60,851 bases of DNA, taken from NCBI GenBank assembly GCA_030600655.1, contig JAUVLP010000003.1, forward strand, positions 1-60,851. Direction: 5' to 3'. Of the stretch, positions 1-60,851 are shown one piece after another. Below the pieces are notes generated by a model. It searched no databases. It was not told the origin of the DNA and worked only from the letters and a program-made list of their open reading frames with translations. The translations under genes and the position numbers were made by a program. Origin of the DNA: Candidatus Eiseniibacteriota bacterium. Lineage in GTDB: Bacteria; Joyebacterota; Joyebacteria; Joyebacterales; Joyebacteraceae. Positions within the stretch are counted from its first letter, which is position 1; the number at the start of each line of letters is the position of its first letter.

Positions 1-1703
1 TAGGCGTCCGCTCCATCAACAACATTGTTGATGTCACGAATTTCGTGATGCTTGAGTATGGCCACCCTGTCCACGCTTTCGACTACGACAAGCTTCACGA
101 GCACGCCATCTGCATCAGAAAAGCGCACGCCGGGGAGCAGCTGGTCACCCTGGATGGGGAGGAGAGAGACCTCGAAAGTTCGCACCTTCTCATTTGTGAC
201 GCCGCCGGCCCGATCGCGCTGGCGGGAATAATGGGTGGGCAGGCGAGCGAGGTCACGGAAGACACGAGCAACGTGCTTCTCGAGTGTGCCTGGTTCGATC
301 CATCTATTGTACGTAAGGGAGCAGCCGGTCTGGCGCTTCGCTCGGACGCGTCGCAGCGATTTGAGCGGGGAGTGGACCCACTGGTCATGGATGAAGTTGC
401 CGCCAGAGCATGTGCTCTCATGTCCGACCTGGCCGGTGGAGCGGTGGCGCTGGGGAGCGTATCCGTGGGGAGCGGTTCGTACGAACCCGCGAGTATCAGG
501 CTTTCAGTGGACAGAGTGCAGCGGATGCTGGAGCCGGCGGATGTGAGCAACGGGCAGACCGGGTCAGTGCTTGATGCCGGGATCATAGGACAGCACCTCG
601 AGGCTCTGGGTTTCCAGACCGAGGTCGATCGTAGCGATCAAAATGTGCTTCTCGTGACGGTCCCTTCCTGGAGATCTGATGTGACTGAACCGGCGGATCT
701 CATCGAGGAGGTCGTGCGGTTGAACGGGTACGACCGCGTGAAGCCGGAGGTCCCGTTCCAGTCCATGACGCCGGTCAGAAACGATGCGAGGGACGCACGC
801 GAACAGATTCGCGAGATCATGGTGAGACTCGGTCTCTTCGAGGTTATCAACAGCTCCTTCATGGCGGAAGGAGCGGGTGAACGCGCGGGAGTCGATGCAT
901 CGGTCGAAGCGGTTGTGCTGGCGAATCCGGTAAACAAGGAGACGCCCCTTCTCAGGACATCGCTGATGCCGGGGATTCTGGAAGTGGTGCGTGTGAACGC
1001 GAACGCGAGGCAGAGTGCGATACGGATATTTGAGATCGGAAAGACATTTCGTCGCGAGGGTGGGGCGGTCGATGAACGATGGGGTCTGTCAGGCGCTCTC
1101 TGGGGGCCTGCTGAGCGCCCATCCTGGGACAGTAGCTCAAGAGCTGTCGATTTCTACGACGCCAAGGGGCTTGTAGAAGCGCTGGGGGAAGCGCTCAAGG
1201 TTGACACCCTTGAGACCTCCTGCTACGATGGCACAATACTGGATGAGGCTGCCTCAGTCAGATTGTTGATAGGTGGACGGCCACTTGGGTACGTGGGAGC
1301 CGTTTCACAGAGATCGGCGAAAAGCTGGGCGATTCCCGACGGTGTGGTCGTTTTCGAACTCGATGTGAGCACCCTCTCTGGGCAGTGTACGACAGGGAGC
1401 AGCTACGAGGAGTTGCCGCGCTATCCTGCCAGTGGGCGTGATGTTGCCTTGGTTGTGGATTCGGGCGTGGCGGCCGGTGAGATCCTGGATGAGATCCGGC
1501 AACGAGGCAGCGAGCTTCTGGTTGGCATGAGCATATTTGATGTCTATGCCGGAAAGCAGCTTCCAGCCGGTAAGAAGAGCATTGGAATATCGCTGACGTA
1601 CAGATCACGTGAGCGGACGTTGACAGATAGAGAAGTAGACGCGTCACACGACCTCATCGTGAAACACGTGGTCGGGAAGTTCAACGCGACCCTGCGGGAG
1701 TAG
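1..1703 (+). CDS. pheT: Phenylalanyl-tRNA synthetase beta subunit (5' truncated by window edge)
   Basis: Frame open from window start (GVRSINNIVDVTNFVMLEYGHP); B3/4, B5 (VPSWRSDV...DLIEEV), LRTSL and C-terminal FDX-ACB (YP...RDVAL, RTLTD) motifs. Confidence 0.98.
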   Translation, partial: GVRSINNIVDVTNFVMLEYGHPVHAFDYDKLHEHAICIRKAHAGEQLVTLDGEERDLESSHLLICDAAGPIALAGIMGGQASEVTEDTSNVLLECAWFDPSIVRKGAAGLALRSDASQRFERGVDPLVMDEVAARACALMSDLAGGAVALGSVSVGSGSYEPASIRLSVDRVQRMLEPADVSNGQTGSVLDAGIIGQHLEALGFQTEVDRSDQNVLLVTVPSWRSDVTEPADLIEEVVRLNGYDRVKPEVPFQSMTPVRNDARDAREQIREIMVRLGLFEVINSSFMAEGAGERAGVDASVEAVVLANPVNKETPLLRTSLMPGILEVVRVNANARQSAIRIFEIGKTFRREGGAVDERWGLSGALWGPAERPSWDSSSRAVDFYDAKGLVEALGEALKVDTLETSCYDGTILDEAASVRLLIGGRPLGYVGAVSQRSAKSWAIPDGVVVFELDVSTLSGQCTTGSSYEELPRYPASGRDVALVVDSGVAAGEILDEIRQRGSELLVGMSIFDVYAGKQLPAGKKSIGISLTYRSRERTLTDREVDASHDLIVKHVVGKFNATLRE

Positions 1704-1719
1704 GGTACTACGGAGTATC

Positions 1720-1959
1720 ATGGCGATGCAGTTGCCCGGACTTGAAGAACTGGAAGTGCTCGTCAAGAGGGCCGTCGATGAGATCGGGCGGCTCAAGGGT
1801 GAGAACGTCGAGCTCAGTGCGAGGCTCCGGGGTTTAGGAAAGGAGATAGATGACCTTGCGGCGCAGATCCAAGGCGTCGTATCGGGTCAGAAGATTGATT
1901 CCAGAAAGAGGAAGAGGATCGAGAAGAGGCTCGAGTCCATTGTTGAGAAACTGGGCTGA
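1720..1959 (+). CDS. zapB: Short coiled-coil protein, ZapB-like
   Basis: 79 aa heptad pattern (LEELE...V..AV..I..LK.EN..L); position between pheT and zapA; GGAG RBS. Confidence 0.7.
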   Translation: MAMQLPGLEELEVLVKRAVDEIGRLKGENVELSARLRGLGKEIDDLAAQIQGVVSGQKIDSRKRKRIEKRLESIVEKLG

Positions 1960-2078
1960 GATTCAGTGCCCTGCCATTCGCGTCGGTGGTGCTGATCGCG
2001 ACTGGAAATTGTCTGGTGGGAGGAGTCTGTGACCAGCAGACCGACGAGAATTCACCGGGATGCGAGGCCGGGCAGGAT

Positions 2079-2369
2079 ATGAGCGAGATGAGCAGCGTCA
2101 AGGTTGAGATCTATGGCTCGGAGTACAGGATAAGGGGCGATGCCGACCCCGAGCATATTCAGGAGATCGCGCACTACGTTGACAGCAAGATGCGCGAGGT
2201 GACCCATGAGACGGCTCTGGGGTCGTCACTCAAGGTCGCGATCCTGACCGCCCTGAACATCGCCGGGGAGCTTTTCGGCGAGCGTGACGACAGAAACAAG
2301 TTGCTCGCACGCGTCGAGGAGCGTGCCGAAGAAATGGCGCACTCCCTGCTATCCGAGCTGGAGAACTGA
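2079..2369 (+). CDS. zapA: Cell division protein ZapA
   Basis: VKVEIYGSEYRI...IAHYVDSKM...VAILTALNIAGEL motif; start adjusted to ATG 2079. Confidence 0.93.
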   Translation: MSEMSSVKVEIYGSEYRIRGDADPEHIQEIAHYVDSKMREVTHETALGSSLKVAILTALNIAGELFGERDDRNKLLARVEERAEEMAHSLLSELEN

Positions 2370-2575
2370 GTCCTTCGACCTCCTCTTTTTATCCCTTCTG
2401 AAGGGTGAAAGAGGCCGTTCCCACGCAGGGACGGCAGAGGCCGCTGGTGAGATGTCCCGGTGGTCCCCTTCCTCTTCCGGAGCCCAAACGCTCCGGGCAT
2501 ACGTTATCACATCCTGGCCCGGGACACGCCGGGACTTGCATGATCCCGTTCGCCTCTGTTCGGAGGTCGGGAAGG
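2370..2575 (+). ncRNA. ssrS: Probable 6S RNA (about 205 nt rod-like structure)
   Basis: Directly after zapA, a usual ssrS position; nested complementarity CCTTCGACCTCC/GGAGGTCGGGAAGG, GCAGAGGC/GCCTCTGT, GTCCCGG/CCGGGAC, apical CCGGAGC/GCTCCGG. Confidence 0.65.
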
Positions 2576-2610
2576 CTATGCCTCGCAGGTTGAGCGCCGA
2601 GGAGCAGTGT

Positions 2611-3960
2611 ATGGGAACATCGAACACAATCAGCGGCAGTCTCTTCGCTACGTCAGGCGCCGGGCCGGTTCCCGCGGGGTTGTCCCGAAGGCTCAGGCCC
2701 ACCTGTCTGGACGAGTACGTGGGGCAGAAGCACATACTCGGCGCAGGAAAGCTTCTGAGGAGAGCCGTTGAGTCGGATCGACTCTTTTCGATGATTCTCT
2801 ATGGGCCGCCGGGAATAGGGAAGACGTCACTGGGTAATGTGATCGCGAATGCGACCGATTCGACCCTGGTGTCGATGAACGCAGTCGAAGCAGGAGTAGC
2901 CGATCTCCGGCGCGAGGTGGCCCAAGCGGGTCTGCGCGAGCGCCGGCGGACGATTCTGTTCATTGATGAAGTGCATAGATTCAGCAAGGCGCAGCAGGAC
3001 GTTCTCCTGGCTCCTCTCGAGGACGATCTCGTTGTGATGATAGGGGCAACGGTTGAGAACCCGTTCTTCTACCTGAACAAGGCCTTGCTGTCTCGGGTCC
3101 AGGTGTTCAAGCTGGAGCCCTTGTCTGAGGACGAATTGAGAGACATCCTTGGGCGAGCGCTGACGGACCGTGAGCTGGGTCTCGGGGAATACGCGGTGGA
3201 GATGGACGATGATGCTCTCGAGCATTTCGTCGTCAACTCGCTGGGTGATGCCAGGAAGGCCTTGGGGGCACTGGAACTGGCAGTGCTGAGCACGGCTCCG
3301 GACAGAAACGGTGTCGTCAGGGTGACCGGAGATGTGGCCTTCGAGTGTCTGAGAACGCGCGTGGCGAGATACGACCGCGACGGGGACTCGCACTATGATA
3401 TTGCATCGGCCCTTATCAAGAGCATAAGGGGCTCCCAGCCTGACGCAGCGCTGCACTGGATGGCGAGAATGATGGCCGGAGGTGAGGATCCTCGCTTCAT
3501 CGCGAGGCGGTTGGTTATCTCCGCGTCCGAGGATGTCGGTCTGGCGGATCCGGCGGCTCTCGGGATCGCCGTATCGGCTGCAAGAGCTGCCGAGATGCTG
3601 GGTTCACCTGAATCGGCATACCCTCTGGCAGAGGCGGTTGTCTACCTTGCGACCGCTCCGAAGAGCAGAGCATGCGCCGATGCGATAACGGCCGCCATCG
3701 GAGACGTAGAAGAGGGGCACGTCTCTGCCGTCCCGGAGCACCTCAAGAGTGCAGGTTACCGGGGCGCAGGAAGGCTCGGACGGGGAGAGGAATATGTGAT
3801 GCCCGCGTCTGAGGCCGAAGGCCGGAAACAAGTGTACATGGATGCAGACCGGGTCTACTACCGGCCCGGAGAAACAGGGTATGAAAGGGAGGTCCGGGAG
3901 CGTCTCGCGTTATGGGACGAGGTTTCACCCGACAGCCTGCTTGGCGGTGGGCAGAAGTAG
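2611..3960 (+). CDS. rarA: Replication-associated recombination protein A (MgsA/RarA AAA+ ATPase)
   Basis: [13 protein letters not shown], Walker [38 protein letters not shown]; start estimated. Confidence 0.95.
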
Positions 3961-4019
3961 ACCGGGTGGGATCCACTCCAAGGGATCGCAATTACGATAG
4001 AGTGGAGGGGAAGCACACA

Positions 4020-5582
4020 ATGAATCCAATGTTGACAGCAGTAGCCACGTTTGTGGGAGGAGCCCTTGTTTTTCTGACCGGTTGGTTCGCGCGCAAGCTC
4101 GTCGACCGGGGGAAGGTCGTCAGCGCCGAGGAACTGGCCGAGAAGATCGTGCGCGAGGCGCAGCGTGAGGCCGAGACGCAAAAGAAGGCCGCGATCCTCG
4201 AGGCGAAAGACGAATGGTATAGGGCCAAGGCGAAGTTCGAAGAGGAGACTGCCCAGACCAAGGCCGAGCAGGAGAAACTCCAGCGCCAGATGGAAAAGCG
4301 CGAGGGCAATCTCAGCAGGAAAGTCGAATTCGTAGAGAAGAAGGAGAAGGAAGTCGACAAGAAGGAAATGGAAGTTTCCGAGAAGGAGACTTCCATTGAG
4401 GAACGTTCCGGGAAACTGTCGGGACTGATAGAGGAACAGAATGAGCGGCTCGAGCGGATCGCGGGGATGAACCGTGATGATGCGAAGAAACTTCTGATAA
4501 GGAACATGGAAAGCGACGCGCGGCTCGAGGCGGCGCGGTTGATCAAGGACATAAAGGACGATGCGAGACGGCAGGGCGACAAGTCTGCAAAAGAAATCCT
4601 GACATTGGCCATACAGCGATGTGCGGCCGATCACGTTGTGGAGTCGACGGTTTCCGTCGTCCATCTCCCGAGCGATGAGATGAAGGGTCGCATCATCGGT
4701 CGTGAAGGGCGCAACATCAGGGCCTTCGAGACGGCTACAGGCATAGACGTCATTGTCGACGACACTCCGGAAGCTGTGATCCTGTCAGGCTTCGATCCAG
4801 TTCGACGCGAGGTTGCCCGAATTGCTCTCGAGAAACTGATCACTGATGGACGTATCCATCCCGGTAGGATCGAGGAAGTTGTCGAAAAGGTTGCCAAGGA
4901 ACTCGACGCGCAGATTGTGGAGTTCGGTGAGGCGGCGGCGCTTGATGTCGGCATCCACGACCTCAAGCCGGAGATGGTGAAGTTGCTCGGGCGGTTGAGG
5001 TATCGCACGAGCTACGGGCAGAACGTGCTGCAGCATTCGAAGGAGGTCGCCTATCTCTGTAGCCTGATGGCGGGTGAACTCGGACTGGATGTGACCACGG
5101 CAAAGAGAGCAGGACTTCTTCACGATATCGGCAAGGCGGTCGATCAGTCGATGGAAGGAACGCACGCTGCGCTGGGGGCGGAGCTCGCTCATCGCTACGG
5201 GGAGGAGGACATCGTCGTGAACGCTATCGAGTCACACCACGAAGATGTCGAGCCGACCTCGACCATCGCTGTTCTGGTTCAGGCCGGTGATGCCGTATCC
5301 GGCGCGCGGCCGGGAGCAAGGCGTGAGACTCTGGAGACCTACATCAAGAGGCTTGAGAAACTCGAGCAGATCGCGGATTCCTTCCAGGGTGTCGAGAAGT
5401 CATTTGCTATCCAGGCGGGGCGCGAGATACGGATCATGGTGCAACACAGGAAGATCGATGATGCGAGGGCTGAGGTTCTTGCTTCTGCAGTGGCCAGAAA
5501 AATTGAGGCTGAGCTCAAGTATCCAGGGCAGATCAAGGTTGTTGTCCTGAGGGAGATGCGAGCGGTCGACTACGCCAAGTAG
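4020..5582 (+). CDS. rny: Ribonuclease Y
   Basis: N-terminal TM, coiled coil, KH domain ([13 protein letters not shown]), HD domain ([19 protein letters not shown]). Confidence 0.98.
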
Positions 5583-5603
5583 CTTCGGAAAGGGGATCCC
5601 TGT

Positions 5604-6383
5604 TTGAGGATTCTTTTCGTTGGGGACATCGTCGGGAAGCCCGGCCGGGATGGATTAGCAACGCTTCTGCCCGGGCTCGTGCGCATGCACAGTGTGGATT
5701 TCACGATAGTTAACGGCGAGAACGCGGCCGGAGGTCTGGGAATCACCGAGAAGACAGCCGCCGATATCTTCAGGGCGGGTGCCGATGTAGTCACCGGTGG
5801 GAACCATACGTGGCACAGGCGAGACGTCGTTTCCCTCCTGGAAGCCGACGAGCGGGTTCTCAGGCCTGCCAACTATCCACCGGGACTGCCGGGGAGGGGA
5901 CACGGCCTGTTCGACACGCGGGGAGGAGTCCCCGTTGGTGTCGTGAACCTGCAGGGGCGTATCTTCATGCAGGGCATCGACTGCCCGTTTCGCGTGGGGA
6001 GTGAGCTTGTGGAGGGGCTCAGACGCAAAGCGCCCATTGTCGTGGTCGACATGCATGCTGAGGCAACTGCAGAAAAGCTGGCGCTCGGATGGCATCTGGC
6101 CGGCCGGGCCACGGCCGTACTCGGTACGCACACCCACATACAGACGGCAGACGAGCGGATTCTCAATGGGCATACCGCCTACATCACGGATGTGGGTATG
6201 ACTGGTCCGGCTGATTCCGTCATAGGTGTGAGAAAGGAGCTCTCGATCGCCCGGTTCCTGACTCAACTTCCGCAGCGCTTTGAAGTCGCCGGCGGGGATG
6301 TGGAACTCAACGCGGTGCTGATTGATGCAGACGAGGTGACTGGGGCTGCACGCGAGATCAAGCGAATCGTCGCGCAGTGCTAG
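5604..6383 (+). CDS. ymdB: YmdB-family metallophosphoesterase (TIGR00282)
   Basis: GDIVG.PGR, NGENAAGG, GNH, DMHAEATAEK, GTHTHIQTADE; follows rny. Confidence 0.95.
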   Translation: MRILFVGDIVGKPGRDGLATLLPGLVRMHSVDFTIVNGENAAGGLGITEKTAADIFRAGADVVTGGNHTWHRRDVVSLLEADERVLRPANYPPGLPGRGHGLFDTRGGVPVGVVNLQGRIFMQGIDCPFRVGSELVEGLRRKAPIVVVDMHAEATAEKLALGWHLAGRATAVLGTHTHIQTADERILNGHTAYITDVGMTGPADSVIGVRKELSIARFLTQLPQRFEVAGGDVELNAVLIDADEVTGAAREIKRIVAQC

Positions 6384-6470
6384 TACGCGCCTGTGCAGTG
6401 CTGGACTGCGTTCGTCTAGCGGCAGCGTGTGTTTGTACAACGCCGGCTTGCGCTCGCAAGGAGGGGTCGA

Positions 6471-7358
6471 TTGGAGACACGAATCCTCAAGGGAAGGCCG
6501 ATTGCCGCTGAGATACGCGAAGAGGTGAGCGTGCGGTCGACGGCATTGAGAGATCGTGGCATTGTTCCCACACTCTCCATTGTTCAGATTGGGGATGACC
6601 CAGCCTCGGAGATCTACTCGTCAAGCATCCAGAAGGCTGGAGACAAGCGTGGAGTGAACGTCGTCCTGTCCAGGCTCTCCGGTGAAAGTTCGGCCGCACA
6701 GGTGGCCGGACTGATCGCGGTGTTGGGGGCGGATCCGTCAGTTCACGGCATCATTGCGCTGAAGCCTCTTCCGCACGGGATTTCGAGCGACGTTCTGGAG
6801 GGAATCCCACCCGCCAAGGATGTCGACGGGGCGACCGTGAGAAATCTGGGACTCCTTGTTACAGGACGTCCGGCTTATGCACCATGTACGGCTCAGGCCG
6901 TTGTCGAGATGCTTGTTCGATCAGGGATTGAGATCAGCAGCCGGCATGTCGTCATTGTTGGCAGGAGTCCGGTCGTTGGTCGCCCCTTGGCGAACATGCT
7001 TCTGAGAAAAGCTGATAACGCGAACGCAACTGTCACAGTCTGTCACACTCGGACGCGCGATCTCTCAACACACACGAGGACGGCCGACATCCTTGTTGCA
7101 GCGATGGGTGTTCCAGAGGCTATCCGCGGGGATATGCTGGCAGATGGAGTTGTCATTGTGGATGTGGGCGTTAACCGCATAGACGATGCGTCATCCGAGC
7201 GAGGATACAGAGTGGTCGGAGATGTGGCGTTCGATGAGGCGCTGGGCGTTGCTGCCGCCATTACCCCTGTTCCCGGAGGTGTGGGGACACTGACGACTTC
7301 CCTTCTCCTGCTCAACACTGTTGATGCCGCGATGCGGACTGATACCAAGGCCTCTTGA
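6471..7358 (+). CDS. folD: Methylenetetrahydrofolate dehydrogenase (FolD family)
   Basis: KDVDG, PCT, GRS.VVGRP, NATVTVCH, ITPVPGGVG; AGGAGG RBS before TTG 6471. Confidence 0.95.
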   Translation: METRILKGRPIAAEIREEVSVRSTALRDRGIVPTLSIVQIGDDPASEIYSSSIQKAGDKRGVNVVLSRLSGESSAAQVAGLIAVLGADPSVHGIIALKPLPHGISSDVLEGIPPAKDVDGATVRNLGLLVTGRPAYAPCTAQAVVEMLVRSGIEISSRHVVIVGRSPVVGRPLANMLLRKADNANATVTVCHTRTRDLSTHTRTADILVAAMGVPEAIRGDMLADGVVIVDVGVNRIDDASSERGYRVVGDVAFDEALGVAAAITPVPGGVGTLTTSLLLLNTVDAAMRTDTKAS

Positions 7359-8611
7359 GGTTCCCCGTGATGGAGCTGGATTTGGAACGTGAGCAGGAGA
7401 ACAGAGTCCTCACCGTGAGCCAGGTGACGGGGATGGTGAAGTCCGTGCTCGAGTCATCGCTTTCCCTCTTCTGGGTAGAAGGTGAAATCTCGAATTTCGT
7501 CCACCACAGTTCAGGGCACATGTACTTCACACTGAAAGATGAGAGCAGTCGACTCTCGTCCATCATGTTCAAGCATAGGAACGCCAGGCTGCCCTTTGTC
7601 CCGGAGGATGGGATGAAGATCGTTGCCTGGGGCGGCATCAAGGTCTACGAGCCCGCCGGGAAATACCAGTTGTACGTCGAGCAGATGAGGCCGGCCGGTG
7701 TGGGTGAACTCGCGGCAGCCTACGAGAAGCTCAAGCGCAGGTTGCAGGAGGAAGGGCTGTTCGACGGCTCAGCGAAGAAAGCGTTGCCTGAGTTCCCCAA
7801 GACCGTGGCCGTTATCACATCTCCAACGGGCGCTGCTGTACGTGATGTGATCCGCGTTGTTGGAGCGCGCTATCCGTTGACGAGCCTGGTTGTTGTGCCG
7901 ACTCGGGTTCAAGGCGCCGACGCGGTCCCCGAGATCGTTGAGGCCATTGAGGCCGTTGATGGATGGGGTGGAGCGGAGGTTATCATCGTTGGAAGGGGAG
8001 GGGGGTCGTTGGAGGACCTCTGGGCCTTCAATGACGAATCGGTCGCACGCGCCATCTTCGCTTGCGGAACACCGATCATTTCCGCTGTCGGGCATGAAGT
8101 GGATTTTACAATAAGCGATTTCGTGGCGGATGTGCGGGCGGCGACACCCTCCAGTGCTGGAGAGATTGTCGTTCGCGATCGCGCCGATCTGGCGCGTGAG
8201 ATCGAAGGTTTGGCGGCCAGACTGGAAACCGCCGTCAAGTTCATAACAGGCAGACTGTCGGATAGACTGAGGGTACTGAGGACCGCCTATGGGTTCAGAC
8301 TCCCTGCGGAGTTCGTCGAGCGCTTGTCGCAGACCGTGGATGACCTCGAGAGACGATTGAGAGCAGCTGCCGGTGTCTGCCTGGAGCGAGCGACGGGGGA
8401 ACTTGAGCGTCTACGAACCGGTTTGCGATTATCGGATCCTGCACACATCATGGCGCGCGGCTATGCCGCCGTCGGGATGCTTCCGTCGCTCAAGCCGGTG
8501 CGTTCCGTGGGTGATGTTGGTGCTGGCACTGGGGTCAGGGTAACGGTTGCCGACGGTTGGTTTGACGGTACCGTGGGAGAGGTGACACGGAAGCGGGGGA
8601 GGGAGCATTGA
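7355..8611 (+). CDS. xseA: Exodeoxyribonuclease VII large subunit
   Basis: WVEGEISNF, SGHMYFTLKD, GRGGGSLEDLWAFN, SAVGHEVD, RAATPS. Confidence 0.97.
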   Translation: MRFPVMELDLEREQENRVLTVSQVTGMVKSVLESSLSLFWVEGEISNFVHHSSGHMYFTLKDESSRLSSIMFKHRNARLPFVPEDGMKIVAWGGIKVYEPAGKYQLYVEQMRPAGVGELAAAYEKLKRRLQEEGLFDGSAKKALPEFPKTVAVITSPTGAAVRDVIRVVGARYPLTSLVVVPTRVQGADAVPEIVEAIEAVDGWGGAEVIIVGRGGGSLEDLWAFNDESVARAIFACGTPIISAVGHEVDFTISDFVADVRAATPSSAGEIVVRDRADLAREIEGLAARLETAVKFITGRLSDRLRVLRTAYGFRLPAEFVERLSQTVDDLERRLRAAAGVCLERATGELERLRTGLRLSDPAHIMARGYAAVGMLPSLKPVRSVGDVGAGTGVRVTVADGWFDGTVGEVTRKRGREH

Positions 8612-8847
8612 CCAAGACGAAACCCACCTTTGAAAGCGAACTGGAGAGGCTCGAGAAGTTCGTAGACAGACTGGAAAATGGAGAACTCGGACTCGAGGAG
8701 TCCCTGGATGCATTTGAAGAAGGAGCAAAGCTGGCGAAATCGCTGACAAAGATGCTGGACAAGGCACAGATGAGAGTACTGAAGCTCACCACCGATGGGC
8801 AGGGCGAGTTTCTGCTGGATGAATTCGAGGGAGACACGGGGGGGTAG
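8608..8847 (+). CDS. xseB: Exodeoxyribonuclease VII small subunit
   Basis: TFES.L.RLE..V.RLE.G.L.LEESL.AFEEG. Confidence 0.95.
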   Translation: MTKTKPTFESELERLEKFVDRLENGELGLEESLDAFEEGAKLAKSLTKMLDKAQMRVLKLTTDGQGEFLLDEFEGDTGG

Positions 8848-8848
8848 T

Positions 8849-9736
8849 GTGTTGGAATCTCTCAGTTCATATATGGCGGAGAGGCGTGGGGTTGTAGAGG
8901 ATGCGCTCGAGTCCTTTCTCCCGGAATCCGGGGGGCGGTACTCGCGCCTCACGGACGCGATGCGCTACAGCGTTTTCTCCGGGGGGAAGAGGCTCAGGCC
9001 GATTCTTGCGATCGCGGCTTTTGAGATAGTGGGCGGAGAGGGAGATGCGGTGCTCGCCCCGGCCTGCGCGACTGAGCTCATCCACACGTATTCGCTCATC
9101 CACGATGACCTGCCGGCAATGGATGATGACGATCTCAGACGCGGCCGTCCGACTTGTCACAAGGAATTCGATGATGCGCTGGCCATTCTCGCTGGCGACG
9201 CCCTACTGACACTGGCATTCGGGATAGTGACTCAGGAGGACGTCCTTCCGCCAGAGCGTGCTGCAGCCATCGTCCGCGAACTTGCGGGCGCCAACGGTCA
9301 CGGAGGAATGTTGGGTGGGCAGGCAGCTGACATAGCGATGGAGGGAGAGCTCCCGGACATCGGGGCTATCGAGTACATCCACGGACACAAGACCGGCGCG
9401 CCGGTTGCGGCAGCGGTGAGGGTTGGCGCCATGGCTGCCGGAGCCAAGAGCATCGATATGGAGCGGCTGACGGCGTATGGGGAGAGGATAGGCATGGCTT
9501 TCCAGATCGCCGATGACCTGCTTGACGAAAGAGGCACGGCAGAGGAGATGGGCAAGGCCGTCGGCAAGGATCGTGACCACGGCAAGATGACGTATCCTGG
9601 AGTTGTGGGAGCGGAGTCAGCGGTGATTCGTGCGCAGGAACTCGTGGACGACGCGATTCAATCGCTCGATGCGTACGGGGAGCGCGTGTGGGCGCTCGCC
9701 GAGATCGCTCGATTCATAGTTGACCGCCGCAACTGA
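8849..9736 (+). CDS. ispA: Farnesyl/geranylgeranyl diphosphate synthase
   Basis: [39 protein letters not shown]; xseB-ispA-dxs synteny. Confidence 0.95.
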
Positions 9737-9750
9737 CTGTTGGAGCTTTG

Positions 9751-11664
9751 ATGATGGCAAGACTTCTGGACGCTATCGACTCACCGCAGGATCTCCGGAA
9801 GCTGGATGTTGGGAAACTGGAGATACTCGCGGAGGAGCTGCGCGACGAGATAATCCAGGTTGTCTCGCGGACGGGAGGACATCTTGCTCCGAGCCTCGGT
9901 GTCGTTGAACTCACATTGGCGCTCCACTATGTGTTCGATTCCCCCCGCGACAGGATCGTTTGGGATGTGGGGCATCAGAGCTACGCGCACAAGCTTCTGA
10001 CGGGTAGGCGCGAGCGTTTTGCGACTCTTCGCCAGTACGGCGGTATCTCAGGTTTCCCCAGTAGAGAAGAGAGCCCGCACGACAGCTTTGGTACCGGTCA
10101 CGCAAGCACGTCTATCTCTGCGGCCCTCGGCATGGCGTGCTCACCCGAGTTTGCCGGGGTGAGCAGGCGGGCGATCGCAGTCATAGGAGACGGTTCGCTG
10201 ACTGCGGGTCTTGCTTTCGAAGGACTGAATCAGGCAGGACACCTGAAGCGTAATCTCATCGTGGTGGTTAATGACAACCGTATGTCGATTTCCAAGAACG
10301 TCGGTGCGCTGTCGCAGTATCTGACAAGGTTGAGAACAGCTCCAACTTATCACCGCCTCGAATCCGAGGTCTGGGAGATAATGGGGAAGATCCCCGCGAT
10401 CGGTGGGAAGGCCCGCGATCTGGCAAGCCGAGCCCTCGAGGGGATCCGGGGCGTCTTCGTGCCTGGCGTCCTCTTTGAGGAGCTGGGTTTCAAGTACTAT
10501 GGGCCAATCGATGGGCACAGTGTGGGGCTTCTGATCGAAGCGTTCGAGCGTGTGAAGTACATCGAGGGGCCGCTGTTGCTTCACGTCATGACGACGAAGG
10601 GCAAGGGCTATCAACCTGCCGAGGACGACGCATCGCGTTTTCATGGACTTGGTTCCTTTGACAAGGCCACCGGGAGTCTCAAGGCGAGGCCGAAAGCCAT
10701 CTCATATACGGAGGTGTTCGGACGAACCCTGGTGTCACTGGCGGACGACGATGAGAAGATCGTCGCGATAACAGCGGCAATGCCGGCGGGAACCGGCCTT
10801 GCCCATTTCGCGAAAACGTATCCCGAGAGATTCTTCGACGTCGGCATCGCAGAACAGCATGCCGTGACCTTTGCCGCCGGCCTGGCCGCGGAGGGGATGA
10901 AACCTGTGGTGGCCCTCTACTCGTCATTCCTGCAGCGTGCCTACGATCAAGTCATCCACGATGCATGTCTGCAGGATCTTCCCGTACGGTTCATGATCGA
11001 CAGAGGAGGGATTGTGGGTGATGACGGCCCGACGCATCACGGCGTTTTTGACCTCAGCTTCCTGCGGGCAGTCCCGAACCTCGTGCTGGCGTCTCCGAAG
11101 GATGAGAACGAGCTGGCTGCGATGGTGTGCACTGCGCTCAAGTACGATGATGGGCCGATCGCGGTGAGGTACCCCCGGGGCGCAGGTCTCGGAGTCAGAA
11201 TGGACTTCAGACCTACGGCGCTTCCGATAGGCAAAGCGGAGCGCTTGAGAAGCGGTACGGATGTCTGCCTTCTGGCCATCGGCTCCATGGTTGCCACGGC
11301 ACAGGAGGCCGCCGAGTTGCTCGTTGAAGGCGGCATACATGCGTCGGTCGTGAACGCGCGGTTTGTCAAACCGTTGGATCGCGATCTCATTTTTGAAGAA
11401 GCCGCCCGCACGGGACACATAGTGACCATTGAGGAGAACGTTGTTGCAGGTGGGTTCGGCGCTGCTGTGATGGAACTCCTTCAGGCCGAGGGCGTCTACG
11501 GAGTGCGCGTCAAGGTTCTCGGCATTCCGGACGAGTTCCTGGAGCACGGTTCGCGCTCACGCCTTCTCGCCAACTGTCACCTGACGCCGGACGGCGTAGC
11601 TGAGAGCGCTCGAGCACTCCTGCGGTCGAGTCAGAACGTGTTGAGAGAGGAGGCCGAGGAATGA
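9751..11664 (+). CDS. dxs: 1-deoxy-D-xylulose-5-phosphate synthase
   Basis: [21 protein letters not shown] motif, [21 protein letters not shown]. Confidence 0.98.
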
Positions 11665-12527
11665 AGACGGTCGGCATAATTGCGAACACATCCAAGAGCG
11701 GCATAGGCACTGCTGCAGCTCACGTGTTCGAGTGGACCTCGCTTCACGACCTGACGTTAATTGTCGACAGATCCTTTGGGGAATTTGCGCCGTCGGGCGT
11801 CACCTGTCTTGCAGAGACTGATCTCGTCGATGCCGCGGATTTGATCTTCGCGTTCGGTGGTGATGGAACACTCCTCACGGCTGCAAGGCGAATCGCCGTT
11901 GCCGGCCGTGAGACTCCAATCATCGGAGTGAATATGGGGAGTCTCGGTTTTCTTACCCAGATTGCCGAAGACGAATTCGTCGATGTCCTGAAGCGACTCA
12001 GCCCGGATCGGCTCCCTATCAGCTCGCGTATGATGCTTTCTGTTGAGATCGCAGGTAAGGGCGAGAAGGTTTCTGCGTTGAATGACGTTGTGATCGCCAA
12101 GGGAGCTGACTCAAGGATGCTCTTTTTTGAGGCGCGAGTCGATGGTGAGATCGTCACGCGGTACGCTGCCGACGGGTTGATTCTGTCGACATCCACAGGG
12201 TCGACGGCTCACTCCCTCTCAGCAGGCGGCCCGGTCGTCGCACCCAATCTCAAAGCTATGATAGCGACGCCTATCTGTCCTCATTCGTTGAGCATGCGCT
12301 CACTGGTGATTCCGCCATCAGCAGTCATAGAAGTTGAGATGCTGTCGTGCGACGAGAAGACAATCGTGGCGGCGGACGGGCACAAGGCTTTCCGGGTATC
12401 TGTTGGAGAGACGGTGGTTATCAGGCGGGCTGTGCTGGATGCGCACCTGGTCGAGATCGCAGAGAGATCCTACTACGAGATACTGCGGATCAAGATGCGT
12501 TGGGCCGGCGGCGTGCGGGAGCGATAG
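11661..12527 (+). CDS. nadK: NAD kinase
   Basis: [39 protein letters not shown]. Confidence 0.95.
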
Positions 12528-12530
12528 ATC

Positions 12531-13079
12531 ATGGCACCATTTCCACGTCCGGTTCTCCGGGATCTTGTGAAGCTACCCAACATCATGACGCTCCTCCGGC
12601 TGGCGCTGGTCCCGGTAGTGCTTGCGCTGCTCATAGGCGACAGACGGCAAGCCGCGCTGGCCACGCTTGCTCTGCTTGCTGTGACAGATTGGGTGGACGG
12701 GTTTCTGGCGAGGCATCTGGGGCAGGTCACGACGCTCGGCAAGATCCTCGACCCTCTCGCCGACAAGGTGGCGGTTGCCGCACTGGTGATCTTCCTTGCC
12801 ACAAGAGGCGAGTTACCCGTCTGGGGCGCCATCGTGGTGCTGGCGCGGGACGTCGGGATACTCATCGGCGCCCTGGTGTTGGCGCGGACCACAAAGGACG
12901 TGCCGCAGGCCGGCAGGGTGGGCAAAGCTACCGCCGTGGCGCTTGCCGTGATGGTGCTCGTGTACGTTGCCGACTGGCAGGTTGCTGAACCGATCGCATT
13001 CTGGTGCACCATGACACTGGTTGTTCTCTCGGGTTCATTGTATGTACGGACGATGCTGGCGGCGCGGGTGCCCCAGTAG
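12531..13079 (+). CDS. CDP-alcohol phosphatidyltransferase (PgsA-like)
   Basis: PN.MTLLR; TDWVDGFLAR...TLGKILDPLADK signature. Confidence 0.9.
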   Translation: MAPFPRPVLRDLVKLPNIMTLLRLALVPVVLALLIGDRRQAALATLALLAVTDWVDGFLARHLGQVTTLGKILDPLADKVAVAALVIFLATRGELPVWGAIVVLARDVGILIGALVLARTTKDVPQAGRVGKATAVALAVMVLVYVADWQVAEPIAFWCTMTLVVLSGSLYVRTMLAARVPQ

Positions 13080-13116
13080 GGAGACGGAAGACACACCGAA
13101 AGCCGGGTGGTAGGAA

Positions 13117-14262
13117 ATGAATGCAGGAGCTCTCGACAAGAGCAAGGTCTATCTGCTCAGACTCTACGATGGGAACGTCGACGACATCGCCGCCCGGATC
13201 GATGTGCTGCTTAACAAGAGCGGTCTCCACAGCATTGCAAGCAGGGGAGAGACTGTTGCAGTCAAGATGCATTTCGGAGAGAGCAACGACACCGGGCATG
13301 TGAAGCCGCGCTTCGTTCGGCGCATAGTCTCCTGGCTCCAACACGAAGGTATGCGGCCCTTCCTGACGGACACGAACACCCTTTACAAGGGAACCAGGGG
13401 CGATTCAGTTGCGCACATGAGAGCTGCCGCGGAACACGGGTTCACATTCGCGGCGGTCGGAGCGCCCATCATTATTGCAGACGGACTCAGGGGAACGAGC
13501 GAATACCGCGTCAGAATAGGCAGGAAGCATGTCGAGGAGGCATGGCTGGGCATCGAACTCGTGAAGGCCGACAGCATCTTGAGCCTCGCGCATTTTAAGG
13601 GGCACGAGCTCTCCGGGTTTGGGGGGGCCATCAAGAACCTGGGGATGGGGGGAGCCTCGAGAAAGGGGAAGCTCGAGCAGCACTCCACCACTGGTCCATA
13701 TGTGCGCGCCACCTGCATCGCCTGTGGGACGTGCGCGTCGTGGTGTCCGGCGGAGGCTATTGCCGTTGGAGAAATAGCTGTCATAGATGAGGATAAGTGC
13801 ATCGGTTGCGCCGAGTGCGTTGTTGTTTGTCCGGAGGGTGCCGTGAGCATCCGCTGGGATGAATCTACTGACATTTTCCAGATGAAGATGGTAGAATACC
13901 TGAGCGCATTTGCGGCTATCAAGCGGGGGCGGATCGGGTACGTCAATTTCATCACGGATGTTCATCCACTCTGTGACTGCTACGGTTCCGGAAAGGTCCC
14001 GATAGTTCCCGACATAGGGGTTGTCGCTTCCCTCGATCCGGTGGCCATTGATCAGGCGTCGTACGATCTTGTGAACGAGGCGCCGGTGGCGAGAGATGCC
14101 GGTCTTACGGCGACCTACAGACAGGGTGGCGACAAGTTTCGTGATCTGCATCCGGGTGTGGACCCGGCCATTCAGCTGAGATATGCCGAGGAGCTGGGTC
14201 TGGGGACAAGGAATTACGAATTGATAGAGATTGCTGAGAGCGCCCGTAGCTCAGCTGGATAG
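13117..14262 (+). CDS. DUF362-domain protein with two 4Fe-4S ferredoxin motifs
   Basis: VKMHFGE, HFKGH..SGFGGAIKNLGMG, CIACGTC...CP and CIGCAEC...CP, CDC, DPVAID. Confidence 0.88.
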   Translation: MNAGALDKSKVYLLRLYDGNVDDIAARIDVLLNKSGLHSIASRGETVAVKMHFGESNDTGHVKPRFVRRIVSWLQHEGMRPFLTDTNTLYKGTRGDSVAHMRAAAEHGFTFAAVGAPIIIADGLRGTSEYRVRIGRKHVEEAWLGIELVKADSILSLAHFKGHELSGFGGAIKNLGMGGASRKGKLEQHSTTGPYVRATCIACGTCASWCPAEAIAVGEIAVIDEDKCIGCAECVVVCPEGAVSIRWDESTDIFQMKMVEYLSAFAAIKRGRIGYVNFITDVHPLCDCYGSGKVPIVPDIGVVASLDPVAIDQASYDLVNEAPVARDAGLTATYRQGGDKFRDLHPGVDPAIQLRYAEELGLGTRNYELIEIAESARSSAG

Positions 14263-14316
14263 AGCACTGGATTCCGGTTCCAGGGGTCGGAGGTTCGAAT
14301 CCTCTCGGGCGTACCA
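14240..14316 (+). tRNA. tRNA-Arg (anticodon CCG)
   Basis: Full cloverleaf: GCGCCCG/CGGGCGT acceptor, GCTC/GAGC D arm, CTGGA-TTCCGGT-TCCAG anticodon arm, GGAGG-TTCGAAT-CCTCT T arm, encoded CCA. Confidence 0.98.
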
Positions 14317-14321
14317 CACAT

Positions 14322-14354
14322 GGCCACGGTCGGTAGCAACTGCCGGCTGTGGCC
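14322..14354 (+). terminator. Strong hairpin downstream of tRNA (terminator or processing stem)
   Basis: GGCCACGGTCGGTAG-CAA-CTGCCGGCTGTGGCC pairs with G-U; no U-tract. Confidence 0.45.
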
Positions 14355-14424
14355 GCACGGATTCAGTTCGAGCGCACCATAGGGAGTCTGTTGGAGCCTT
14401 GAATGCGAGACCACGGAGGTTCAC

Positions 14425-16542
14425 ATGAGAAGCTCAATCGTGATGGTGCTTGTCGTGCTGACGGTGCTGGGTGCCGTCGCGGCGCACGGTGAGACAGTCT
14501 ACTCGATCGCTCTCGACGGCGGGGCGGCAGTATCCGAGTCCATGTCAAGAGGGGGAACGGTCAGGTTCATCGGGGTCTCTGAGGCACTCATCGCGGGTGA
14601 TGCCGAACTGGGCGTTGCTCTCAGGCGTTCTGGGCTCGAAGCTGAGATCGTTTGTGACGCCGGTGACTGGGAGAATCTCTACATCTGCTACCCCGGGCGC
14701 GTCAAGAGTGATGTTGGTCGGTACAGTGAGATCCTCTGGGAAGAACCGAACGGGGTGGTGCTCGTGGGGGTGTCGACAGCAGATGTTGAGCTTCTGAGAA
14801 CTGTTTCATTCATGATCTATCCCCTTCCCATATCAGTGAATGCCGTCGAGTGGTTCGATAATACCCCGGCTCCCCTTGTCGATGCCTTGCAAGACGAGCG
14901 TTCTGTGCGGGGATTCGTGGGGGATGTGATCGATGCCATCTCCGCGGATTCGCTGCTGACCCACGTCGAGCAGCTCTCTCTGTATCCGGGCGGTGAGCTC
15001 AGAACACGCTATGTCCGACGTGAGGAGTGCTTGGATGAGGCACGCACCTACATTGTCGATTGTCTGGAACGGTATGGGGCGGTCGTGGACACGCATCACT
15101 TCGGAGTTGCCGGATACACCTGCGAAGAGGGAATAAGCGGTCCTGTGGTCATCTATCCCGCCGAGAACATCGTCGCGACCTTGCCGGGTTCGGGACGCCT
15201 CCAGGGCTCATACGTTGTCTGCGCGCACTACGACGCGATCGCCGGCAATTCATTCCCAGATACGGCGCATTTCTGGTGGTGTGACAATCCCGCACCAGGA
15301 GCGGATGACAATGCGACCGGTGTCGCGACTGTGCTCGAGATGGCGCGTGTCCTGATCGAATCCGGGGCGTCGTTCCCGTTCGATATCCGCTTCATCCTCT
15401 TTTCGGGAGAGGAGCTTGGACTTCTTGGAAGCGACGCGTACGTGGATTCGATCGCCGCGGTGGGAGACACGATCTATGCGGCTCTCAATGTAGACATGAT
15501 CGGGTACAAGCTTAGTCCGGACCACCCTGACACGTGCCATCTGGTGACCAATCAAGGCACGCGGTGGTTCGCGAACTGGATATTGGACACGGCGGAGACG
15601 GTCTATCCATCGCACTTTGACGGTCTTGACGTTGTGAGGATTGACAAGGCGCTGATGTACAGCGACCACGGCAGTTTCTGGATGAACGGCTACGATGCGC
15701 TGATCGCGATCGAGCACTGGAATCCGCGTGTACGGAACCCCTACTACCACACGATCCAGGATACATTCGCCTCGGTCTACTCAGGTCAGCTCACGGCGAT
15801 CACGAAGCTGTGCGCTGGAGCTTTCGCACGGCTGAACGATCCAGACAGCCAGATAAATCTGGTGGTCGATGAGGGCGACATCGGCATCACGCCCAATGAT
15901 CCGGGCTTCGGCACGACGGTCACTGTCGGTACCGAGGTGCACGTGTATGGTCCCGAGGAACACGTCGACGCAACTCTGGAGCTTTGGGACGGAGATGTCG
16001 ATTCAGGCGAACTTATCTCGTCCTTCAGTTTCGCCCGGACGATGGGTGGGGGCGAGTATGTGGAGCACGACTTCACCTGGGCACCGGACGAGAGTGATGT
16101 CGGAGGGCATGAGCTGAGTCTGCGCGTTACAACGACCGGCACGGACGAACTCACGATGAGCGACAATGTGGCGGTGGTGACGGTTGCTGTGACGTCCTCG
16201 GAGCTACGCATTCTCAGCCACTACACCTATCCGAATCCTGCACCGAACGCCGGCGAACTGGCATTCCGGTACGAGCTCTCGAACTCCGCAAGGCATGTCG
16301 TGCTTGAAGTGTTCGATCTCACCGGACAGAAGCTGGGCGGTCTCGAGATGTACAATGAGGAACACGGAGATGAAGCCGAGAACGCCGGTACGCTGCCGGG
16401 TTGGAACACTGTCATGTGGGACGATCTGGATGGCGAGGGTGACTTGGCGAGTGGCCTGTATATCTATAGGATCGCAGCTCGCGAGGTGGGTGTGACAGAG
16501 CCTGCCGATGTTGTCATGGGAAAGTTTGCTATCGTGAACTAG
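14425..16542 (+). CDS. Secreted M28-family metallopeptidase with Ig-like domain and T9SS/FlgD-like C-terminal domain
   Basis: Signal peptide; AHYD, PGADDNATG, FSGEELGLLGS, NVDMIG, SDH, YYHT..D; C-terminal YPNP...VFDLTGQK...LASGLYIYRI. Confidence 0.88.
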   Translation: MRSSIVMVLVVLTVLGAVAAHGETVYSIALDGGAAVSESMSRGGTVRFIGVSEALIAGDAELGVALRRSGLEAEIVCDAGDWENLYICYPGRVKSDVGRYSEILWEEPNGVVLVGVSTADVELLRTVSFMIYPLPISVNAVEWFDNTPAPLVDALQDERSVRGFVGDVIDAISADSLLTHVEQLSLYPGGELRTRYVRREECLDEARTYIVDCLERYGAVVDTHHFGVAGYTCEEGISGPVVIYPAENIVATLPGSGRLQGSYVVCAHYDAIAGNSFPDTAHFWWCDNPAPGADDNATGVATVLEMARVLIESGASFPFDIRFILFSGEELGLLGSDAYVDSIAAVGDTIYAALNVDMIGYKLSPDHPDTCHLVTNQGTRWFANWILDTAETVYPSHFDGLDVVRIDKALMYSDHGSFWMNGYDALIAIEHWNPRVRNPYYHTIQDTFASVYSGQLTAITKLCAGAFARLNDPDSQINLVVDEGDIGITPNDPGFGTTVTVGTEVHVYGPEEHVDATLELWDGDVDSGELISSFSFARTMGGGEYVEHDFTWAPDESDVGGHELSLRVTTTGTDELTMSDNVAVVTVAVTSSELRILSHYTYPNPAPNAGELAFRYELSNSARHVVLEVFDLTGQKLGGLEMYNEEHGDEAENAGTLPGWNTVMWDDLDGEGDLASGLYIYRIAAREVGVTEPADVVMGKFAIVN

Positions 16543-16564
16543 TGGGCGGTCTGCACGGGCGAAC

Positions 16565-16846
16565 GTGGTGACGGACCTCGATGATTCTCCTGAGGCAGCG
16601 GAGGAACGCGTGGAAACACCCGGTCTGAGACCGAGTGGCGAAGCGAGGATCAGGCGGATCGTTATCGGTCTTGCCAATCTGGCACTGGCAGTTATGCTTT
16701 TCTATGCGGTCCACCGGTTTATGCGCGATGTGATGCCCGTCTATGGAAACCGGTTTGCCTACGTCCCGATAGCGATGGCCGGCCTGGCGTGCTGGAGAGG
16801 CGCCATAGGCGTCATCCTTCTGTCGGGGAGGCGGAGTGGACGGTAG
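16565..16846 (+). CDS. Small two-TM membrane protein, unknown function
   Basis: Two hydrophobic segments; fills gap in a co-oriented cluster. Confidence 0.55.
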   Translation: MVTDLDDSPEAAEERVETPGLRPSGEARIRRIVIGLANLALAVMLFYAVHRFMRDVMPVYGNRFAYVPIAMAGLACWRGAIGVILLSGRRSGR

Positions 16847-18101
16847 TCGGGAAGGTGAGCGCAGGGGAGTAGTTGCTTTCGACTCTGACGGTGTGCTTCT
16901 CAGGCACCTGTTCCTGCTCCGCGCTGCTCAAGAGGCTGGCCCACTGACCTTGCTGAGAGCATTCTGGCTCGGGCTGCTTCTGAAGCTTGGGCGCTTGGAC
17001 ATCGGGACTGTGGTCGAGAGAGCATACGCGCTTCTGGCAGGTCGCTCCCTCGATGAGTTGCTCGCTGTTGGGGAGAGGATGCGTCTCGCTAAGGGGGCTG
17101 CAGAGGTATGCCTTGATCTGAGGCGGGCCGGCTATATCGTTGTTCTTGTGAGCGCCGGTGTTCCTCAGGAAGTGCTGGAGCTGGTGGCGGTCCGAGTCGG
17201 GGCTCAAGCGGTACATGGTGTATTGCTCGAAACCGAGAGCGGTCGCCTGACCGGGCGTCTGCTTGAACGTCGTCACACGGCCCGCGGAAAGCGCGACGGG
17301 CTTGAGAAGATCCTGCGACGCTGGGGGTTCAGCTGGCGTGAGTTGACTGTGGTGGTTGACGATGCCAGCAACGGGCAGATAGTCGATGCGGCGTGGCGCA
17401 GCGTAGCGGTGAATCCGGAACGATCGATCATGAGGACAGCGAGTTTCGTGCTGTACACCCGGAATCTCAGAGAGATCCTTGAGTTTTTCCCGGAGGGCCA
17501 CGGAAGTGGGATTACCCCCGCATGGTTGGCGGGTCGGCACGAGCTCTTTAGAAAATCGATTCACCTGTGTGCCGTAGCAGTTCCGATACTGGCCATGTGG
17601 TCGCTGACGCATACGCTGTGGCTCGTTGGCATGGTGACTCTGTTCTACGCGTTGTCGGAGCAGTTCAGGGTGTTGGGTGTTGCGCTGCCGCTCTTTTCGA
17701 CGGTGACTTGGCGGGCAATGCGTTCGGCTGAGTGCCGGGGGTTCGTACTGGGGCCGCTGCTGTTCGGCATAGGCATATGGTTGACGCTTGCTCTATTTTC
17801 GCTATCAGCGGCGACCGTAGGTATACTGGTGCTAGCGGTTGGTGACGGTGCCGCGAGTCTCATGGGGCGGGTATTTGGCCGGACTGTGCTGGCCTACAAC
17901 CGGGAGAAAACGATCGTCGGATCGCTCACTGTCTTTGTCGTAGGCGCGGTTGTTGCTATGAGCTATCTACCGTTGGGCTGGTCGCTTGCGGTAGGGGTTG
18001 TTGCCAGCTTTCTGGAATCGCTACCACTTGGAGCATATGACAATCTATTGCTTCCATTGGTGTCTGCCGGCATGGTATCTGTTGCTCTGACGCTGGCCTA
18101 G
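16836..18101 (+). CDS. Fusion of HAD (SerB-like) phosphatase domain and CTP-dependent polyprenol/diacylglycerol kinase (SEC59/VTE5/DGK1-like) domain
   Basis: N-terminal FDSDGVL, LVSAG, GK; C-terminal multi-TM ELFRKSIH, GDGAASLMG..FG, KTIVGS, DNLLLP. Confidence 0.8.
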   Translation: MDGSREGERRGVVAFDSDGVLLRHLFLLRAAQEAGPLTLLRAFWLGLLLKLGRLDIGTVVERAYALLAGRSLDELLAVGERMRLAKGAAEVCLDLRRAGYIVVLVSAGVPQEVLELVAVRVGAQAVHGVLLETESGRLTGRLLERRHTARGKRDGLEKILRRWGFSWRELTVVVDDASNGQIVDAAWRSVAVNPERSIMRTASFVLYTRNLREILEFFPEGHGSGITPAWLAGRHELFRKSIHLCAVAVPILAMWSLTHTLWLVGMVTLFYALSEQFRVLGVALPLFSTVTWRAMRSAECRGFVLGPLLFGIGIWLTLALFSLSAATVGILVLAVGDGAASLMGRVFGRTVLAYNREKTIVGSLTVFVVGAVVAMSYLPLGWSLAVGVVASFLESLPLGAYDNLLLPLVSAGMVSVALTLA

Positions 18102-18155
18102 AAACGCTTCTGACTGGAGGAAATCCGGGCTGCCCCGGATGCTCATAAGGAGGGC

Positions 18156-19451
18156 GTGTTGCTCAAGGACAAGCTCCTGGCGAAGGAGGCGAAGCTTAGT
18201 GTGATCGGCCTCGGGTACGTTGGTCTCCCGCTTTCGATGGAATTCGTGCGGGCAGGCTATAGAGTGATCGGGATCGATACGAACGAAGAGAAGGTAAAAA
18301 GTCTGATGTCGGGTGAGTCGTACATCCCTGATGTTCCCAGTGAGTGGGTGAGGGATGCCGTCGAAAGCGGTGCGTTCATTGCGACGACTGATTTCTCGAT
18401 GCTAGCCGATGTGGACACGGTGGATATATGTGTTCCGACGCCTCTCAGGAAGACGAAGGATCCGGACATCTCGTTCGTGAGTGCGGCGGTCGAGGAGATC
18501 GTGAAATACCTGCATCCAGGCATGATGATAATTCTCGACAGCACAACCTATCCCGGAACCACCGATGAGGTGATTCTTCCGCGATTGGAGGAGACGGGTC
18601 TCGTCGTCGGGAAGGATTTCTATCTCGCGTTCTCACCGGAGCGCGTGGATCCTGGAAACCAGGATTGGACAACGAAGAACATCCCGAAGGTCGTAGGTGG
18701 CGTAACTCCCGCATGCACGGAACATGCAGCGCTTATCTACAAGCAGACGCTCGGGCCGGTTGTGCCTGTTTCGTCCACGAAGGTTGCGGAGACGGTGAAG
18801 CTTCTCGAGAATACGTTCAGAAGTGTCAACATCGGCCTAGTGAACGAAATGGCTCTGATGTGCGACCGCATGGGAATAGATGTGTGGGAGGTGATAGATG
18901 CGGCCGCCACGAAGCCGTTCGGTTTCATGCCATTCTATCCGGGGCCGGGGTTGGGTGGCCACTGCATCCCGATCGATCCGTTCTATCTCTCGTGGAAGGC
19001 CAAGGAGAGCGGATTTGAAGCACGGTTCATCGAACTCGCGGGGGTGGTGAACAGCAGCATGCCTTTCTATGTCGTCGGCAAGATCGTCGACTGTCTCAAC
19101 GACCAGAGGAAGCCTGTGAGGGGATCCAAAGTGCTGATTCTGGGCGTAGCCTACAAGGAGGACATCGACGATCTCAGAGAGTCGCCCGCCCTCGATATCA
19201 TCAAGCTTCTCAGCGAGAAGGGCGCTGATCTGGCGTATTCCGATCCATTCGTGCCTGCATTTGCAGTCGGATCGTTGGAGTTGACCTGTGTCGAATTGAC
19301 CGCCGAGGCGCTGGCGGGATTTGACTGCGCGGTAATCGCGACAGCTCACAGCGCATTCGACTACGAAACGATCGTGGCCGCCGGAATCCCGATAGTGGAC
19401 GCGCGTAATGCGTTGAAGGGGATCAAGGCGAATCACATTACGAGAATATAG
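18156..19451 (+). CDS. UDP-N-acetylglucosamine 6-dehydrogenase (WbpA/WecC family)
   Basis: GLGYVGLP, CVPTP, FSPERVDPG, KLLENTFR, GPGLGGHCIP, AYK.DIDDLRESP. Confidence 0.93.
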   Translation: MLLKDKLLAKEAKLSVIGLGYVGLPLSMEFVRAGYRVIGIDTNEEKVKSLMSGESYIPDVPSEWVRDAVESGAFIATTDFSMLADVDTVDICVPTPLRKTKDPDISFVSAAVEEIVKYLHPGMMIILDSTTYPGTTDEVILPRLEETGLVVGKDFYLAFSPERVDPGNQDWTTKNIPKVVGGVTPACTEHAALIYKQTLGPVVPVSSTKVAETVKLLENTFRSVNIGLVNEMALMCDRMGIDVWEVIDAAATKPFGFMPFYPGPGLGGHCIPIDPFYLSWKAKESGFEARFIELAGVVNSSMPFYVVGKIVDCLNDQRKPVRGSKVLILGVAYKEDIDDLRESPALDIIKLLSEKGADLAYSDPFVPAFAVGSLELTCVELTAEALAGFDCAVIATAHSAFDYETIVAAGIPIVDARNALKGIKANHITRI

Positions 19452-19472
19452 CCGCTAGGTCTGGAGAATGAG

Positions 19473-20417
19473 ATGTCGATAGCACTTGTAACAGGTGGAG
19501 CAGGATTCATAGGATCCCATCTCGTAGAACGGCTGCTCGAGCAGGGGCGCGATGTTCGAGTTGTGGACAATTTCTCAACAGGGCGTCGAATAAACGTGGC
19601 GCATCTGCTTGAGAGGATCGACCTGAGAGAGGTCGACATCAGAGATCTGGACGCGATGCGTGATGCTATGAGGAATGTTGATGTCGTGTTTCACGAGGCG
19701 GCGCTTGCGTCCGTTCCGAGGTCAGTTGAAGATCCAGTGACCAGCAATGAAGTGAACATCGTCGGTACCCTGAACGTTCTCGTGGCTGCACGGGATGCTG
19801 GGGTGCGCAGAGTTGTCTATGCCAGCTCCTCTTCCGTCTATGGTGAATCGCAGGAGCTTCCCAAGACGGAAGAAATGCGACCGCTTCCCATGTCACCGTA
19901 TGCCGTTGGCAAGCTGGCAGGTGAGCACTACTGCGTGAGCTTCAACGGTCTTTATGACATAGAGACCGTCTGTCTCAGGTACTTCAACGTGTTCGGACCT
20001 CGACAGGATCCAACGTCCCAGTATTCTGCAGCCGTGCCCATCTTTACCAGCGCATTGCTCAGAGGTGATGTCCCCACCATCTACGGCGATGGTGAGCAGT
20101 CCCGCGATTTTACGTACGTAACGAGCGTAGTTGAGGCGAACGTTCTGGCGGGTGAGAACGATCGTGCTCCCGGCGGTGTCTTCAATGTGGCGAGAGGGGA
20201 TACCGTGACCGTGAACGAGCTGTTCACATCACTGACGGGGCTCATCGGTGTCGACACCAAGGCCAGGTTCGCCGATGCGCGCCGCGGTGACATCAAGCAC
20301 TCGTACGCCGACATCACACGCGCGCAAGACGTGCTCGGATACGTACCACTGCTCGGTTTCGAGGATGGACTGCGGCTGACGGTCGACTGGTTCAGAGAGC
20401 ACAACGCCGGCGCCTGA
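19473..20417 (+). CDS. NAD-dependent nucleotide-sugar epimerase (WbpP-like)
   Basis: TGGAGFIGSH, ASSSSVYG, YAVGK, RYFNVFGPRQDP, GDGEQSRDFTYV. Confidence 0.93.
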   Translation: MSIALVTGGAGFIGSHLVERLLEQGRDVRVVDNFSTGRRINVAHLLERIDLREVDIRDLDAMRDAMRNVDVVFHEAALASVPRSVEDPVTSNEVNIVGTLNVLVAARDAGVRRVVYASSSSVYGESQELPKTEEMRPLPMSPYAVGKLAGEHYCVSFNGLYDIETVCLRYFNVFGPRQDPTSQYSAAVPIFTSALLRGDVPTIYGDGEQSRDFTYVTSVVEANVLAGENDRAPGGVFNVARGDTVTVNELFTSLTGLIGVDTKARFADARRGDIKHSYADITRAQDVLGYVPLLGFEDGLRLTVDWFREHNAGA

Positions 20418-20502
20418 CAGTGTTTCGGCAGCAGAGGATGAGAGTGTGACCCGCGGGTGCGAAAACCCACTCGCGGGGAGTCACTATTTCCGGAGGGCAA
20501 AC

Positions 20503-21894
20503 TTGAAACGAGTGTGGATCTTGGACCGCAGCGAACCCCAGGCGGCGGACATTCTGAGTGGGCTGTCGTCTCTCATGTACGAAGCCTCTGTCTGGCTCGA
20601 CGCAGCCGCCATGCTCGAGGCGGCCCGAGCGGATGCTCCCGATCTCATTATCGTCGAACAAGGTATTGACTCGATGGGTTTGATGGACGTTCTACGGGCC
20701 ATCAAACGACTCGAGAGACGTGTGCCTGTCATCGTCGTCGCCGAGCAGACGAGTACCCAGGGTGCGATCGAGTCGATGCGTGAGGGGGCGTACGATTATC
20801 TTCCACGAGAGACACTGCCGGGTGGTCTTGAGGATGCCGGGCGGCGCGCTCTCTCAAACGATGGAGGAATGATTCAGGCGATTGGCTCTCCAGGACCAGG
20901 TGATGTTGCAGAATTGGGCGCTGTGATCGGCAAGACACCGGAGATGATCGAGATCCACAAATTGATTGGCCAGGTTGCCGACACCGATGCGCCCGTGCTG
21001 ATTCAGGGCGAGTCCGGGACCGGCAAAGAGCTGGTGGCCCGAGCTCTCCACTACAACAGCAGTCGCAGAGATTCTCCGTTTGTCGCCGTGAACTGCTCGG
21101 CTCTGTTGCCGGAATCTCTGGAGATCGATTTGTTCGGGCGGGGAGGAGAGGGAGGGAAGTGCGGACCGAGCCGCATGGAGATAGCTGATGGGGGCACGAT
21201 CTTCATTGATGAGATCGAAGCGATGGGACTTGAAAATCAGGCCAGGCTTCTCACGATTCTGGAGGACGGCTATTTCGAACGGCCACAATCCAGGAAGAGA
21301 GTCAAGATTGACATAAGAGTGATCGCGGCCACGAGCGCAAGCATTGTCGGCCGCATGAAGAACGGAGACTTCCGTGTAGATTTGTTCTACCGTCTGAAGG
21401 TGGTCTCCGTGTTCATGCCGCCACTAAGGGACCGACGGGATGATATTCCCTGCCTGGCGGAGCACTTCCTCAGCCGTGCCGCGGCCAAGATGCGTCGCGA
21501 CATCAACGGCATCTTCCCTGGGGCCATTGAACTCTTGCAGGAGTACCCGTGGCCGGGTAATGTGCGGGAGCTGGAGCAGGCCATTCAGCGCGCGGTGGCG
21601 CTGAATCGTACCGGAGTCATGATGCCCGAGGACTTCGAGACGTTGTGTGAGGGGCAAGAGTCATGGCAGGGTCTATCGTTCGGGCAGGGGGCGGGTCTTG
21701 AGGCCGCCGTCAGATACGAATTCAAGAGACGCTTTGCCGCAGAGGAAACGGATATCAGCGGAACTATTGTATCGGAAATGGAACGGGTGCTGGCGGATGC
21801 GGCACTCGCGGCTGTAGGTGGAAATCAGGTCAAGGCGGCGCGGCTTCTCGGTATCAGCAGGAACACACTGAGAAAGCGAGTGGAAAAGGTTTGA
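20503..21894 (+). CDS. NtrC-like regulator (degenerate receiver, AAA+, Fis HTH) lacking GAFTGA
   Basis: GESGTGKE, FIDEI, FR.DLFYRL, WPGNVREL, GNQVKAARLLGISRNTLR; GGAGG RBS before TTG 20503. Confidence 0.9.
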   Translation: MKRVWILDRSEPQAADILSGLSSLMYEASVWLDAAAMLEAARADAPDLIIVEQGIDSMGLMDVLRAIKRLERRVPVIVVAEQTSTQGAIESMREGAYDYLPRETLPGGLEDAGRRALSNDGGMIQAIGSPGPGDVAELGAVIGKTPEMIEIHKLIGQVADTDAPVLIQGESGTGKELVARALHYNSSRRDSPFVAVNCSALLPESLEIDLFGRGGEGGKCGPSRMEIADGGTIFIDEIEAMGLENQARLLTILEDGYFERPQSRKRVKIDIRVIAATSASIVGRMKNGDFRVDLFYRLKVVSVFMPPLRDRRDDIPCLAEHFLSRAAAKMRRDINGIFPGAIELLQEYPWPGNVRELEQAIQRAVALNRTGVMMPEDFETLCEGQESWQGLSFGQGAGLEAAVRYEFKRRFAAEETDISGTIVSEMERVLADAALAAVGGNQVKAARLLGISRNTLRKRVEKV

Positions 21895-22427
21895 TGCGAT
21901 CGAAACGGCGACACAGACTGCAGTATGCGTGCCGGCTGTTCGTAGCTGTCGCTCTGATCCTGGCGGCGCTGACGGGATGTTCCCACTACGGTTTCTCCGC
22001 ATCCGTAAGGACGCATATATCGAGTGTGGCCATCCCTGTTCTCGAGAACGAGACGGTAGAGTTTGCTGTTGATCAGGGGCTGACGGACGCCCTGATCGAG
22101 GAATTCTCAGATGACAACAGTCTCAGCATTGTTGGCGAGGACGAGGCCGAATCCATTCTGCGCGGCACGATCGTGCGGTACTCGCGTCCTGTGTTGTCGT
22201 ACGATGCCGGCGGAAACCCACGTGAATACAAGGTCAGTATTGTGGCGAAGCTGTCCTACGAGGATCTCACGAGCAGCACCATCATGTGGGAGGATGAGAT
22301 CATGGGTTGGGCCGTCTATTCCGTCACCGGGGAGGATGGCGAACTGACTACAGAAGAAGAGGCGCAGGAGCGTGCTTTCGAGAAGATCGCTCAGGATGTC
22401 GTCTCACGAACCGTGCAGGCTTGGTAG
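21891..22427 (+). CDS. lptE: LptE-family lipoprotein
   Basis: Lipobox LTGC, YGF, SVAIP..EN.T; immediately before holA. Confidence 0.75.
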   Translation: MMRSKRRHRLQYACRLFVAVALILAALTGCSHYGFSASVRTHISSVAIPVLENETVEFAVDQGLTDALIEEFSDDNSLSIVGEDEAESILRGTIVRYSRPVLSYDAGGNPREYKVSIVAKLSYEDLTSSTIMWEDEIMGWAVYSVTGEDGELTTEEEAQERAFEKIAQDVVSRTVQAW

Positions 22428-22462
22428 GGGACATCGAGGCCCGTGCAACAGGACAGGACAGA

Positions 22463-23455
22463 GTGACATTCTCAGCATTTCAGGAGGCCGTCGAGCGCAG
22501 AGAGTTCGCACCGGTCTATCTCTTTCATGGTGAGGAGCCGTACATCGCTCGGCTCGGGGTGGCCCTTCTGAAGCGAGCTGTGCTCACGCCTGGCAGTGAA
22601 GCGTTCGATCTGGTGAGTTTGATAGGTCGAGAGACCACGGCCGAAGCGATTGTTGCGCAGGCCGGCACTGTTCCGATGTTGTCCGAAAGTCGCCTTACCG
22701 TTGTCTACGAGTTCGATGACCTCGGAGCTGCTCACAGGACGAAGCTTCTCGATTACATGAAGAATCCGGTAGCAAGTTCCTGTCTCGCGCTTGTGAGTTT
22801 CAAGCGACTGAGCGCCAAGAACAAATTCGAGCGAGGTGCGCTCGAGAGCGCGACGGTCGTGGAGTGCGACCACCCCAGTTCTGAAACGCTTGCTATTCTC
22901 GTTGAACGTATGGCATCGAAGCGGGGGATTTCTCTCTCACCTGAGGCGCTGCTCGTTCTCCTCGATTGGACTGATGGGCGGCTCAACAGAATAGACAATG
23001 AGCTCGACAAGCTATCGGCGTACACGGAAGGCAGAGAAACTGTGACCGTGGACGATATCGAACAGGTCGTGGGAGCAAAGGCGTCGAGTCTCAGGGACCT
23101 GGCTCTGTCGGTGACAGAGCGGAGACAGGGTGACGCGCTTGTGCGGCTTGCTGAGCTGATCGAAGGCGGCGTGGATGTGGCTCAGCTCGTTTCGCAGCTC
23201 TACGGTTGCTGGGTGGGTCTCTGGTTGGCCCGAACGCGGCCGGAGCAGGGCCGTGGGGGAGGATGGAGATCGCACCACGTGCTCCTCGGCATGCCGGATC
23301 TGCGTGAGAAAGCGCTTCTCAGAACCTCCCGAGAGTACGCGCGTGGGATAGGTCTTTTCTACAAAGCCGATCTCGACATACGGAAGGGTCTGCCGCCCAA
23401 GCCCACAGTGGGTCTCTTGGTCTGCGGGCTTGCCGGAGACGCCGATCGTGCCTGA
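22463..23455 (+). CDS. holA: DNA polymerase III delta subunit
   Basis: PVYLFHGEEPY, PM, ELDKL, VTVDDIEQVV; start adjusted to GTG 22463. Confidence 0.9.
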   Translation: MTFSAFQEAVERREFAPVYLFHGEEPYIARLGVALLKRAVLTPGSEAFDLVSLIGRETTAEAIVAQAGTVPMLSESRLTVVYEFDDLGAAHRTKLLDYMKNPVASSCLALVSFKRLSAKNKFERGALESATVVECDHPSSETLAILVERMASKRGISLSPEALLVLLDWTDGRLNRIDNELDKLSAYTEGRETVTVDDIEQVVGAKASSLRDLALSVTERRQGDALVRLAELIEGGVDVAQLVSQLYGCWVGLWLARTRPEQGRGGGWRSHHVLLGMPDLREKALLRTSREYARGIGLFYKADLDIRKGLPPKPTVGLLVCGLAGDADRA

Positions 23456-23647
23456 CGGTCCTCGTGGACGACTGCTCAAGACCAGCTGCGCCCCGGGAAG
23501 CCCCACAGAAAGGGCTTGACGGAGCTCATTCCGCTGTGCTATTTAAGATAAAACCGCTTCTTTCGGTGTGCCCCCTGGCGCTCCTACCGGATAGATATGA
23601 CCGGGAATGGCAGTGCGTCGCACGACGCCTAGGAGGAAAAGAGACAT

Positions 23648-25033
23648 ATGCATCCAAAGCACAGTGTATTGGTATGGTCCCTCGTGTTGCTCATCACAAG
23701 TCCGATGCTGGCGTTGGCCGGGGGTCTGTATCTGCCGGGTGTCGGCGTCAGAAGCAGCGCCATGGCCGGCGCGTTTGTCGGTCTGGCCGACGATTACAGC
23801 GCCGTTCATTGGAACCCGGCCGGGATCAGCCAGATCCAGGGACTCGAGGTCACGGTCAGCGGCCACGACGGCATTGCGCTGGCGTCGCGCGCCGACGGGG
23901 CGTTGATATTCGATGGTGCTGAGGTTGGCTGGTTGCGGCCCGCTGTCATAGAAGCGACCTCCGACGCTACGCATTACTTAGCTCCTGGTGTCTATCTGTA
24001 CACGGATACAGGGCCTCTCTCCGCTGTGGCCGATAAATTTGGTCTCTGTGCGTACACGCTCGCGGATTTCGGGACGATCTGGGATGGAGAGAAGCTCTAC
24101 GACGATTTCATCGATACCTATACGACGCTTCCCGGCGACCCCAACGGCTACAGACAGATCTTCGGGGATGCGCCGGACTTCGAGAGTCGGATCACCGGAT
24201 ACGTTCTGTCGCCGGTTCTGGCGAAACAGCTGACAGACAATATTTCGATCGGAATCTCCGCCCACGCGCTCTATGGAAGTTTCCACCTGCTTGATGGCGG
24301 ATGGTACGAAGAATCATTCACGGACTCATCATACCTGTTCTCATTCCAGTCCGAAGAGGATCTTACAGGTTGGGGCTACGGCGCGACCATAGGAATGCTC
24401 TACGACGTCAATCCACAGATCTCGATAGGGGCGGCATTGAGAACGCCTGTCACGGTCAGTCTTGAGGGCGATATCGAGTTCTCGTCGGTGCTGGACACGC
24501 TGGCACTCGGGAAGCATGGAGAGGAAATGGAGTTCACGTTCCCGATGTGGGCAGGTGTCGGTCTTGCGTACCGCGGATTCCTGTTCGACAGCCTCACGAT
24601 GACTGCGGATGTCCATTGGACGCAGTGGTCGGAGGTGTCGGAGTTCACGCGAGAGATGGCCGTGGAGATTCCGGAAGGCCTGGAGCTGCTTACCCCGCTG
24701 ACAACTCTCGACTGGGACGATACGATCGAATTCCGTCTCGGTTTCGAAACGAGGTTGTCGCAAGCGGCAGCGCTGAGATTTGGCTACGCAAGGATCCCTG
24801 AGACGGTGGCGCCTGAGGATATATCCTTCGTTCTGCCCCAAGGCGCGCACGACGTCATCTCGTTCGGTTTCGGCTATCGTCAAGATTGCTGGAGCGCCGA
24901 TCTGACTCTGGCATACATGATGGGTAAGACGGTCACGAAGGCGGCGACGGCGGGAGTGTTGGGTGATTCGTCGCAGGGCAAGAATCTTCATGATGAGATG
25001 GTGCCGAGTCTTTCGTTCACCTATCTCTTCTAG
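23648..25033 (+). CDS. FadL/OmpP1-family outer membrane transport protein
   Basis: Signal peptide, AMAGAFVGLADDYSAVHWNPAG hatch motif, beta strands, terminal YLF. Confidence 0.85.
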   Translation: MHPKHSVLVWSLVLLITSPMLALAGGLYLPGVGVRSSAMAGAFVGLADDYSAVHWNPAGISQIQGLEVTVSGHDGIALASRADGALIFDGAEVGWLRPAVIEATSDATHYLAPGVYLYTDTGPLSAVADKFGLCAYTLADFGTIWDGEKLYDDFIDTYTTLPGDPNGYRQIFGDAPDFESRITGYVLSPVLAKQLTDNISIGISAHALYGSFHLLDGGWYEESFTDSSYLFSFQSEEDLTGWGYGATIGMLYDVNPQISIGAALRTPVTVSLEGDIEFSSVLDTLALGKHGEEMEFTFPMWAGVGLAYRGFLFDSLTMTADVHWTQWSEVSEFTREMAVEIPEGLELLTPLTTLDWDDTIEFRLGFETRLSQAAALRFGYARIPETVAPEDISFVLPQGAHDVISFGFGYRQDCWSADLTLAYMMGKTVTKAATAGVLGDSSQGKNLHDEMVPSLSFTYLF

Positions 25034-25059
25034 CAGCACAGTCGAGGACGAGTGAGGGG

Positions 25060-25090
25060 ACGGCCGGCACCGAGACCCGGTGCCGGCCGT
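25060..25090 (+). terminator. Hairpin after fadL-like gene
   Basis: Perfect 13-bp stem ACGGCCGGCACCG/CGGTGCCGGCCGT, weak T tail. Confidence 0.55.
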
Positions 25091-25154
25091 TCTGTCAAAT
25101 GTCCCCATCCGTGGACCCGTTCGGAAACCACTCCGTCGAGAGAGGTAGTAGCTC

Positions 25155-27650
25155 ATGAGTCACTATCCGTTTGCGAAAATAGAGTCCAAATGGCAGGACA
25201 GGTGGGAGGAGACCGGCCTCTTCCGCTGTCCGACGGTTGCAGACAACAGATTTTTCTGCCTCGTGATGTATCCGTATCCATCGGGTGATCTGCATGTCGG
25301 CCATGGGCGAAACTACATCATAGGTGATGCGCTCGCGCGCTACATGATGATGCGTGGCAAGGCGGTTCTCACACCAATGGGCTGGGATGCATTCGGGCTC
25401 CCGGCTGAGAACGCTGCCATCGAGCGCGGCATCCACCCGCCGGTGTGGACGGACGCAAACATCATCAAGATGAAACAGCAGTTCAAGCGGTGGGGGATAG
25501 GCTACGATTGGGACAGAGAGATATCGTCTCACACACCGGAGTTTTACAAGTGGACGCAATGGATGTTCGTGCGGATGTTCAAAGAGGGACTCGCGTTCAG
25601 AAAGGCTGCGCCTGTTAACTGGTGCCACTCGTGTGCGACCGTTCTCGCGAACGAGCAGGTGGTGGAGGGGAAGTGCGAGCGCTGCGATTCGATAGTCGGC
25701 GTGAGAGATCTAGAGCAGTGGTTCTTCCGGATCACCGACTACGCGGACAGACTGCTCGATGGTCTCGATGGACTCCCCAGCTGGCCCGACCGCGTAAAGA
25801 CGATGCAGCGGAACTGGATCGGGCGAAGCGAGGGGGTAGAGATCGACTTCACTATCGCTGAGACGGGCGATCCATTGTCCTGCTTCACAACGCGCGTGGA
25901 CACCGTATTCGGTGTGACGTACATGGTCATGGCCGCTGAACATCCGATGGTGCGCCGACTGGTCGTGGGGACAGAGCGCGAGCAGGAGGTGCTGGCATTC
26001 GCCGAGCGAGTGAAGGCTCAGGGGAGTTTCGAACGGTCCGCTGCTGATGTAAAGAAAGAGGGTGTCTGGACAGGGTTCCACGTGATCAACCCCGTCAACG
26101 GCGAGAGGATCCCGCTCTGGGTCGCAAACTACGTATTGATGGAGTACGGAACGGGTGCAGTCATGGCGGTCCCCGCTCACGATGAACGGGACTTCGACTT
26201 TGCACGGGAGTATGGACTTCCCGTTCGGGTCGTCATCGACAAGTCGGGTGGGAGCCTGGACGGCGCTTCAATGAGCGAAGCATACATCGAGAACGGGATT
26301 CAGGTGAATTCCGCGCAGTTCGACGGTCTTCCGAACACAGAGGCGATGGAGCGTATCGCTGATTGGATGGATGAGAAAGGGATAGGCCGGCGGGCTATCA
26401 GCTATCGTCTGAGGGACTGGCTTGTTTCCAGGCAGCGGTACTGGGGCACGCCGATCCCGGTCATATACTGCGACGATTGCGGCCCGCAGCCGGTGCCGGA
26501 AGAGGATCTCCCTGTGTTGCTTCCGACGGACGTCGAGTTCACCGGCAAGGGGGAGTCACCTCTCACGACATCCAGCACGTTTATGGACGCCCCCTGTCCC
26601 AAGTGCGGAAAGCCTGGGAAACGTGAGACTGACACGCTGGACACATTCGTTGATTCAAGCTGGTACCTTCTCAGATATATCAGCCCGCGCGAGGAGACGC
26701 TCCCGTTCATCAAGGAGGATGTCAACCGGTGGTTCCCTGTGGATCAGTACATCGGTGGGGTCGAGCACGCCTGCGGGCATCTCATCTTCGTGAGGTTCAT
26801 GACCAAGGTGCTTCATGACATGGGGCTTGTAGATTTCGAGGAACCGATCGAGCGGCTCTTCTCGCAGGGAATGATCTACAAGGATGGCCTCAAGATGTCG
26901 AAATCGAAAGGTAATGTTGTCTCCCCAAACAAGCTGATAGAACGCTTCGGCGCCGATACGGAGAGGCTCTACACGTTGTTCGCCGGTCCACCGGATCGTG
27001 ACGCCGAGTGGAACGACACCGCAGTCGAGGGCGCATACAGATTCCTGAATCGCGTCTGGAGAATGATGGAGGACTGGCCGTTTGATGTGGCGCAACTGGG
27101 AAGTGCCGCGGCTCTGTTTGACAGCGGAGACCTGCCTGGAAACGTAGCTTCGCTTCATCGCAAGACGCACCAGACGATCCGCAAGGTCACGAGCGACATG
27201 GACACGTTCCATTTCAACACTGGAGTTGCCGCGCTCATGGAACTGGTGAATGAGACGCGTTCGTTTGTTGATGCGTTGGGGGAGAGTGAACCTTCATCTC
27301 TGGAGCGTGCCGCCATCAGCGAATCGCTTGCGAGCACGACGATGCTTCTGGGTCCGATGGTTCCGCATTTCGCGGAGGAGATATGGGAGCGGATGGGTGG
27401 ACAGGAGACACTCTTTCGGCAGGAGTGGCCTTCATTTGACGCCGAGGCAGCCCGAGAGGATGTGGTTACGATCGCCATTCAGATCAATGGAAAGCTGAGG
27501 GGCAGCATCGAGGTCGAGAAGGGCGTGGATGAGAAGTCTGTACTCGCTCTGGTCCAATCAGATGAGAGAATCGCGCGACACCTCGCGGGCAAGGCGACTC
27601 GGCGTGTGGTCTTCGTGCCCGACCGCCTCCTGAATCTTGTGGTCGGTTAG
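25155..27650 (+). CDS. leuS: Leucyl-tRNA synthetase
   Basis: YPYPSG.LHVGH, editing domain YGTGAVMAVPAHD, SRQRYWG, KMSKS. Confidence 0.98.
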   Translation: MSHYPFAKIESKWQDRWEETGLFRCPTVADNRFFCLVMYPYPSGDLHVGHGRNYIIGDALARYMMMRGKAVLTPMGWDAFGLPAENAAIERGIHPPVWTDANIIKMKQQFKRWGIGYDWDREISSHTPEFYKWTQWMFVRMFKEGLAFRKAAPVNWCHSCATVLANEQVVEGKCERCDSIVGVRDLEQWFFRITDYADRLLDGLDGLPSWPDRVKTMQRNWIGRSEGVEIDFTIAETGDPLSCFTTRVDTVFGVTYMVMAAEHPMVRRLVVGTEREQEVLAFAERVKAQGSFERSAADVKKEGVWTGFHVINPVNGERIPLWVANYVLMEYGTGAVMAVPAHDERDFDFAREYGLPVRVVIDKSGGSLDGASMSEAYIENGIQVNSAQFDGLPNTEAMERIADWMDEKGIGRRAISYRLRDWLVSRQRYWGTPIPVIYCDDCGPQPVPEEDLPVLLPTDVEFTGKGESPLTTSSTFMDAPCPKCGKPGKRETDTLDTFVDSSWYLLRYISPREETLPFIKEDVNRWFPVDQYIGGVEHACGHLIFVRFMTKVLHDMGLVDFEEPIERLFSQGMIYKDGLKMSKSKGNVVSPNKLIERFGADTERLYTLFAGPPDRDAEWNDTAVEGAYRFLNRVWRMMEDWPFDVAQLGSAAALFDSGDLPGNVASLHRKTHQTIRKVTSDMDTFHFNTGVAALMELVNETRSFVDALGESEPSSLERAAISESLASTTMLLGPMVPHFAEEIWERMGGQETLFRQEWPSFDAEAAREDVVTIAIQINGKLRGSIEVEKGVDEKSVLALVQSDERIARHLAGKATRRVVFVPDRLLNLVVG

Positions 27651-28681
27651 CGAACGTCACCGGCGTGGCCGTAGTGAAATGCGGCGCTGTCGGGATTCGC
27701 TGAGGAAGGCATAGCAGTGACAGAGGCATCGTACGACCTGGCAAGTCCCAGGTGTGCGTCGCCATTGCCCGGGTCGCGTGCGATCCGGGCTCTGTATTGA
27801 AGACGGGCACGTGCCACAAAGACCGTGGCGCGGTCAAGGCGCCCGATCTGGTTGTATGCCCAGGCTGCGATCATCAGCTCGTCAGGACCAAGGCCACCCA
27901 GTGTCTTGAGCAGCTGATCAGCGCCTGCCCGTGCCCACCAGAGCGCGGCCTGGCGTCCCGCGGTCTCCCTGTCGTCCTCGTCGTCTGCTCCTCTTGCGAC
28001 ATCGACATAGGCAAAGCCAAGCGCTCTGGATATCGCCTCTCCTAAACTGGGATTCACAGGTCTTGGAAGCTTGGTGTAGATATCACCGGCACGTATCAGT
28101 GAGGCTGCAGCGTGAGGCCCTCTGTCGGACATGAGTTGGGCGTAACCGATGAGACTGAGTTGCTCGTAGGAGCGAGCAGGGGAGGTGTCGGCTCCGGCGA
28201 CAACAACTGTCAGCTCAAGCTCCGCTCGACCGTACTGGCCGAGGCGGACATGCTCCAGCGCACGCGTCATCAGCTCTCTGTGAGAAAGCGATAGGAATGC
28301 ATCAGCTACTTGCGCCAGTTCCTCGGTGAGGGAATCCCCGCGAGCGACAGCAAGCAGAAGCTCCTTCACCGAATCATCATCGAGCTGGGCTTGAGCTTCC
28401 CATATGTCTGTGTTGACTGATTCAGCAGCCTGCGCAGTACCATCATTCTGTGCCGGCTCAGACAACGCCTGCAGGGGGAGTGCAACAACCGCGATAGCTA
28501 GAAGAGCTAGAAGAATCGCGTAGTTTACATAATACATATTATGCGACAGCGAGAGGGCGGATGGAGCTTTTGGCCGAAAGCTCCGACGTACGGCTCTTGG
28601 CGCCGATTTGATCGTGCGAGCCGTTCTTATGGCGCACCGCATGTGAAACTCGCCGGATGATCGATTCGGGAGTGAGTTCAT
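27647..28681 (-). CDS. Hypothetical alpha-helical/TPR-like exported or membrane-anchored protein; start uncertain (28681 or 28537)
   Basis: Hydrophobic segment AILLALLAIAVVALP then Ala/Leu-rich helical repeats; ATG 28681 lies 1 nt after the upstream stop. Confidence 0.6.
   Translation of the reverse strand: MNSLPNRSSGEFHMRCAIRTARTIKSAPRAVRRSFRPKAPSALSLSHNMYYVNYAILLALLAIAVVALPLQALSEPAQNDGTAQAAESVNTDIWEAQAQLDDDSVKELLLAVARGDSLTEELAQVADAFLSLSHRELMTRALEHVRLGQYGRAELELTVVVAGADTSPARSYEQLSLIGYAQLMSDRGPHAAASLIRAGDIYTKLPRPVNPSLGEAISRALGFAYVDVARGADDEDDRETAGRQAALWWARAGADQLLKTLGGLGPDELMIAAWAYNQIGRLDRATVFVARARLQYRARIARDPGNGDAHLGLARSYDASVTAMPSSANPDSAAFHYGHAGDVR
28522..28549 (-). other. dif: XerCD dif site (chromosome dimer resolution)
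   Basis: Minus strand CTGTCGCATAA-TATGTA-TTATGTAAACT versus E. coli dif GGTGCGCATAA-TGTATA-TTATGTTAAAT; AT-rich island at the gene-orientation switch. Confidence 0.9.
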
Positions 28682-28682
28682 G

Positions 28683-29363
28683 CTAGAGATGAGACTGTGC
28701 TTCGGCCAGCGTCATGCGAGCCTCGTCGAGCCAGGGCGTGTCTGGATACGTGTCGATGATATCGCGGGACACGGCGGCCACGGATTCCCAGTCGCCGGCG
28801 GCACGGAGATTCCGGATGGCGGCGTTGAGGTACCGAGCTGCAGCCACGGGTTCGTTGTCGGTGTGGGCGGCGACGTCTTGATAGATAGCTGCAGCCTCTG
28901 CGAAGGCACGCTGCTGTTCGAGGACGGAAGCCTTGCCTTCGAGGGCGAGACGATCAAGCGTGCGATCGCCTCGGTGGCGGTCGAGATAGGTGTCAAAATG
29001 CGCCAGGGCCTTGGTGTAGTCCTGCTGGGTGAAGGCCAGGGAGCCGAGGTAACAGGTGGCGGCGCTGGCGCCTCTGGTGCCCGGGTAGAGGTCGATGAGG
29101 CTCTCGTACTGGGTCTGGGCCTGGGTGATAAGGCCGGAGTTGAGGGCCTGTGATGCCTCGGCCAGCGCGGCAGCGGCGGCTATCTCTGTCGCTCGCCGTG
29201 AGCGCGTGACCATAGCAACAACGGCTATGATAACTATGACGGCAGCGAGACCGATCAGAACCTTGTTCAGGTGTTCCTCAATGAACTTGGTGCCCTTCGC
29301 CGTTGTCTCGAGGAGCACATCGTGCTTGAGCTGCTGCTTGGTTATCCGTGTTCTCTTTCCCAA
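28683..29363 (-). CDS. Single-TM TPR protein (YfgM-like)
   Basis: RITKQQLKHD N-terminus, one TM, TPR helices (YPGT, YPDT); GGAGG RBS before TTG 29363. Confidence 0.8.
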   Translation of the reverse strand: MGKRTRITKQQLKHDVLLETTAKGTKFIEEHLNKVLIGLAAVIVIIAVVAMVTRSRRATEIAAAAALAEASQALNSGLITQAQTQYESLIDLYPGTRGASAATCYLGSLAFTQQDYTKALAHFDTYLDRHRGDRTLDRLALEGKASVLEQQRAFAEAAAIYQDVAAHTDNEPVAAARYLNAAIRNLRAAGDWESVAAVSRDIIDTYPDTPWLDEARMTLAEAQSHL

Positions 29364-29472
29364 AGGATCCTCCGAAAGTCGTTGATTGATCAGTTTGGCC
29401 GCACCAGCCTCGTCTCTGCCCGGACTGCGCATTGACAGGCTGCCGGAGACGACACGCTATGTTCAATCCCAA

Positions 29473-29501
29473 AGCATAGCAGGATGAGGGGGCGCATTCA
29501 A
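29473..29501 (-). promoter_or_regulatory. sigma70-type promoter for TPR gene
   Basis: TTGAAT-17 bp-TATGCT with extended TG. Confidence 0.55.
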
Positions 29502-29602
29502 GTCAAACCGGATTTTGGGAAGGGAGCGCATGGGACATCGTGACCCACCCAGCCGGGTGAGGCAGGCGGCTGGGCCGGGGTACATATGCAGGCATACGGA
29601 AA

Positions 29603-29632
29603 GAGGGGCCTTCGCTTTCGCGAAAGCCCCTC
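29603..29632 (-). terminator. Rho-independent terminator
   Basis: GAGGGGCTTTCGC-GAAA-GCGAAGGCCCCTC followed by TTT on minus strand. Confidence 0.7.
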
Positions 29633-29692
29633 TCCCACCGTACTTCGCGCTTTCCCTTCCTGCGCGGCCGAGGAAAGCGTTTGCTCGTCGTT

Positions 29693-30361
29693 CTACCTGT
29701 ACAGAGCCTTGATGTTCGTCCAGCTCTCAACCTCGACCGGGCTGCTGCCCTCCGGGAAGTGAATCACGGCGTGGTCAGGAGCCGTCACCGTGATGTCGTC
29801 ACACCAGTAGTCGGTGTGGTCGGGATCCATCGTCGAGGGCGTGCTGTAGAGACGTCCCTCGACTACCAGAGCGTTGCCGTTTCCACCTGCGAACGTCCAG
29901 GTGTGGCTGACTAGATCCCAGCCCGTGCCTGCCGTGTACTCGGAGTTGCCCCCGGCCGAGCCGAGATACGTGGCAATGTCGATCGAGTCAGAGTAATGAC
30001 CCCAGATACGCCACGAGGGGCTCGAGCCCGACGTGATGTCGTAGCCGTAGAACATGACGTCGATAACGTCGCCGTCGTTCAGGTTGGTGATCCATGCCAG
30101 GAAAGCCTGCGGCGTGGAGCTGTGCGGATCCTCAGCAACGTGAAGGTAGAAATTGCCGTCGACGGCGCCCGGGCACGTGTAGTCCGGAAGCGTCGAACCC
30201 TGCGAGCCGGTCTGCGCGCCTGAAACGTTCGTCGCGCCAACGAGGTTGCCGTAGGAACCGAGGATCGTGCCGCCGTCTTCCCAGCTGTAGTTCAGCGTCT
30301 GAACGGCAAGTGCCGGCGTCGCGAACAGAACGACGATAGCGAGAATGAGCAGCTTCTTCAT
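29693..30361 (-). CDS. Secreted beta-rich protein with C-terminal PVEVESWTNIKALYR tail
   Basis: Sec signal MKKLLILAIVVLFATPALA; GGAGG RBS; Thr/Ser/Gly/Asp/Trp-rich body. Confidence 0.85.
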   Translation of the reverse strand: MKKLLILAIVVLFATPALAVQTLNYSWEDGGTILGSYGNLVGATNVSGAQTGSQGSTLPDYTCPGAVDGNFYLHVAEDPHSSTPQAFLAWITNLNDGDVIDVMFYGYDITSGSSPSWRIWGHYSDSIDIATYLGSAGGNSEYTAGTGWDLVSHTWTFAGGNGNALVVEGRLYSTPSTMDPDHTDYWCDDITVTAPDHAVIHFPEGSSPVEVESWTNIKALYR

Positions 30362-30602
30362 TGTGCCCTCCATCTGTACGGGGCCGTTTCGCGGCCTCCG
30401 TTGGTGAAAACAACACTTCGTCTCGTGAACGCGCGACCCTTGTCTATCCGACTCGTTGATGCAGCACTCCGAATCACGCGGCAGTACACTCACCACAAGC
30501 GAAAGCGTTCCCGCTCCACCTCCTTGTGCATTTGTCTCACCGGCTCTGGGATCATCCCCGCCGCCGATGTTGTTGTGTCACCCATTGATGACCCACGACA
30601 CT

Positions 30603-30628
30603 ATCACGTCAGAAAATCACGTCAGAAA
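30603..30628. repeat. 13-bp tandem duplication ATCACGTCAGAAA x2
   Basis: Exact direct repeat in the leader of the 29693-30361 gene. Confidence 0.85.
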
Positions 30629-30669
30629 GGTACGTTCTGCCCAACATATCCTTACCCGAACACACACAT

Positions 30670-30698
30670 ATTATATCATGAAGCCTGAATTCAGTCAA
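30670..30698 (-). promoter_or_regulatory. Near-consensus sigma70 promoter
   Basis: TTGACT-17 bp-TATAAT on minus strand. Confidence 0.8.
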
Positions 30699-30817
30699 GA
30701 GTCAGCTGGGCCCGGCTGGTGCGCCACGAGGATTGCACAGGAGTGGCTCCGGGGAGCTCTGAAACGCCCTGGATCGGACATATGTCACATGTATGGGCCC
30801 GAGACCTCGGAAAAACT

Positions 30818-30850
30818 CGAACCCGGAAAGCACGGTGCCTTCCGGGTTCG
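30818..30850 (-). terminator. Rho-independent terminator after NrdD-like gene
   Basis: CGAACCCGGAA/TTCCGGGTTCG stem followed by AGTTTTT on minus strand. Confidence 0.75.
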
Positions 30851-30891
30851 GAATGAACTATATTCACCATATGAATATCGCGGCAGGACTT

Positions 30892-31173
30892 CTACACCAC
30901 GGTCCTGTGCCGGTCCTTGAGCTCCCCCGTCTTGCCCTTGTTCCAGCCGCTTGTGCGCGAGAAGTATCCGGTCACGCGCGTGATGTGGTCGACGTCCCGG
31001 CCCTGTGCACAGGCGCCCGTGATCGTCTCGAGCGTATTGTTCTCAACGGCGTTGAGCGTGCAGTGTGTCAGTGTCTCGAATCTGGTGTTCTTGATGAGAA
31101 CACCCTCGTCATCGAGCTGGTAATCCCAATTCTCACTGCTACCGAGCCAATTGGTCAGTTCCTCCAGCTTCAT
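30892..31173 (-). CDS. Small stand-alone protein with class III RNR (NrdD) C-terminal glycyl-radical motif
   Basis: 93 aa ending HITRVTGYFSRTSGWNKGKTGELKDRHR; GAGAGG RBS before ATG 31173. Confidence 0.85.
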   Translation of the reverse strand: MKLEELTNWLGSSENWDYQLDDEGVLIKNTRFETLTHCTLNAVENNTLETITGACAQGRDVDHITRVTGYFSRTSGWNKGKTGELKDRHRTVV

Positions 31174-31308
31174 CCGAACCTCTCTCTGATTCTGTGCGCA
31201 GCTCCCGCTCTTCCGGTCCGCGCCACGTCTCATCGGCCGCCGCCTGGCTGGTACCTGCGTGACACCACCGGTTCAGCTTGTCTATTTACTGGGCGATTCG
31301 AGTCAGTA

Positions 31309-31536
31309 TCAGTCGCCCTTCTCTGTCGCTACTTGAGTGACTGCCTCGTTCAGATCGTTCATGAGCGCATCCAGATCAATGCCGTGTGCAGCCGCTCCCT
31401 CCGCCACCGACTCAAAGGCTGCGACGTGGCATCCTATGCAATGAAGTCCGTGCTGCAAGAAGACCGGCACCGTCTCCGGGTGCTCCTGCACAACGGTACC
31501 AATCGGCATCTCTTTGGTGATAGCCTGATCTGCCAT
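31309..31536 (-). CDS. DUF1858 (hybrid-cluster-associated redox disulfide domain) protein
   Basis: ITKEM.IG.VV..HPET..VF...GLHCIGC..A.FES...GA.AHGID; AGGAG RBS. Confidence 0.88.
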   Translation of the reverse strand: MADQAITKEMPIGTVVQEHPETVPVFLQHGLHCIGCHVAAFESVAEGAAAHGIDLDALMNDLNEAVTQVATEKGD

Positions 31537-31652
31537 TCGTGTCTCCTGATCTGCGATGCTGGTGTTGCCGGTTCGAACCGGTCTCGTAGGGACTCGAACG
31601 GCAACGCGCATCATATCTGAAGCGGACTGTGCTACGCAACGTGATTCCAAAT

Positions 31653-33329
31653 CTAGCCGACAAATTCTTCGCGCGCAAGCCTTGAAGCCAGTCTTTTTCT
31701 GAGAGCGATCTCGGACAGACAGGCCAGGGTGAGAAGCAGCACCACAGCGCCGGCGCCGGCCAGGCGTGACTCTCTCAGCGTCTCCGTGATGGCCACCAGG
31801 AACACCATGGCAACCCCCAGCAGCATGATAAGTCCCATCTGTCGCGCCTGTCGGGTCTTCTCGATCGATTGCGAAAGAGGCATGAAAGGCGATGCCATCG
31901 ACAGAAGGGCGAAGGCCATTAGTGAGAGAATGAAGGTGATGAAGAGATAGAGCAGGGCGCTTTGAGGCGGCATGACCAAGCCCATGAGTACCAGGAGGAC
32001 GCAGAAGAACGGGATCATGTATCTCCAGATCACAAGTTTTCTGGCTCCGACCAGGAGACCGACTCGGTTCTCCAGCGGCGCGGCGAAGAAGACCCAGCTC
32101 GCCTTCCACTGATCCGACTGTGTTATCGCCGAAGCGAAGAACAGTGTGATGAAGACGCAGTAGAAGCCGAGAAGCTCCATGACCGGAAACGTGCTTTCCA
32201 CAGGCCGGGGCGCGAGCGGGTCGTTCAGGCCACCTGAGACGAGACCGAACAGATAGACGGCCAGCGGCAGTCCGAATGCGGGATAGATTCTCAGACGGAG
32301 CTTTCGGCTTCTCCTCATGTAGATCTGCATCAATTGGAAACCGGCTCTCTCCTCATCGTTTCTGCAGAACATGATGCCGAGCGTCGCGAACCGCGTCCTG
32401 AGTGTCCTGCGATCCTTCCTGATGGTCTCCTCGGTGGACGATTCGGCGAGTTCTGCGATGCTTCTCGAGTATTCGAGAGAGATCATCGTAAGAGCCGCAT
32501 GGATCACCAGTATCGCCGACACAATGGCCATAAGTGCAAGGATGAGATTTCTCGAATCGCCCAATCCAACGGAAAGCTCAACACCTCCCGCATACCATGC
32601 CGGAGGTGCGAACCAGATCCACCGTCCTTTCTCGATCGCAACGGTGACGTTCTCTCTTATGAGCATCCGAGGAAGAAGCACGTATCCGAAAGTCAGTGCA
32701 ACCGTCGCGAGCGAATGCACATAAGTGATGGCCCTGTTGAATCGCTGGTACTCGAAGAGCTTGAGCGCTGTCGAGTAGAGGAGAATGACCAGGGCGGCCG
32801 CCGCGAAACACGCGAGAAGCGCCATGATCATGTACAGGAATCCTACGGCCGCTCCCCCATCGAACCGGAATCCGACAACGATGGCGGCGGGCAGATTGAG
32901 CGCCGTTGCTGTGCAGGCGACGTAGAAGAAGAGATTCGCCACCTTGGCGAAATAGTAGGTTCGCGATGAGATCGGTCTGTGCGCGAGGATGTCGTAGTCG
33001 TTCGGGCTGACCACGACTGAGCTGTATTCCATGATGACCGTGATCGCGGTCATGAACATCGCCGCGCTGAACGTGAGGAGAGTGAAGGTGAATGGATCGC
33101 TGGTTCTCACGAGAGAGAGGGCCAGGATACTTCCGATGATCGCATAGGTGGCGAGCATGGAGATCATGGGTGGAACTTTCAGGCGGTTCCGCTGTCTGGC
33201 GCGGGCCGATCGGAGATCCAGATGGAGTCCGGCAGCGAAGAGTGCTCGGATCTGACCCCAGTCGGCGGCTTCCTCGCTGTTCCGATTCCCGTGACGGAGC
33301 CGATCGTTGCGCGGCCGCCTACTGCTCAT
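31653..33329 (-). CDS. ABC transporter permease (multi-TM)
   Basis: About 12 hydrophobic helices, D..IL..RPI motif; overlaps ATP-binding gene. Confidence 0.8.
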   Translation of the reverse strand: MSSRRPRNDRLRHGNRNSEEAADWGQIRALFAAGLHLDLRSARARQRNRLKVPPMISMLATYAIIGSILALSLVRTSDPFTFTLLTFSAAMFMTAITVIMEYSSVVVSPNDYDILAHRPISSRTYYFAKVANLFFYVACTATALNLPAAIVVGFRFDGGAAVGFLYMIMALLACFAAAALVILLYSTALKLFEYQRFNRAITYVHSLATVALTFGYVLLPRMLIRENVTVAIEKGRWIWFAPPAWYAGGVELSVGLGDSRNLILALMAIVSAILVIHAALTMISLEYSRSIAELAESSTEETIRKDRRTLRTRFATLGIMFCRNDEERAGFQLMQIYMRRSRKLRLRIYPAFGLPLAVYLFGLVSGGLNDPLAPRPVESTFPVMELLGFYCVFITLFFASAITQSDQWKASWVFFAAPLENRVGLLVGARKLVIWRYMIPFFCVLLVLMGLVMPPQSALLYLFITFILSLMAFALLSMASPFMPLSQSIEKTRQARQMGLIMLLGVAMVFLVAITETLRESRLAGAGAVVLLLTLACLSEIALRKRLASRLAREEFVG

Positions 33330-34140
33330 TGCTTGCCCCACGTGCCTTGCCCGTGATGCTGCGGGAGAATGCCCTCACGGTCGTGCTCAGATCCTCCTCG
33401 GATGTCAACTCCGTGAAAGCGTCCTCGAGGGATGTCCTGTGTGTCATCTCCTTCAGTTTCTCGGTGTCGCCGTCGGCGACTACCTCTCCCCTGTTCAGTA
33501 TCACCACCCTGTCGCAGACCTTTTCGACGACTTCAAGTATGTGAGAGCAGTAGAAAACGGTCTTCCCCAGGGATGCCAGCTCCTTCAGAAGCTCCTTCAG
33601 GATCAGAGCCGTGTTGGCGTCGAGGCCGGCCAGAGGCTCGTCAAGGAAGAGTACGTCTGGGTTGTGCAGGAGCGCTGCGGAGATGAGAACCTTCTGTTTC
33701 ATTCCGCGCGAGAATCCCGTCATCATGCGCTCCGATGAGTCGGCGATTCCAAAGAGCCGCAGGAACTCCTCCGCCTTCTCAACCGCCGCGTCACGCTCCA
33801 GATGGTAGAGCTTGCCCACGAGCGATAGGTACTCGATCGGTGTCAAGTTCTCATAGAGAGCGCCCGTCTCTGGCACCACGCCAATCATTAACTTCGCCTG
33901 GAGTGGACTCTCGACAATGTTGATCCCGTTGATGAATGCAGTACCCGATGTCGGCACGATCATGCCGGTAGCCATCTTAACGGTTGTTGTCTTCCCCGCT
34001 CCATTCGGTCCCAGGTAGCCACAGATCTGCCCGCGCGGTATCTTGAGGTCCAGATTCCGGACGGCCTCGATATCGCCGAACGACTTGGCCAAGCTTCTAA
34101 ACTCGATAGCGTTATCCGGTCTGTCCGTTGTGTCCAACAC
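33319..34140 (-). CDS. ABC transporter ATP-binding protein (exporter type)
   Basis: GPNGAGKTT, FSRGMKQK, LDEP, SH. Confidence 0.95.
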   Translation of the reverse strand: MLDTTDRPDNAIEFRSLAKSFGDIEAVRNLDLKIPRGQICGYLGPNGAGKTTTVKMATGMIVPTSGTAFINGINIVESPLQAKLMIGVVPETGALYENLTPIEYLSLVGKLYHLERDAAVEKAEEFLRLFGIADSSERMMTGFSRGMKQKVLISAALLHNPDVLFLDEPLAGLDANTALILKELLKELASLGKTVFYCSHILEVVEKVCDRVVILNRGEVVADGDTEKLKEMTHRTSLEDAFTELTSEEDLSTTVRAFSRSITGKARGASNEQ

Positions 34141-34216
34141 ATCCTCCCTCGCGAGTTCTCAGCGGGCATCTGCTCGAGAAACTATCACATGGGACGCGTG
34201 CTCGGCAAGATCGAAG

Positions 34217-34258
34217 GAAACGATGACGGCGCCTCCTTTGAGACGCCGCCATCGTTTC
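34217..34258 (-). terminator. Long hairpin after lipoprotein gene
   Basis: GAAACGATGGCGGCGTCTC-AAAG-GAGGCGCCGTCATCGTTTC on minus strand (G-U pairs), then CTT. Confidence 0.55.
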
Positions 34259-34352
34259 GATAAGAGGTCGGATGGGACCGGCGGCCACGCGACACGTGGG
34301 TGAATCGGAGGCCCGTGGTGGGCTTGGGCCACCGGTCCCGGAGGCCGGACAT

Positions 34353-35240
34353 CTACTCTTCGTCAATGACCTCATAGGGCATGCCCCAGACGAGTGAATC
34401 GCCGGGGTAGTTGCTGTCATAGATCGAATCGTGAGCGAGAGCCTGTACTGCTGCGCTCTGCGGACCTTGGTAGGTCGCGGTCCATGAACCCTGGAACGTG
34501 CCGTCGCCCTGATATGCAAGCGGTGATCTGTTGCGTTGTGTGTGGAGGAACAGTATCGCGTCCTCCGGCGGACCAGAAACGGTCACCGTTACTTCCTCAC
34601 CTATCGCGAACGACATTATTTCATCCGGTACCGCCATCAGTACGGACGGATCGGTGATGATGGTGTCGACGCTCGCACTCTGGACGTGGATCCACTCGAT
34701 CTCCATTGTGAGAGTGTCGGAGTATGCCACGAAGCCCGAGACGTCGGTCAGCGTCCACGGACCGCGTCTGTGGTAGTAATCTCCTTCGTCGCCGCCGTGG
34801 AACTCCTCCCAGTCATCGTCGTGTTCGAAGATGGCGTAGCGAATGCCCTGGTGGTGCATAGCCTTCTCGTATTCGACCATGTTCTGGTCACAGATGTTGA
34901 GCGTGCCCCAGATCTCCCTGTGTATGGTCACGTCACACGTGTCCTCTTCCGGATCGAAGAAGAACTCGTGGACGACGAGTCTCTCAGTGATCTCACGCCA
35001 GAAGGTCAAGGGATCGATAGGATCTCTTGTGCCTGAGTCTCCTGAAGTCAACGCCTCGTCGTCGTACGGGCCCGTCTCAGCGAAGAAGCCGTGGTCTTCC
35101 GTGAACTCCCGAAGCTCAGCTTCCCCGTCGACTTCGCTCGGAGCACCTGTCAGTGTGGTGTCACCGCAGCCGGACAGCGCAAACACACCGATACTCACGA
35201 GCGCAGCGAATGTCGCTACGGACAGCCATCTCCTTCTCAT
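34353..35240 (-). CDS. Acidic lipoprotein of unknown function
   Basis: MRRRW...LSGC lipobox; AAGGAGG RBS. Confidence 0.8.
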   Translation of the reverse strand: MRRRWLSVATFAALVSIGVFALSGCGDTTLTGAPSEVDGEAELREFTEDHGFFAETGPYDDEALTSGDSGTRDPIDPLTFWREITERLVVHEFFFDPEEDTCDVTIHREIWGTLNICDQNMVEYEKAMHHQGIRYAIFEHDDDWEEFHGGDEGDYYHRRGPWTLTDVSGFVAYSDTLTMEIEWIHVQSASVDTIITDPSVLMAVPDEIMSFAIGEEVTVTVSGPPEDAILFLHTQRNRSPLAYQGDGTFQGSWTATYQGPQSAAVQALAHDSIYDSNYPGDSLVWGMPYEVIDEE

Positions 35241-35404
35241 CAGTGCCTCCTTTATGCATTGAGTGGTGGTTTTCCCCTGCACCGATTGGAGGACATCAAC
35301 GGCGGTTTTGTTCCCGGGTTTTGTCGCCGGAATGGTAATCCGAGGCGTGCTGGACTAAGCGGCGGTCCGCGCATCAGTGAAGATCAAGGGGCATCTCAAG
35401 TCGA

Positions 35405-36427
35405 TCAGGGGGACTCGGTGCTCGCGAGTGCGTCTGGGTGGTGGATCACATGGAACCTTATCCAGGCCGGCGTCGGAGCATCGTCGGCCACGGCCGGTTC
35501 GAAGAGCCACTGCATTGCTGCTACGGTCGTTGATATGTCGGCGCTGCAGTCGGGGCCTGCGCTCTCAATGATGCGAACGTTCTTCACGCGGCCGGTGCGG
35601 TCCACGAGAAGATCCAGCATTGTCGCCTCAGTTGCAGCGAGAGAATCAGCATCGGTCTGACGATCAGGCTCGATCCACCTGAGCAGGACCGGGAGATGGT
35701 CGAATTCCGGCATGCTGTCCGGGGGATCCGGTGACAGCTCGATCGGCCAGGTGTACGGCGCGAATCGAGGGAGCGATGCGAGATCGGGAAAACCGACTAG
35801 AAGGTCTTTCGTTTCGATCACGGGGTCAATAGCGTGCGCCTTTGCCATCTCTGCCTCCGCGTTTCCCCAGGGGACGCGGGAAGCTTCGAACATCCTGGCA
35901 AGACGGTAGTAGACCTTCGCTGCGGTGGGCTCAGCCACACCGACGAGATCTGCGTAGATGCGGTAGAGTCTGTCCGCTTCCCTATCGAGTCCGAGCTGCG
36001 CGCGGCATATGGCAAGCCCATAGATCGCCTCGCGATCGACAGCCGGGCTCACTTCCGACGCTCCGGCATGACCCGATGCAAGTCTCGATGTGAGTTCCTT
36101 TCCTACCGCGTACTCGAAGCCGAGGGCCGCACGTTCGAACTCGCCGCTTCGCAGAAGGGCTGCTGCGAGGGCCGCTCGCGCTTCGGAAAGATCCGGATCG
36201 AGCGCCACCGCGGTCTCGAGGTCGGCCAGTCCCCGCAGCATCTTGTGACCCTCGAAGAGGCGCACTCCACGTACGACAAGTCCTTCCGCAGTCGCACCAC
36301 TGGATGGCTCCGCCGCGCATTGTAGGGGTGCGGCAGTTAGAAGCAGCAGCACAAGGGCAACCCCGGCACAGGATAAGACCGCCTGGGCATGCATCCGTAC
36401 CTTGGGCCCGGAATTCGTCCCTTTCAC
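35405..36427 (-). CDS. TPR protein with C-terminal TonB-C-like domain
   Basis: Signal/TM, TPRs (AVALDP, AHAIDP), C-terminal LLVDRTGRVKNVRIIES...AAMQWLFEPA. Confidence 0.72.
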   Translation of the reverse strand: MKGTNSGPKVRMHAQAVLSCAGVALVLLLLTAAPLQCAAEPSSGATAEGLVVRGVRLFEGHKMLRGLADLETAVALDPDLSEARAALAAALLRSGEFERAALGFEYAVGKELTSRLASGHAGASEVSPAVDREAIYGLAICRAQLGLDREADRLYRIYADLVGVAEPTAAKVYYRLARMFEASRVPWGNAEAEMAKAHAIDPVIETKDLLVGFPDLASLPRFAPYTWPIELSPDPPDSMPEFDHLPVLLRWIEPDRQTDADSLAATEATMLDLLVDRTGRVKNVRIIESAGPDCSADISTTVAAMQWLFEPAVADDAPTPAWIRFHVIHHPDALASTESP

Positions 36428-36556
36428 TCAGCTAACTCCCTCTTGAGGGCGTTCCAGAGGCTCTGCAGCTCCCTCTGGGGCCCGTTTGCGGCCGTGATGC
36501 CTCTCTCCTTACACTGATCGGAGAAAGTTGCAGCACAGCGGCTTCTGACTGTTGTG

Positions 36557-37165
36557 TCAATTGGAAATGACTGACCCTTCATTCAGACTTGCGGCTATGG
36601 CGGCGGACGCTCGTCGAAGGTGCGGCCAGTGAGCGGCAGCCAGGCTTTGGCTCACTGCTTGACGCGATATGTTCAGGTGAGCCGCGACCTGCTGCTGCGT
36701 ATCGGAGTCCTCAACGAGGGCGATGATCTGCCTCTGCCGTTTGGTCATGGAATCGAATGCCAGAAGCACAAGATCGATCAGGGATGCCAGGATGAAGTCG
36801 TTGCCCGCTCGGTGCACCAGAATGCGTGCGTCACGCGGATCAGTTGCTTCCAGTGCGCTCAGTGCGGCTGCGCCACTCATCTCTGGTTCTTGCGCCAAAG
36901 CTATTGCGAATGTCGTCCGCAGAGGACGAGCCAGGTCGGATATGGCGAGGATCACATTGAGAGCTTCGGAGGGCGATGCCAAGGACAGAAGCAGAGCCCC
37001 GTCTGGAGTCGGCTCCGATGGCCCTGCCAGTGCCTGAGGATGCGATCCTGTGAGAGCCGCCGCCGCATCTCTGAGCTGTTCGACGGCAGTTATGTCGCTG
37101 CGCTCGCGGCCCTCAGTGCCCCAGGCGCGCACCGCGAGCACGGCCACCGGTTTCCCTCTTGCCAT
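36557..37165 (-). CDS. SatD-like protein with C-terminal HTH
   Basis: MTKRQRQII...TQQQVAAHLNISRQAVSQSLAAAHW. Confidence 0.6.
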   Translation of the reverse strand: MARGKPVAVLAVRAWGTEGRERSDITAVEQLRDAAAALTGSHPQALAGPSEPTPDGALLLSLASPSEALNVILAISDLARPLRTTFAIALAQEPEMSGAAALSALEATDPRDARILVHRAGNDFILASLIDLVLLAFDSMTKRQRQIIALVEDSDTQQQVAAHLNISRQAVSQSLAAAHWPHLRRASAAIAASLNEGSVISN

Positions 37166-37213
37166 TCGCTGAGTAGCTCCGGTTATCGGGTGGCAGCCGT
37201 GACCCGGACAGCG

Positions 37214-37981
37214 CTAGCGGCTGAACTCGATCGCGGCGTACACATTGTGATCGCTCACACTCTCGAAATTCTCTGCCTCGATGTGGTACCAATGCACTCG
37301 GACATCGGAGTCGAGGCGCTCGGCCACACCGCGGACAAGATCCTCTACGAAGACGGGGTTGTCCAAGGCGGTGTCGATGACGACACGTTCGTCATCGCCC
37401 GTCAGCAGAGGATAGACTGGAGCGCTGGCAGACGACTCGGCGATCTCGATGAGCTCCTCGATATCGACGTGACCGTCGAAGCGTACGGAGATTGTCACAT
37501 ATCCGCGCTGGCTGTGCCCTGGTCCACCGGTTGCCTCCTGTGAACACGGGCAGACCGTCATGACCGGCACTTCAACCGTGAGAACGAAATCGAATTCTCC
37601 ATCGAGTGATGCGGAGATCATCGCCGGGCAGGCCATGAGGCTCTTCGCACCGGAGGCCGGCGCCGTCTTCTCAACGAAAAAGGTGAAGTCGATATCAACA
37701 AAGGCGCTCTCGGATCCAAGTTCGCTTCTGACCGTGTCCAGAAGGCGCTTCACGCCGGAGGGCGTCAGCGGATCGGCGAAATCCGCGAGAATACGAGCAA
37801 ATCGGCTCATGTGAACGCCACGGGCAACTGGCCCCAGGGCAACAAAGAGATCGAAGCTTCCCTCGACCGGCTGCGTTCCGCCGCCCGCCACTGGCGCGTG
37901 CGCAGGCCGTTTGAGTCCGGTAACGCCGACTCTATCGAGTGCTATATCTCGCCCATCACGTCTGTCCTGGATGCTTTTCAT
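37214..37981 (-). CDS. folE2: GTP cyclohydrolase IB
   Basis: RVGV, GVHMSRF, VMTVCPCS, HSQRG, NPVFVED.VR, NFES...HN. Confidence 0.93.
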   Translation of the reverse strand: MKSIQDRRDGRDIALDRVGVTGLKRPAHAPVAGGGTQPVEGSFDLFVALGPVARGVHMSRFARILADFADPLTPSGVKRLLDTVRSELGSESAFVDIDFTFFVEKTAPASGAKSLMACPAMISASLDGEFDFVLTVEVPVMTVCPCSQEATGGPGHSQRGYVTISVRFDGHVDIEELIEIAESSASAPVYPLLTGDDERVVIDTALDNPVFVEDLVRGVAERLDSDVRVHWYHIEAENFESVSDHNVYAAIEFSR

Positions 37982-37988
37982 GGAAGGT

Positions 37989-38017
37989 AGAATAGTCGGA
38001 ATTCACCGGTTCGTCAA
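37989..38017 (-). promoter_or_regulatory. sigma70 promoter abutting folE2 start
   Basis: TTGACG-17 bp-TATTCT, 7 nt before ATG; no SD. Confidence 0.65.
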
Positions 38018-38110
38018 GCGCAAAGGGTTGCGTACAGCCACATGAGATCGCGCGCGACTGCGTGGAGCCGCACGCGATCTTACGAACTCGCACGCAATTG
38101 CGATGCGGGC

Positions 38111-38136
38111 TCCGCAGAGTGAGTCCGCAGAGTGAG
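38111..38136. repeat. 13-bp tandem duplication TCCGCAGAGTGAG x2
   Basis: Exact direct repeat just past the purA stop. Confidence 0.8.
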
Positions 38137-38141
38137 AGTGT

Positions 38142-39437
38142 TCAGTGTTCCTGGAAGATGCTCGTGAACTCGACGACGGCTTCACCCTTGGCGCCTACCG
38201 AGACAGAGCATATGTCCACATCTGCCAGCTCGCGGATTCGCTCAAGATATGCGAGCGCTGGTGCCGGCAGCTCAGATTTCCGCCTGGCTTCTCCCGTCTC
38301 GCTCATCCAGCCGGAGATCTCCTCGTATATCGGACGGGCCCGTCTCAATTCATCAACGGTGCGTGGGAAACGGTCCGTTCTGACGCCGTCTATGTCGTAG
38401 GCCACGCAGACCTTGATCGTCTCGAAACTGTCCAGAATGTCGAGCTTGGTTACGACGATGCGCCGGATACCGTTCAATGCTATGGAGTATTTGAGCGCCA
38501 CAATGTCAAGCCAGCCGCAACGTCTCGCTCGCCCTGTCGTCGCTCCCCGTTCGGCTCCTCTCTCCTGGATCGTCTCTGCGGTCTTGTCGGTCAGTTCCGT
38601 GGGAAACGGTCCGGCGCCGACTCTCGTAGTGTACGCCTTCGTGATGCCTATGACTTCTCCGATCAGGGATGGCGGAACGCCGGTTCCGATTGCGACGCCG
38701 GCGGCCGTGGTGTATGACGATGTGACGTAGGGATAGGTTCCGAACGCGACATCCAGGAGCGTGCCCTGGGCTCCCTCGAAGAGCACGTTCCGGCCGGCTC
38801 GTATGGCAGTCCGCAGTGTCTCCGGTGTGTCCGAGAGGTACTGCGCGAGTCTTTGCGCAACAGGGTGGAGTTGCTCCAGCATCTCGCTGGCGTCGAGCGG
38901 TTCCTCCCCATACAGCCGAACCAGACACTCGTTCTTGCGATCGACGGTCTCCTCAAACCTGGATCGGAATGCATCAAACGAAGCCAGGGTTCCGATGGGG
39001 ATACCGTCTCGCGCGCACCGATCGGCATACGCAGGCCCTATCCCTCTGTGCGTCGTCCCTATCGCAGCATTGCCCCGGGCCTTCTCCTCTGCGGCCTCCA
39101 CTGCTTTGTGGTACGGGAGCACCATGTGGGCGCCGACATCGACCAGAAGATTCTCTCCGACCTCGATTCCTCTGTCGGCTACCCCGGCGATCTCTGCATC
39201 GAGGGCGATCGGATCGATGACCACTCCGGGGCCGATGATGTTCCGGACTCCGGGAACGCTGATACCCGATGGGAGCAGGTGGAAGACGATGGGTCTCCCC
39301 TCAACGGAGACCGTGTGACCGGCGTTAGCTCCGCCTTGGAAACGAACAACCAGATCTGCTTTCGAGGACAGAGCATTCACTATCTTTCCCTTGCCCTCGT
39401 CGCCCCACTGTGTTCCGACGATTACCACGCTGCTCAT
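38142..39437 (-). CDS. purA: Adenylosuccinate synthetase
   Basis: QWGDEGKGK, GGANAGHT, EGAQG, GTYPYVTSS, TTGR.RRCGW. Confidence 0.98.
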   Translation of the reverse strand: MSSVVIVGTQWGDEGKGKIVNALSSKADLVVRFQGGANAGHTVSVEGRPIVFHLLPSGISVPGVRNIIGPGVVIDPIALDAEIAGVADRGIEVGENLLVDVGAHMVLPYHKAVEAAEEKARGNAAIGTTHRGIGPAYADRCARDGIPIGTLASFDAFRSRFEETVDRKNECLVRLYGEEPLDASEMLEQLHPVAQRLAQYLSDTPETLRTAIRAGRNVLFEGAQGTLLDVAFGTYPYVTSSYTTAAGVAIGTGVPPSLIGEVIGITKAYTTRVGAGPFPTELTDKTAETIQERGAERGATTGRARRCGWLDIVALKYSIALNGIRRIVVTKLDILDSFETIKVCVAYDIDGVRTDRFPRTVDELRRARPIYEEISGWMSETGEARRKSELPAPALAYLERIRELADVDICSVSVGAKGEAVVEFTSIFQEH

Positions 39438-39985
39438 CGTCCACTCTCCACGGTTGTCTTGCAGGAGTCGCGTGCGGCTCTCTCGGCCGCCACGAGTTCT
39501 CTGTCCTTCTCATCAACCGATCGTGCGAGGTCCTTTTTCATGCTTCGCAAGCGTTTGCCTATCTCCGGGTGCTTGAGCGAGAGGATCTGTGCGGCCATGA
39601 TCGCCGCGTTCTTGGCGCCGTGCTTGCCGATCGACATCGTGGCCACAGGTACCCCGGAAGGCATCTGCACGATCGAGTAGAGCGCATCAAGGCCGCCCAG
39701 GTTGCCTCCTCCCATCGGGATGCCTATCACCGGCAGCACGGTGAGACTGGCGATGACTCCGGGCAGATGCGCGGCAAGCCCTGCCCCCACGATGACCACT
39801 TCGATCCCGTTCTTCTCGAGCGACTCGGCAAGGTCTACAGTCTTCCTCGGAGCCCGGTGAGCCGAGGAGATCCGCACAACGTACCCTATGGCCAATTTAT
39901 CGAGAAGCTTCGTGCTCTCCCGCATGGTCGGTAGGTCGGAGTCGCTTCCCATGATTACCGCGACGAGTTCTTTTCTGGCTTCCAT
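39434..39985 (-). CDS. purE: N5-CAIR mutase / AIR carboxylase
   Basis: IMGSDSD, SAHR, AGLAAHLPG, VQMPSGVPVAT. Confidence 0.97.
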   Translation of the reverse strand: MEARKELVAVIMGSDSDLPTMRESTKLLDKLAIGYVVRISSAHRAPRKTVDLAESLEKNGIEVVIVGAGLAAHLPGVIASLTVLPVIGIPMGGGNLGGLDALYSIVQMPSGVPVATMSIGKHGAKNAAIMAAQILSLKHPEIGKRLRSMKKDLARSVDEKDRELVAAERAARDSCKTTVESGR

Positions 39986-40045
39986 TCCACGGTCCTTGTT
40001 TTTCAGGTGCCACCGGGTTGCAGAAGTCTGCGTCCCCGGGGCGTC

Positions 40046-41614
40046 CTAGTGCTTGAAGTGACGCTGTCTTGTCATGATCATGGCAATCCGCCGCTCGTTG
40101 GCGGCTTCTATGACATCCTCATCGCCCTTGGAGCCGCCAGGCTGGATAATGGCAGTCACCCCAGCCTCAGCTGCGGCGTCCACGGCATCGCGCATCGGGA
40201 AGAAGGCATCGGAAGCCATTACGCTTCCCTTCACCCTGTCGCCTCCCTTCCACACTGCCAGAACGCTCGCATCGACACGGCTCATCTGGCCGGCGCCGAT
40301 ACCGACCGTTTCGGTTCCGCTCACCAGAACGATGGCATTCGAACGTACGTGCTTTACGACCCTCCATGCGAAGAGAAGTGAGTGCAGTTCCTCCGGTGTC
40401 GGTTCCCGCTCGGTGACTGTGCAGAGGTCGGATTTTTCGAAGATGTTGATGTCCAGGTCCTGGACCAGAAGGCCTCCGGCTCCCAGAGATCTGAGGTGTC
40501 GCTCCGGTCTCAAGTGATACTCGGTGACGTCTGGGAACGGCGCCCTAACGATCCTCCGGTTCTTCTTTCCCCTCATGAGTTCGAGAGCATTCCTGTAGTA
40601 GTCGGGTGCGATCACGGCTTCGACGAAGCGGGTTTCGTGCACGAGCTTCGCAGTTGCCATATCGACGCTTCTGTTGAATGCAATGACACTTCCGAATGCC
40701 GACATCGGATCACAGGCGAGAGCCCTCTCATAGGCTCTGTCAAGAGTGGCAGCCGTGGCTACACCGCAAGGTGTGGCGTGTTTCATAACTGCCGCGGCGG
40801 GTTCGTCGAACTCCCTGACCACGGCGAGCGCAGCGTCCAGGTCCATGATGTTGTTGTAGGAGAGCTCCTTCCCCGAGAGCTGCTCCGCGTTCGGGATGCC
40901 CGGAGACGGACTTCTCAAGCGCGAGCGATAGAAGGCCGCGCTCTGGTGCGGGTTCTCGCCGTATCTAAGATCCTGTACTTTTTCGTACTCCAGGATGAGG
41001 AAACACGGCAGAGCCGAGTCATTCTCCCCGTTGGACGCTATGTACTTGTGAATGGCTCGGTCGTAATCGCGCGTCCTCGCGAAAGCATCGACAGCAAGCT
41101 GGCGACGTGCTTCGGATTGAATCTCTCCGTCGTTTCCCTTCAGGGTCTCCAGTATTGAGGCGTACTGATCGGGGGAACTCACGACGACAACGTTCTCGTA
41201 GTTCTTTGCCGCGGCCCTCAGAAGCGTGACGCCACCAATGTCGATCTCCTCAAGCGCCTCGTCCAACGTTGTGCCGTTGGCGGCCGTCACTTTCTCGAAC
41301 GGGTAGAGGTTCACGACGACCATATCGATCCGGTCGATTCCCTCCATCTCGAGTGTCGCCACGTGGCTTTCCTTCTGAGGCTGAGACAGAATGGCACCGT
41401 GGATTCTGGGATGGAGGGTCTTGACCCTGCCGTCGAGTATTTCCGGTGCGCCGGTCACCTCTGCCACCTCGCGGCACTCAACGCCTGCGGATCTGAGACG
41501 TCTCGCGGTGCCTCCGGTCGATATGATCTCGATTCCAAGTCCCGCGAGCTCGCCGGCGAACTCGATAATCCCCTGCTTGTCGGAGACGCTGATCAGTGCT
41601 CTTGCAATGCTCAT
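40046..41614 (-). CDS. purH: Bifunctional AICAR transformylase/IMP cyclohydrolase
   Basis: ALISVSDK, GRVKTLHP, LRYGENPHQ, GAGQMSRVD, RHFKH. Confidence 0.98.
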   Translation of the reverse strand: MSIARALISVSDKQGIIEFAGELAGLGIEIISTGGTARRLRSAGVECREVAEVTGAPEILDGRVKTLHPRIHGAILSQPQKESHVATLEMEGIDRIDMVVVNLYPFEKVTAANGTTLDEALEEIDIGGVTLLRAAAKNYENVVVVSSPDQYASILETLKGNDGEIQSEARRQLAVDAFARTRDYDRAIHKYIASNGENDSALPCFLILEYEKVQDLRYGENPHQSAAFYRSRLRSPSPGIPNAEQLSGKELSYNNIMDLDAALAVVREFDEPAAAVMKHATPCGVATAATLDRAYERALACDPMSAFGSVIAFNRSVDMATAKLVHETRFVEAVIAPDYYRNALELMRGKKNRRIVRAPFPDVTEYHLRPERHLRSLGAGGLLVQDLDINIFEKSDLCTVTEREPTPEELHSLLFAWRVVKHVRSNAIVLVSGTETVGIGAGQMSRVDASVLAVWKGGDRVKGSVMASDAFFPMRDAVDAAAEAGVTAIIQPGGSKGDEDVIEAANERRIAMIMTRQRHFKH

Positions 41615-43059
41615 CCTGTTTCTCTCCCGGTAGGCTTGGCATCTTCGATCTGGAACGTCTCAGTCCTGTCGCTATCGAGGCGCGCCTCTTCGTGAGGGTA
41701 GCTTCCGTCGAAGCAGGCGACGCAGTATGTATCCATCGGGGGTGGCACTGATGCCAGAAGCCCCTCGTGCGACAGGTAGCCCAGTGAATCAACTCCGATG
41801 AATGCTGCTATGTCAGAAATGGAGTTGGATGAAGCGATGAGCTCTTCCCTGGTCGGCGTGTCAATGCCGTAGAAGCATGGGAAGCGGATCGGAGGTGAGG
41901 CCACACGGAGGTGAACCTCCTTGGCACCCGCTCGTCGGAGCATCCCCATCAGCTGGCGACTCGTCGTACCTCTGACGATCGAATCATCGACGACCACGAC
42001 GCGCTGTCCGGCAAGCGTGTCACTGACCGGGTTGTACTTGATGCGCACACGGAAGTCGCGGAGCGATTGCCGCGGGTGGATAAACGTCCTCCCGATGTAG
42101 TGATTTCTGATGAGTCCGATCGCGTGCGGAATCCCCGATTGGTCGGAGAACCCCATTGCGGCGGAGTTGCTGGAGTCGGGAACGGAGATGACGATGTCCG
42201 CATCAGCCGGACACTCGCGGGCGAGCGTGCGGCCCAATGCCATTCGCACGCTGTCGACGGAAACGTCGCGTATGATGGAGTCGGGGCGCGAGAAGTAGAT
42301 GTACTCGAAGATGCAGAAGCTTTTGGTTTCCTGCCCGCCATCGAGGCGGAATGATCTTGGGCCGTCGGGTCCAATGACCAGAATCTCTCCCGGTTCTATC
42401 TCGCGCTCGTAGGTAGCACCGACGATGTCGAGCGCGCAGCTCTCAGATGCTACCACCCATCCCCCGCTGTCCAGTCTTCCGAAGCAGAGCGGACGATAGC
42501 CCCGTGGATCCCTGACGGCCACCAGACAGCCATCGATCATGAATAGAATCGAGTAGGCGCCTCTTACTCCAGCCAGTGCTTCAGTGAGCACTTCAGTGAT
42601 GTCCGCAGTCGTTCTCCGACCGCGCCGTGAGTAGGCGTTGGCAATGAGATGCAGAATCGTCTCTGTGTCCGTTGTCGTCCTGAATATGGAACCGCCGGCT
42701 TCAAGCTTGGCCCTCAGATTTGAGGCGTCAACCAGATTGCCGTTGTGTGCCGCTGCGAGCGGTCCCCCTTGAAACCGAACCAGGAGAGGCTGGGCGTTGA
42801 CAAGCTGACTCTGCCCGGTCGTAGAGTATCGCACGTGGCCGATAGCCACGTTGCCAGGCAGTCTGTCCAGCACTTCCTCCGTGAAAACAGTGCTCACCAG
42901 TCCCATAGCGCGATGCTGGAATGCCGTCTCGCCGTCCCATGTGACGATCCCCGCGCTCTCCTGTCCCCTGTGTTGAAGAGAGTAGAGACCCAGGTATGTC
43001 AGCCTTGCAGCATCGACATTGCCGGACACACCGAATATGCCGCACTCGTCATGAAACAC
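41611..43059 (-). CDS. purF: Amidophosphoribosyltransferase
   Basis: ECGIFG, LQHRGQE, CIFEYIYF.RPDS, VDDSIVRGTT, Fe-S Cys (C..CF). Confidence 0.98.
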   Translation of the reverse strand: MFHDECGIFGVSGNVDAARLTYLGLYSLQHRGQESAGIVTWDGETAFQHRAMGLVSTVFTEEVLDRLPGNVAIGHVRYSTTGQSQLVNAQPLLVRFQGGPLAAAHNGNLVDASNLRAKLEAGGSIFRTTTDTETILHLIANAYSRRGRRTTADITEVLTEALAGVRGAYSILFMIDGCLVAVRDPRGYRPLCFGRLDSGGWVVASESCALDIVGATYEREIEPGEILVIGPDGPRSFRLDGGQETKSFCIFEYIYFSRPDSIIRDVSVDSVRMALGRTLARECPADADIVISVPDSSNSAAMGFSDQSGIPHAIGLIRNHYIGRTFIHPRQSLRDFRVRIKYNPVSDTLAGQRVVVVDDSIVRGTTSRQLMGMLRRAGAKEVHLRVASPPIRFPCFYGIDTPTREELIASSNSISDIAAFIGVDSLGYLSHEGLLASVPPPMDTYCVACFDGSYPHEEARLDSDRTETFQIEDAKPTGRETG

Positions 43060-43069
43060 GTTTCCTACC

Positions 43070-43774
43070 TCAGGAAGAGACCCGATCGAGAACCTCGTTG
43101 TATGCCTCTATGAATCCGCCAAGATCCTGGCGGAACCGGTCCTTGTCCATGATGCGACCACTCGCTGCATCGTGGAATCTGCAGGTGTCTGGAGAGATCT
43201 CATCTCCAAGTACCAGGCGTCCGTCCTTGAGTCCGAATTCGAGCTTGAAGTCGACGAGACGGATTCCACGCTTCTTGAGAAAGCCGGTCAGAATACTGTT
43301 CACTTTGAGCGCCGCCGTCTTCATCTCGGCTAGAAACTCGTGCGTCGTCAGACCCAGCGCCGTGACGTGCTCTTCCGAGAGGATCGGATCGTTGAGGTCG
43401 TCGTCCTTGAGATAGTACTCGACGATCGGTGGATCGAACACGCGCCCTGTTTCGATGCCGAGGCGTTTCACCATAGAACCTGCGGCGATGTTTCTCACGA
43501 CGACCTCGATCGGCAGCATATCCAGACGATCGACAACCATCTCCTTCTCGCTGATCTTCTCGACGAAGTGGGTCGTAACCCCGGCCTCATTCAAAAGCGT
43601 GAAGAAATGGGACGAGATCCGATTGTTCAGCACGCCCTTCCCGCTGATGATCTCGTGCTTGACGCCATTGAAGGCTGTGGCATCGTCCTTGAATTCCTGG
43701 ATCATGCGCCCGGGAGAATCCGTCTCCCACAGGATCTTCGCCTTGCCCTCATACAGCTGCTTTGTCTTCTGCAT
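43070..43774 (-). CDS. purC: SAICAR synthetase
   Basis: LYEGKAK, FKDDATAFNG, VDFKLEFG, DEISPDTCR, DKDRFR. Confidence 0.97.
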   Translation of the reverse strand: MQKTKQLYEGKAKILWETDSPGRMIQEFKDDATAFNGVKHEIISGKGVLNNRISSHFFTLLNEAGVTTHFVEKISEKEMVVDRLDMLPIEVVVRNIAAGSMVKRLGIETGRVFDPPIVEYYLKDDDLNDPILSEEHVTALGLTTHEFLAEMKTAALKVNSILTGFLKKRGIRLVDFKLEFGLKDGRLVLGDEISPDTCRFHDAASGRIMDKDRFRQDLGGFIEAYNEVLDRVSS

Positions 43775-43815
43775 GCGCTCTCTCCTTTGATCCTGCCAGG
43801 TTGCCGGATCTTTCG

Positions 43816-45141
43816 CTAGCACTCCCCGCATTCGGTTGGTTCACTGAAGAATCCCAATCGTTCGAACACTGCTCTCGTACCCTTCAGATGGCGATCGAGG
43901 CTGAATGCATCCTCCAGCGCCTCAACACTCAGGAGTTCCCGCACACGTCTGCTTTTCGCGATCTCATCTCGGAATGGAGGTGAGCCCTCGGTCCTGGCAC
44001 GCATGGCCGCGGATTGAACGATCTCGTAGGCATCGTCGCGGGACAGGCCGGCCTCCACCAGGAGCGTCAGGACCGTTCCCGATGCGAAGAGCCCCCGTGA
44101 TGACTCAAGGTTCTTGCGCATTGCATCCGGTCTGATATCAAGTCCGCCGACCACGCCGGCGAACCGTTTCACCATGTAGTGAGCGATGATCGAGCTGTCC
44201 GGCAGAATGATCCGCTCCACCGAGGAGTGCGAGATATCGCGCTCATGCCACAGCTCGATATTCTCCATGCCTGCCGCAGCGTTTGCTCTCAAGAGGCGCG
44301 CGAGCCCGCACATCTGCTCACACTTGATTGGGTTCCGCTTGTGCGGCATTGCGGACGACCCCTTCTGTTTCTTGCCGAATCCCTCGAGTATCTCAGCGGT
44401 CTCGGTGCGTGCGAGGAGGCGGATCTCCAGAGCCTGTCGAGCGATCACGCTTCCGAGCACGGCGAGGGCCGACAGATACCGCGCATGCCTGTCGCGCGAG
44501 ACTATCTGGTTTGAGATCTGGGCCGGATGGATCTCAAGGGCTTTGCATACGCGTTCTTCGACAAGCGGGTCGAGGTTGGCATAGGTGCCGACCGCCCCGG
44601 ATACTTTTCCCACCGCAGCGGCGCCCACGGCGACGGCGAGCATGTCGCCCGCGCGCCCCAGTTCGTCCCACCAGTAAGCGAACTTGAGACCAAGGCTCAT
44701 CGGTTCCGCGTGCACGCCGTGTGTCCGGCCGAAGATCGGGGTCTCCTCGTGCTCGAGGGCCAGGATCCGGACACAATCCGTGAGCTTGTCGAGTTCATCG
44801 AGGAGCAGATGCCCCGCCCGCGCGATCTGCACTCCCGTCGCGGTGTCGAGGATGTCGGAGGAGGTCATCCCCAGATGGACGTAACGTGCCTCCGGTCCGA
44901 TGTTCTCTCCGAGCGTTGTGAGGAAAGCGATCACGTCATGGTGTGTTGCTTCCTCAATCTCCTTCATGCGCTCCGTGTCTACAGCGGCCTCGGCCTCGAT
45001 CACGGCCAGAGCGCTTTCGGGAACACGACCGAGTTCGACCCATGCTCGCACTGCCTCGATTTCGATCTTTACCCAGAGCGCGAGCCTGGTTTCGTCGCTC
45101 CACACATCCGCCATCTCCGGGTATGTGTATCTGTCGATCAC
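43816..45141 (-). CDS. purB: Adenylosuccinate lyase
   Basis: MIDRY, HDVIAF, GRTHGVHAEP, GSSAMPHKRNP. Confidence 0.98.
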   Translation of the reverse strand: MIDRYTYPEMADVWSDETRLALWVKIEIEAVRAWVELGRVPESALAVIEAEAAVDTERMKEIEEATHHDVIAFLTTLGENIGPEARYVHLGMTSSDILDTATGVQIARAGHLLLDELDKLTDCVRILALEHEETPIFGRTHGVHAEPMSLGLKFAYWWDELGRAGDMLAVAVGAAAVGKVSGAVGTYANLDPLVEERVCKALEIHPAQISNQIVSRDRHARYLSALAVLGSVIARQALEIRLLARTETAEILEGFGKKQKGSSAMPHKRNPIKCEQMCGLARLLRANAAAGMENIELWHERDISHSSVERIILPDSSIIAHYMVKRFAGVVGGLDIRPDAMRKNLESSRGLFASGTVLTLLVEAGLSRDDAYEIVQSAAMRARTEGSPPFRDEIAKSRRVRELLSVEALEDAFSLDRHLKGTRAVFERLGFFSEPTECGEC

Positions 45142-45154
45142 GTTTCCGAACTCC

Positions 45155-46744
45155 TCATTCCCACTCGATCGTGGACGGTGGCTTCGAACTTATGTCGTAG
45201 CAGACACGATTGACGCCGCGCACCTCGTTGATGATCCGTGCAGATATCCGTTCAAGAACGTCAAAGGGCATCGGGAACCAGTGAGCCGTCATCCCGTCCA
45301 GCGAATGCACGGCCCTCACTGCGACGACATGCTCGTAGGTTCGTTCGTCCCCCATCACGCCGACCGTCTTCACAGGCAGGAGCACGACAAAGGCCTGCCA
45401 TATGTCATCATACAGACCGCCCCGCCGTATTTCCTCGAGTGCGATGGCGTCGGCTTCCTGCAGCACGGCTACCCTCTCCTTCGTTACTTCTCCGAGGATG
45501 CGGATAGCCAGCCCGGGTCCGGGGAACGGGTGCCTGCCTAGGATGTCAGCGTCGATTCCAAGTTCAGCGCCCACCTTCCGAACCTCATCCTTGAAGAGCA
45601 TTCTCAACGGTTCGAGCAGGTCGAGATCCATGCGCTCGGGGAGGCCACCCACATTGTGGTGGCTCTTTATCGTGGCCGACGGACCCTTCACAGAAACGCT
45701 CTCAATGACGTCCGGGTAGAGCGTGCCCTGCGCGAGGAAACGGATATCTCCCTCACGACGAGCTTCTTCCTCGAACACCCGTATGAACTCGTGGCCGATG
45801 ACCTTACGTTTGCGCTCCGGGTCGATCACTCCGGACAGCGCTGTGAGGAAACGGTCGGCCGCATCCACGACGCTGATGGTGATGCCGAGCCTTTCCCTGA
45901 GCCTGTCTATGACGTCGAGTTCCTCGCCCTTCCTGAGCACCCCGTTGTCCACGAAGACCGGGATGAGTCTGTCACCGATGGCCTTGTGGATGAGCACTGC
46001 CATCACAGATGAGTCGACCCCGCCCGAGAGGGCACAGATGACGCGGGAATCGCCGACGCGATTCCGGATACCCTCGATTGCTTCATCGACGAACGATCTT
46101 GGTGTCCAGCTACCCTCTATCTTGCTGAGCCGCCTGACGAAGTTCTCGAGGAGTTGACCACCGCCCTCAGTGTGTATGACCTCAGGGTGAAACTGGAGAC
46201 CGTAGATGCATAGCTCGTCATTGCCTATCGCAGCTATCTTGCCGTCTGAGCTTCTGCCGATGACTCCGAACCCGGGTGGAGGCGATGCGACCTCGTCTCC
46301 GTGGCTCATCCAGACCTGCAGGTTATCGTTCAGTCCGTCGAAGAGCGGGTGACCGGAGCGCGGAGCGAAACCCATGGGACCGTATTCATGCGTGTTGCTC
46401 CTGGAAACACCTCCTCCGAGCGCCTGGGCCGTCGCCTGCATGCCGTAGCAGATGCCCAGCACCGGGATGCCCAGCTGGAAGATGCCGGGATCGGGTTTTG
46501 GCGCGTCATCGGCGTAGATGCTTGACGGTCCGCCTGAGAGTACAATGGCCCTGGTGTTCACGGCTATTTCAGCCAGAGGGGTGTCGTATCTCAGGACTTC
46601 GGAGAAGACGCCGAGTTCCCTTATCCGGCGCGCGATGAGATGCGTATACTGCGAGCCGAAGTCCAGAATGGCGACGCGTGTGTGACTATTCTCTTTCGAC
46701 TCGTGTCCCCTGTTTTTCACAGGCATAGGTGTCCCTAAAGCCAT
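45155..46744 (-). CDS. guaA: GMP synthase (glutamine-hydrolysing)
   Basis: LDFGSQY, GICYGMQ, QFHPE, SGGVDS, IKSHHNVGG, KPPSTIEWE. Confidence 0.98.
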   Translation of the reverse strand: MALGTPMPVKNRGHESKENSHTRVAILDFGSQYTHLIARRIRELGVFSEVLRYDTPLAEIAVNTRAIVLSGGPSSIYADDAPKPDPGIFQLGIPVLGICYGMQATAQALGGGVSRSNTHEYGPMGFAPRSGHPLFDGLNDNLQVWMSHGDEVASPPPGFGVIGRSSDGKIAAIGNDELCIYGLQFHPEVIHTEGGGQLLENFVRRLSKIEGSWTPRSFVDEAIEGIRNRVGDSRVICALSGGVDSSVMAVLIHKAIGDRLIPVFVDNGVLRKGEELDVIDRLRERLGITISVVDAADRFLTALSGVIDPERKRKVIGHEFIRVFEEEARREGDIRFLAQGTLYPDVIESVSVKGPSATIKSHHNVGGLPERMDLDLLEPLRMLFKDEVRKVGAELGIDADILGRHPFPGPGLAIRILGEVTKERVAVLQEADAIALEEIRRGGLYDDIWQAFVVLLPVKTVGVMGDERTYEHVVAVRAVHSLDGMTAHWFPMPFDVLERISARIINEVRGVNRVCYDISSKPPSTIEWE

Positions 46745-46774
46745 GGTCCGCCCTCCACTTTCGAACCGGCCCAG

Positions 46775-47935
46775 CTATCTCCACATCCCCACACCCTGCG
46801 CGCGCTGCATGAGCTTGCCTTCAGATCGGATAGAAGGGGCTATGATCAGCTCGGCGTGTTGCATCTCAAAGATGTTCTTGGCGCCGACGGAACCCATGCA
46901 TGTCTTGATGGCCCCAAGGAAGTTCTGCGTACCGTCGTCGGTCCGCGCGGGTCCCAGTAGGATCTCCTTGAGTGTACCGCTCGTTCCCGTCTTGACTCGG
47001 GCACCTCTGGGAAGGTCCCCGTGCGGTGTCGACATTCCCCAGTGATACCCTCGTCCCGGAGCTTCCTTCGCCCTTGCCATTGCAGAGCCTATCATGACCG
47101 CATCGGCTCCTGAGACGAATGCCTTGCAGACATCGCCACCGGTGTCCATTCCCCCATCGGTGATGACGGGGACGTACACGCCCGTTCTTTTCTGGTGGAA
47201 GTCGCGCGCAGCAGCGGCATCGACGGTAGCCGTTACCTGTGGGACGCCCAATCCGAGCACTCCTCTTGTCGTGCAGGCGGCTCCCGGTCCGACGCCGACA
47301 AGCACCGCTTCGGCTCCGGCCTCCATCAGGTCAAGTGCGACGTCGTAGGTGACACAATTGCCGACGATGACGGGTATCGACATTGAGTCTATGAATGTCT
47401 GGAGGTCAAGCGTTGGATAGGTGGTAGACACATGATCGATTGCGGCAACAGTCGTCTGAAGCACGAAGATGTCCGCTCCTGCTTCCTCGGCCAACCTTCC
47501 GAGTCGTTCGGCGCGTCCGGGGGTTGCCGAAACGGCTGCGGTGGCTCCCCGTGATTTGATCGTCTCCACGCATCTCCCGACCAGCTCTTCCTTGATATCT
47601 GGTTTGTAGAGTTCCTGGACATGGCGGGTGACCTCTTCAGGCGTGGCGCCGGCTATCCTGCCCAAGATCTCTTCCGGATCCTCATACCGCGTCTGGACAC
47701 CCTCGAGGTTGAGAACCCCGATCCCTCCCAGTTTTGACATCTCCACGGCCATCGCTGTGTCCACTACACCATCCATTGCAGCAGCCAGGATCGGTACAGT
47801 GAACTCCATGTCGCGGAGTCGCCAGGTTGCATCCGTCTCCTCGGGGTTGATAGTGACCCGCCCCGGGACGATGGCAACCTCATCGAAGCCGAAAGCCTGA
47901 CGTGCCTTTCTGCCCCGTCCGATGTAGAAACCCAT
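46775..47935 (-). CDS. guaB: IMP dehydrogenase family protein (GuaB3-like, no CBS domains)
   Basis: FGFDEVAIVP, AAMDGV, GPGAACTTR catalytic Cys, DGG. Confidence 0.88.
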   Translation of the reverse strand: MGFYIGRGRKARQAFGFDEVAIVPGRVTINPEETDATWRLRDMEFTVPILAAAMDGVVDTAMAVEMSKLGGIGVLNLEGVQTRYEDPEEILGRIAGATPEEVTRHVQELYKPDIKEELVGRCVETIKSRGATAAVSATPGRAERLGRLAEEAGADIFVLQTTVAAIDHVSTTYPTLDLQTFIDSMSIPVIVGNCVTYDVALDLMEAGAEAVLVGVGPGAACTTRGVLGLGVPQVTATVDAAAARDFHQKRTGVYVPVITDGGMDTGGDVCKAFVSGADAVMIGSAMARAKEAPGRGYHWGMSTPHGDLPRGARVKTGTSGTLKEILLGPARTDDGTQNFLGAIKTCMGSVGAKNIFEMQHAELIIAPSIRSEGKLMQRAQGVGMWR

Positions 47936-47993
47936 CGAGTCCTCCTCTGGAACCCTGTGCGACTATCTCTTCAGGAACGATATCCTATTGCTA

Positions 47994-48584
47994 TCACGTA
48001 CCTCCATCGGGTCTGCTTCCCGGTTTTGCTAACGGGATGCCCTCAAGGCAGAGCGGGCAGTGATCCGGTTCGTAGCTGTCGATACGGCGCTTGAGGAGCG
48101 ATTCGGATTCCTCACCAAGGCTTGGTGGATCGAGGCTGCGGTCGATCAGGAATCCGAACCCCACGATTTCACCTCCCGCATCCCTGACCAGCTTCGCTAC
48201 CTCCTTGACGGAGCCTCCCGTTGTGACAACGTCCTCAACCACGAGCACCCGCTCGGCGGGCGTGATAGAGAACCCTCTTCTCATACTCATTACGCCGTTC
48301 TCACGCTCGGCGAAGATAGACCTTACTCCGAGCGCCCGGGCGACCTCGTATCCTATGATGATACCTCCAAGCGCCGGTGCCACGACCACATCGATGGCAT
48401 CATCGCGGAAACGGTCGGCCAGTAAACGCCCCAGCTCCTCAGCCGCTTCGGGCCGCTCAAGGATGCGGGCGCACTGGAAGTACTCTCCGCTGTGGCGTCC
48501 AGACGTAAGCCTGAAATGGCCGACGAGAAGCGCCTTCGTCTCGATCATGAGTGCAAGCACTCTGTCTACTGTGGCAGTTGTCAC
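47994..48584 (-). CDS. pyrE: Orotate phosphoribosyltransferase
   Basis: GHF.LTSG.HS..Y, VVEDVVTTGGS, KPGSR. Confidence 0.96.
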   Translation of the reverse strand: MTTATVDRVLALMIETKALLVGHFRLTSGRHSGEYFQCARILERPEAAEELGRLLADRFRDDAIDVVVAPALGGIIIGYEVARALGVRSIFAERENGVMSMRRGFSITPAERVLVVEDVVTTGGSVKEVAKLVRDAGGEIVGFGFLIDRSLDPPSLGEESESLLKRRIDSYEPDHCPLCLEGIPLAKPGSRPDGGT

Positions 48585-49282
48585 TCTCTCACCTCGACGG
48601 GGTTCATGTCCTCAAGGATCATTCGAGCCGCTTCGCTCGGTCGCTTGCTCGAGTCCCTGATGGGACGGCCGATCACGATGTAGTCGGCGCCGTTCTCGAA
48701 TGCCTGGAGCGGTGTCGCGACACGGCGCTGATCCTGTTTGGCTGCCCAGGAAGGTCTGATGCCCGGAGTGACGATGAGGAAATCGGGACCCAGACGATCC
48801 CGGACGGCTCTTGCTTCCCAAGCTGAGGAAACGATTCCATCGAGCCCTGCGCCCTTTGCGCGCTCGGCCAGCGCCAGAACCTCGTCCACTGTCGATGACA
48901 TGCTTGTAAGGACCGTGATAGCCAGAATCTTCGGTGGGTCGATGCCGATTCGATCGGCCTCTTTCCGCGTGGCTGTCACTGCCGCTCGCATCATCGCTGT
49001 CCCGCCGGAGGCGTGGACATCAAACATGTCGACGCCCAGCGACGTAGCTGCGGCCGCTGCCTCGGCGACTGTGTTAGGGATATCGTGAAACTTGAGATCA
49101 AGGAAGACACCGTACCCTGACTTCTTCAGCTCTCTCACCAGCTCAGGTCCTTCCGCGGTGAAAAGCCGGCTGCCGACCTTGAAGTGCGAGGCGTAGTCCG
49201 CCGTTCTGTGCGCGAGGTCAAGCGCTTCCTCGCGAGTCGGCAGATCGAGGGCTATTATCAATCTGCTTCGTTTGTCAGACAT
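48581..49282 (-). CDS. pyrF: Orotidine-5'-phosphate decarboxylase
   Basis: IALD, FLDLKFHDIPNT, VTPGIR, DQ.R..TP, GRPI. Confidence 0.96.
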   Translation of the reverse strand: MSDKRSRLIIALDLPTREEALDLAHRTADYASHFKVGSRLFTAEGPELVRELKKSGYGVFLDLKFHDIPNTVAEAAAAATSLGVDMFDVHASGGTAMMRAAVTATRKEADRIGIDPPKILAITVLTSMSSTVDEVLALAERAKGAGLDGIVSSAWEARAVRDRLGPDFLIVTPGIRPSWAAKQDQRRVATPLQAFENGADYIVIGRPIRDSSKRPSEAARMILEDMNPVEVRE

Positions 49283-50202
49283 GTTTCCCTCTCCTTTCTT
49301 GCCGCGCCTACATACGCGGCCATCTCTTTCCATCCCTCCTGTTCCATCCGTCTCTCGATTCCGTTCACGATCAGAGCTGGGACTCCCGGGTCCTTGAAGA
49401 GGGCGGTTCCTACCTGGAACGCTGAAGCTCCCGCAAGGATGTATTCAAGCGCGTCGTCCGCCGTGGCTATGCCTCCCGAACCGATCAGGGGCAATCGTAC
49501 GGCTCCGGCTATCTTCCATGTCAGAGCAAGGTTGACCGGCAGGAGCGCCTTCCCGGACAGTCCTCCGAAGATGTTGCCGAGGGCCGGAGTCTTGCTGTTG
49601 AGGTCGACCCGCATGCCCGTCAGCGTGTTTGCGACCACGAGCGCATCAGCGCCTGCCTGCTCGGCCGCTTCCGCCACCGACAGTGCGTCTGCTACGTTTG
49701 GTGAGAGCTTCACGATCAGAGTCGACTGCGTCGCGGCTCTCGCCGCCCGCACTACCTTGCCCACCGCATCAGGGTCGGCCCAGAGGGGACGCCTCGCGCG
49801 CTTGATGTTCGGACACGAGATGTTGAGTTCAACGGCGGACACTTCATCTCTCTCTCCTACTGCAGATGCGAGATCGGCGAACTCTCCGGCGTCGGAACCA
49901 GCGATGCTTGCAATGAGTTCCGTCTGCAGTTGGGCCGTGCCGGGAAGCTTTTCCTTGAGAAATCTCTTGAGTCCCACGTTTTCGAGTCCTATGGAGTTCA
50001 GGAGTCCGCCCGGCGTTTCTCTCAGCCGCGGGGGGCGGTTGCCCTCGCGAGGATCAAGCGTGATGGTTTTTGTGACGATCGCACCGACCAGCGAGAGATC
50101 AATGAGGCGACCGTACTCGGTTCCGTACCCAACCGTTCCGGAAGCGAGGATGACGGGGTTCCGGAGAGTCAGCTTGCCTATCTTCGTGGTCAGGTCAGGC
50201 AC
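49258..50202 (-). CDS. pyrD: Dihydroorotate dehydrogenase, class 1B catalytic subunit
   Basis: NP..LASGT, GN.PPR..ET, NSIGL.N.G, ELNISCPN, VKLSPN, GGLSG. Confidence 0.96.
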   Translation of the reverse strand: MPDLTTKIGKLTLRNPVILASGTVGYGTEYGRLIDLSLVGAIVTKTITLDPREGNRPPRLRETPGGLLNSIGLENVGLKRFLKEKLPGTAQLQTELIASIAGSDAGEFADLASAVGERDEVSAVELNISCPNIKRARRPLWADPDAVGKVVRAARAATQSTLIVKLSPNVADALSVAEAAEQAGADALVVANTLTGMRVDLNSKTPALGNIFGGLSGKALLPVNLALTWKIAGAVRLPLIGSGGIATADDALEYILAGASAFQVGTALFKDPGVPALIVNGIERRMEQEGWKEMAAYVGAARKERETCLTNEAD

Positions 50203-50992
50203 AGGCGACACCCTCGAGCACCAGCGTACTCGCGTCAAAGACCGGGCCATCAGAACAGACGGTTTTGTAACCATCCCGTGTTTTCACAACGCATCCCCGG
50301 CAGGCTCCCGTTCCGCAGGCCATGATTTCCTCGAGCGATACCTCGCAGTGAAGGCCGCGCTCGAGAGCCAGCACCCCTGCAGCTTCAGTCATCGCTCTGG
50401 GTCCGCAACAGTAGACAACAGCTTCATCCGGAGTGTTTCCAAGCTCACGTACCAGAAGCTCACAGACGGTTCCTGGGAGCCCGGCGCTGCCATCGTCGGT
50501 TGCGACCTGCTGTTTCAACCGTCCATCCGGAGTCGCTTCCGGAAGCAGCCTGTGAAGAAGATGGTCGCGGTCTCTCGCGCCAACCAGCATTGTGAGAGGT
50601 TCCGGTCGTTGCGCCAGCCGTTGTGCCAGGAGCCGCACTCCCGCAACGCCTGCCCCGCCAGCCACGATCACGGCCGGTGCGCCCGAAGGCGGCATCGTGA
50701 AGCCTCGTCCGAGTGGTCCCAGGATCGAGACCGTTGTCCCGATCGGAAGAGCGGACAGTGCTTGTGTTCCCTCTCCGACCAGTTCTATGAGGAGTTCGAG
50801 CAGACCGGTCGCCGGTATTCCGGCAACGGAGAAGGGTCGCCTGAGCGCGAGACCGGCCAAGGCGTCGAGATGGACGAACTGGCCTGGTTCCGGTGGATCG
50901 AGATCGTCGCCGACGCTACACGCCAACAACAAGCTCGTTTGACTCGGCCGCTCGCTTGCCGTGATTCTCGCTACTGCCGTGCGCGGTTCCAA
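50195..50992 (-). CDS. pyrK: Dihydroorotate dehydrogenase electron transfer subunit
   Basis: PGQF, LRRPFS, GPLGRGF, CGP, MACG.GAC.GC...C.DGPVF. Confidence 0.95.
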   Translation of the reverse strand: MEPRTAVARITASERPSQTSLLLACSVGDDLDPPEPGQFVHLDALAGLALRRPFSVAGIPATGLLELLIELVGEGTQALSALPIGTTVSILGPLGRGFTMPPSGAPAVIVAGGAGVAGVRLLAQRLAQRPEPLTMLVGARDRDHLLHRLLPEATPDGRLKQQVATDDGSAGLPGTVCELLVRELGNTPDEAVVYCCGPRAMTEAAGVLALERGLHCEVSLEEIMACGTGACRGCVVKTRDGYKTVCSDGPVFDASTLVLEGVACA

Positions 50993-52265
50993 GATCCTCC
51001 TCGAACACTACCTCTCCATTGTGGATGGTCATGAGAACGCGCCCGGAGAGAGTGCTTCCTATAAACGGTGAGTTTTTCGACAGCGAACGGAACCAGTCGG
51101 CGGTAACTTCGACCTTGCCGTCAGGGTCGAAGACCACGACATCCGCAGCTGCCCCTGTCTCCAGCGTTCCCGCCGCAATTCCGAGCGCGCGCGCCGGTTC
51201 GATTGTCATGAGCGCAATGGCTTTCCCGAGGGAGAGGATGCCGGTGTCGACCATGTGGGTGATGGTCAGAGGAAGTAGCGTCTCCATACCTACCATGCCG
51301 GGGGGGGCCGCGTCAAATTCCACTTGCTTCTCTTCCAGAGAGTGTGGGGCGTGGTCGCTCGCTACGGCGTCGATCGTTCCGTCCCGGAGCCCTTCCCTGA
51401 TCGCCTCCACATCATCCGCTGAGCGTAGAGGTGGATTGACGCGCGTACTCGTGTCATAGCTTCTGACGTCATCATCGGTCAGGCAGAAGTAGTGAGGGCA
51501 GGTCTCGCAGGTCACGGTTATGCCGTCCGCCTTCGCGCGCCGCACGAGCTCGACAGAGCCTCGCGTTGAGACGTGTGCAATGTGGAGTCTGGCGCCGGCG
51601 GATTTCGCGAGCAGGATGTCGCGCGCGACGATGGTTTCCTCGGCTACGGCTGGGATCGGTGACAGACCGGACCGTGTCGATGCGAGGCCTTCGTTCACTG
51701 TTCCCGATCCGACGAGGGCCTGATCCTCGCAGTGCGCGATGATCACTCGTCCAATCATAGTAGCGTACTGCAGAGCTCTTCTCATGACATTAGCGTCAGC
51801 TACGGATCTGCCGTCGTCTGAGAAGGCGACGGCGCCGGCCTCGGCCAGCTCAGCCAGTGGCGCGAGTGTTTTGCCCTCTCTGCCTACTGTGATCGCCGCT
51901 ATCGGGTGAACGTTGGTGAGTTTGCCGCGGGAGCGGACGTACTCGACCCACGCTGGAGTGTCGATGGTGGGTTCGGTGTTCGGCATTGCTGCAAGCGTGG
52001 TTATTCCACCGTGGACGGCCGCACGGGTCCCGCTCTCCACGGTCTCCTCTTGTTCTCCACCCGGCTCTCTCAGGTGAACGTGCATGTCAACGAGTCCGGG
52101 TGCGACCACGCCCTCCGGGATTTCCACGATCCGTGTCTCCTCATCCACTGCGATACCCACGCCCCGTGAGGCGACTACACCATCTGCGATGAGAAGATCG
52201 ATTCGCTCGTCGGTGGCCGTGGCAGGATCGATCAGACGCATACCTCTCAGCAGTATCTTACTCAT
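50916..52265 (-). CDS. pyrC: Dihydroorotase
   Basis: DMHVHLREPG, MPNT, HCE, HIAH, NPPLR, ASDHAPH. Confidence 0.97.
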   Translation of the reverse strand: MSKILLRGMRLIDPATATDERIDLLIADGVVASRGVGIAVDEETRIVEIPEGVVAPGLVDMHVHLREPGGEQEETVESGTRAAVHGGITTLAAMPNTEPTIDTPAWVEYVRSRGKLTNVHPIAAITVGREGKTLAPLAELAEAGAVAFSDDGRSVADANVMRRALQYATMIGRVIIAHCEDQALVGSGTVNEGLASTRSGLSPIPAVAEETIVARDILLAKSAGARLHIAHVSTRGSVELVRRAKADGITVTCETCPHYFCLTDDDVRSYDTSTRVNPPLRSADDVEAIREGLRDGTIDAVASDHAPHSLEEKQVEFDAAPPGMVGMETLLPLTITHMVDTGILSLGKAIALMTIEPARALGIAAGTLETGAAADVVVFDPDGKVEVTADWFRSLSKNSPFIGSTLSGRVLMTIHNGEVVFEEDLGTAHGSSENHGKRAAESNELVVGV

Positions 52266-53230
52266 GCGCCCACCTCCGCGAGGATGTCCGGTTCTTCCAC
52301 CTGCTTCGAAGCCCGAACCATCGAGAGCAGGTAGAGTATTGCCATGCGCACTGCAACTCCGTTCGTGACCTGTTCCAGAATAACAGAACGGTCACCGTCT
52401 GCCACATCTGGTGCTATTTCGACCCCTCTGTTGATGGGGCCCGGATGCATTATGAGGACATCAGGTTTCATCTCCCGGAGTCGGGCGGCGTTGATTCCGA
52501 AGAGCGCCGAGTACTCTCTGAGGCTTGGGAGAAAGCCCCCGCTCTGTCTCTCTCTCTGAATCCTCAGGATGTTCACGATGTCGGCCTCCACTGTCGCGTC
52601 TCTGATGTCGTGTGAGACCGTGACGCCTAGTTGCTCCACCTCGGCCGGCATGAACGTGTTCGGTCCGCAGAGTGTGACATCCGCGCCGAGCGCCTTGAGT
52701 CCCCATATGTCGGAGCGTGCAACGCGTGAATGAAGTATGTCGCCCACAATCGTGACACGTTTGCCCCTGAGGTCTGCGACGTGCTCCCGCATAGTGAAGA
52801 GGTCCAGAAGAGCCTGAGTCGGATGTTCGTGCGGTCCGTCGCCCGCGTTGATGATGGATCCGTCGATGTGATCAGTGAGGAAGTGCGGAGCTCCGGGCGA
52901 GGGGTGGCGCATCACGACGATGTCGACCTTCATTGCTTCGATGTTTCGCGCGGTGTCCCTGAGTGTCTCGCCCTTCTTGAGACTTGATGATGAGGCAGAG
53001 AAATTCAGCACGTCAGCCGAGAGCCTCTTCTCGGCAAGTTCGAACGACATGCGCGTTCTCGTACTTGCTTCGAAAAACAGATTGACGACCGTGATACCGC
53101 GCAACGTAGGAACCTTCTTGACCGATCGATCGAGGATCTCGCGGAACCTTGATGTTGTGTCGAGGATCGTGACTACTTCGTCATATCCAATCCCCTCGAG
53201 GCCAAGGAGGTGCTTCCGTGTCCAGGTCAT
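52262..53230 (-). CDS. pyrB: Aspartate carbamoyltransferase catalytic subunit
   Basis: FFEASTRT..SF, NAGDG..EHPTQALLD, RIQRER, HPGP.NRG. Confidence 0.98.
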   Translation of the reverse strand: MTWTRKHLLGLEGIGYDEVVTILDTTSRFREILDRSVKKVPTLRGITVVNLFFEASTRTRMSFELAEKRLSADVLNFSASSSSLKKGETLRDTARNIEAMKVDIVVMRHPSPGAPHFLTDHIDGSIINAGDGPHEHPTQALLDLFTMREHVADLRGKRVTIVGDILHSRVARSDIWGLKALGADVTLCGPNTFMPAEVEQLGVTVSHDIRDATVEADIVNILRIQRERQSGGFLPSLREYSALFGINAARLREMKPDVLIMHPGPINRGVEIAPDVADGDRSVILEQVTNGVAVRMAILYLLSMVRASKQVEEPDILAEVGA

Positions 53231-53262
53231 GACTCCTCCCCTCGAGGCCCAGGGTGGAACAC

Positions 53263-53357
53263 AAAAACGGGCCACGCAAGCAGTCGCCAGCGATAACCCG
53301 TCTTTCTGTTCGATTCTTTTCTCACCCTTTCTAGCCTCGCAGTGCTAGTTTAAAAGG
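53263..53357 (-). promoter_or_regulatory. PyrR-binding anti-antiterminator plus terminator (pyr attenuator)
   Basis: Minus strand CCTTTTAAACT-AGCACTGCGAGGCT-AGAAAGG (12/14 to ARUCCNGNGAGGYU), then ACGGGTTATCGC...GCGTGGCCCGT-TTTTGT hairpin before the pyrB RBS. Confidence 0.8.
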
Positions 53358-53378
53358 CGACTCCTAACGTCTATCGAC

Positions 53379-53407
53379 AGCCTATTGCGATTTCGCTCCG
53401 GGCGCAA
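53379..53407 (-). promoter_or_regulatory. Candidate sigma70 promoter of pyr/pur operon
   Basis: TTGCGC-17 bp-TAGGCT just upstream of the attenuator. Confidence 0.45.
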
Positions 53408-53452
53408 GTGATTTATTTCGCCAGGGGGAGAAATTCGGTGGAGACGATGGTC

Positions 53453-53797
53453 CTAGTCTCCCTTGAGCGGGACGATGCAGAGAAATCTGAGCCGTCCGTC
53501 ACCGGTGTTCGTGAAATTGTGCTGCTCATTTGGGTCCACCAGCAGGGAGTCTCCGGCTCCAAAGTCAGCATTGCCGTTCTCCGTCTTGAGAATTCCCGTG
53601 CCTTCCAGCACGTAGATCACATGCTCCCAGTCGTGCGTATGCCACGGCGTGTGACCGCCGGCCTCGAGCTCGAAGAGCCTCATGGCGGCAGTCGGTGCGC
53701 CGTCGGCAGAGGTAACAAGACCAGCCTTGCTCACTCCCTCGGCTCCCTCGATGCTGATCATCTGAGGAACGCGCTCATCACTTGTCACGTGCTTCAT
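53453..53797 (-). CDS. Cupin-domain protein
   Basis: MRLFEL..GGHTPWHTHDWEH.IYVLEG, PNEQHNF.N; AGGAG RBS. Confidence 0.9.
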   Translation of the reverse strand: MKHVTSDERVPQMISIEGAEGVSKAGLVTSADGAPTAAMRLFELEAGGHTPWHTHDWEHVIYVLEGTGILKTENGNADFGAGDSLLVDPNEQHNFTNTGDGRLRFLCIVPLKGD

Positions 53798-53842
53798 CGG
53801 GAATCTCCTGTGAGTTAGACTATCCAGTTTCGGAAGCGGGTG

Positions 53843-53858
53843 TTGGCACACTATTGCA
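53843..53858 (+). promoter_or_regulatory. sigma54 (-24/-12) promoter consensus
   Basis: TTGGCACACTATTGCA is a full match to YTGGCACRNNNTTGCW. Confidence 0.65.
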
Positions 53859-54232
53859 CCTTCCTGCACGTCTTGGTCGACACGCAGTATAGATGAGTTG
53901 CCTCTTTGTGTCTCCCCTTCCTTCTGTGGAGCGGTGTCTGGGTCAGAAGCGAACCGACTTCCTTGCCTTGCCGCGTGGATCGAAATGCGCCTATGTGTCT
54001 CCTGCGTACATCTGAATTTGGTTTAACAGTACCACACTGTAGACGTAGTGTCCATCTTGTTGGATCGTGGTGCCCGGTTGGTTCCGTAGTGAGCAAACCG
54101 GGCGGATCGTCGCAGGAGTAGTAGCAGTCCAGCCATTCAGTGCCGATCGTAGTATGGGTGCACGATGCTCGGTTGTACCTGCCTGCGGGCTCCCACTACA
54201 CGGGAGCCCGCGCACTGCGTCATGGTGTGTAC

Positions 54233-54361
54233 ACGATCGATTTCCCTCCGGTTTCTAGGCTTTCGAGGGATAACGCTCGCGGCTATCACCTCGTGGTCCA
54301 CCCCGTTGCCCTTGAGCGCCCTCTGAAGAACGTAGCTGGTTCCGGGCATCTTGCAGCAGCT
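54233..54361 (-). mobile_element. Degenerate IS110-family transposase fragment
   Basis: SCCKMPGTSYVLQRALKGNGVDHEVIAASVIPRKPRNRREIDR resembles IS110 N-terminal CYEAGP.GY.L.R.L...G..C.VIAPS.IP.KPGDR.KTDR. Confidence 0.6.
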
Positions 54362-54580
54362 ATCCGATTCTTGAGAGGACGACGAGGCCATATGTGAGGA
54401 TGAAGTTGCCGATGTAGAGCGGGCTGCGTACGTGCGCGAACGGCCCGGCGGCGACCAGTTCCTTTATCTTGCGTCCCCGGGTGCGCGTTCTCTTTCCAGC
54501 CACATCGACTGCTCGGAATCTGTGGAGTTCTTCTCCCACCGTCAATGCCAGGGAGACGATGAGGAGCCACGGTTGGATCC
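54360..54580 (-). pseudogene. Internal fragment of an ICMT/PEMT-family membrane methyltransferase
   Basis: ELVAAGPFAHVRSPLYIGNFIL motif; no own start, early stop. Confidence 0.6.
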
Positions 54581-55052
54581 CTCCCCGGGGCACTCGCACT
54601 GCTCGCACTCGATGGTCAGCGTGAAATCGCTCTCCGTACCGCTGTAGCCGTCGACGACAATGTAGTACGTGCGGGGGTGTGAGAAATGCGGTTGTGGCAT
54701 AGCTGTCGCCGTATGCGATGCAGTTGTCCTCATCGCAGCTTCCAAGTATAAAAATGTCCAGATCGGCCGTCATGTTGGAGATAGTGGCAGTGACGATGTA
54801 GCAGTCGTCAAGGATGAGTTCGTAGACCGCTTCGCCACCGGCTTCATCCCAACCGACGCACGAGTAAGTCTCGACGCTATTTGGCAGGCCGATGTTCGAG
54901 CCCTGAACGACGTCGCCACAGTTGATGTCAATGGCGGGAGTGCAATCGAGCAGACCGCGAGATCCCTGGACCGGCTCGGTCTAGTCCTTCTTCGCGGCCG
55001 TGGTGCCGATAGCCAGCGCGACGATCATGACAGCAATCAGTGCGTAACACGT
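54580..55052 (-). pseudogene. Decayed secreted Cys-rich (PPC-like beta-sandwich) protein gene
   Basis: AGGAGG RBS followed by ACG instead of ATG, signal-like ALIAVMIVALAIG, in-frame TAG 54981-54983, frameshift near 54675 before TYYIVVDGY...FTLTIEC. Confidence 0.7.
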
Positions 55053-55107
55053 TGTTCCTCCTGTGCAGCTGTTCTTCAACGCCCCGTGGTCATCACTGTC
55101 GAGGTGT

Positions 55108-57906
55108 TCACCGATGGAATGCAGAATGGAGCTTCGCAGGAAATGAGCCGGGCGCAGTCCTGCGAAGTCGCTTCCGGAGCTTGAGAAGCTCGAAGGCTGC
55201 CAGATAGACTCCGGCCGCCCCCAGGACGTACAGCCAGTCGGTCAGTGACGGTCCTCTGAAGGAAAGGAAATCCTGGACGAGCGGACCGTAGGCTGCGACC
55301 GACGTCAATGCCACTGAGATCACTACCGACCAGAGGAAGATCCTGTTGGTCCAGAATGTGCGGCTGAAGACAGAGCGGAACTCATAGCGGCGTGAGAGTA
55401 TGTTTGCGAACTGGCAGTAGGCTACCGTCATGTAGCTGACCGTCGTTGCGCGCATGTACTTCAATATTTGGCTCGTGTCGACAGGGAAAGTCACGCCCTC
55501 GCGCTGTATGAAAAGGGCGTAGTTCGCGAAGGCCAGTGCTCCCATCAGAACGGCAAGAAGTGTCACCTCAGGCGACGTCCGGCGGTTCAGGATGTGGTCC
55601 CCGAGATTGCGTGGCGGAGCGGTCATGATCTCCTCGGATGGGGGATCGAACGTCAGCGATGTTAGCGGCAGGATCTCGGCAAGAAGGTCGATTGCAAGTA
55701 TCTGTATGGCCAGCATCGCGATGGCCCAGTTCTTCAGTGAGACTGCCGTGAGGGCCAGGAGCACAACAACCAGTTCTGCTCCGTTGGTCGTCATCGAGGC
55801 GAGAACCGTCTTTCGCAGGTTCTCATAGATGGTTCTCCCCTCCCGCACAGCCGCAACGAGAGTCGGGAAGCTGTCATCCAGGAGCACCAGCTCGGATGCT
55901 TCCTTTGCGACGTCGGTTCCTATCTTCCCCATCGCGACACCGATATCGGCTCGTTTGAGAGCAGGGGCATCGTTCACGCCGTCGCCGGTGACGGCCACAA
56001 CCTCCCCGGCGTTTCCCAGAAGTGTCACGATCCGCAGTTTGTCTTCCGGGCTCACGCGCGAGAATATGAGAGCTTCGTTCTTGCTCATCAAGCTCGTGAG
56101 GTCGTCGTCGCCTATCTGTCCGAGTTCACTTCCTGTGATGACGAGTGCGTCACCTCCGGATTCCGAGAGCCCGATCTCGCGACCGACCGCCTGCGCGGTA
56201 GTGGCGTGGTCGCCCGTCATAATGAAGGTCCGGATCTTTGCCGTGTGGCAGTCCTCTATGGCCTCACGGACTCCGTCCTTGGGAGGATCCATCATGCCTA
56301 CCAGCCCCAGGAAAACCACGTCTCGCTCTACTTCTTCGAGTACGTAATCCTGTCTGTTGTCGTCGAGCGGACGAAACGCAATTGCGAGCACGCGAAGAGC
56401 ATGACCTGAGAACTCCTCATTTACGGCTGTGATCCGTTCCCGGTCTTCATCCGTGATCGGAACGGCCTTGCCGTCACGGTAGATTGATCTGCTGATGGAG
56501 AGAACGCTGTCGGGCGCGCCCTTCATCGCCAGTTGAAGCCGATCACCAAACTGCCTGACTGAGCTCATGCGTTTCCGCTCCGAATCGAACGGGAACTCAT
56601 GAAGCTCCGGGTTCTCCTCATCCTCCGTCGGCGAACGCGTCCCCAGCTTGGTGGACATCGTGACAAGAGCAGCCTCCGTGGGATCCCCGACAGCGTACCA
56701 GCCGTCGTGTTCCTCATCAGGTTTGTGGATCTCGGCGTTGGATGCCATTGTTCCCGCATCCATGAGGATCTCTATCTCGTCTATCTGTTCCTCCGTGAGT
56801 GTCTTGCCGCTTTCGTCTTCTATTCCTCCCTCGGGTTTGTACCCCGTGCCGGTGAGCCGGTAGTCCTTTCCGTTGAACCAGACTCGTGTGACCGTCATCT
56901 GGTTCTTCGTGAGTGTGCCGGTCTTATCGGTGCAGATGACGGTAGTCGATCCCAGGGTCTCAATGGCCGGAAGGTTCTTCACGACCGCATTCCGGTCGGC
57001 CAGACGCTTGCTCGCTGCTGAGAGGGCGACTGTAACCTGAGCCGGGAGTGCCTGCGGGACCAGTGCGACGGCGATCCCGAGCGCGAGGACCACGCTCTCG
57101 ATACGAGTGAAATCCTGCCACACTGCCACCCCGAAAAGCGCCGCTCCGATCACCACAACGATCATTGTCAGGCGCTTCGCGAGCGCACCGAGTTCCTTCT
57201 CAAGAGGGGAAGGCACCGCGGGTGTTGCCTGCGTCATCGTGGCGATGTGTCCCATCTCTGTGTTCATGCCGGTTCTTACCACCACGGCGGTCGCCGTGCC
57301 GGATGCCACAGATGTTCCGACGTAGGCCATGTTGTCACGGTCCGCCAGGACGCAGTCGCTTGTGATCGCGTCACTTCCCTTTCCCTGCGGAGTCGATTCT
57401 CCCGTTAGTGAGAAGTCGCTCGTTCTCAGATTGAACGATTCGATGATCCTCATGTCGGCCGGCACCTTATCGCCTTCTTCTATCCGAACGATGTCGCCCG
57501 GCACGAGCTTGTCCTGGGATGCCTCCGTGAGTTCTCCGTCTACCATGACCCTGGCCGGCGAACGTATGAGGTTCTTCAGGCTTTCGACGATCTTGCCCGC
57601 CTTGTACTCCTGGGTAAAGCCGATGGCGGCGTTGACGATGACGATGACGAGCATGACGGAGCCGTCACGGTAGCTGCCGATGCTGAACGAGACCGCGGCG
57701 GCAACAATGAGTACAATGACCAGCACGTCCCGGAACTGTCGGATGAAGGTCATGAGCTTCGATACCCGGCATTCCCCCGACAGTTCGTTCGGGCCGAACT
57801 TCAGGCGCCTTTCATCGGACTCCTTTCGAGAGAGGCCTTTCGCACTCGTTTCGAGAGCGGCGAGAACCTCTTCGACCGTCATTCTGTAGTAGTTCCGGTC
57901 CGCCAT
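55108..57906 (-). CDS. P-type cation-transporting ATPase (type IIA-like)
   Basis: TGES, DKTGTLT, KGAP, DPP, TGD, GDGVNDAPALK. Confidence 0.95.
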   Translation of the reverse strand: MADRNYYRMTVEEVLAALETSAKGLSRKESDERRLKFGPNELSGECRVSKLMTFIRQFRDVLVIVLIVAAAVSFSIGSYRDGSVMLVIVIVNAAIGFTQEYKAGKIVESLKNLIRSPARVMVDGELTEASQDKLVPGDIVRIEEGDKVPADMRIIESFNLRTSDFSLTGESTPQGKGSDAITSDCVLADRDNMAYVGTSVASGTATAVVVRTGMNTEMGHIATMTQATPAVPSPLEKELGALAKRLTMIVVVIGAALFGVAVWQDFTRIESVVLALGIAVALVPQALPAQVTVALSAASKRLADRNAVVKNLPAIETLGSTTVICTDKTGTLTKNQMTVTRVWFNGKDYRLTGTGYKPEGGIEDESGKTLTEEQIDEIEILMDAGTMASNAEIHKPDEEHDGWYAVGDPTEAALVTMSTKLGTRSPTEDEENPELHEFPFDSERKRMSSVRQFGDRLQLAMKGAPDSVLSISRSIYRDGKAVPITDEDRERITAVNEEFSGHALRVLAIAFRPLDDNRQDYVLEEVERDVVFLGLVGMMDPPKDGVREAIEDCHTAKIRTFIMTGDHATTAQAVGREIGLSESGGDALVITGSELGQIGDDDLTSLMSKNEALIFSRVSPEDKLRIVTLLGNAGEVVAVTGDGVNDAPALKRADIGVAMGKIGTDVAKEASELVLLDDSFPTLVAAVREGRTIYENLRKTVLASMTTNGAELVVVLLALTAVSLKNWAIAMLAIQILAIDLLAEILPLTSLTFDPPSEEIMTAPPRNLGDHILNRRTSPEVTLLAVLMGALAFANYALFIQREGVTFPVDTSQILKYMRATTVSYMTVAYCQFANILSRRYEFRSVFSRTFWTNRIFLWSVVISVALTSVAAYGPLVQDFLSFRGPSLTDWLYVLGAAGVYLAAFELLKLRKRLRRTAPGSFPAKLHSAFHR

Positions 57907-57995
57907 TTAACGGATTCCTCCTTGGGAAGCCCGACTGTTGGTGAGAGATCTCCAGACCCAAGCCCGGTTCAAGTCAAGGTTGGTGTCTGCGCAAA

Positions 57996-58029
57996 GAAGG
58001 CGGCCACACCGCGCGGTGCGGCCGCCTTC
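57996..58029 (-). terminator. Rho-independent terminator
   Basis: GAAGGCGGCC...GGCCGCCTTC stem followed by TTT on minus strand. Confidence 0.7.
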
Positions 58030-58050
58030 GGTTCTCCTCTGCTGCTCACA

Positions 58051-59127
58051 CTACCAGGCGTATTCGATTTCCAGACGTGGCCGTTTCTCCTCATCCGGGT
58101 GTTCGCGGGAGGCGAATGAGAATCGCACCGGCGTCTCGCTGTAGTCGGTCTCTATGGAGATACCGAGGTTTGTGAAAGCACCCGTCATCCAGTCATCTAC
58201 GAAGCTCGTGATATCGATACCGTACTGTCCGGAGACGTAGCTTACATTCGCGTGGGTGGCGCCACTCGTGTGCTGGAGGGAATCGGCCCAGACGACCTCC
58301 ATCTCGTTCCAGTGGCTCGAGAGATGTCCGACCAGCGTCAGAAGTGGGTCGTCACCGCTTTCCTCCCAGGTATTGTAGAACTTGAGCGTACAGCTTGTGA
58401 CCGCGGCTGTCTCCTCAAGCCCCTCGACGGGCAGGAAGACGTAGAATTTGAACTCCCGTGCGGGACCATTGAACAGGTCGAGCGTGTCGGCTTCTCCGAA
58501 ATTGGTGTTCGGCAGGTCGGATCGCACGCTCACGTCCGCCGTCGGATAGAAGGTTACGGAGGCCAGCTTCTTCAACTCTATGTCCAGCAGCTCATCGTCA
58601 TCATCCATGTGGAGCTGCCTGGTGGATGTCAGGAAACCATCCAGTGAAACCGATATCTGCTCCGCGTCCCTCGGTAGGTCCAGGAATTCGTACGCGCCGT
58701 ACTCATCAGTGATCTCGATCAGGCCATCCACATCGACAACGGCTCCCTCGAGTGGGCCTTCGACAGAGTGGCTCACCGTGCCGTGGAGATGAGTCACTTG
58801 CGCGACGGCGCCCATGAGAACGTTGTGCCGCGTCGCACCAGCTACGTAGACCGATTCGGACAGAGTGTAGTAGCCCGGCGCTGCGACAAGCAGGGATCGC
58901 CAGCCTTCTCCGAGTCCCAGGAGCATGTAGTATCCGGACGCGTCAGTTATGCAGATGACACCATCGCACTCGACGTACGCACCTTGAAGGGGAACTCTTG
59001 TTTCTGTGCCTGTCACCGTTCCGCTGAGGGAGCCGGGGCGAACAGGGGTTAGATCGCAGGCGGCCAGATACATGGACAGACCTGCCAGAAGCAATGTCAC
59101 TGCGGTGCGATACCTCTGGTTTCCCAC
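58051..59127 (-). CDS. Lipoprotein with two carboxypeptidase-regulatory-like domains and C-terminal DNRLRE/CBM96-like domain
   Basis: LAAC lipobox; two G.V....PL.GA.V...TD..G.Y repeats; ADVSV....PNTNFG...FASRE...RPRLEIEY; GGAGG before GTG 59127. Confidence 0.75.
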   Translation of the reverse strand: MGNQRYRTAVTLLLAGLSMYLAACDLTPVRPGSLSGTVTGTETRVPLQGAYVECDGVICITDASGYYMLLGLGEGWRSLLVAAPGYYTLSESVYVAGATRHNVLMGAVAQVTHLHGTVSHSVEGPLEGAVVDVDGLIEITDEYGAYEFLDLPRDAEQISVSLDGFLTSTRQLHMDDDDELLDIELKKLASVTFYPTADVSVRSDLPNTNFGEADTLDLFNGPAREFKFYVFLPVEGLEETAAVTSCTLKFYNTWEESGDDPLLTLVGHLSSHWNEMEVVWADSLQHTSGATHANVSYVSGQYGIDITSFVDDWMTGAFTNLGISIETDYSETPVRFSFASREHPDEEKRPRLEIEYAW

Positions 59128-59324
59128 GGGTACCTCCAGCCAGGGGGCTCCTGTCCGGCAAGTGAAATGAGCCTCAGCTTGCACTCTACCAGATTCCGGA
59201 TACGGTCTCCAGCCGATTCTGAGGAGACGGCATATCAGGAACTGGAGCTTGACCTTAGCTTCAGTAGGGCTGACAATCGACCGCAAACCAAGAGGAGGGC
59301 AATCGAGGCCATAGGGGTGGCGAG

Positions 59325-60572
59325 ATGCGCATCGATGTACCATACGGCACGAGACATATCACTGTCGATATAGAGGAAGGGAGCTTCGCGGGGGCAATCG
59401 GTCTCAACGAAGTCGACATCGTCGATGAGGACGAGACGCTCACTCGCGTTCTGGAGCACCCCGTGGATTGCGGATCGTTCGCCAGTTTTCTGGCGGGTGC
59501 AGATGAGCTGACAGTGATCGTGAATGATCGCACGCGCCCCACCCCCACAGCTCGGATCCTGAAACTCATCCATCCACAGATCAAAGATGTTCGCTGCCTG
59601 AAGTTCATCGTGGCTACTGGTGTCCACAGGGCTCCTACGGAGAACGAGTACCGAGAGATCCTGGGTGACCTCTACGAGGAGTACCGGGAGAGAATCATCG
59701 CGCACGATGCCCGACGATCCATGGACATGCTTCACGTTGGGAGATCGAAGAGCGGAACCGAGCTGTATGTGAACGCCAATGTTGCCAATGCAGAAAGAAT
59801 TCTCATCATCGGCTCAGTTGAACCACACTATTTTGCCGGCTACACGGGCGGTAGAAAAGCGCTTCTGCCAGGTGTTGCATCGTACGAAACCATCGAGCAG
59901 AACCACAGTCTTGCTCTCCTGGAAGGCGCCGAATCACTGACTCTCGACGGCAATCCGGTTCATGAAGACATGGTTGATGCGATAAGGCACATCGGGTGCC
60001 GCAGCATGTTCTGCATCATGACGGTGCTCGACAGGCATCACCGTGTCTATGCGGCGGCCGCCGGTGATATCAACGGGTCGTTCTCCGCGATGATCGCTCC
60101 GGCACTGGAGGTCTTCTCAGTTGAGATCCAGGGGAAGGCGAACATTGTGGTGGCCGTTGCGCCCCATCCGATGGACATCGACCTCTATCAGTCACAGAAG
60201 GCGATCGAGAACGGTAAACTGGCACTCAAGGACGGAGGGATTCTCATTCTCGTTGCCCAGTGCAGAGACGGTATCGGTGAGGACGCGTTCATCAGACTTC
60301 TGAGAGTGTCTCGAGATCCCTCCGCTGTGCTCGCGGAGGTTGACAAATGCTACAAGCTTGGTTACCACAAGGCGGCGAGATTGGCCGAGACGGCGAAGTG
60401 GGCGCAAATGTGGGTCGTGAGCGACCTTGCACCGACAGAGCTCGACGACATTCTGCTCCGTCCTTTCTCCTCGCTCCAGCGTGCGATCGACGAGGCCCTG
60501 TTCACCAAGGGCAGCGATGCGAGCATACTGTTTCTGATGGCTGCCAGTATGACCGTGCCGCGAATCGCATAG
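59325..60572 (+). CDS. larA: Nickel-pincer-dependent lactate racemase family protein
   Basis: VNDRTRPTP, ATGVHR, HD, VEPHYFAGYTGGRK, DLYQSQK. Confidence 0.9.
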   Translation: MRIDVPYGTRHITVDIEEGSFAGAIGLNEVDIVDEDETLTRVLEHPVDCGSFASFLAGADELTVIVNDRTRPTPTARILKLIHPQIKDVRCLKFIVATGVHRAPTENEYREILGDLYEEYRERIIAHDARRSMDMLHVGRSKSGTELYVNANVANAERILIIGSVEPHYFAGYTGGRKALLPGVASYETIEQNHSLALLEGAESLTLDGNPVHEDMVDAIRHIGCRSMFCIMTVLDRHHRVYAAAAGDINGSFSAMIAPALEVFSVEIQGKANIVVAVAPHPMDIDLYQSQKAIENGKLALKDGGILILVAQCRDGIGEDAFIRLLRVSRDPSAVLAEVDKCYKLGYHKAARLAETAKWAQMWVVSDLAPTELDDILLRPFSSLQRAIDEALFTKGSDASILFLMAASMTVPRIA

Positions 60573-60607
60573 CGGGGATCCTGTCAAGACAAGTGGAGGA
60601 CTGACCG

Positions 60608-60851
60608 TTGCGTTGCTTCTTTGCATCTGATCTGCACGGCGGGATCGATCGTTACCGGAAGCTGTTTGCGCGGATTATCGCCGAGCGTCCTGAAGCCGTC
60701 TTTCTTGGGGGAGATCTGCTGCCGTCGTTTGCCGTCCTGCGGTCGCACGAATCATCTCATGCGGATTTTCTCGAAGACTTCATTGCGGTCGAGCTCAAGC
60801 GTCTACGTGCCACGCTCGGGCCGGACTATCCCGCGGTGCTGATCATTCTCG
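60608..60851 (+). CDS. Calcineurin-like metallophosphoesterase (3' truncated; absent from the ORF track)
   Basis: GGAGG then TTG: MRCFFASDLHG...VFLGGDLLP...AVLIIL, open to window end. Confidence 0.8.
   Translation, partial: MRCFFASDLHGGIDRYRKLFARIIAERPEAVFLGGDLLPSFAVLRSHESSHADFLEDFIAVELKRLRATLGPDYPAVLIIL

Follow-up and report, generated by a model that had tools for sequence, protein, structure and literature searches.

LPXTG, PEP-CTERM, GlyGly-CTERM and the T9SS CTD are short C-terminal signals, each of which led to the discovery of a sorting machine. Known CTDs are folded, contain at least three strands and bury about 1,850 Å2 in the translocon, and a single lysine bound by the backbone of PorV is given as the only conserved contact of type A CTDs in the solved translocon-substrate complexes (PMC10994853). 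Short CTDs of about 60 residues are reported to remain functional in Prevotella (PMC11969387). Here, we describe a 16-residue C-terminal tail that, judged by sequence comparison, very probably serves as an address label for proteins of a kind not yet described. The tail was found in a window of 60,851 nucleotides, the whole stretch of DNA that was analysed, from Candidatus Eiseniibacteriota bacterium (assembly GCA_030600655.1, contig JAUVLP010000003.1, positions 1 to 60,851).

The tail-bearing protein is encoded on the minus strand (29693..30361) and comprises 222 residues followed by a stop codon. It is composed of a signal peptide, a CBM-like β-sandwich, a linker and the tail. In the ORF list, the gene lies within a longer ORF (29693..30496, minus strand), in which the ATG at 30361 gives the 222-residue protein. 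A promoter-like site, TTGACT separated by 17 nt from TATAAT with TG (30670..30698, minus strand), is located about 310 nt upstream of the ATG. This pattern match agrees with the consensus at 11 of 12 positions, and shuffled sequences contain on average 0.4 such sites in the consensus scan.

A sequence-only reading of this DNA had pictured a Sec-exported, very acidic and β-rich protein ending in an amphipathic tail unlike its body, and most of this picture is borne out. Residues 1–19 (30305..30361, minus strand) form a classical Sec-type signal peptide with MKK, a hydrophobic run and ALA, which passes the signal-peptide heuristic and was predicted by AF2 to contain a helix of residues 2–12 at low pLDDT. 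The mature body, residues 20–201 (29759..30304, minus strand), forms an acidic β-sandwich in the AF2 model, which has a pLDDT of 87 and strands above 90. Aspartate and glutamate outnumber lysine and arginine 22 to 2 in the 187 mature residues. The top Foldseek matches are CBM22 and CBM4 modules (E 4e-6, TM 0.44–0.64), and the body also matches the gingipain K1 cleaved-adhesin domain. The predicted fold is therefore probably that of a carbohydrate-binding or adhesin-like module. Searches of the protein against Pfam and NCBIfam returned no families.

The body is connected to the tail by the linker FPEGS, residues 202–206 (29744..29758, minus strand), in which F202 and P203 are nearly invariant among homologues and the pLDDT drops to about 55. 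The 16-residue tail SPVEVESWTNIKALYR (29696..29743, minus strand), defined from the translation and a logo of 57 tails, is predicted to contain a short helix of residues 213–221, also at a pLDDT of about 55. Linker and helix are unpacked against the body in the model, in agreement with a tail that differs from the rest of the protein. The minus strand of positions 29693–29770 translates to AVIHFPEGSSPVEVESWTNIKALYR and then a stop, the TAG codon (29693..29695) being placed immediately past the terminal arginine. The proposed amphipathic character is less distinct: over their ten terminal residues, the tails have a mean helical hydrophobic moment of 0.47, compared with 0.33 ± 0.17 for other C-termini, and this unexceptional value is reached by 19% of background C-termini.

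The consensus of the tail in the 2.6-Mb genome is [ST]-[PA]-V-E-x-x-[ST]-W-G-x-I-K-[AS]-[LM]-Y-R-COOH, as read position by position from the logo of 57 tails. All but about one of the last ten positions are constrained. The lysine at −5 is near-invariant, and the ten-residue stretch is closed by a single basic residue, which is arginine or lysine in 57 of 57 tails. The core W-x2-[IVL]-K-x2-[YF]-[RK] occurs 63 times in the six-frame ORFs of at least 60 residues (n = 21,256). Fifty-seven of these occurrences directly precede the stop codon, four are 1–4 residues away from it, and two are internal. The regular expression put forward in the sequence-only reading matches 54 of the 21,256 ORFs, and a DNA pattern for the tail and stop has 49 matches in the genome, versus none for the reversed pattern. 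The frequency of the tail is far above chance.

The tail ends 57–58 ORFs of the genome, about 2.5% of its genes. The bodies of its bearers include Beta_helix/NosD, Chlam_PMP, FG-GAP, Cohesin (in one bearer), LTD, CBM_20 and Cleaved_Adhesin/choice-of-anchor J, with NCBIfam choice-of-anchor J domains in three of the 57. No Pfam family was assigned to 33 of 57 bearers and 15 of 54 are without any paralogue, and one β-helix superfamily accounts for approximately 16–20. Signal-peptide-like N-termini, called by a single heuristic applied to non-truncated genes, are present in 46 of 50 tail genes and 421 of 1,919 other genes. The sequence-only reading had named two outcomes that would speak against a sorting signal, a tail found only on orthologues of this protein or on proteins without signal peptides; the bearers are instead mostly unrelated to one another and nearly all begin with a predicted signal peptide. 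The net charge per 100 residues is −10.3 for tail bodies, −9.6 for CTD bodies and −2.0 for the remaining proteins. The tail is specific in its position, portable between bodies and linked to signal peptides.

The sequence-only reading had placed similar endings in uncultured FCB-related phyla, and this spread was recovered: tail matches are present in 31 of 31, 148 of 151 and 10 of 10 genomes sampled from three GTDB phyla, with controls at 0–1 per genome. The comparison with the reversed pattern gives 26–87 matches against 0–1 per genome. All tail-bearing organisms are uncultured. Literature searches on tail strings, Eisenbacteria sorting signals and T9SS, choice-of-anchor and Effluviviacota returned no description of the tail, and the terms T9SS, 'secretion system', 'C-terminal' and PEP-CTERM are all absent from the text of the Effluviviacota paper.

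The sequence-only reading had set the tail apart from LPXTG, GlyGly-CTERM, PEP-CTERM, T9SS domains and β signals, and these distinctions hold. The motif, transmembrane helix and basic tail of the LPXTG/sortase and GlyGly-CTERM/rhombosortase signals are absent, and the corresponding NCBIfam models match none of the 57 proteins and 48 tail fragments. A β signal is contradicted by the non-aromatic arginine or lysine that terminates every tail, and by the predicted soluble β-sandwich body from which the tail is detached. Against the NCBIfam sorting models, the 57 tail proteins have no match at E ≤ 0.1 and the 48 fragments none at E ≤ 10, the lenient scan of the fragments yielding five single chance matches. 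The PEP-CTERM models (TIGR02595, PF07589) match none of the 57 proteins (NCBIfam E ≤ 0.1, Pfam E ≤ 0.001) and none of the 48 fragments (E ≤ 10). The logo of the 57 tails contains no membrane-spanning helix with an arginine/lysine cluster, and the alignment of the tail profile with 22 PEP-CTERM ends has an hhalign probability of 0.15%. Likewise, TIGR04183, PF18962 and PF13860 have no tail match in Pfam and NCBIfam searches, and the hhalign probability for the tail profile and 80 CTDs from this genome is 0.1%. A PDB profile search with the tail returned no matches.

The protein has 290 homologues at E ≤ 0.001. Among the best 120 of them (53–100% identity), 96 end with the tail, 22 with a classic PEP-CTERM and two with other endings, so that the family presents one body with different C-terminal anchors, as in choice-of-anchor proteins. 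The PEP-CTERM of the 22 homologues begins at the same junction as the tail, after ..IHF, and the alignment of the 120 C-termini places the switch at the FPEGS linker. A quick ML tree of 115 of the best 120 homologues requires eight changes of the C-terminal label, of which 3–5 are forced by well-supported branches. By these alignments, the tail is interchangeable with PEP-CTERM in orthologues. The sequence-only reading had proposed a tag for an undescribed secretion or surface-anchoring system; the orthologues with PEP-CTERM at the tail junction speak for the tag. No reader or machinery emerged from gene neighborhoods, a PorV co-fold and three phylogenetic profiles, and the tag may belong to an undescribed system or be an unrecognized input to T9SS. 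In a second family, that of the choice-of-anchor J protein L047, 20 of 22 homologues retain the tail, and there is no informative swap.

The genome encodes one exosortase (227 bits) and has only five PEP-CTERM matches. Three PEP-CTERM proteins found by regular expression have no homology to any other gene-call protein of the genome, tail bearers included. Among 151 sampled genomes of a neighboring phylum, 62 have a strong exosortase match; the enzyme is present in 11 of the 45 genomes that carry 20 tails or more, versus 19 of 25 genomes with at most two. Since exosortase is absent from most tail-rich genomes, we rejected it as the reader of the tail.

SprA, PorU-PorV and 76–92 CTD proteins are encoded in the genome. 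SprA was found in 30 of 31, 151 of 151 and 12 of 12 sampled genomes of the three phyla, and in every sufficiently complete genome with tails. Because T9SS is general to the sampled genomes of these phyla, its co-occurrence with the tail does not discriminate between explanations. None of the 54 tail genes encodes a CTD, although the genome has 92 CTD genes; tail and T9SS are found in the same genomes, but tail and CTD exclude each other on single proteins. Ten of the 54 tail genes adjoin CTD genes, whereas 500 random sets average 3.1 such genes and never exceed 9. The median length is 322 residues for tail proteins and 636 for CTD proteins, and the cysteine content is 3.2 and 1.35 per 100 residues, respectively. 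These differences suggest that tail and CTD proteins are two classes. A co-fold of the PorV of this genome (residues 22–327, 51-row alignment) with the mature protein (residues 20–222, 60-row alignment) had a score of 0.00, which speaks neither for nor against binding. Three secretins are encoded in the genome, and T9SS is therefore not the sole possible export route.

Clustering of the 216 genes located within four genes of tail genes identified no recurrent non-tag family beyond the candidates described next. Peptidase_C25 paralogues lie at most four genes from tail genes at three loci of this genome and one of a relative. The family gains no support as a reader, with 2–12 or more matches in all 151 genomes and 10, 5 and 5 matches in the three that have no tail match. 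The PMT_2+TPR GT-C glycosyltransferase is the neighbor of one tail gene in this genome and of a tail array in a different phylum, and one of its paralogues adjoins a CTD gene. It gains no support either, as 148 of the 151 genomes contain homologues, several each, including those with no tail match. An AglB-like oligosaccharyltransferase, which one relative encodes next to an array of six tail genes, has no homologue in this genome and was rejected.

We consider it reasonably likely that the tail is a portable tag at the C-terminus, used to sort or anchor Sec-exported proteins that are bound for the cell surface or the outside of the cell. The N-terminal signal peptide would carry the protein over the inner membrane, and the body would fold in the periplasm, tail proteins being rich in cysteine. 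The 16-residue tail would remain free on its short linker, where a conserved envelope receptor could read it by its sequence and free C-terminus and send the protein to its final location. In this way, the tail may fill the role that PEP-CTERM and exosortase have in other lineages, with neither a membrane-spanning segment nor an exosortase. We infer the targeting itself, the reading of the free C-terminus, the destination and any cleavage, which could fall at P-V-E. The presence of T9SS in tail genomes and the clustering of tail and CTD genes suggest that the putative reader most likely acts at the outer membrane, next to T9SS or with it. We further propose, tentatively and with more doubt than conviction, that the tail marks the substrates of a wholly new sorting system of the diderm envelope. 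A dedicated receptor or transpeptidase would read the membrane-free peptide with its free C-terminus in a PTS1-like manner, and hand folded proteins to the outer membrane or fix them on the surface. Several uncultured phyla would have such a system in common, and it would have replaced PEP-CTERM/exosortase repeatedly.

It is also conceivable, though unlikely, that the tail is a minimal T9SS signal that SprA/PorV reads directly, with no reader of its own, because it imitates the final, lysine-bearing strand of type A CTDs. The constant company of SprA, the separation of tail and CTD on different proteins, and the shared ending of lysine, hydrophobic residues and [KR]-COOH are consistent with this, as are the PorV-bound lysine, the sole conserved contact of type A CTDs (PMC10994853), and the working CTDs of about 60 residues in Prevotella (PMC11969387). 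However, a 16-residue peptide cannot bury the approximately 1,850 Å2 given for folded CTDs (PMC10994853), no T9SS model or hhalign comparison links the two signals, their bearers differ in size and cysteine content, and orthologues swap the tail with PEP-CTERM and not with a CTD. A docking peptide that holds proteins non-covalently on a surface scaffold, lipopolysaccharide, exopolysaccharide or a membrane leaflet, with no enzyme involved, is rather improbable. Small dockerins and the C-terminal amphipathic helix of E. coli PBP5 are analogues. The short AF2 helix, whose W, I, L and Y share one face flanked by K and R, would suit docking, and so would the net charge of +2.2 that the ten terminal residues add to bodies with about −10 per 100 residues, the Cohesin bearer, the vicinity of CTD proteins, and the distributions of exosortase, C25 and PMT_2+TPR, which link no processing enzyme to the tail. 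The hydrophobic moment is nevertheless ordinary, and docking explains neither the conserved upstream [ST]-P-V-E nor the crossing of the outer membrane. Generic lipid anchors would not fix nine of ten positions over three phyla, a constraint that a protein receptor fits better than generic membrane binding does.

The remaining explanations retain little probability. PDZ-type readers require the extreme C-terminus, and the strict placement of the tail, together with its predicted disorder and accessibility in the AF2 model, would suit a tag for periplasmic quality control, chaperone binding or degradation, for example by a PDZ-domain protease. We regard such a role as very unlikely: a degradation tag is improbable on about 2.5% of genes and retained in three phyla, it would not take the place of a sorting signal in orthologues, and the bodies resemble extracellular cargo in composition. 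It is scarcely credible that the exosortase of the genome processes the tail as a degenerate PEP-CTERM, although that enzyme is present beside only five PEP-CTERM matches and P-V-E occupies the place of P-E-P at the same junction. Among the 151 sampled genomes, exosortase is commoner in tail-poor than in tail-rich ones, and the tail has no membrane-spanning stretch and leaves the PEP-CTERM models unmatched. Chance or common descent, with no functional module behind the shared ending, could draw on the 16–20 bearers of the β-helix superfamily, but its probability is practically negligible given the contrast with the reverse-pattern controls, the unrelated folds and bearers without paralogues, and the repeated swapping of the tag inside one family.

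Genomes of at least three uncultured phyla encode tens of tail proteins each, and the tail is absent from Pfam, NCBIfam and the literature searched. Its architecture, with no transmembrane segment, no folded domain and a strict dependence on the free C-terminus, appears from sequence to be unlike known bacterial signals. Annotators could use it to recognize the exported surface proteins of Effluviviacota-, Eisenbacteria-, Krumholzibacteria- and Latescibacteria-like bacteria, which would include putative polysaccharide-binding or adhesin-like proteins of seep and soil communities. It also defines a clear search problem, that of its reader. That the tail and PEP-CTERM have replaced each other repeatedly, and that tails are fewer where exosortase is common, suggests that both systems deliver proteins to the same place, and a shared destination may also help to explain the fate of PEP-CTERM proteins.

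Among the described signals, IPTL-CTERM (TIGR04174) has a helix that opens with a P-T-L-S-E-W-G stretch, and this stretch resembles P-V-E-x-x-S-W-G of the tail. IPTL-CTERM, LPXTG, GlyGly-CTERM and MYXO-CTERM are, like the tail, short C-terminal tags of many unrelated exported proteins; unlike the tail, they run on through a helix that spans the membrane and end with a basic cluster. The T9SS type A CTD (TIGR04183/PF18962; here FlgD_ig-like PF13860) shares with the tail its C-terminal position, its Sec-exported, acidic, surface-type bearers and its genomes. Genes of the two cluster together, and both signals end with lysine, hydrophobic residues and a terminal basic residue. The CTD, however, is a folded β-sandwich of 70–90 residues, whereas the 16 residues of the tail are predicted to form a free linker and a nine-residue helix, and the proteins with a tail have roughly half the length of those with a CTD and contain more cysteine. 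PEP-CTERM/exosortase (TIGR02595, PF07589; enzyme PF09721) likewise employs a short signal at the extreme C-terminus of signal-peptide proteins with many unrelated bodies per genome, built from a small proline/glutamate motif, a hydrophobic part and a basic end. The tail differs from it in having P-V-E in place of P-E-P, followed by the near-invariant S-W-G-x-I-K, and in extending only ten residues past the motif, with a lysine mid-way and no transmembrane helix. In the family of the protein described here, the tail and PEP-CTERM share one junction, at which they have been exchanged several times.

The tail-bearing protein is encoded on the reverse strand in an open frame spanning 29693..30496, in which an ATG at 30361 gives a product of 222 residues. 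Positions 29693-29770 (-) translate to AVIHFPEGSSPVEVESWTNIKALYR followed by a stop, in agreement with the tail coordinates of the sequence-only reading. The protein starts with a classical Sec signal (MKK, then a run of hydrophobic residues, then ALA), as had been proposed. The mature body is very acidic, with 22 Asp and Glu against 2 Lys and Arg, and a search of Pfam and NCBIfam assigned the protein to no family at E ≤ 1. We predicted its structure with AF2 from an alignment of 60 of its 120 best homologues (mean pLDDT 87). Residues 20-201 are modelled as a β-sandwich with pLDDT above 90, and residues 202-222 as a linker and a short helix (213-221) with pLDDT of about 55 that does not pack against the body; the model thus bears out the earlier description of a β-rich body with a dissimilar tail. 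The closest Foldseek neighbours of the body are the carbohydrate-binding modules CBM22 and CBM4 and the gingipain cleaved-adhesin domain (best E 4e-6, TM 0.44-0.64).

A promoter-like site lies about 310 nt 5' of the gene. The terminator scan called no canonical terminator for it, including at a GC-rich inverted repeat without a T-run at 29600-29640, about 55-90 nt past the stop. The gene directly downstream (28683-29432, -) encodes a protein of 249 residues that has a single membrane helix at its N-terminus and a TPR domain (TPR_21/YfgM-like, TPR_16) on the periplasmic side. TPR domains can bind C-terminal peptides, and the adjacency of this gene is by itself no evidence of tail binding. A 113-residue open frame at 30892-31233 (-) matches only the extreme C-terminal part of the anaerobic ribonucleotide reductase NrdD (PF13597 positions 525-560, E 9e-9); this frame may be a fragment of a gene, or it may encode a small glycyl-radical-type protein that stands alone.

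The same tail recurs across the proteome. The regular expression suggested by the sequence-only reading, run over the entire genome (2.61 Mb, 248 contigs, 99.4% complete), matches 54 of 21,256 six-frame open frames of at least 60 residues. The core W-x2-[IVL]-K-x2-[YF]-[RK] occurs 63 times in such frames: 57 times exactly at the C-terminus, 4 times within four residues of the end, and twice internally. As a DNA pattern, the tail with its stop codon has 49 genome matches, versus none for the reversed pattern. A looser pattern yielded 58 frames, 57 of which were used onward, the other being a 63-residue frame without a called start codon. The resulting logo is [ST]-[PA]-V-E-x-x-[ST]-W-G-x-I-K-[AS]-[LM]-Y-R-COOH. 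C-terminal tags of three kinds are found on about 7% of the 2,205 called genes: 92 T9SS C-terminal domains (CTDs), 54-58 tails and 5 PEP-CTERM hits.

Tail bearers are typically exported proteins with diverse, mostly unrelated bodies. One heuristic, run on a rough gene call (2,205 genes), finds signal-peptide-like N-termini in 46 of 50 tail genes (four others, cut by contig ends, were excluded) versus 421 of 1,919 other genes; in T9SS-CTD genes it finds them in 54 of 67. The tail is not restricted to orthologues of the 222-residue protein, which itself has one tail-bearing paralogue at 35% identity: BLAST against the proteome after tail removal finds no paralogue for 15 of 54 bearers. Pfam families were assigned to 24 of 57 bearers and none to the other 33. 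They comprise Beta_helix/NosD (13 bearers), Chlam_PMP only (3), FG-GAP (3), Cleaved_Adhesin (2), and Cohesin, LTD and CBM_20 (one each). None of the Pfam matches in the 57 bearers spans the tail itself, and NCBIfam identified choice-of-anchor J in three bearers and a sorting-signal model in none. The median length of tail proteins is 322 residues, against 636 for CTD proteins. The net charge of their bodies per 100 residues (-10.3) is close to that of CTD proteins (-9.6) and far from that of the rest of the proteome (-2.0). The Cys content of tail proteins is unusually high, at 3.2 per 100 residues compared with 1.35 in CTD proteins and 1.24 elsewhere.

The sequence-only reading placed similar tails in uncultured FCB-related phyla, and matches were indeed present in sampled genomes of three GTDB phyla. 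All 31 genomes of the window's own phylum (one family, eight genera) have 26-87 matches each, with 0-1 for controls; one relative of the same family is labelled Candidatus Effluviviaceae. In a second phylum, sampled at ≥80% completeness, 148 of 151 genomes have matches (median 11), and in a third, small phylum 10 of 10 do, with 13-46 per genome. A stricter pattern, with one genome per species, returned at least 132 matching stretches. The 80 listed are mostly labelled Candidatus Eisenbacteria, and the others Latescibacterota, Krumholzibacteriia, Effluviviaceae, 'Gemmatimonadota', 'Fibrobacteraceae' and plain 'bacterium'; five of these genomes contain 25-34 tail matches each. Three IMG/VR contigs also have matches, and in the two that were read, of about 39-40 kb, the match closes a signal-peptide frame encoding a 138-residue Cys-rich protein (L213 1501-1917, -) and a larger protein (L215 1501-2724, -). 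Either phages of these bacteria make use of the host tag, or the contigs are host fragments filed as viral.

Among orthologues, the tail is exchanged with a known sorting signal. The 222-residue protein has 290 homologues at E ≤ 0.001, and we compared the C-termini of the best 120, whose bodies are 53-100% identical to it. The tail or a slight variant ends 96 of these 120, and 22 have a classic PEP-CTERM there instead (A-P-E-P, then a hydrophobic stretch about 17 residues long, then RRRR), one so named by NCBI and one carrying PF07589; the remaining 2 are broken or degenerate. The switch point is constant and immediately follows the final strand (..IHF). From 115 of the 120 homologues we calculated a quick maximum-likelihood tree, without the last 24 residues and without five sequences outside 180-260 residues. 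It requires 8 label changes, and branches with SH-aLRT ≥95 force 3-5 of them in this provisional topology. None of 500 label shuffles required as few as 8. In one example, a well-supported pair of tail bearers is nested within a PEP-CTERM clade. As judged from these sequences, the tail trades places with PEP-CTERM repeatedly, and it follows the choice-of-anchor pattern.

The exosortase was considered as the reader of the tail, that is, the envelope protein or machinery proposed to recognize it, and the window's genome encodes one exosortase alongside five PEP-CTERM hits. A strong exosortase (E<1e-30) is present in 62 of the 151 second-phylum genomes; seven more with weak or fragmentary matches were counted as lacking it. 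It occurs in 11 of 45 genomes with ≥20 tails and in 19 of 25 with ≤2, and the median tail count is 8 with exosortase versus 13 without (Mann-Whitney p 7e-4, overstated since relatives are not independent). The exosortase is rarer in tail-rich genomes, absent from most of them, and therefore not the reader; it looks like an alternative to the system of the tail. The T9SS is the other candidate machinery. The genome encodes SprA, a PorU-PorV operon and 76-84 matches to T9SS CTD models, and SprA was detected in 151 of 151 second-phylum genomes, 12 of 12 third-phylum genomes and 30 of 31 genomes of the window's phylum, the one miss being 57% complete. The T9SS thus always accompanies the tail, yet its presence does not discriminate within these phyla. 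The CTDs of the genome end in [RK]-K-M-V-L-L-[KR], loosely like I-K-A-L-Y-R. Solved complexes of the translocon show only one conserved CTD contact, a single conserved Lys (PMC10994853). Our own CTD profile identified 92 CTD proteins, with none of the 54 tail genes among them, and profile comparison detected no similarity of the tail to CTDs (probability 0.1%) or PEP-CTERM (0.15%). The PorU-like/PorV operon is located on contig C2 of the window's genome (L192 1-1410 and 1444-2427). At least three further PorV/PorQ-like barrels (C79:20892-22433, C110:7834-8886 and C183:2454-3335) each lie directly downstream of a T9SS-CTD gene, a layout reminiscent of type B cargo and its cognate shuttle proteins.

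Tail genes cluster with CTD genes and with each other: 10 of 54 adjoin a CTD gene (random mean 3.1, maximum 9 in 500 draws), and 11 of 54 adjoin another tail gene (random mean 2.3, maximum 10). In relatives, small paralogous tail genes form tandem arrays, four to six genes long (L196 7862-12801, -; L203 8165-12793, +; L198 10690-18484, +), and the first array has an AglB-like oligosaccharyltransferase and an OMP_b-brl_2 barrel at its flanks. Single tail genes are also interspersed in an island of about 70 kb in another genome (L200-L202, G186:C1:4205000-4274999), which contains many small open frames with recurring C-terminal sequences and resembles a repetitive or mobile region. The surroundings of tail genes, in the window's genome and arrays of five relatives, are chiefly housekeeping, and three candidate readers emerged, none of which held up. 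Three paralogues of Peptidase_C25 (gingipain/PorU family) are found no more than four genes away from a tail gene (C70:499-3648, C140:1-3198 and C47:3-1064), two of them without a CTD; the family occurs in 151 of 151 genomes, including three without a tail match, and in relatives its counts do not track tail numbers. A PMT_2+TPR glycosyltransferase adjoins tail genes in two phyla and is present in 148 of 151 genomes, tail-less ones included. The AglB-like transferase has no homologue in the window's genome.

Following Sec export and folding, the tail would be exposed on its flexible linker, where a conserved envelope protein may recognize both its sequence and its free C-terminus. Across three phyla, nine of the last ten positions are under constraint, and the amphipathicity noted by the sequence-only reading proved to be ordinary, which together argue for a protein receptor over plain membrane binding. 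We read the tail as a label for addressing or anchoring the protein. Six residues upstream, the conserved [ST]-P-V-E occupies the place of P-E-P in PEP-CTERM and may be a processing site. Tail proteins are probably destined for the cell surface or the medium, because their bodies are modules of a binding type, as extremely acidic as T9SS cargo, and because the tag replaces a signal of surface- or exopolysaccharide-associated proteins. Candidate routes across the outer membrane are the T9SS, directly or via a dedicated shuttle, a secretin, three of which are encoded in the genome, or something new.

A search of the PDB with the tail profile returned no chains. In literature searches, which lay outside most subscription journals, we found no report of the tail strings, the two matches being unrelated words, and none linking Eisenbacteria to sorting signals or T9SS. 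The accessible text of the Effluviviacota description does not contain T9SS, 'secretion system', 'C-terminal' or PEP-CTERM. The tail is a real, undescribed feature, with a fair chance of marking a new sorting system. IPTL-CTERM contains P-T-L-S-E-W-G, which resembles the tail. This likeness is not backed by a model match. As the sequence-only reading held, the tail fails the defining tests of LPXTG, GlyGly-CTERM, the outer-membrane β-signal, PEP-CTERM and the T9SS CTD. PEP-CTERM is defined by a model match, a transmembrane helix and exosortase dependence, and the tail has none of the three. The T9SS CTD, in contrast to the tail, is a folded domain with a model match.
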